Positions 1 to 30,419 of a stretch of 30,419 nucleotides of DNA are shown one piece after another. The stretch is from an uncultured delta proteobacterium (GTDB lineage: Bacteria; Desulfobacterota; Desulfobacteria; Desulfobacterales; JAFDCJ01): assembly GCA_963769935.1 (NCBI GenBank), contig CAVYNY010000002.1:1-30419 (forward strand), read 5' to 3'. The first letter of the stretch is position 1. The number at the start of each line of letters is the position of its first letter. Under the pieces are notes generated by a model. The model worked only from the letters and a program-made list of their open reading frames with translations, searched no databases and had not been told where the DNA came from. The position numbers and the translations under genes are program-made.

Positions 1-505
1 ATCAATTTATGTTGGCGGACAGCATTAAAAACTCAGTGGCGTAAATAAATCCCTCAAACCAATCAAGATTAATCTCTTCAACCCTTCGGTTAAATCAATT
101 GAACATATCCGATCATACTAAAAAAGTGGTTGTCATTTTATATCCTTATGATAAACCATATGCCAAAATATTTTTATCGAAAATCCCGGTGGAGAAAACG
201 ACAGACGAAAATTACCATATTTTAATATCAAGGAGGGTCGCAGAGGACTCGTTGACAGAAGAAGCCTTAAGGACCAATATTTTATAGCTGGCAGAGTTTG
301 TCCCTCCCCAGGCATTTTCGCTCTGTCAGCTTAGGTGGCGGGGGGAGCCTTCAATAAGGTAGATTATAAAGGGCAGGTGCCTTATTGTTATTGCAATCCC
401 CGCCGCCGTTGTCAAAATAAAGATTCTATCTCTTTCACAATTTTATGCAACATACTATACTTTAAATCAAATAGTTGCCTTTCATTTCCAAAACCAAAGC
501 GTTAA

Positions 506-690
506 ATGGACAAATTTGAAAAAAATGGTCTGCTCAAAAACGATATATTGGCCAAAATCATGCTAAAGGTGTCCTCTTTTTTTAGTATGCCGCAGGCAGC
601 GAGCATCTGATGGCCCTGGTTAAAAAAGAGGATGTTCCTGTGGCTGAAATAGAAAAAATTATGCGTAACGACTTTCGACCAGCAGATTTT
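506..690 (+). pseudogene. Frameshifted, truncated N-terminus of an HDOD-domain-like protein
   Basis: ATG at 506 reads MDKFEKNGLLKNDILAKIMLKVSSFFSMPQAASI*. A neighbouring frame continues LMALVKKEDVPVAEIEKIMRND. Together they resemble the HDOD start (P-S-M-P...L...I..D-P); the rest of the domain is absent. Confidence 0.45.
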
Positions 691-710
691 TCAAAGACAG
701 GGGAGGGCAC

Positions 711-986
711 GTGAACAAACTGGATCTTATCAAAAACCTGATGGAAGAATGCCAACTTACAAAAAAGGAATCCGCCGCCGTCGTGGATTTATTTTTCAGC
801 AAAATATCAGATGCGCTTGCAGGCGGTGACCGGGTTGAAATCCGTGGGCTGTGTTCTTTTTTTGTTAAGGAATATAAATCCTATCAAGGCAGGAATCCCA
901 TGACCGGGGAAAGCGTTCGAGTGGCTCCGAAAAGATTGCCATTTTTTAAAATCGGAAAAGAATTGAAGGAGCGGGTGGATTATTGA
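711..986 (+). CDS. ihfB: Integration host factor beta / HU-family DNA-binding protein
   Basis: MNKLDLI start, GDRVEIRGLCSF, GRNPMTGE and PFFKIGKELKERV match the IHF/HU signature. GGGAGG lies before the GTG start. Confidence 0.9.
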   Translation: MNKLDLIKNLMEECQLTKKESAAVVDLFFSKISDALAGGDRVEIRGLCSFFVKEYKSYQGRNPMTGESVRVAPKRLPFFKIGKELKERVDY

Positions 987-1359
987 TTATATGAACCTTT
1001 GATCTTGCCCGACCCTATGGAATTGTATTGCTCCCCTCCAGATCTTTTTTGAAATTTTCACATTCCGACAAATCCTCCTTTCCTTTTATAACCTTGATAA
1101 GCATTTTCACCACTGATGGTTGATCTTTGATGACCAGGGTGTTTGTAGGCGAGTAAGCTGCAATTTTGCCTTTTAAGTAGTGTAGATTAATACTTGACAA
1201 CACTATTTTGATATTTTATCTATCCATCAGCCCTGCTCTCCATGTTTTTCCCAAAAACCGTGTTCTATTTCATTTCGACGATTCTGCCAGATACGCGGTC
1301 TTTGCAGAGATGTACTCAACAAACTTTAATAGACCCTCAAATTCTGAGGAAATTCCAAA

Positions 1360-1953
1360 ATGTCCACTCTAAAAGTGCCTTCTTATTCATTTGAGTATGG
1401 ATTGAGCAGACGTCATTTCCTGCGACTAATGGTTTGGGCTGGGTTGATTAGCTGTTCAACGAAATCCGTGTTTGCTTCCATCGAGGACACCACCCTGGAG
1501 GGACGTTTCCTTTCACTTTATAATCCGCTTTCGAAAGAGAATTTTAATGGGATTTACTGGTGCGATGGGGACTGTGTCGCCAGCGCCAAGGAAAATATCA
1601 ATCATATAATGCGGGATATCCGAACAGATGCGGTTAAAGAAATTGACCTAAATTTATTGGATCTAATTTTTGCAATTTCAACAAAACTACAGGTCAAGGA
1701 GCCTTTTACCGTAATTTCCGGATACCGGAGTCCGGAAACCAATGAGTTACTCCGAAAATGCGGCAGCGGTGCTGCAAAAAATAGTTACCACATTAAAGGT
1801 CAAGCGGTGGATATTCGAATACCGGGTTACAAAGCTTCAGTTTTAAGAAGGGCGGCATATGAATTAAAAATCGGCGGGGTAGGGTATTATCCCAAGCGCG
1901 GATTTGTGCATGTTGATGTTGGTCCAGTTCGATACTGGACCGGGAGTAAATAA
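1360..1953 (+). CDS. YcbK/DUF882 family peptidase M15 (MepK-like) with Tat-type signal
   Basis: SRRHFL twin-arginine motif; ISGYRSPETN, SYHIKGQAVD and GGVGYYP..GFVHVDVGPVRYW motifs. Confidence 0.9.
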   Translation: MSTLKVPSYSFEYGLSRRHFLRLMVWAGLISCSTKSVFASIEDTTLEGRFLSLYNPLSKENFNGIYWCDGDCVASAKENINHIMRDIRTDAVKEIDLNLLDLIFAISTKLQVKEPFTVISGYRSPETNELLRKCGSGAAKNSYHIKGQAVDIRIPGYKASVLRRAAYELKIGGVGYYPKRGFVHVDVGPVRYWTGSK

Positions 1954-2255
1954 CAATAGATCACCCAGGAATATTTTTCATTAAAGCCAGAATATTCGAC
2001 GATGGTCAAAAGCCATTCGTCTCTAAATATTGACACTGGTTCATTTATATAGACTTCCCTAAATCCAGACTCTAAGATAACATCAAAGGCGGCTCATCCG
2101 GGGCCACCTTTAATTCGAGAGGAAAAATAAAAACGTAGCCTCCCACCTCTCGTTTAACTAAAAATATTTTTCCACATTAAAAAAGATACTTATATGAATA
2201 AATTTAATCTTATAAATGAGATATTTTAATATTTTCGACTGGGTTCTCCTCAATT

Positions 2256-2537
2256 TTAACTGGATACAATTTCTTCGTACCATTTAGATGGCTTGTATTT
2301 TTGGTCCACAAACCCGGCTGCCTCAAGGCAGTTTCGAGCTAACTCAAACGTATGATAATCTAAGTCAAAGTCGTCCCATCCGATATGTCGCATATGCTGG
2401 TTTATTAACGTTAAATTTTGATCCTGACTTATGCAAATCGAATTCGCCAGGATTCTTAGATAGCCAGCTATTAAATTTTTATCGAGACCCTTGTGATTAA
2501 GTCTTTGGATCAATAATTGTCTTAGATCATTAGGCAT
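2256..2537 (-). CDS. Hypothetical protein
   Basis: 93-aa ATG ORF with protein-like composition (HIGWDDFDLDYHTFELA); no family recognised. Confidence 0.65.
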   Translation of the reverse strand: MPNDLRQLLIQRLNHKGLDKNLIAGYLRILANSICISQDQNLTLINQHMRHIGWDDFDLDYHTFELARNCLEAAGFVDQKYKPSKWYEEIVSS

Positions 2538-2931
2538 CGAAATAATTTCTTATTGGTTAATCGACAAACTTGAAAGAGTATTGTCTTTTCCACCGCAGTA
2601 CCCTTAGGCATTTAAATGACAAAAAGTCAAATTGCCTCAGAAGGGATTAGCTGAGAATTTAACCCCTAAAAAATTTGCTTCTAACCCATTAAAATATCAT
2701 TGTTTTTTGTCGATAGCATCTAACCAATTACAATAACTTGGAAAATAATTTATTGTAATTGAAGTAATTTCAGTATCTTATAAAATAACTACATTTTAAG
2801 CTGAAAGCACAATCTGTTAAAATCCTCATATTTCGTCATTTTTAAAGAAATATTAAATAATTGATTCGAAAAATTTATATTAGTCAGGTCTATCCCTTTC
2901 TTTTAATTGACAGTTATTTCCGACGCTTTTC

Positions 2932-4002
2932 CTAGTTAACCTCGAATCGAATAGTTTCAAGCACTTTACCGTCCGCCGAGGTTATATCTACCCTCCACTG
3001 GCCGATATATCGCTTGTCTGAAATGGTTTTATAGCTCCAGGTTCTCCATTGGTTAGATTTAACGACCAGTGACACCTCGCTGACCTTTTGCTCATTGAAA
3101 TAGTATATGTGCTTTATTGATAACGGTGGATTCGTGCAATCAATCATGCTCCAAATGTAAACTTTTCCCTTTGACCACTGAAAGGAATTACCGATATCAA
3201 TGGGACCTCTGTCCTTGATCCCTCCACTGGCGATTGCTTTGACCACTTTAATTCCATCTTCCGCATTTGGTTGGATTTGCACTCCCTGGGTCACTGAATC
3301 TGTATTCAGAGGAGGAGTTTTAGTATTTAAAGTTTCCGACTCCGCCCGACTTTCTGAAATTTTTTCAGTCGCCTGTTGGTTAATATTTGGTTCCGGTAAT
3401 GCATTAGCTACACCTTCCAGATTTTTAGGAGGTGCTGTGTTTTGAATATTAGAATTCGTTTGTTTTAATTTTAGTCCCTCTGGTGTAAGCTCTATTATTT
3501 GGTTTCTTGAAGTTTGATATTCATTTTGCTTAGGATTCTTATAGGTCTTTTGTAATTTTGCATCATCCGTTCTTTGAAATATAAAATAGAAAAAGCCCGC
3601 CAACGACAGAATTATCATGAAAAAGGCTAAACTCAGAATCCAGGTTTTTTTTGAAATAATGGTGAGACTCTTGAATCGCGAATTTTTTCCTATGCTTGTA
3701 TCAGTTTGATTCGTTAACTCGCTCTCCGGATTTGACGAATCATATTTTTTGATTGCTTCATTCTCGTCTATACCTATGAACGTCGCATAAGATGAGATGT
3801 ATGCTTTAATGTAGGGGCCTCCAGGAAGATTTGCAAAATCGTCTTTTTCGAGGCAATTTAAATACCATTTTGATATTTTGGTGTGATGAGAAATTTCACT
3901 TAAACTAATTTTTTTTGCTTCCCTACTGCTCTTTAGGTAAGTCCCCACGGTTTGCATGGTAAAATTTTCCAAAATATTTATTTTAGCAATTTCCCCGATC
4001 AT
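2932..4002 (-). CDS. RodZ-like HTH + TM + DUF2914-like C-terminal domain protein (start may be the internal MQTVG)
   Basis: VGTYLKSSREAKKISLSEISHHTKIS..YL..LEKDDFANLPGGPYIKAYISSYA matches the RodZ HTH. One TM helix follows. The C-terminal WRTWSYK....GQWRVDI matches DUF2914. Confidence 0.85.
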   Translation of the reverse strand: MIGEIAKINILENFTMQTVGTYLKSSREAKKISLSEISHHTKISKWYLNCLEKDDFANLPGGPYIKAYISSYATFIGIDENEAIKKYDSSNPESELTNQTDTSIGKNSRFKSLTIISKKTWILSLAFFMIILSLAGFFYFIFQRTDDAKLQKTYKNPKQNEYQTSRNQIIELTPEGLKLKQTNSNIQNTAPPKNLEGVANALPEPNINQQATEKISESRAESETLNTKTPPLNTDSVTQGVQIQPNAEDGIKVVKAIASGGIKDRGPIDIGNSFQWSKGKVYIWSMIDCTNPPLSIKHIYYFNEQKVSEVSLVVKSNQWRTWSYKTISDKRYIGQWRVDITSADGKVLETIRFEVN

Positions 4003-4422
4003 GGTCGGCTAACAGATTAATTATCAAGAAGGAAAGTTGACTGGGGAAAAAGATTAAGAAGTTTTAATTTCAATGAAGAACCTATCTCGTAACGAAAAAT
4101 GTGCAAAGGGTCAATAAGAAAAATGATTGCTCTACCATATTATTATGTTGTAGCAGATAAGTACCTAAAATTTATATAAAACTCAACTAAGTCATGGGCG
4201 ATGGAATTTTAGATTCATACTTGCAAAAGTCGTGCTAATATGTTGTCGTTTCTTATTCGGTTATTTTATCAGATACTTAAGATGATCTAAAAATCTCAGA
4301 ATTTAAATTTTCTGTAAAAAATTGCATTAGCAGAGTATCTTATTTTGTACATAATATCAGGATTAGAATTCGAGATCTTTGGGAAGAAATATTTGGTTTA
4401 TACGCCGTAACTATAGAGGGAT

Positions 4423-4701
4423 TTGTTAATAGTCATGCACTCCACGCAAAAAAATTCGTATTCAATTGAAAATGTGATGTATCCATCGGACCCAAAGGCT
4501 TGTGCGCGGCAGATTGTTAAGGAATCGATTAACAGGATTCTATCAGGAAAATTTGATGTTCCCACGTTGGAGGGAATGGAATCGATCCTGAGCAGAAATT
4601 TTGAAAATCCCTTTGATGAGCATCACGCTATTCAGAGCATCAAAGCTTCACATCCCTCGTGGGATAAATTGATGATTTCGGAGGAATTGGATTGGAAATA
4701 A
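4423..4701 (+). CDS. Hypothetical protein, possibly a 3'-truncated remnant
   Basis: 92-aa ORF ending about 80 bp before the tRNA fragment; no family recognised. Confidence 0.4.
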   Translation: MLIVMHSTQKNSYSIENVMYPSDPKACARQIVKESINRILSGKFDVPTLEGMESILSRNFENPFDEHHAIQSIKASHPSWDKLMISEELDWK

Positions 4702-4782
4702 TCGGAAAAAACCTGTAAAATCATATCCAATAATTTCAATCGCTTATAATAATTTGAGGAGGTTAGGAAACCCAGAGGTTCT

Positions 4783-4829
4783 GACTACGAATCCGTCGGT
4801 CGCAGGTTCAAATCCTGCCTGGCGCACCA
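4783..4829 (+). mobile_element. 3' fragment of tRNA-Arg(ACG), probable att-site duplication
   Basis: GA-CTACGAA-TCCGT anticodon loop, T arm GCAGG-TTCAAAT-CCTGC, acceptor 3' strand CTGGCGC-A-CCA. No 5' acceptor strand (GCGCCAG) or D arm upstream, and the 5' anticodon stem pairs only 2 bp. Confidence 0.85.
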
Positions 4830-4896
4830 TCTAGATGAAATGGAAGGAAATTGGGAAAAACAACTTTTGCCCATTTAAATGCAAATAATTACTACG

Positions 4897-6357
4897 CTAA
4901 AGTAATTTAACTACAACCAGCGTTACATCGTCTTCCTGGGGGGCGTTGCCGCGAAATTCCTGCAGGGTATCGACAACGGCATCCCGGATAGTTTTTGCCG
5001 GAGCATCGGCCTGCCGGCGGATAATGTCGCGCAAACGTTGCTGACCGAACATTGCGCCGGATTCATTCCGGGCCTCATGAATGCCGTCTGTTCCGATCAG
5101 GATGATGTCGGCGGAATTCCATCCGGTCTGCGAAAATTGCTCATATTTAAAATTTTCATCCACCCCCAGTGCCATCCCTTTGCCGTTCAGTTCGACAAAA
5201 GATTTTCCCGCCTGCTTAAAGACCAGTGCCGGTTCGTGACCAGCTCGCACCCATCGCAAAGATTTTCTTTTTACATCAATTTCTAAAAAGAACAGGCTCA
5301 TAAAATTGCCGGTCTGGGAGCTGTCGCGGGTGACATATGTATTGACGCTGCTAAGAAGTAGGGCCGGTCCCTGATAATCACGGATAGCAAAATGAAGAAA
5401 GGCTCGAACCGTTGCCATATGAATGGCCGCGCCGACGCCATGGCCGGATGCATCGGCTACCACAATACCCAGCCGTTCCTCCGGCAAGTTAAAGTAATCG
5501 TAATAATCTCCGCCGGTTTCGTCGCAGTAGATACTGGCGCCGGCCATATCCAACCCCGCTGCCTGCGGGTCATGCCGGGGCAGTAGATTCTGTTGAAGCT
5601 CCTCGGCCAGCTTGAGGGCACTGATAAGCTGGATGCGATGCCGCAGGCCATCGATCATATTGTTGGTATGTCCGGCAATTAACCCGAACTCATCATTGGT
5701 GGCAACCGGTACTTTTTGTGCGAGATTACCCTGACTGACCTGTTCCAGCACCCGGGTTTCATTGTTAAAAAGGAGTCTCAGGTTGCGGGAATATGAAATG
5801 ATCAGGTTCACTACCAGGATCATTAGAATGACCATGATAAAAAATATTTCGGTGGTGACCGACATTTGAGCGTGGGCAATGGAAGCCGCATCCTGTCCGA
5901 TTTTGGACAGCCAGACTATATCGCGGGTAAAGACCAGAATCAGGACCAATGCCACGAACAAAGCGGTTGTCAACGCCACGAAGGAAAATTTGCGGGTCAT
6001 TGAAAACAGGCGTTTGGGCAGCGGCAGGGTGTCAGAGCGTGACATTGCTTGCAGGATGAGATACCTTTCCCGCGCCAGGGACGAGTCCAGGCCGATAAAA
6101 AAGCCTGCCACCGCACATCCAACCATCATCGAGATGGTGTTGAAAAGCGGCAGGTCATAAGAAATAAGATTGTGAGTGTTCAGCAAAACACCGGCGAACA
6201 GACACACCCCCATCTCAAGCATGAAGGTGCGTTTGGACTGTGAAGTTTCGGTTGCCCGGCGAACAAAATAAAACCTGAACGGGGCGCTTAGCGCCAGGGC
6301 GACCAGAAACGAGGCCAGAATGACAGCCCCCAGCGTCACGGGGGGCAGGGTCTCCAA
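4897..6357 (-). CDS. Membrane HAMP + SpoIIE/PP2C (RsbU-like) phosphatase
   Basis: Several N-terminal TM helices, HAMP (NDEFGLIA..TNNM), GGDYYD, VADASGHG, RAGHEP, TDGIHE, DDVT. Confidence 0.92.
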   Translation of the reverse strand: METLPPVTLGAVILASFLVALALSAPFRFYFVRRATETSQSKRTFMLEMGVCLFAGVLLNTHNLISYDLPLFNTISMMVGCAVAGFFIGLDSSLARERYLILQAMSRSDTLPLPKRLFSMTRKFSFVALTTALFVALVLILVFTRDIVWLSKIGQDAASIAHAQMSVTTEIFFIMVILMILVVNLIISYSRNLRLLFNNETRVLEQVSQGNLAQKVPVATNDEFGLIAGHTNNMIDGLRHRIQLISALKLAEELQQNLLPRHDPQAAGLDMAGASIYCDETGGDYYDYFNLPEERLGIVVADASGHGVGAAIHMATVRAFLHFAIRDYQGPALLLSSVNTYVTRDSSQTGNFMSLFFLEIDVKRKSLRWVRAGHEPALVFKQAGKSFVELNGKGMALGVDENFKYEQFSQTGWNSADIILIGTDGIHEARNESGAMFGQQRLRDIIRRQADAPAKTIRDAVVDTLQEFRGNAPQEDDVTLVVVKLL

Positions 6358-6487
6358 AACCGGTCAGACTTGCCCGCCATAAAAGGTTAAGGCAACAATG
6401 GCAAATGCATACTGGATTGGGATTCGCATGATTACTCCGCCCTGAAAAACAGCATATTGTGTATAATTTCAGCCTTTTTAATTTGTT

Positions 6488-6590
6488 AGCCACGAATTGA
6501 CACGAATAATCACGAATTACGGCAATAGGCGAAAGCAGGGTCACTTACAGTGAAATTTAATTTCGTGAAAATTCGTGTTAATTCGTGGCT
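6488..6590. repeat. Inverted pair of CACGAA 10-mer repeat arrays
   Basis: AGCCACGAATTGACACGAATAATCACGAATT at 6488 is the near reverse complement of ATTTCGTGAAAATTCGTGTTAATTCGTGGCT ending at 6590. Confidence 0.8.
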
Positions 6591-6684
6591 TCTTTCAAAC
6601 AGATAAATTAAGCTAAATTGTTGCGTTTTTCTGTGAAGACCGAAGAATGGTGCTGTATCGTAGCGCCGCGGATTAATTAGTGGA

Positions 6685-7155
6685 TTAATTAAGCAATTTT
6701 TCCGCAATATTATGGAACCATCCTTTTCCAGAGGTTCGAACGATGCAGACTTGTTTTAAAAACTTCACAAAATCCGGATTGGTTTTCTTATAGGCGAGGA
6801 TTCTGTTCATTGAGAAAATATTATCAAGATTTGGAGGCGTCACCCCGATATCGGTCTCCCGCTGAACGGCTTCCATAATGATCGAAAGGGCATAGATTGT
6901 CAACTTTTCGGCCATTTCTTCCGGTGTTACATCAACCTGATCACCGTGCTGGTAGTTTAAAATTTCATATACGCAAGCCATTAAAACCGGGTCGGCGATA
7001 TCCTTCGGATCCTTGCATTCGTAGAGGTCAAAGTTGCTGTCGAGAAAGTCTTCCGACAACTTCTGCAGATTTCTAATCCATTCACTGTTTAAATTATGCG
7101 GTAAAACGGCTGTGGGGCCATAGCTTAAAACTTCATTGCTGAAACGGGATAGCAT
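6685..7155 (-). CDS. Hypothetical protein
   Basis: 156-aa ATG ORF with upstream GAGGAAAGG; no family recognised. Confidence 0.75.
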   Translation of the reverse strand: MLSRFSNEVLSYGPTAVLPHNLNSEWIRNLQKLSEDFLDSNFDLYECKDPKDIADPVLMACVYEILNYQHGDQVDVTPEEMAEKLTIYALSIIMEAVQRETDIGVTPPNLDNIFSMNRILAYKKTNPDFVKFLKQVCIVRTSGKGWFHNIAEKLLN

Positions 7156-7426
7156 CCGGTGGCCCTTTCCTCAGACTGAGTGTTAATTTCACCACGCATT
7201 TCCTAATTAACATTTGCCAATCACCTTGTTTTTTTCATTTGCTACAAATTTTGTCAAGAAAATAACCGGTTACAGAAATTCTTTTACGGCAATGCGGATT
7301 GGAGAAAAGCGCCATCATTTTCAAATGTCTCGAAATCGTAGGGACTTTGCAGGAACTGCAAATGAATGTTGCGTTTAGATTAAATCATTTACATGTTCTG
7401 TCATCTGAAGACGGTTGAGGACGGTG

Positions 7427-7461
7427 AAAAAAAAGAGGGCGGTCTGGCTACAACCGCCCTC
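7427..7461 (-). terminator. Rho-independent terminator
   Basis: On the - strand, a GAGGGCGGT/ACCGCCCTC stem is followed by T8. Confidence 0.75.
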
Positions 7462-7675
7462 GTGATGTAGGAGGTAAACAGTTACATTGCCTTATCTTGC
7501 GGGGTGACTCAGACACCCTGAGTCACCCTTATAAGAAAAGGAGGAGGCAGAAGAAAGCAAGTGGCATCCCACTCGCTTCCCTCAGTGAAGTTCGGCTTGC
7601 AATATCCGAACTGTTTATAAAGAGACATTAATTCTGATATGGTTACAATTAAAAGTTGGATATGACAAAGTAGAA

Positions 7676-8629
7676 CTATATGGACATCCCATATTCCTTG
7701 TGTAAAAATTCCAGATTGCCCTGGGCATTGTCATACTTCGTTTTCCCATAATTATAAAAATCGAACTTAATTGTTGATATGTTCAGTTGTATCAAACTCC
7801 ATAAAAACCAGAAGATATCGGGAAATGGCTTAAACAGGTCGATGAAATAAAGGGTTTTGTCAAATTCCCGGTCATGGCAGTATTCCTTGACAATGGCTTT
7901 TTCTGATTTGCGCGGCGCGAGAACTTCCTGGAACATGTCGGCAATGTCGTAATACTTCGGCGCCATGCCGGCATACTCCCAGTCAATGATATACAGGGGT
8001 GAATCATACAGGTGCTCAAAACCCTCTTTGATCAGGATAAAATTATCTGCCAGCAGGTCGTTGTGGCAGGCGACATACTGTGACGGCGGCATGCTGATGA
8101 TTGCATCCAATTGTTCCAGGCGCCGGATGGTTCCGGCAATGTCGAATTCGGGATAGTTGACGTTGAGTCCATCCAGGATTGAATCCATTTTTTTGACTTC
8201 GCCCAGAGGGTTGAACATTTTTTTAAACTCGACGCCGCTGTTGTGGATCTTTCGGATCGGATCCACAATTTTGGCGTGCAGCGATTCGTCTAAAAAGTTG
8301 GCATTTTTCAGTACAATGCTATCGTCGATAAAATCGACGATTGTGACACCCAACTCGGGCATATATCTTACCAATCTGGAAGAGACGCCGATCTTAGCCA
8401 TTTCGGACAGGGCATGCGCCTCATAATCCCGGTTGATGAAAAGTTCGGTTTTGTCGCCGTAGATACGGACCGACAGATCCCCTTTTTCGGATTTGACGCG
8501 ATACAGTTTATTGGTGATTCCGCCGCTCAGCTTCGATATTTCAATGTCGCAATCTTTCCACTCCGGGTAAATTCCAACGAATACGCTATCATTGAATTCC
8601 ACTTCCAAAAGGTTCTTTTTTCGCTCCAT
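7676..8629 (-). CDS. Choline/ethanolamine kinase family phosphotransferase (LicA-like)
   Basis: LSGGITNKLY, VRIYG..TELFINRDYE, CHNDLLADNF (Brenner motif), IIDWEYAG. Start moved to MERKK (8629), which follows GAAGGAG. Confidence 0.92.
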   Translation of the reverse strand: MERKKNLLEVEFNDSVFVGIYPEWKDCDIEISKLSGGITNKLYRVKSEKGDLSVRIYGDKTELFINRDYEAHALSEMAKIGVSSRLVRYMPELGVTIVDFIDDSIVLKNANFLDESLHAKIVDPIRKIHNSGVEFKKMFNPLGEVKKMDSILDGLNVNYPEFDIAGTIRRLEQLDAIISMPPSQYVACHNDLLADNFILIKEGFEHLYDSPLYIIDWEYAGMAPKYYDIADMFQEVLAPRKSEKAIVKEYCHDREFDKTLYFIDLFKPFPDIFWFLWSLIQLNISTIKFDFYNYGKTKYDNAQGNLEFLHKEYGMSI

Positions 8630-8776
8630 ATAAAAAGCTCCTTCGACTCGTCGTAGATGCAGCCCGGACATTCCGGAACCAAACATCAAATTTTTATCGC
8701 AGACGCAGGACTAGACCCTATGAATTTATTCTTTGGACGATGGGCCCGCGGGAATGATCGCCAGTGGCCGGCCTTA

Positions 8777-10099
8777 TCAATCGAAATATAAATTGGGCAG
8801 CCACAGAGCTATCTGGGGAAACACCATCAAAATAACCAACCCCACTATCATCACCAGCACAAAGGGTACGATTGAACGGTAAATATCCCCCAGCGTTATC
8901 CCGGGAGGTGCCATGGCTTTCATCAGAAACAGGTTATAGCCGAAAGGAGGCGTCATGTACGCTATCTGACAGGTTACCGTATAGAGAACACCAAACCAGA
9001 TCGCGTCGAAGCCCAGCTTCTGCACCAGGGGAACGTAAAGGGGCGCGACAATGATAAGCATGGCCGTATCGTCCAGAAACATGCCCATCACGATGAAGGT
9101 AAATTGCATCATGATGATGATTCCCCATGGACCGAATCCCCACTCTTCCCGGAAGAGAAGCTCGATGGCATGTACGGCGCCGAGACCGTCAAAAACGGAG
9201 CTGAAGCCAAGCGCCGCCAGAATAACCCACATAAACATGCAGCTGACGCTCAGCGTTTCTCTCAGGGTATTTAAAAGCACCTGCCGGGTCAGCCGGCCTT
9301 TGAAGAGCGCAGCAAGGGTCGTCACGGCCGCACCGACAGCCGAACATTCCACAAGACTGGTGTAGCCCAGCAGGAACAGTCCGGTCATGGAAAAGATAAT
9401 GACAAGCGGAAGTATCCCGGCCTGGAGCAACCGCAACCGTTCTCCCCAGCTTATCTGCTGTCGCTCTTCCTTGGATAACGCCGGTCCCATGCTTGGCTGG
9501 AGTGCACATCGAATCATGATGTACGCGATCATCAGCCCCCCCAACAGGAGACCGGGAAAAACACCGGCCAACCAGAGCCTGCCGACCGGTTGTCTGGCGA
9601 TCATTCCATACAGGACGAGGACTACGCTGGGCGGAACCATGATGCCCAGGGAACTGCCGCCTTGGACGACACCGGTTATCATTACCTTGTCATAATTGCG
9701 CTTAAGCATTTCCGGCAGGGCGATACTGGCGCCAATCGCCATGCCGGCGACACTCAGGCCGTTCATGGCCGCGATTGCCATCATAAGTCCCATGGTTCCG
9801 ATGGCCAAACCACCATTGATCGGTCCCATCCAGACATGGAACATCCGGTAGAGATCGTCCGCAATTCCAGACTCGGAAAACATATACCCCATGAAAACGA
9901 ACATCGGCAACGTGAGGAGCGCATACCAGTTCATCAGGACAAAGGCTGCGTGAAACGGCATCTCCGAAGCGCCCTTGCCCCATAATAAGAGCGCGAAAAT
10001 CGTAGCCACCGCTCCTATCGCAGCAAAGATTCGTTGTCCGGTAATCAGCATGACCATCATGGCCACAAACATCAGGATAGCGATAAGTTGGTAGCTCAT
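8777..10099 (-). CDS. dctM: TRAP transporter large permease
   Basis: Highly hydrophobic 440 aa; LGIMVPPSVVLVLYG and YMTPPFGYNLF motifs. Confidence 0.95.
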   Translation of the reverse strand: MSYQLIAILMFVAMMVMLITGQRIFAAIGAVATIFALLLWGKGASEMPFHAAFVLMNWYALLTLPMFVFMGYMFSESGIADDLYRMFHVWMGPINGGLAIGTMGLMMAIAAMNGLSVAGMAIGASIALPEMLKRNYDKVMITGVVQGGSSLGIMVPPSVVLVLYGMIARQPVGRLWLAGVFPGLLLGGLMIAYIMIRCALQPSMGPALSKEERQQISWGERLRLLQAGILPLVIIFSMTGLFLLGYTSLVECSAVGAAVTTLAALFKGRLTRQVLLNTLRETLSVSCMFMWVILAALGFSSVFDGLGAVHAIELLFREEWGFGPWGIIIMMQFTFIVMGMFLDDTAMLIIVAPLYVPLVQKLGFDAIWFGVLYTVTCQIAYMTPPFGYNLFLMKAMAPPGITLGDIYRSIVPFVLVMIVGLVILMVFPQIALWLPNLYFD

Positions 10100-10100
10100 G

Positions 10101-10610
10101 TTATAGTTCCTCCCCTCTCGCCGTCGCCAGGTCTTTGAAAAATACGGCGACGGCCTGCAGCAGCATCAGCAAGATTCCGATGACCATAACACACTTGATG
10201 GGCGCCAGCGGCGGCCCCCAAGGAGTATAGTTTCTCTGCCCGTATCGTAACGCATATTCAAGGCCGGAAAGGCCGCCGATGAGGAGAAACACCACATAGA
10301 AGATAAGGAAAGGGGCGGTAATGAGATCGACCACGGCCTTGCCCTTGGTCGACCACCGGCTATAAAAAAGATCCATTCTCACATGCCCCTTCAGAATCAC
10401 GGAGTAGCCGCCGCCCAGCAAATAATAAGCGGCCATAAGGAATTCAATGATTTCCACTACCCATATGTGGGGTTTATTAAAGAAGGCTCTCGATAGGGAT
10501 TCAAACACCAAGATAGCCGTCATAACCAAAACTATATACATTGAAAACTCACCTATGAACCGATTCACAGCCTCAATCCATCTCACGTAAGCCCGTATCG
10601 CTTTCGGCAT
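10101..10610 (-). CDS. dctQ: TRAP transporter small permease
   Basis: 4 TM helices, GHVRMDLFY motif, directly upstream of dctM. Confidence 0.93.
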   Translation of the reverse strand: MPKAIRAYVRWIEAVNRFIGEFSMYIVLVMTAILVFESLSRAFFNKPHIWVVEIIEFLMAAYYLLGGGYSVILKGHVRMDLFYSRWSTKGKAVVDLITAPFLIFYVVFLLIGGLSGLEYALRYGQRNYTPWGPPLAPIKCVMVIGILLMLLQAVAVFFKDLATARGEEL

Positions 10611-10788
10611 ATTAAACTCCTTGCTTAATGTTCCTCAGATCCCGATTCATCCTAAATCCATATAAACAACACTGATAGAGCCCGGATAAAATTTCGCTGC
10701 CCATCCCGGGCTGAAACAGACATCCCCGACTCAGCCCGTCCCTTGACCTCCAATCGACCGGGCTGGTTCGAATGAGCTTTCGAGCAAA

Positions 10789-10832
10789 GCAGCCTTCCCG
10801 GCCTGATTCTGCCGCGGGCCGGGAGAGGCTGC
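10789..10832. other. GC-rich stem-loop in the dctP-dctQ spacer
   Basis: GCAGCCTTCCCGGCC pairs with GGCCGGGAGAGGCTGC. Two weaker hairpins lie at about 10678-10765. Confidence 0.6.
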
Positions 10833-10868
10833 CGCTCTAAGTGTCCTCAACGCCTGGCGTATAATGCA

Positions 10869-11918
10869 TCAATAGCGGTAGGGAGGACCGGCCTTTTTCA
10901 TGGTTTCATCGTATTCCTTCAGTATTTCCACAACCTTCTTGTTTCTGGGGCTCTTTTGGGCAATCTCGTCCCAGAATTTGAGCGCTTCCATTTCCACTTG
11001 CTTCCACTCTGCTTCGGGGATGGAGGTCAGCTCCAGCTTGCCGCCCTTGACGCGGTAATGGGCCTCGCCCCACCAGTACCAGTATTGTCTGTGGTAATGG
11101 GAATAGTCGATTGCCATTCGGAACAGGGCCTGCAGGTGCTTGGGCACTTTATTCCAGGAGTCGGTGTGAACAAAATATGAGCCCACCCAGGCGCCGGAGA
11201 TGGGGTTCGTCAGGTAGTATTTGGTCACATCAGCCCAGCCGACCGTGTAGTCTTCGGTGATGCCCGACCATGTAATGCCGTCCAGATCATGCGTCTGCAG
11301 GGCCATTTGAACATCCTCGTAGGCGAGGGTCACCGGAACAACCCCGAACCGCTGCATGAACCTGCCTCCAGTGGGGAACATATACACCCTCAGGCCCTTC
11401 AGATCTTCCAGGTGCCGAATCGGCTTGATGGTGGCGAAATTGCAGGGATCCCAGCTTCCCGCACTCAGCCAGGTGACCCCCGGTATTTCGGAGTAGGCTT
11501 CCTCCCAGATTTTGTTGAGCCCATATTCGTTCCAGAGTACGGGGACATCGAGGGAGTAGCGCAGCGCCAGAGGAAAATACGCGGCAAATATGGCTACATC
11601 TACAGGCGCCGCAATGGAGTCATCATCGCTCTGGACCGCGTCAACGGTACCTTTCTGCACGGCCCGGAACAGCTCACTCTGTGGTACCAGCTCATCGGCC
11701 GTGTACAGGTCGATCTGCATCTCGCCATTGGCTGCCTCATTAAACATTTTAATTGAGGGTTTGATGACCTCCTCAGCCAGGGCCGCGCCGGCGTATGTCT
11801 GCAGGCGCCATCGAATGGTCGTTTTCTTTTGTGCAATCACATAGGGCGCGTTCACCGCGGTGGCTGCTACGGCAGCAGCTCCCATTCCAGCTTTTTTAAT
11901 AAAATCGCGTCTTTTCAT
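10869..11918 (-). CDS. dctP: TRAP solute-binding protein with Tat signal
   Basis: MKRRDFIKK Tat signal, WRLQT, EDLKGLRV motifs; AGGAGA RBS; operon with dctQM. Confidence 0.93.
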   Translation of the reverse strand: MKRRDFIKKAGMGAAAVAATAVNAPYVIAQKKTTIRWRLQTYAGAALAEEVIKPSIKMFNEAANGEMQIDLYTADELVPQSELFRAVQKGTVDAVQSDDDSIAAPVDVAIFAAYFPLALRYSLDVPVLWNEYGLNKIWEEAYSEIPGVTWLSAGSWDPCNFATIKPIRHLEDLKGLRVYMFPTGGRFMQRFGVVPVTLAYEDVQMALQTHDLDGITWSGITEDYTVGWADVTKYYLTNPISGAWVGSYFVHTDSWNKVPKHLQALFRMAIDYSHYHRQYWYWWGEAHYRVKGGKLELTSIPEAEWKQVEMEALKFWDEIAQKSPRNKKVVEILKEYDETMKKAGPPYRY

Positions 11919-12568
11919 TCTACCTATCTCCTTTCATATTGTTGGGGTTAGCATCCAATCAAAACGACAAGGGAATGCCAGTTTAATGGTGAGACGAAAA
12001 TGCGTCGAGATGATAGTTCATCGACAACGTTTTGACGAGCGGCAGCTTCCGGCCATGACTGTCGTGAAATCCTGATGGCTGCGCCGGCTTCCCAACGGTA
12101 CAGCACCAACTGACCATGAAGCTGAATGGCAAGTCAAATGCCCCATCGCCAAAAGTCTTTGCGGCGGGCTTTGTCTACCTACATTACTGATCATCATGGT
12201 GTCAAGTTATTTTTGTATAGACAGCTAGATCGGTGGTATTTTGAATTAAATGATTTTATTTCCGGTCAAAAAGCTCTGAATATGCGAAACCCTTGTCTCT
12301 ATTTTCTCTTTTTGTCAAGAATAATACCCGTGACGAAAGGATTAAGAAATAGGCTCAAGGCGGACGGCATAAGGAATCGGCCTAAAGCTCAAGGCGCACG
12401 GGGCAGGGATAATAGCACAAGGTTTAAGTAAAAAAGGCTGAACAATATTCAGCATCCAATTCCCAACCTGCAACCCCCATCCCCCTTATGGACAAAGCAA
12501 ATTGACTCTGCTATTACCATTCATGAGCAGGACCTTGACATTTAGTTGTGACCGGAAAGGACAGAACA

Positions 12569-13813
12569 ATGATCATCCAAAGCGGCGCCGGATTATTGAT
12601 TTTCGTGGTTCTGGCATGGCTAATGAGCGAAAATCGCAAAGCCGCCGAAATAAAAACGGCTGTCATCGGAATTGTTCTGCAGTTGCTCGTGGGGTTGGTT
12701 TTGTTGAAGTTGCCCCTTTTCAGGGATTTTTTTCTTTTGTTGAACCGGCTGGTGCTGTCACTTGAAGAAGCCGTTACGGCCGGAACCTCTTTTGTTTTCG
12801 GATATCTTGGCGGCGGCGACCTTCCCTTTAAAGAAAAATTTCCGGGAGCAAGCTTTATCCTGGCCTTCAGAGGGCTTCCGCTGGTGCTGCTGATGAGTGC
12901 CCTGTCGGCGCTGCTGTTTTACTGGAAAATTTTACCGCTTGTCGTAAAGGCCTTCTCCCTGGCCCTGCAGAAAACCATGAGGATCGGGGGGGCTGAAGGA
13001 TTGGGGGTATCGGTGAACATTTTTGTCGGAATGATCGAGGCGCCCCTTTTTATTCGGCCTTATCTCAAGAAGATGACCCGCAGCGAAATTTTCACTATCA
13101 TGACCTGCGGCATGGCCACCATTGCCGGCACGGTTATGGTGCTGTATGCCAGTATCCTCAGCAATACGATTCCGGGTGTTATGGGGCACATTCTTACGGC
13201 CTCCATTATCAGCGTGCCGGCGGCTGTTACCGTCGCTAAACTTATGGTGCCGGAAACAGGTGAATTGACCTCCGGCGTATTAGCGGCCCCGGAACAGGCC
13301 ACAAGCGCCATGGATGCCGTGACCAAAGGCACCCTGCAGGGTGTTGAACTTTTGATCAACATTATTGCAATGCTGGTGGTGCTGGTTGCGCTGGTATATC
13401 TTGTAAACCTGATTCTCGGCCTTCTGCCGGATCTCGGCGACAGACCGATTACGATGCAGAGATTAATGGGATACGTGATGGCTCCGGTGGTCTGGCTGAT
13501 GGGGGTGCCCTGGCGGGAGGCCCCGACCGCCGGCGCACTCATGGGGACCAAAACGATACTAAACGAGTTGTTGGCCTATTTGGATATGAGTCGCCTTCCT
13601 CCGGGCACTTTGAGCCCCCGAAGCCTGCTCATTATGACCTATGCCATGTGCGGATTTGCCAATCCCGGGAGCCTGGGAATCATGATCGGCGGGATGGGGA
13701 CCATGGCGCCAACCCGGCGGGATGAAATCGTTGGGCTGGGGTTAAGATCCATCATCGCCGGGACCCTGGCCACCTGTATGACCGGCGCGGTGGTGGGGAT
13801 CATCGGGGGATAA
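12569..13813 (+). CDS. nupC: Concentrative nucleoside transporter (NupC/CNT family)
   Basis: NIFVGMIEAPLFIRPYL, GMATIAGTV, LMGTKTILNELLAY and MCGFANPGSLGIMIGG. ATG at 12569 preferred over GTG at 12548. Confidence 0.92.
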   Translation: MIIQSGAGLLIFVVLAWLMSENRKAAEIKTAVIGIVLQLLVGLVLLKLPLFRDFFLLLNRLVLSLEEAVTAGTSFVFGYLGGGDLPFKEKFPGASFILAFRGLPLVLLMSALSALLFYWKILPLVVKAFSLALQKTMRIGGAEGLGVSVNIFVGMIEAPLFIRPYLKKMTRSEIFTIMTCGMATIAGTVMVLYASILSNTIPGVMGHILTASIISVPAAVTVAKLMVPETGELTSGVLAAPEQATSAMDAVTKGTLQGVELLINIIAMLVVLVALVYLVNLILGLLPDLGDRPITMQRLMGYVMAPVVWLMGVPWREAPTAGALMGTKTILNELLAYLDMSRLPPGTLSPRSLLIMTYAMCGFANPGSLGIMIGGMGTMAPTRRDEIVGLGLRSIIAGTLATCMTGAVVGIIGG

Positions 13814-13819
13814 AACTAA

Positions 13820-13910
13820 ATCAGCTGAAAGTTCATAGCTGATAGCTGATAGTTTAGATGGGTGAATCCTTTTTCCTATGAGCTTTGAGCTACAAGCTAT
13901 GAGCTTTAAG
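13820..13910. repeat. Inverted AGCT-containing heptamer arrays
   Basis: TAGCTGA-TAGCTGA-TAG faces TATGAGC-TTTGAGC-TACAAGC-TATGAGC. Confidence 0.6.
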
Positions 13911-13919
13911 ATAGGAGAC

Positions 13920-14267
13920 TCAAAACCTTAAGCAAAAACTCAAAATATTAATTCCGACTTGGGCCTGAGTTTCCAATTCAGCGACCAGCTTCACAATATC
14001 ATCGAAATCAAAGTCTTCTGCCAGCTTCAGAATTGTACTGCTGAAGCTGCTGTACTGATCCGACTCTGATTCCAGTCCTGCTGCGATGGTTTTTAATTCG
14101 GTGATATTTCCCATGTCGACCGCTTCTCGCAGCCGTTCGGCGGTTTGCCTTGCAAGCTCCAGGGGTATGGAAGGGATTGGCGCCGCGCCGGGTGGGAAGT
14201 CCTCATCACCCGCGGATTCTTCGAGGCTTCGACAGGATGAAAGAGCTTCGTTCACTGACGCCGGCAT
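13920..14267 (-). pseudogene. Orphan C-terminal fragment of a hybrid sensor kinase/response regulator
   Basis: LREAVDMGNITEL...ILKLAEDFDFDDIVKL resembles the helical tail of hybrid kinases. No kinase or receiver body lies upstream. Confidence 0.55.
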
Positions 14268-14610
14268 ATATTAACAAGATTTTATGCTTAAGATAGATAC
14301 CGATCCTCCGCAACTCGGACCTGGCGGAACCCAATATAGAAGAAGTAGATCAACAGCATGGATTTCATAACTAAAGAAAGATTTTTCCTGCAGCGCAATG
14401 TCGGAACTACTATGGCCTAATAATTTCCGCTTGTCAAATTTGGAAGCAGTGCAGGCTCAGGATAAGGTCAGTGTACATTCTAAACATACTTGACACTTTC
14501 GGCTAAATTCCCTATGGTAATGTAAATTTAAATCATGGCTTCATATTCAATCCGGATTCGACGTAAATTAATATATACCAACCCATATACTGAGACCAAG
14601 GGAGGAACTA

Positions 14611-14814
14611 ATGGCAGAAAAGAAAAGTTACGAATGTGCAAATTGCGGAAAACAAGCGGAATTAAGTGCCGAAGAAGCTCAATCGGCGGAGTGCTGCGGC
14701 AAACCCATGCAAGCGGCCGAACCCCTGCCGGTGTGCAAAACCAGTACCACAGCGGAACACACGCGACTCGATGATCTGGGTGAGCCCTGTGACGACGGCA
14801 GGGCCGGATCTTAA
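14611..14814 (+). CDS. Small desulforedoxin-like Cys-rich protein
   Basis: Strong GGGAGG RBS; YECANCG-x14-CCGKPM matches the desulforedoxin CxxC...CC pattern; extension C..AEH.R....EPCDDGR. Confidence 0.8.
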   Translation: MAEKKSYECANCGKQAELSAEEAQSAECCGKPMQAAEPLPVCKTSTTAEHTRLDDLGEPCDDGRAGS

Positions 14815-14849
14815 AAAGAAGCAATCCTATCATTTTTTATAAAATATTG

Positions 14850-14887
14850 CCCATTTAAAAATCCGCGTACGCGGATTTTTAAATGGG
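14850..14887. terminator. Perfect 38-bp palindrome, probable terminator
   Basis: CCCATTTAAAAATCCGCGT|ACGCGGATTTTTAAATGGG, 36 bp after the 14814 stop. Confidence 0.65.
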
Positions 14888-15043
14888 ACCACACCCGTCA
14901 ATCTCATGCGTCCTGCCGCTATGAAGATAAATTTCCAATGAGTCCACGATTTTTTCGCAGCTGAAACCGGCAACCTACAAAGTGCATCGCGCATTCAGGA
15001 TCACGTATCCCGCATCTAGTATCAAGTAAAAGAGGAGATTGGA

Positions 15044-15820
15044 ATGACTTACGAAGAAATCTTGTACACCACCAAAGGATCGGTCGGCTATATTACGCTG
15101 AACAATCCGAAAAAAATAAATGCCTTGTCAATAAAAATGATCGCGGAAATTATTCATGTATTGAATGAGGTCGCGCTGGATGAATCGATAAAGGTGCTCA
15201 TCATTCGAGCAGCTGGAAATAATTTTTGTGCCGGTCACAATATGGCCGAGATGGTCGATGGCGGGATCAAGGAGTATAAATTTATTTTTGATCAGTGTAC
15301 CAGAATGATGCAAATGATACATGAAATTCCCCAGCCGGTTATCGCTCAGGTGCAGGGTATTGCCACTGCCGCCGGGTGTCAGCTGGTTGCGTGGTGCGAT
15401 TTGGCCGTCGCTGAAGAAGGCGCCCGATTTGCCACCCCGGGTGTTAAATTGGGCCTTTTCTGCACCACTCCCATGGTAGCTGTCACCCGGGCCATCAGCC
15501 GCAAGGCCGCAATGGAGATGCTTCTGACGGGTCGCTATTTGTCAGCCCGGGAAGCCAAAGAGCTGGGATTGGTAAACCGTGTGGTGACCTTGAATGAATT
15601 GACAGCGGAAACCGAAGGTCTGGCCAATCAGATTGCCGAAGCCAGCCGTTTCACTCTGGCGATCGGCAAACAGGGATTTTACGCCCAGGTGGACCAGGCG
15701 GATGCCGCTGCCATGCATTATGCCAAACACACCATTACGATGAATCTGGGTGCCGAGGACGCACAAGGGGGAATTAAGGCGTTCCTCGAGAAGAAAAAGC
15801 CCGTGTGGAAGAATCGATAG
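15044..15820 (+). CDS. Enoyl-CoA hydratase/isomerase (crotonase) family protein
   Basis: FCAGHNM, PQPVIAQVQGIATAAGCQLVAWCDL, FATPGVKLGLFC; GAGGAG RBS. Confidence 0.95.
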   Translation: MTYEEILYTTKGSVGYITLNNPKKINALSIKMIAEIIHVLNEVALDESIKVLIIRAAGNNFCAGHNMAEMVDGGIKEYKFIFDQCTRMMQMIHEIPQPVIAQVQGIATAAGCQLVAWCDLAVAEEGARFATPGVKLGLFCTTPMVAVTRAISRKAAMEMLLTGRYLSAREAKELGLVNRVVTLNELTAETEGLANQIAEASRFTLAIGKQGFYAQVDQADAAAMHYAKHTITMNLGAEDAQGGIKAFLEKKKPVWKNR

Positions 15821-15849
15821 CCACTCATTTATTTACTCTTACAGAACGA

Positions 15850-16135
15850 AAATAACAAATCCCAAATCCCAGATATCAAATAAATTCCAATGAATAAAAT
15901 TCAAAAATTCAAACCGGTTATGATCTTGAAGTAAAGACCTTTCAGTTTGTCAGAAATGTGATGCAATAGATTTGATGCGAGAGGCAGGTGAATTGAAAAA
16001 AAATAATTTCATCGGTTCCAGAAAAGTCGATATGACCAGCTATTGGCTATTATCGATGAAGTAACTGTTTTGGTCATTGAATATTGTAATTTGGAATTTA
16101 TTTGGAATTTGGTGCTTGTGATTTGGAATTTTTGT
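15850..16135. repeat. Heptamer-repeat element (AAATCCC/AAATTCC arms, inverted), copy 1
   Basis: Left arm CAAATCCCAAATCCCAGATATCAAATAAATTCCAATG; right arm TTTGGAATTTATTTGGAATTTGGTGCTTGTGATTTGGAATTT. Confidence 0.8.
15890..16035 (+). pseudogene. Internally deleted four-helix-bundle (23S rRNA IVP / bAvd-like) gene remnant
   Basis: MNKIQKFKPV / YDLEVKTFQFVRNVM resembles the family N-terminus (YDLEERTFQFA). LMREAGELKK / IISSVPEKS* resembles its C-terminus. The middle is missing and there are frameshifts. Confidence 0.65.
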
Positions 16136-16187
16136 TTTAGAATCCACTTAGCCATGATTTCAAGGTCAATTTTTTGAGCGCTAATAA

Positions 16188-18233
<2,046 letters not shown>

Positions 18234-18271
18234 TTATTTAATTATCTGAAATTACATGCACGAAACCGTTT

Positions 18272-18440
18272 AAAATTCCAAATCACAAGCACCAAATCCC
18301 AAATAAATTCCAAATTACAATAACCAATGACCAAAACTCAAACTGATATGTCCTCTCCTCAAGGTCATAGACAGGTTTTGAATTTTGAATTTTCGTCATT
18401 GGAATTTGTTTGATATTTGTGATTTGTCATTTGGAATTTA
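18272..18440. repeat. Heptamer-repeat element, copy 2 (inverted relative to copy 1, no gene inside)
   Basis: AAATTCCAAATCACAAGCACCAAATCCCAAATAAATTCCAAATTACAAT is the near-exact reverse complement of about 16085-16132. The 18376-18440 arm matches the 15850-15913 arm in reverse. Confidence 0.8.
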
Positions 18441-18498
18441 ATTATGGACTTAGCAGGTCGATCGCCATCAATAGTCAATACTCAATCGTTATATTTAA

Positions 18499-19923
18499 TT
18501 ACTGGGATTTCCTGTGTACTGCGATCATCGTAATATCATCAAACTGCGGTGCATTGTCGATGTGGTTGAATAGTTCGAGCCTTATCCGTTCGATTAATTT
18601 GGAGGCCGTTGGCGCCGGTTTTTCAAGCAATGTCAGGAATCTTTTTTTCCCAAATAATTTTTCCTGGGGCGACATTGCCTCCGTTACGCCGTCCGTATAG
18701 CCGATTAATATATCTCCGGGCTCAATTTCCACCTGCTTTACCTGATATTCCATTGCCGGCATCATGCCGACGACCGCTCCCGTGGCTTTGAGGCTTTCTT
18801 TGACTCCGGACTGATTCACAATGAGCAATGGTTCGTGTCCCGCGTTGACATAAGCCATTTTGCCGGTACGCGGATCTAAAACTCCGAAAAACAGAGTGGC
18901 AAACATGCCTTCCTCGCCGTGCTCCTCGGCAATATAATCGTTGGTAAGTGAAACCGCGTTCAGGGCTTCATACAGATAGTCACCATGTGAATTTGGCTCA
19001 GTTTTGGTGGAGCCGGGAACGAATACGCCTCGCAAACTGATTTTACCTGAAAAAACACGGATCAAGCTGCGAAAAAGCGCCATAAAAAGCGCCGAACCGA
19101 CGCCTTTGTCACACACGTCGGCGATTACCAGACCGAGCAAATTCTCCGGCAGCATAAACGCGTCGTAAAAATCGCCGGATACCTGACGCGCGGGGTGGAA
19201 ATAAACTGCTATCTCCCAGCCCGGAATCCTTGGTATTAAGCGGGGCAAAAAATCACGTTGTATTTTTTTGCCCTTTTCCATCTCCTTATCCAGGGCTTTG
19301 GAATACGCTTCAATCTCCATTTTAGCCTTCTCCAGAGATCGGAATGATTCATCCAATTTGGAGTATAGTCTGGCGTTTTCAAGGGCGCTGCCGATCTGGG
19401 CAGCGGTTATCTGCATCAAATTAGCGGTGTCCTGGTTGAAATGCGCCGGCTGATCATGCAGCAGGGTTATAATGCCCAACAACCCTTCACCTTTGAGAAT
19501 CGGCACAGCCAGGGCCGACCCGACCGTGTATGGTTGATTGGGCAGGTTTACCCAGCGGTCATCATTTTGGGTATCGACAATTAACCCCACTTTATGATTT
19601 TGCCGCACCCAGCCGGCGAGACCTTTGTCGAAAACCTGTCCAATTATTTTGGAGCGCTGCTCCGGGGTCGGGTCAACACGGGTCAGAATACCGTCGGTTA
19701 CCGCACCATCCGCATCCAGCAGAAACAGACTGCCTTTATCCGCACCGGTTAATTCCGCTGATATTTCGAGCGTTTTTTGCAGAAGTCGCGTCAGCACCCG
19801 TTCTTTGGCCGAAGATCTTGCAAAATTTACAAAATTATCCAGCAACCGGCTCTGGACCTGCAGAGCGGCTTTTTCGCTTCGCAACCGGTTGATTTCTTTT
19901 TCCAGCGCCTTTGGATCTTTCAA
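18499..19923 (-). CDS. GAF + SpoIIE/PP2C (RsbU-like) phosphatase
   Basis: GAF (SALAVPIL...GIITL) followed by VSGDFYD, IADVCDKGVGSALFM, NAGHEP, YTDGVTEA, DDIT. TTG start. Confidence 0.92.
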   Translation of the reverse strand: MKDPKALEKEINRLRSEKAALQVQSRLLDNFVNFARSSAKERVLTRLLQKTLEISAELTGADKGSLFLLDADGAVTDGILTRVDPTPEQRSKIIGQVFDKGLAGWVRQNHKVGLIVDTQNDDRWVNLPNQPYTVGSALAVPILKGEGLLGIITLLHDQPAHFNQDTANLMQITAAQIGSALENARLYSKLDESFRSLEKAKMEIEAYSKALDKEMEKGKKIQRDFLPRLIPRIPGWEIAVYFHPARQVSGDFYDAFMLPENLLGLVIADVCDKGVGSALFMALFRSLIRVFSGKISLRGVFVPGSTKTEPNSHGDYLYEALNAVSLTNDYIAEEHGEEGMFATLFFGVLDPRTGKMAYVNAGHEPLLIVNQSGVKESLKATGAVVGMMPAMEYQVKQVEIEPGDILIGYTDGVTEAMSPQEKLFGKKRFLTLLEKPAPTASKLIERIRLELFNHIDNAPQFDDITMIAVHRKSQ

Positions 19924-20021
19924 ATTTAAAGTTCCTCAGAGGTTACTGTCAATACCATCTATATTCGTCTATCTCATAATCTAAGACTGGTAGAATTTAT
20001 AAAATATTCATTCTTCAATCT

Positions 20022-21398
20022 TCAATATTCATTTTTGGGCTTCTGCCAAAGTTTCAGTACCTTCAATAGGATCAGGGATAGCACCATGGCTCCCAGGAAT
20101 ACAAAAACTGTTAAGGCAATGCTCCAATTCCACCAGACCGGGGCATTCACCAGAATCAGATACGGTGCCAGCGGTATCAGCATGATCACGTTCATTACCG
20201 CGACTTCAATCACGGCGGGTGATTTGAATTCAGGATCTGCGATTCGGAGCAATAACAGCCCACACGATACCGTACCGGTCACCGTTCCATATATCGCGAC
20301 GGTCCTTTCAAGGTTATAGTCCCAGAGTCGTCGGCCGAGGAAAACGACGACTGCGGTCGTCAGCACCCCGCAGGTCAGAGAAATTGCCAGAATCGGGACG
20401 GCATACCTCCATATAATCTGCAGTTGAATCGCCATGACGGTGGATACGATCAGAAAATCAATTGACCAGCCGGTTATCCGCCGTTGGATCCCGGTATCGA
20501 TCAGGTAATTAATGCCGGTTTTCTTCATCAGCCATCTTAAAATAAACGCAAAAACCAACCCAAAAAAGAAGAAAAACCCCCATAACATGGAAGCTACGTT
20601 CGGAGCAAACAGGCTGCCCAGGGCTCTGACAAAAGCATAGGTTACGACATACACCAATCCGACAAGCGCCGTCTGGAAGGCCAGGGTGTCGATATTGGCG
20701 GAATGCATGGTTAATCTACCGGCCGGTTGGGGTTCCTGTTTTTTATCTATAATGCCTGCTAAAAAATCCCGCGGTAATGTCTTGAACGTGTGGGCGGCAA
20801 GTCCTTTGCGGATACCCCAATTGACTATCGGAACCCCTACAAAAAATGCAAAGAAAAAGCCGATCGTCGCAAACGTCACACCGATCGTTGCTGCATTTTC
20901 AAAGCCGATGCCTTGCCAGACTTTTCCGAATGACAACGCCTGGCCGGGGCCTTCATTAAAACCCAAAGGCGCAAAAAAACCGAAGGTCGGAAAAAGTTTT
21001 AATCCGAACGAACCTAAGATTAAGACAATCACGCCGCCGATAATTGCCTGCAGCGGGAAGGTTACGGATTGGACGAGCGCCATCCATAATGATCCTTTAA
21101 GTATTCCCTTCTTAGGATTTGAAGCCGGCATTCGATTCCCTTCGTCGGTCAATCCCACTGAAATAAATGAAATATTAAAGAAATGGTAGGCAAATGTTTC
21201 CAGATGCGACGCCGGCAGATTTATAAGTCCGATATTCAGCAAAATAAGGCCCAGGACGCCGCCGATCAGACAACTGGGTATAAGAAATCGTTGAAAAAAA
21301 TTTACATTGGCTCTCAGCAGTACGCCAATCAAAAGCATGATGGCCAAACTGCCGAATGCCAGCATGGATTCGAAGGGGAAGGGGATTTGCATACCCAT
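20022..21398 (-). CDS. Sodium:glutamate symporter (GltS/ESS family)
   Basis: FQRFLIPSCLIGG, GFNEGPGQA..G, YGTVTGT...GLLLLRIADP; about 12 TM helices. Confidence 0.85.
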   Translation of the reverse strand: MGMQIPFPFESMLAFGSLAIMLLIGVLLRANVNFFQRFLIPSCLIGGVLGLILLNIGLINLPASHLETFAYHFFNISFISVGLTDEGNRMPASNPKKGILKGSLWMALVQSVTFPLQAIIGGVIVLILGSFGLKLFPTFGFFAPLGFNEGPGQALSFGKVWQGIGFENAATIGVTFATIGFFFAFFVGVPIVNWGIRKGLAAHTFKTLPRDFLAGIIDKKQEPQPAGRLTMHSANIDTLAFQTALVGLVYVVTYAFVRALGSLFAPNVASMLWGFFFFFGLVFAFILRWLMKKTGINYLIDTGIQRRITGWSIDFLIVSTVMAIQLQIIWRYAVPILAISLTCGVLTTAVVVFLGRRLWDYNLERTVAIYGTVTGTVSCGLLLLRIADPEFKSPAVIEVAVMNVIMLIPLAPYLILVNAPVWWNWSIALTVFVFLGAMVLSLILLKVLKLWQKPKNEY

Positions 21399-21810
21399 CT
21401 CCAGACATCAAATTAATGTTTGACTCTGAAAATTCGAAAAAGGTATAAATTCCTAAAATCAAATTGACCGGCCAGGACCATACATGAGAAAGTGAAATAA
21501 GACAACTCAAACCTGCCACACCGCGTTGACCCCTCGAACAGATTGAAACCTCGGACCAGAAACCGGCCAGATTCAAAAAAAGAAGAAAGGAGGTTCCGAT
21601 GTGGGATGCCATCAACTTTCCGAGAAAATATCCATGGGCAGGCTTGACTATGTGGGGATTACCATCGCGGTGTCGGAACCTTTTTTGTCTCCCTTCGAGG
21701 AATAGAATATGATTTATACAAGCTGATGCTTCAAGAACTCACCAACTTTCAAAACTCAAATCCGAAACAAATCCTGTTTGAATTCTTTAAGGTGTTTCTA
21801 AGACACTTCA

Positions 21811-22314
21811 CTAGAACGGCCAGAAGCTGCTATCATACCAGATCTGCTCGGTAAGCTCCTTGTCAATATCCGATAAAAAATGCAGGTGCTGCTTCTCCCA
21901 ATCAGCCAGCCATTGGTAAAGGGCTTTTTCATTCGGATCCTCTGCCTCTGCGGCTCGATCTGAATAAAGCATTATCGCGTTTTTTTCCATGGACATCGCC
22001 GCCGTTATGGCTGCAGCCTCATAGTCGGCGGCGGACATTTCTTTTTTCAATTCCTTTGTCAGCACTCGGGGTGCGATGCTGCCGGTGTAATTTCCGGTAT
22101 ATTCCCCGGGATCAAATTTTTTGTTTTGACGGTAGGCCTTGAATTGTTCGGACAGAATTTCGACATGCTTGGCCTCTTCATCGGCCATCATCCCGAAAAA
22201 TTCCTTAACGGCTTGACCGGATGCCTGCTCGGCAACTTTGCTGTAAAAGGCCTGCCCCCTTTTTTCCAGCAGAATGGCATTTTTTAAAATTTCAGTCGAA
22301 CGATCGTCACTCAT
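21811..22314 (-). CDS. Ferritin-like / rubrerythrin-family diiron protein
   Basis: Two E..(x29-30)..ExxH motifs (AILLEKRG..DEEAKH; MSMEKNA..DWEKQH); GAGGAGG RBS. Confidence 0.9.
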   Translation of the reverse strand: MSDDRSTEILKNAILLEKRGQAFYSKVAEQASGQAVKEFFGMMADEEAKHVEILSEQFKAYRQNKKFDPGEYTGNYTGSIAPRVLTKELKKEMSAADYEAAAITAAMSMEKNAIMLYSDRAAEAEDPNEKALYQWLADWEKQHLHFLSDIDKELTEQIWYDSSFWPF

Positions 22315-22441
22315 CTTTTACCTCCTCGAATCCGATTAAAAATGATATCTGGTTAATTTATGAACTGTCACGATAATTGCGAGAAACGAGTGAGTAAGCT
22401 TGGAGGCTTAAAACGGTTCATAACATTTTGCATTATAGCAT

Positions 22442-22955
22442 TCAAGCTTCCTGGCCTTCCAGCTTTTGTACTAATTCATCAAAAATATCCGCCAGCTTCT
22501 GTTCATACCAGCTTTTCAAAAATAATCCATCTATAAATCCGTTATGGCCGCCAAAGACCTGGATGACTAAATTGGTGCGGTGGTTGAGTTCAAGCTGATA
22601 AAAATCCTCAACCGGTATGATCGGATCATCTCTAGCGCTAATAATTGTGGTGGGAACCGTTAGATCTTTAATGGCGTCCTTTAAGAGAGAATATTCTCTG
22701 AAATATTCGGAAGCGGAATTAAAATCACTGTATTTTTGCAACAATCGATCGGTAACCGCCTGAATGGTTTTCAGGGAGAGCACATCCCCAAAATCATAGA
22801 TTGCGGGAAACAGCTTCTGCTTTTTTTTCAGCGACTGGATCCATTTTTTCAGAAAGTATATCCGAATTAAAGGATAAGGAACTGCTGGCCAATATGGTTT
22901 GAAGGTGGCCGTTTCGCAGATAGGGTGCCGGTCGAAAAGATTCCGCGGTCAACAT
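22442..22955 (-). pseudogene. YheT-like alpha/beta hydrolase with large internal deletion
   Basis: N-terminus MLTAESFRPAPYLRNGHLQTILASS joins out of frame to the C-terminal half YPLIRIYFLKKW...ISARDDPII...GGHNGF. The GxSxG nucleophile region is missing. Confidence 0.8.
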
Positions 22956-22957
22956 CC

Positions 22958-23218
22958 TCAACTTTCTCCACTTTCGCTGTTGCTCCGGGTGATTACTTCC
23001 GCCGACTGATAGAAAACCAGTTCCCACTGCCAGGCCGAGGTGTCGTGGCGGATGATATATGTCGCGTCATCGCTGCCTAAGACTTTAAAATAGCGATGAT
23101 CCGTCGACAGCCACCGATCAAGGATTTCCCTGACTTCGATTTTATTGGCCGCCATTCGAATGTAGCGGGGCGTTTCCTCTCCCCGGTATCCGGAATAGCA
23201 TTCTACCTGAATTTGCAT
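22958..23218 (-). CDS. Conserved-looking hypothetical protein
   Basis: 86 aa, VECYSGYRGEETP...ILDRWL..DHRYFKV...YIIRHD...WEL; GAGGGG upstream. Confidence 0.8.
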   Translation of the reverse strand: MQIQVECYSGYRGEETPRYIRMAANKIEVREILDRWLSTDHRYFKVLGSDDATYIIRHDTSAWQWELVFYQSAEVITRSNSESGES

Positions 23219-23380
23219 GAGATTTAAATAATCCCCCTCGATCTCACCCGCCTTGTAATAGCCAATTAAGACTCACTAGATCAATATCATAAATTATAGA
23301 TTGAATTCAACCCCGCATTGTAATAGCTTTTTAAACGTTCGTTTTTCAGAATTTTTTAAAAACAACAATATAGGCCTGAC

Positions 23381-24280
23381 ATGCTTAAACGCCTGTGCTT
23401 ATTTATAGGTTTAATCGCTTTTTTCCTGATGCCGTCTGTTCCTGCAGCGCAGCAAACGGCTCTGCAGGCCCAGAACATTGTGGTGATCTATGATCCGCCC
23501 CTCGACAGCGCTGCCCGGGAAATCGTTCGTATTTATCCGGAACTCGAACTGGAGCTGGAAGAACTATTTGAATGGGGTCTGACCATCAAGCCTCAGATCC
23601 TTCTTGTCGGAGACACCCAAGCATTTCAAAAAATTACGAACAGCAATCTTATTGTCGCCTTCGCGGTTCCTGAAAAAAAACTGATTGTCATCGATTATTC
23701 CAGGATGACTATCCACCCTTTTACGCTCAGCATAACCCTTAAGCACGAACTGTGTCATTTGCTGCTTCATCAACACATTAGCCGGGAAAACCTTCCTAAA
23801 TGGCTGGATGAAGGTATTTGCCAATGGGTCAGTGATGGAATTGGAGAATTATTCGTAAACCAAAATTTATCCGGACTTGATGCAGCCGTCATGTCCGGCC
23901 GCATCATACCTCTTAAAAAGCTCACCAATTACTTTCCCCCGGACAAAGCCTCATTGACGCTGGCCTATGAGCAAAGCAAAAGTGTGATCGGCTATATTGA
24001 AAGGCAATACGGCAATGGTGCGATCCTGAACCTGCTGGATCATCTCAAAAACGGTGATACGGTGGAGGAAGCGGTAAGGGACAGCCTTGGCATTTCCTTT
24101 GCGCGGCTTGAAAAACAATGGCTCGACCACCTTGAAAGCCCACCGCGCTGGCTCGTTTTTTTTGCCGGCAATATTTACAGCATCCTCTTTTTTCTGGCAG
24201 CCGTTCTGACGTTTTTCGGATTTTTAAAAGTGCTGAGACGCAGAAGGAAAGTCTATGAAGAATGGGAGGAGGATGAATAA
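23381..24280 (+). CDS. MA-clan zinc metallopeptidase-like protein, signal peptide and C-terminal TM anchor
   Basis: HELCH (HExxH) followed by PKWLDEG and LAYEQS; C-terminal TM then RRRRK. Confidence 0.85.
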   Translation: MLKRLCLFIGLIAFFLMPSVPAAQQTALQAQNIVVIYDPPLDSAAREIVRIYPELELELEELFEWGLTIKPQILLVGDTQAFQKITNSNLIVAFAVPEKKLIVIDYSRMTIHPFTLSITLKHELCHLLLHQHISRENLPKWLDEGICQWVSDGIGELFVNQNLSGLDAAVMSGRIIPLKKLTNYFPPDKASLTLAYEQSKSVIGYIERQYGNGAILNLLDHLKNGDTVEEAVRDSLGISFARLEKQWLDHLESPPRWLVFFAGNIYSILFFLAAVLTFFGFLKVLRRRRKVYEEWEEDE

Positions 24281-24510
24281 AAACAAAATAACGCCAACAC
24301 TTATGCCAATACTCCGGCGGCTGCAACCTGAACCATCCCCCAGCTGATCGCAACCTGCGCGGCAGCGATGGATGATGAGATTTTCATGCAAATTTCAGGT
24401 ATTAGTACAAACCTTTTTACAATTTTCAATTTTTACTATATATTGTAAGGAAACACTTGATGTCGATTAAATTCTCTATTCAACCTCATTTTAAAAAAGG
24501 GAGTGCATGA

Positions 24511-25053
24511 ATGGCTATATTTGGCAAAAAGGAAAAGGATGAGAGGGCGCCCGTCGTTCAACCGCCGCCGATTCCGAGAGACATACCCAAGGAACCGAAA
24601 AAGAGTCCGGTAAGAGATACGACACCTGTAGCGGCAAAGGACACCACCAAAGAAACGACCTATCTGGGCAAAAATTTAAAAATCACCGGTAATGTATCCG
24701 GCGAAGGAAACTTGATCTTATTAGGCACCTTTGATGGAGAATTCGATTTAAAGGGTCAATTAAAGGTTGCCCAGGGTGCCAGGATCAAAGGAAACGTCAA
24801 AGCGACTTCTGTATCCATCAACGGCAATGTAGAAGGAACAATTCTGGCAAGCGAAAGAATACTGCTTGATAGCACAGCTGCAATGAAGGGACGGCTTGTG
24901 ACGCCCAAGATCTCCATTCAAGACGGTGCCGTTTTTGACGGAGAGCTCCAGATGAGCGGAAAATCGGAACAGGCACCCAGGATAGCCGCTCCCCAGCCGA
25001 AAATGGCGCCGAAAGAGACCTCTAAAACACCGCCTGTTTCTGAAATAAAATAG
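24511..25053 (+). CDS. Bactofilin (polymer-forming cytoskeletal protein)
   Basis: TYLGKNLKITGNVSGEGNL..G.FDG...ISIQDGAVFDG beta-helix; MAIFGKK membrane-targeting-like N-terminus; Pro-rich tails. Confidence 0.92.
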   Translation: MAIFGKKEKDERAPVVQPPPIPRDIPKEPKKSPVRDTTPVAAKDTTKETTYLGKNLKITGNVSGEGNLILLGTFDGEFDLKGQLKVAQGARIKGNVKATSVSINGNVEGTILASERILLDSTAAMKGRLVTPKISIQDGAVFDGELQMSGKSEQAPRIAAPQPKMAPKETSKTPPVSEIK

Positions 25054-25221
25054 ATATTACCGTTCACGGTTTAAAGGCTCATGGTTCAAAGCTTTGGATT
25101 TCCGGATTAATCCCAACTTTAACCGCAGCTCACAAGCTCAGCATGATTATTAAATAGCTTAAAGCTAATCCAGTAGGATAACCCTGAACCTTGGAACCTA
25201 TATTAGCAAGGAGACATTTAA

Positions 25222-25605
25222 ATGGACAAAGGCAATGCGACCGGCTCAACCTCTTTGTTGAGCAAAGAAATAAAGATGGAAGGCGAGATCCAGGGCAGTG
25301 AAAACCTTCAGGTGGAAGGCCGATTCAAGGGAACTATCAAACTTGCGGGTGATTTATATATTGGTCCGACCGGTGTTGTCGACGCGGATATTGAAGCCGA
25401 TAATGTCATTATTCAGGGACAAATCAACGGTAATGTTTTAGCTCGCAAGCAACTCCAGATTCAATCATCCGGCAGACTTTTGGGAGACTGCACGGCGCAA
25501 TCCATTGACATAAAGGAAGGCGCTCTGTTTGAGGGTCGCTCCAAAATGATCAGATCGTCTGCAGCCTCCACCGGTGGCGGCGCGGTTTCCGGTGCCAAGA
25601 GTTAA
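25222..25605 (+). CDS. Bactofilin (polymer-forming cytoskeletal protein)
   Basis: EGEIQGSENLQVEGRFKG...IDIKEGALFEGRSKM; GGAGA RBS. Confidence 0.92.
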   Translation: MDKGNATGSTSLLSKEIKMEGEIQGSENLQVEGRFKGTIKLAGDLYIGPTGVVDADIEADNVIIQGQINGNVLARKQLQIQSSGRLLGDCTAQSIDIKEGALFEGRSKMIRSSAASTGGGAVSGAKS

Positions 25606-25637
25606 CCCAAGTGAGGTAAAAGGTAAAAGGCTAAAAG

Positions 25638-25726
25638 CTGGGTGCCCGCCTGCGCGGGCATGACAGTAATCATATCTATATGATATTTATTAATCTATTG
25701 TCATTCCCGCGCAGGCGGGAATCCAG
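25638..25726. repeat. Inverted pair of REP/dRS3-like palindromes
   Basis: GTCATTCCCGCGCAGGCGGGAATCCAG (25700-25726) and an inverted variant CTGGGTGCCCGCCTGCGCGGGCATGAC (25638-25664). Confidence 0.8.
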
Positions 25727-25787
25727 AAAGATGGTAGAATCGGACTTTTTAGGGGATCATCAGTCTTTACCCTTTAACCTTTACCCT

Positions 25788-26291
25788 TTAGCCTCCGCTT
25801 TTCACCTTATTCGTCGGATCTCCTTCCGCCACCATTGTGTTGAGAACTTCCCGCTCCGGGGGTCCTGGCAGAATACCGGCCAAATCCGCTTCCAGGACAA
25901 TGGTGCCGTCCTGGTTGCGATAAATTGCCTGAGCCCGGGCACGGTTGTGGTCGTCGATTTCACTGATGATGAACGTGCACTCAATCGTATCACCCAAATA
26001 AACCGGCCGCTTGAAATGGAAGTTCATTTCTGAAGCCAGCCATCCAATCTGTCCACCGATTTCCGTAAGGATGCTGCCCACCAGCAGTCCATGACAAATC
26101 CGCCCATTGAATTTTTTGGTTTGCACAAACCGTTTTTCAAAATGAATCGGGTTGTAATCGCGCGTGACATGGGCAAATGCCAATATATCCTCTTCCGTGA
26201 ACTGTCGCGAAACGACAAAGGTTTCCCCGACAGTTAAACCCTGAATAGTTTTTTGGCGGATTGCTGATTTCGCATTAGTACCAGTCTTCAA
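25788..26291 (-). CDS. MaoC-family (R)-specific dehydratase, hotdog fold (start uncertain)
   Basis: FAHVTRDYNPIHF, ICHGLL, FKRPVYLGDTI. The only nearby in-frame start is a TTG overlapping vapC. Confidence 0.85.
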   Translation of the reverse strand: MKTGTNAKSAIRQKTIQGLTVGETFVVSRQFTEEDILAFAHVTRDYNPIHFEKRFVQTKKFNGRICHGLLVGSILTEIGGQIGWLASEMNFHFKRPVYLGDTIECTFIISEIDDHNRARAQAIYRNQDGTIVLEADLAGILPGPPEREVLNTMVAEGDPTNKVKSGG

Positions 26292-26670
26292 TTTTCAGAT
26301 TCTCTATTTTTTTGAATTCTCTTACATTGTGGGTAGCCAATATACTGTTGTTGGCCATGGCAGATGCCGCAATTAAAATGTCATAAGGTCCTATCAGACT
26401 ACCCTGCCGCTCCAGTTTTATTCTGATCTCTGCGGCACACTTTGCCTCCGATTGCCCAAAAGGAATGATGTTGACCAATGACGTAAGCTCTTGGAGCTGT
26501 TTTTTCCTTTTGGTCGGAGATGTTGATTTCCCAATTCCGACTTCCAGTTCAAAAATAACGATAGCTGGAATTGTAATATTGTTGGGAGCCTTGTTTAGCA
26601 GTCGATTTGCAACATTTCCCTGGCCTTTAAAGAAATAAATTAGAATGTTTGTGTCAAGACAGTAAATCAT
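26275..26670 (-). CDS. vapC: PIN-domain toxin
   Basis: LDTNILI, ELEVG, IGPYDILIAASA, LATHNVREF, IEDW. Confidence 0.95.
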   Translation of the reverse strand: MIYCLDTNILIYFFKGQGNVANRLLNKAPNNITIPAIVIFELEVGIGKSTSPTKRKKQLQELTSLVNIIPFGQSEAKCAAEIRIKLERQGSLIGPYDILIAASAMANNSILATHNVREFKKIENLKIEDWY

Positions 26671-26897
26671 AGGGGCTCTCTCTTCGCATCTTTACCCATT
26701 CCGGTTCGAAGTTCTTCGGCTGTTGGCAGATCCCTCCAGGCGCCGGAAAGTTCTATTATTTGATCAGGCCATGTTTGAGACGTTTTTTCCTTTATCAGAT
26801 CGGAAATCCATTTGCTCTTGGAGACGCCTCTTTTTTTTACAATATTGAGCATTTTTTTTTCCGTTTCGGAATCCAAATAAATGGTTACCTGTCCCAT
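26667..26897 (-). CDS. vapB: RHH/CopG-type antitoxin
   Basis: QVTIYLD...GVSKSKWISDLI ribbon-helix-helix; ATGA overlap with vapC; GGAGGTG RBS. Confidence 0.88.
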   Translation of the reverse strand: MGQVTIYLDSETEKKMLNIVKKRGVSKSKWISDLIKEKTSQTWPDQIIELSGAWRDLPTAEELRTGMGKDAKREPL

Positions 26898-27034
26898 CGG
26901 GTATCACCTCCATTAATTATTGACATATATGTTAACATATAATTATTTTTTGTCAATGATCGGAAAATGGAAAGTCCTATCGACGGGGTGTATACCCGCA
27001 AACATCACCAACGGCAGTCGATCTCTTCTCCAAC

Positions 27035-27059
27035 GTAGCGGCTGGGTTTATCGTCGCCC
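27035..27059 (+). repeat. GTAG-type REP (degenerate)
   Basis: GTAGCGGCTGGGTTTATCGTCGCCC at the 3' end of the RAYT remnant, inverted relative to the REP at 27334-27360. Confidence 0.55.
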
Positions 27060-27289
27060 ATAAAAGCTTCGCCAATTAGTCCATACCTCCGATCAGGACC
27101 ATGCATAATCGATTGGCTCTTCAACAATCTTTGCGCGAACAGGGTTTTCCCAAATATAACAGGCGACATCAGTCAATGATTCTTCTATGGATGTTTGTCG
27201 TGTGTGGCGATAGTAATAGAAAATGCACGACCTTGATCATAAACCGGGAGAGGCAGACGAATATTTTTTCGTACCCGATTGCGCTTCAT
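27048..27289 (-). pseudogene. REP-associated tyrosine transposase (RAYT, Y1 HUH) remnant with internal deletion
   Basis: MKRNRVRKNIRLPLPVYDQGRAFSITIATH (RAYT N-terminus) then EESLTDVACYIWENPVRAKIVEEPIDYAWS* (catalytic YIxxNP region). The central HUH segment is missing and there is an in-frame stop. Confidence 0.8.
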
Positions 27290-27333
27290 GATGTCCTATT
27301 CAATACAGACATATTTTGTTTATCGACGCTGCT

Positions 27334-27360
27334 CGGGCAGGGGTAAATCGCCGCCCCTAC
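27334..27360 (-). repeat. GTAG-type REP
   Basis: On the - strand, GTAG-GGGCGGCGATTTACCCCTGCCCG: GTAG foot plus an imperfect hairpin. Confidence 0.65.
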
Positions 27361-27499
27361 ATTATGATACTTTGAAAATAACCGGCCGGGTGAACGTGTG
27401 TAACTCGCGCCTAAGGGCGCCTGACATCGAACCGGGCATCAACCCTATACCTTACGCCGTGCGCCGAAAGCCTAATGCCCGTTTCTTATACCTTGCACC

Positions 27500-28354
27500 T
27501 TAAACCTTATACCTCTTTACCATCTCCATCACACTATCATCCGGCCTGAACGCCAATTCGCAGCAGGGTACAGCGGTTGCAATTTCCTCAAAAAGTCCCA
27601 TCGTAAATTCCATACCCGCTGCATCCCAGTAGGGTGGAAAAGAGCATTGCAACATCCTAAGCACCGCTTCGACTCTGGATAGCGCTTGAATGGCGTTCTT
27701 TGGGCTGTGACGCAGGAAAAAGATTCTTTCCAATTTTACACCCTGCGGAGAGCCGAATTTGGCCTCGCCGTGCCAGGGTGTGCCGTACATCCGGAATTCT
27801 CCATCGACATAACGCACAATGGTTCGATCGTCACTTAAAACGGTTGCCGCTTTTGTCCGATCCCACAAGTTGGCCAGCGTGCTCTTGCCGGCGCCGGATT
27901 CGCCGGTAAACAGCATGCCTTTTCCGTTATAGTCAATGCCACAGGCGTGAATGATAACCCCGCAGCCCTGGGCCAGGTAGTTTATCATCAACAGTTCCAT
28001 GGTAGGTCCAAAGAAAGGATCAGCACCATGACCGCTTGGTTCGGTAAAATAAAGGTCGGCTCGTTTAAATTGAGGAGATAGGACAAGCAATCTTTGCAGA
28101 TCGGAATATGAGTCAAAAATTTTAACTACCGATTTGTCGCCGTTTCGGTAAAGACTCCAGATCGGAGGGCTGTCGAAACCTCTATTGCCCAATTCCAATT
28201 CCGGCGCACCGAGATGCAGCCCCAGGTGAAGATCAGCCCGGCCGTCAAAAATAAAAGGCTGGTATGACGGAGGCGTATCAAATTCGAACTGTCCGGATTG
28301 CCATTTAACAGCCGTCGTTATATCGGCGATTTTGATCTTGAGATCTGAAGGCAT
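27500..28354 (-). CDS. HPr-kinase-related P-loop protein (RiPP-cassette kinase, ScmC/PadeK-like)
   Basis: IIHACG, Walker A GESGAGKST, LSDDR, YGTPWHGE. Start moved to MPSDLK (28354) because the longer ORF translates intergenic repeats. Confidence 0.82.
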   Translation of the reverse strand: MPSDLKIKIADITTAVKWQSGQFEFDTPPSYQPFIFDGRADLHLGLHLGAPELELGNRGFDSPPIWSLYRNGDKSVVKIFDSYSDLQRLLVLSPQFKRADLYFTEPSGHGADPFFGPTMELLMINYLAQGCGVIIHACGIDYNGKGMLFTGESGAGKSTLANLWDRTKAATVLSDDRTIVRYVDGEFRMYGTPWHGEAKFGSPQGVKLERIFFLRHSPKNAIQALSRVEAVLRMLQCSFPPYWDAAGMEFTMGLFEEIATAVPCCELAFRPDDSVMEMVKRYKV

Positions 28355-28649
28355 GAACCGAAAAAAGTAAAAGGCTAAAGGTGAAAGGCTAAAGACAATA
28401 GGTAAAACGTAAAAACGGCAGAGGCTGCCATTTTGGAGTTCAGCATTTTTTATTTGGACATTGGTTTTTCCTGCTAACTTACAGTCCGACTGAGGAAATA
28501 CTGCGGCGCCGGTGCCAAGGCCTACCAGCATCAAGTGGCCAATCGCAGAAATTGTAAAATTCGACCAGCCATCCTGTTCTAGTCTCCGGGGCTTCCAAGC
28601 CAATAGATCTTTCGCCTTGTACCTTTAACCTTTATCCTTTAACCTTATT

Positions 28650-28814
28650 TTATGATCCCGGCCCTAAGCATGGCTGAAATGTCGGAGGGCCGCAGCCCAC
28701 CCCGGAGGGACCACCGATGCCGGAGGTCTTACAAACCGCCAGCACAGCCGTCTTGGCATCCAGTCTGATTTTCCTAATTTCAGGTTTCGCGTATTTCTTC
28801 TTTTGGCTTTCCAT
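28650..28814 (-). CDS. Putative RiPP precursor peptide (54 aa)
   Basis: MESQKKKYAKPEIRKIRLDAKTAVLAVCKTSGIGGPSGVGCGPPTFQPCLGPGS. It has a YxxPxI RRE-binding leader and a 3-Cys Gly/Pro-rich core, and lies between the PqqD and kinase genes. Confidence 0.8.
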   Translation of the reverse strand: MESQKKKYAKPEIRKIRLDAKTAVLAVCKTSGIGGPSGVGCGPPTFQPCLGPGS

Positions 28815-29156
28815 AATTAATCCGCCCTGGAAAATAGCATATCCAGCGTTGTGAACTGTTATTTGAACTTGAGACACTTGTTTGACTAAGGCGCCGGCGG
28901 CTTAATTACTGTATGCTGCGCATATATTTTATTGGTTTATTCGTTATCCGGACACTGGTCTTCTGGGCCTGCGGCCCGTAAGATTGAACTTGGCTATATT
29001 TAGATCCACCTCACGGGATAAATCATTATTTTACAATCAATAAACAAGCTGCACCATCAGCGTTGCCTTGCGCCTTTTATCTTTATTCCGTCGCCTTTCT
29101 CCTTTTACCTCAAACCTATATTCTTCAACCCATTAAACTCAATAAACCCTATAAAC

Positions 29157-29450
29157 TCAATTAACACGAATCACCGCATCAATTTCAATTAAATCATTTA
29201 TAAACTCGTTCAAATCCGCTTCTGCTTCCTGCAGCGACGCCTCATATTCATCCAGGATTTTATCTTTGATGGTTTTCAAATTCCGCTCGCCGTCCAGCTG
29301 CTCCCAAATAAAAGCGCCGATCTCATTTAAATTGTAAATACTGCCCATATCACCGACGTTATCCTTGATGGGAACCAGAATCGTTTCATCCTCGATACGG
29401 CGAAATACAAAGTTTTCATTTCTACGGTAGCATTGTTCCAACTCGATCAT
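29157..29450 (-). CDS. Stand-alone PqqD-family RiPP recognition element
   Basis: FVFRRIEDETILVP...IYNLNEIGAFIWEQLDG...I...I..EYE.....AEADL.EFI..L is the classic PqqD pattern. Confidence 0.93.
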   Translation of the reverse strand: MIELEQCYRRNENFVFRRIEDETILVPIKDNVGDMGSIYNLNEIGAFIWEQLDGERNLKTIKDKILDEYEASLQEAEADLNEFINDLIEIDAVIRVN

Positions 29451-29765
29451 TTTAATAAGCCATTGTCAGTAGCATGTCATAAGTTATTGATTGAGAAAAA
29501 TAATATTAGTTCAATCTTAGCATCAATTGCCTTAAAAAGCCAGAACTCTGCTGAATTGATATCAGCTGCTATATAAAGTTCCTTATTTTGCCATAGGCAG
29601 GATTCCTCCCCGCCTAAATTCAGCGGGATCTTCAACCAGCTACGCTTTTGCATTCCTGCATCCCAGCTTCCCGGCCTCCTCGCCTCCCAGCCTATTTGCT
29701 CATTCCTCAGTCCTCATCCCTAGTTCCGGTTGGTTTTAGCTTGCCTCCAATCTAAACGCTTTGCT

Positions 29766-30419
29766 CTATGCGCCGTGCGCTTTGGGCAATTTTCTTGGTT
29801 CTTTGGCATTTGGCCTTGCACCTTGCACCCTGCGTCTTTGGCCTTTGGTCTTTTTATTCCCCAGCCACAAGAGTCCGATCAGCGCGAGCAGGCCAAACAG
29901 ACTGCTCATCGGCCATTCGGTAACGAAAAAGGAGGCTTCGGTGGATTCTGAAGTGGAAATAAAACACCCGCTGCGCGCGCCGCCGGTGGTCTGATTACCT
30001 GTTTGCGTTCGGGGTTGAGGTTCCAAGGTGGGACTGAGCACCAGGCTGCGGGGGCCCTCATCGCCGTCGGCGTCGACGGCCGCCACGGTGTAATAGTAGG
30101 TGGCATCGCCGGTCAGGGCCGCTGCCGCTGGCTGCCCAGGCCGGTGTCCACAAACCCGGTGGCGTTCAGGGTCTCGGCATTGAGTTTGATGTAGCCCTGT
30201 CCCGGCCGGCTGCTGCGATAGATGTTGTAGCCGGCCGCCTGCTGCCCGTTGCCGTCGCTGCCCGGCTGCCAGTTCAAATCGATGTCGCCGTTGAGCCGCC
30301 ACAGCCCCTGCAGTGCCTCGGGCCGGCGGGGCAGGGGGACCTTCAATTCCATGGCCGGATCGCCGAAGAGCAGAAACGTTTCACTGACCTGCCGGTAATC
30401 GGCGCTGTCGTTGGCCAGA
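29766..30419 (-). CDS. 3' end of a C25 (gingipain-like) peptidase + FN3 + GCFI/TM-anchored protein, with one frameshift near 30115-30150 (partial)
   Basis: Window edge reads LANDSADYRQVSETFLLFGDPAMELK (C25 terminal LFGDP motif). The FN3 (LNW..GYNIYRS..FVDT) continues in another frame as YYYTVAAVDADGDEG, then GGARSGCFIST, a TM helix and a basic tail. Confidence 0.75.

Follow-up and report, generated by a model that had tools for sequence, protein, structure and literature searches.

The linear polyphosphorylated peptides (LPP) of Bacillota, encoded by lppA-K-B-S-D-N (Popov et al. 2026, PMC13381572), are the products of the phosphopeptide pathway that is the closest known system to the genes analysed here. 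As described in passages of that paper, D70 and N33 of LppB hold the Tyr and Pro of the leader, LppS requires the RRE for cleavage, no effect of LppN was detected in a heterologous host, and LppK, the closest characterised kinase in a pathway with an SpI-type peptidase, modifies core Ser3 and not the terminus (PMC13381572). A Ser at the C terminus is phosphorylated by PadeK, ThcoK, SyanK and PsmK, which have a His-Lys-Asp-Asp motif, and PsmN is needed for the hexose on the phosphoserine, according to passages of PMC9266682 and PMC6993621.

The family to which our locus belongs appears, from its sequences, to be a variant of LPP/paeninodin tailoring with added radical SAM (rSAM) chemistry. In common with LPP, it has a discrete RRE, a YxxP leader, an HprK-like kinase, an SpI-type leader peptidase, an NTP-transferase, an MsbA-like ABC transporter and a neighbourhood of glycan genes. 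In the genome under study, the RRE, the HprK-like kinase, the NTP-transferase and the MsbA-like ABC were all found, on two contigs and with the ABC gene frameshifted, together with an SpI-type peptidase (P0030) carrying the Ser-His-Asp residues. Unlike LPP, the family adds a radical SAM/SPASM enzyme (60 of 80 loci), a term absent from the main text of PMC13381572, and its precursors show AVLxxCK, contain three Cys and end in a fixed Ser, whereas LppA-type peptides show YxxPxVLxHQxIxFETxxS and a variable tail. With the lasso clusters of the paeninodin/pseudomycoidin type it shares the His-Lys-Asp-Asp kinase, the strictly conserved C-terminal Ser, the NTP-transferase and the YxxPx(L/I/V) leader; however, an S26 peptidase and an rSAM enzyme are present here, and ring Asp/Glu, lasso cyclase and B2 protease are missing.

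Genes and motifs of the window

The window, that is, the whole stretch of DNA analysed (30,419 nucleotides), is the entire contig C2 of this genome (G000), and the assembly therefore breaks about 1 kb away from the cassette. The following features were located.

29766..30419, minus strand, C-terminal end of a large C25 (gingipain/PorU-like) surface protein, in two frames, with a GCFIST motif and a hydrophobic tail
29157..29450, minus strand, stand-alone PqqD/RRE protein of 97 aa (P0003), PF05402 60.8 bits (cut-off 23.4)
28650..28814, minus strand, precursor peptide of 54 aa (P0001), an ORF with family homologues
28776..28793, minus strand, YAKPEI (residues 8-13; Y8, P11, I13), predicted RRE-binding leader motif
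28728..28733, minus strand, Cys28-Lys29, preceded by A-V-L-x-x and exactly 20 residues past Tyr8
28668..28694, minus strand, Cys41 and Cys49, both conserved, their spacing variable
28653..28655, minus strand, C-terminal Ser54, predicted phosphorylation site
27500..28354, minus strand, HPrK/PEPCK-fold kinase-like protein of 284 aa from ATG (P0002)

The gaps between the PqqD, peptide and kinase genes measure about 340 and 295 nt. A previous sequence-only reading had described three co-oriented genes, for a PqqD, a peptide with YAKPEI, cysteines 28, 41 and 49, no Asp/Glu past D19 and a GS end, and a P-loop protein with H, GxSGxGKST and DD motifs. All of this held: the genes are real and share the minus strand, every listed motif is present, the PF05402 model recognised the PqqD well above its cut-off, and P0002 contains H136, GESGAGKST at 151-159 (K157) and D175-D176, the complete His-Lys-Asp-Asp set. 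The start of the core at Cys28 was an assumption of that reading. None of P0001, P0002 and P0003 reached any NCBIfam cut-off. A terminator-like hairpin in the peptide/kinase gap (28412..28434, minus strand) was not above chance, with 3 found against 2.8 in shuffles, and a promoter scan gave 0 sites against 3.7 expected.

A large precursor family with a fixed C terminus

In a direct search, all 26 candidate homologues of P0001 (63-91% identity) kept C28-K29, C41 and the terminal GS. Of 557 relatives of the kinase in genome_contigs, the best 80 were taken as loci, and the precursor pattern YxxPxI…AVLxxCK…C…C…GS was found at 74 of them, in 71 cases with the kinase gene directly following; four of the six loci without a precursor have less than 350 nt of upstream DNA. 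The conservation of YxxP and CK is partly circular, since the seed pattern demanded both, at a spacing of 15-20 residues; the other features were not demanded. The distance from Tyr to the Cys of CK was 20 in 74 of 74 locus precursors, three Cys from CK onward were present in 68, and the last residue, which was not part of the seed pattern, was Ser in 68 and Thr in 6. Y8 and P11 were invariant in 67 aligned precursors, whose consensus reads YxKPxxxxVxLxxEEAVLxxCK. The peptide ORF is thus kept beside kinase homologues, and YxxPxI, the three Cys and the terminal GS are kept across the precursor homologues, as the earlier reading of a RiPP precursor had called for.

The spacing of the cysteines was variable, C1-C2 being mostly 13-16 and C2-C3 3-9 residues in the 74 loci. 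No conserved thioether acceptor residue was found among the precursor homologues, and only 11 of 74 have Asp/Glu within 12 residues of Cys28. The residue matching A23 was Ala in 69 of 74 locus precursors, and position 18 past Tyr was G, A, Q or T.

A profile made from 67 of the 74 locus precursors, with P0001 added as the first row, matched 2033 cluster representatives (50% identity clusters) at E<=0.001. Among the best 150 of these, a set selected by the profile itself, the 20-residue Tyr-Cys spacing was found in all 150 and three Cys in 146. The last residue was Ser in 141 of these 150 representatives, Thr in 8 and another residue in 1, so that Ser or Thr occupies the last position in 149 of 150, against 20% elsewhere in the core. 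P0001 matched no NCBIfam family, four single weak matches (E 0.015-0.042) were obtained among the 67 precursors, and an ESM Atlas search returned unnamed clusters only. A lipobox reading of L-x-x-C28, which 24 of 67 precursors fit, was rejected because the leader has no hydrophobic region. P0001 is a genuine gene, belongs to a large family and is conserved beyond chance.

RRE and kinase-like proteins

The best PDB match of P0003 was LppB (9x8z, E 1.6e-4). With the numbering mapped by hand, N42, D79 and F83 of P0003 align with the leader-binding N33, D70 and F74 of LppB; N42 was kept in 56 and D79 in 58 of 59 PqqD homologues, and F83 in only 29. Judged from these residues, P0003 is highly likely to bind the YAKPEI leader. 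A second PF05402 match in the genome, on contig C19, has unrelated neighbours and neither kinase nor precursor in the 3 kb examined.

Among the relatives of the kinase, H136, K157 and D175 were present in 73 of 73 and D176 in 71. The AF2 model of P0002 had a pLDDT of 94.8, and its top Foldseek matches were PEP carboxykinases (PEPCK/HPrK fold). All HprK-related models scored under their cut-offs (HprK_rel_A 21.7/200, HprK_rel_B 34.8/200, TIGR00679 22.3/240); with TIGR00679 at 22.3 bits against 240, a housekeeping HPr kinase/phosphatase was rejected. The fixed terminal Ser/Thr of the precursors is the strongest clue to the target of the kinase, which, by analogy with the C-terminal Ser kinases, would quite probably (poly)phosphorylate Ser54. 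The Ser3 target of LppK counts against this prediction.

The probable other half of the cluster, on contig C22

Across the best 80 of 557 kinase loci, profiles detected the precursor at 74, PqqD at 68, rSAM/SPASM at 60, S26 at 54, NTP_transf_5 at 48 and C25 at 22, with the profiles built from those same loci and many of the contigs short. The gene order was PqqD-rSAM-precursor-kinase at 47 of the 80 and PqqD-precursor-kinase, as in the window, at 13. In genome G000, the precursor, kinase, S26 and NTP_transf_5 searches each gave a single strong cognate match. The best rSAM match in this genome (285 bits for the first half, the next paralogue reaching 173) adjoins the S26 and NTP_transf_5 genes at C22:335110-338122, and the genes on C22 comprise an AsnB-type amidotransferase, GT4, the MsbA-like ABC, rSAM, S26 (P0030) and NTP_transf_5. 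The earlier suggestion of a radical SAM/SPASM enzyme encoded outside the window was therefore correct. No rSAM remnant was found between the PqqD and peptide genes, and the rSAM profile had no match on C2.

Genomes of the same genus showed both arrangements. In G017, a single contig carries GT4-ABC-rSAM-S26…C25-PqqD-precursor-kinase-NTP_transf_5 within about 18 kb. In G000, G006, G008 and G018, S26 abuts NTP_transf_5 and the PqqD-precursor-kinase block lies elsewhere, and the rSAM gene is intact in the last three. From the location of the C22 genes and these layouts we infer that the window shows the displaced half of a cluster. Such a RiPP cluster, persisting as two distant pieces, would be misread as an orphan cassette in neighbourhood-based mining; the split layout and the link to a C25 surface protease are new here. 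Other genomes were rearranged: the run S26-kinase-NTP_transf_5 in G002 and G003 includes neither PqqD nor precursor, G012 carries PqqD-kinase without the precursor, and in G020 the precursor lies apart from both.

Of 23 same-genus genomes, 11 had the kinase, 11 the rSAM and 12 the S26 gene. Kinase and rSAM occurred together in 9, neither in 10 and one alone in 4 (Fisher p 0.003, a value overstated because related genomes are not independent); nor are these counts independent of those for the 80 loci, since the genome sets partly overlap. The pairwise identities of the cluster parts correlate across loci (Spearman 0.25-0.68); this was not used as evidence, because shared ancestry explains it.

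Frameshifts in the radical SAM gene

Three single-base insertions within about 1.1 kb disrupt the rSAM gene of G000, and one frameshift disrupts the ABC gene; the background was 1 frame change over 36 further matched places (about 38 kb). Since the frameshifts exceed this background, the strain may have undergone real decay. Contigs from other runs, one of which may be the source sample, are without the extra base at all three rSAM places; at the third, the comparison contig is 212 nt long with 2 other differences (99% alike), and at the first two only contigs about 93-95% alike were found. In the same genus, 9 of 10 rSAM matches are full length without a stop, and the tenth runs off the contig end. 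The frameshifts in G000 are likely to be assembly errors, real decay being the clearly less likely case.

Were the rSAM enzyme dispensable or dead in this strain and its clade, the three window genes together with S26 and NTP_transf_5 would make an LPP-like linear or disulfide-closed phosphopeptide. Frameshifts well over background point in this direction, as does the finding that 5 of 13 genomes with the window's gene order lack a cognate rSAM at E<=1e-60 (genome completeness not given); a cognate rSAM was found in 12 of 19 genomes examined. The other runs' contigs, without the extra bases, and the full-length genes of the same genus argue against it, and we hold this outcome to be quite unlikely.

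Alternatively, the three genes could be displaced and decaying, a remnant that no longer makes a product. Their position at a contig end would fit this, as would the frameshifts in the rSAM, the ABC and the C25 tail and the patchy presence of the precursor (8 of 23 same-genus genomes in a single-protein query). However, the three ORFs are intact and keep all family motifs, the substitutions in the peptide gene lie mostly at third codon positions (six same-genus genomes, judged by eye), and the split layout is shared by G006, G008 and G018 with an intact rSAM. A remnant is highly improbable.

Predicted chemistry of the radical SAM enzyme

CxxxCxxC and seven SPASM Cys are conserved in the rSAM family. 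Structure comparison placed the rSAM model nearest to PqqE, SkfB, CteB and SuiB, and the nearest solved structures by sequence and fold include the thioether enzymes SkfB and CteB. When an intact orthologue (L105:4393-5529) was compared with the family models, the best scores were obtained with AhbD (119.7 bits), NirJ2 (113.5) and MftC (110.4), all far under cut-off, and the thioether-enzyme models StsB, AlbA and PapB gave 83, 65 and 58 bits, also far under cut-off. AhbD and MftC are decarboxylases. CteB reportedly has an open iron site.

The SPASM enzyme would probably act on the core. A Cys-based cross-link, most likely through the invariant Cys28, is a tentative prediction that falls just short of an even chance; Cys28 is the likeliest rSAM site because its register to the leader is fixed. 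Cys41 and Cys49 would form a second cross-link or a disulfide, and their loose spacing fits a disulfide as well as a thioether. Alternatively, the cysteines may not be thioether donors at all: Cys41-Cys49 would then be a disulfide, or the three Cys would bind a metal, and the rSAM would catalyse some other reaction, for instance cross-link the invariant Cys28-Lys29 pair or catalyse an MftC-like C-terminal oxidative decarboxylation. The variable Cys spacing, the lack of a conserved acceptor and the higher scores of the AhbD, NirJ2 and MftC models relative to StsB, AlbA and PapB would all suit this alternative. These scores, however, mostly reflect the common rSAM core, SkfB and CteB are among the nearest solved structures, and seven SPASM Cys would leave an open iron site like that of CteB; we regard the alternative as unlikely. 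Neither the structural neighbours nor the sub-cut-off scores single out one reaction.

In common with the sacti- and ranthipeptide systems (AlbA, SkfB, StsB, CteB, PapB), the family has a Cys-rich core, a SPASM rSAM fold and RRE dependence. It differs from them in that the rSAM is without a fused RRE, the model scores are far lower and no acceptor is conserved. To our knowledge, these classes include no kinase, S26 or NTP-transferase. Membership was rejected, as the rSAM fails the AlbA, SkfB, StsB and PapB models and the precursor matches no NCBIfam family.

Predicted leader removal, capping and export

The S26 enzymes keep S24, H62 and D99 in 47 of 47 sequences, matching S29, H68 and D93 of LppS; P0030 scored 42.9 bits with TIGR02228 (cut-off 51.85). 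In the supplementary dataset of PMC13381572, as far as its entries were compared, the peptidases of this family make up SSN cluster 3, with at least 8 rows and the precursor given as 'ND', the peptidases studied there being in cluster 1. One SSN cluster 3 peptidase from this dataset showed 8 differences from P0030 in the first 65 residues, as counted by eye.

By analogy with LppS, the SpI-type peptidase would very probably remove the leader, with the RRE helping. Cleavage is predicted between A23 and C28: A23|V24 would match the Tyr-to-P1 distance of LppA, and an LppA-like hydrophobic P3 would point instead to L25-x-x|C28. NTP_transf_5 would, by a slight preference, cap the phosphate with a sugar or nucleotide, as the analogy with PsmN suggests, the lack of an LppN effect counting against it, and the MsbA-like ABC would, with about even probability, export the peptide to the cell surface. 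Taken with the observed gene set, motifs, conservation and co-occurrence, it is moderately likely that the three genes are the RRE-precursor-kinase half of a cluster, that the other half lies on C22, and that the product is a Cys-modified peptide, phosphorylated and possibly sugar-capped on its C-terminal Ser.

C25 protease and surface genes

A related C25 protein of 2933 aa aligns with contig C5 as far as residue 2124 and with C2 again from residue 2720. C5 holds the C25 N-terminal part, at least 2098 aa running off the contig end, with Propeptide_C25, LamG and DUF2341 domains, and about 600 residues are unassembled; we infer that the C5-C2 junction falls within one C25 gene. C25 was found in 18 of 36 loci of at least 15 kb, with catalytic His and Cys motifs in many. 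Surface-glycan genes were present at 30 of the 80 loci, and 26 of the 36 long loci had glycan genes or C25. The presence of glycan and C25 genes nearby suggests a role in the envelope or in biofilms.

Rather than a free natural product, the peptide might even prime or link a surface structure: sugars would be added to its phosphoserine, and it would be exported and then processed or attached by the C25 (PorU-like) protease. Given the specificity of gingipains, the invariant Lys29 would be a possible P1 site for a gingipain-like enzyme. The product would then be an rSAM-cross-linked, C-terminally phospho-glycosylated peptide, released by the SpI-type enzyme and serving as glycan primer, linker or ligand, with the C25 protease recognising Cys-Lys. 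The frequency of C25 and glycan genes favours this, and published work is in line with it: LPP and paeninodin clusters also occur in capsule loci (PMC13381572), and for Bacteroidota an anchoring route that is linked to PorU and uses Wbp-pathway sugars is reported (PMC7468200, PMC13086638). Nevertheless, half of the long loci are without a nearby C25, the glycan genes vary, and closeness may stem from joint horizontal transfer or co-regulation. This primer, linker or ligand role for the peptide is very unlikely.

Relation to known classes

The RiPP-type cassette proposed from the sequence alone was borne out by the conserved precursor, the leader motif and the linked enzyme genes, and its separation from lasso peptides by the lack of ring Asp/Glu, lasso cyclase and B2 protease. 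A YxxPx(L/I/V) leader and a discrete RRE were found, as in lasso clusters, but the peptide has no Asp/Glu past D19 for a macrolactam at core position 7-9. The Asn synthase on C22, tried as a lasso cyclase candidate, is a 648-aa protein with a glutamine amidotransferase domain, and the sole PF13471 match in G000, tried as a B2 protease, covers 42 of 117 positions inside an unrelated 518-aa ORF; neither family was among the frequent neighbours of the 80 kinase loci.

SynChlorMet (TIGR04248-04251) and HPr-rel-A/B (TIGR04352, TIGR04355) clusters have in common with this family a PqqD, an HPrK-like protein and an rSAM. Membership of these types, which the sequence-only reading had named for comparison, was rejected, as all models scored far under cut-off: ScmC 24.2/125, ScmD 38.7/100, ScmE 68.9/400 and ScmF 64.8/400 bits for SynChlorMet, and 21.7 and 34.8 bits against 200 for HPr-rel-A/B. 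A literature search, with few subscription papers within reach, gave no description of the rSAM-containing family, and a term search of the main texts of PMC10288494, PMC7470986 and PMC12710340, whose supplements may include these enzymes, gave no relevant passage. On the features compared, the family lies outside the lasso, LPP, SynChlorMet, HPr-rel and sacti/ranthipeptide classes, and a new RiPP class, present in many uncultured phyla and combining new rSAM chemistry with a phosphoserine cap, is marginally favoured.

Distribution of the family

The family is real, uncharacterised and widespread, and extends the LPP/paeninodin phosphopeptide toolkit to a much larger unstudied group with about 2000 precursor clusters and an unnamed rSAM subfamily. 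Its parts are small and soluble and its predictions sharp (Ser54, Cys28-Lys29), and therefore the role of NTP_transf_5, the rSAM chemistry and the proximity to capsule/surface genes are testable. Of 301 genomes sampled from the phylum, 15 gave a match to the precursor profile. By record title, the family occurs in Desulfobacterota, Acidobacteriota, Nitrospirota, Aminicenantes, Chloroflexota and others, not in Bacillota, and the closest relatives of the kinase came from records titled Desulfosarcina, Desulfobacterales and delta proteobacterium.

Relatives and possible relatives of the precursor at other loci

A sister subfamily, with precursors of the pattern WxKPxL…EEAVLxxCK…C…C…S/T, was found at five loci (L110-L113 and L117), the first four of which carry two copies of the precursor; each of these clusters contains at least two paralogues of the radical SAM/SPASM enzyme (rSAM). 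One further peptide was located elsewhere:

L116:7690-7827, precursor-like peptide

No profile match to rSAM, kinase or PqqD was obtained within 15 kb of this peptide, which is flanked by large ORFs that, judged by eye, resemble peptidase-containing ABC exporter genes. At locus L066, a second short ORF (20481-20741) follows a C25 gene; its product contains YTPPRL and two Cys, ends in GS and may represent a divergent precursor.

Additional kinase and PqqD copies

In L008, L055, L070 and L078, a second, more distant kinase adjoins the main cassette, accompanied in some of these loci by copies of S26, PqqD or rSAM. The genome of the window, G000, also encodes a second PqqD-like domain, surrounded by unrelated genes:

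L120:1489-1872 (contig C19), PqqD-like domain, 127-aa ORF

C25 surface protein and its neighbours

The gingipain/PorU-like C25 protein spans the inferred junction between contig C5 and the window:

Window 29766-30419 plus G000 C5:48743-55162 (L083:13705-20000), very large C25 surface protein

LamG, DUF2341 and TSP3 repeats form parts of it, and its tail consists of GCFIST followed by a hydrophobic and then a basic stretch. On C5, the gene is preceded by minor pilin genes (FimT/PilW/PilV/PilX-like) and by a PIN-like gene, additional to the PIN-domain gene of the window. A CPBP intramembrane protease gene adjoins NTP_transf_5 on contig C22, and its product is a candidate processor of such GCFIST-hydrophobic-basic tails.

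Other features of the window

Window 7676-11918, TRAP transporter (DctPQM), then choline/ethanolamine kinase
Window 24511-26291, tandem pair of bactofilin genes, MaoC-like dehydratase
Window 26275-26897, PIN-domain gene and short upstream partner
Window about 29125-29170, short intergenic element, purine/pyrimidine-biased

The PIN-domain gene and its partner constitute a VapBC-like toxin-antitoxin pair. In L002, L003, L007 and L010, the kinase is followed by the same bactofilin and dehydratase neighbours as in the window. The intergenic element gave many matches of 30-80 nt throughout the genome, and tracts resembling it border both the peptide gene and the kinase gene.
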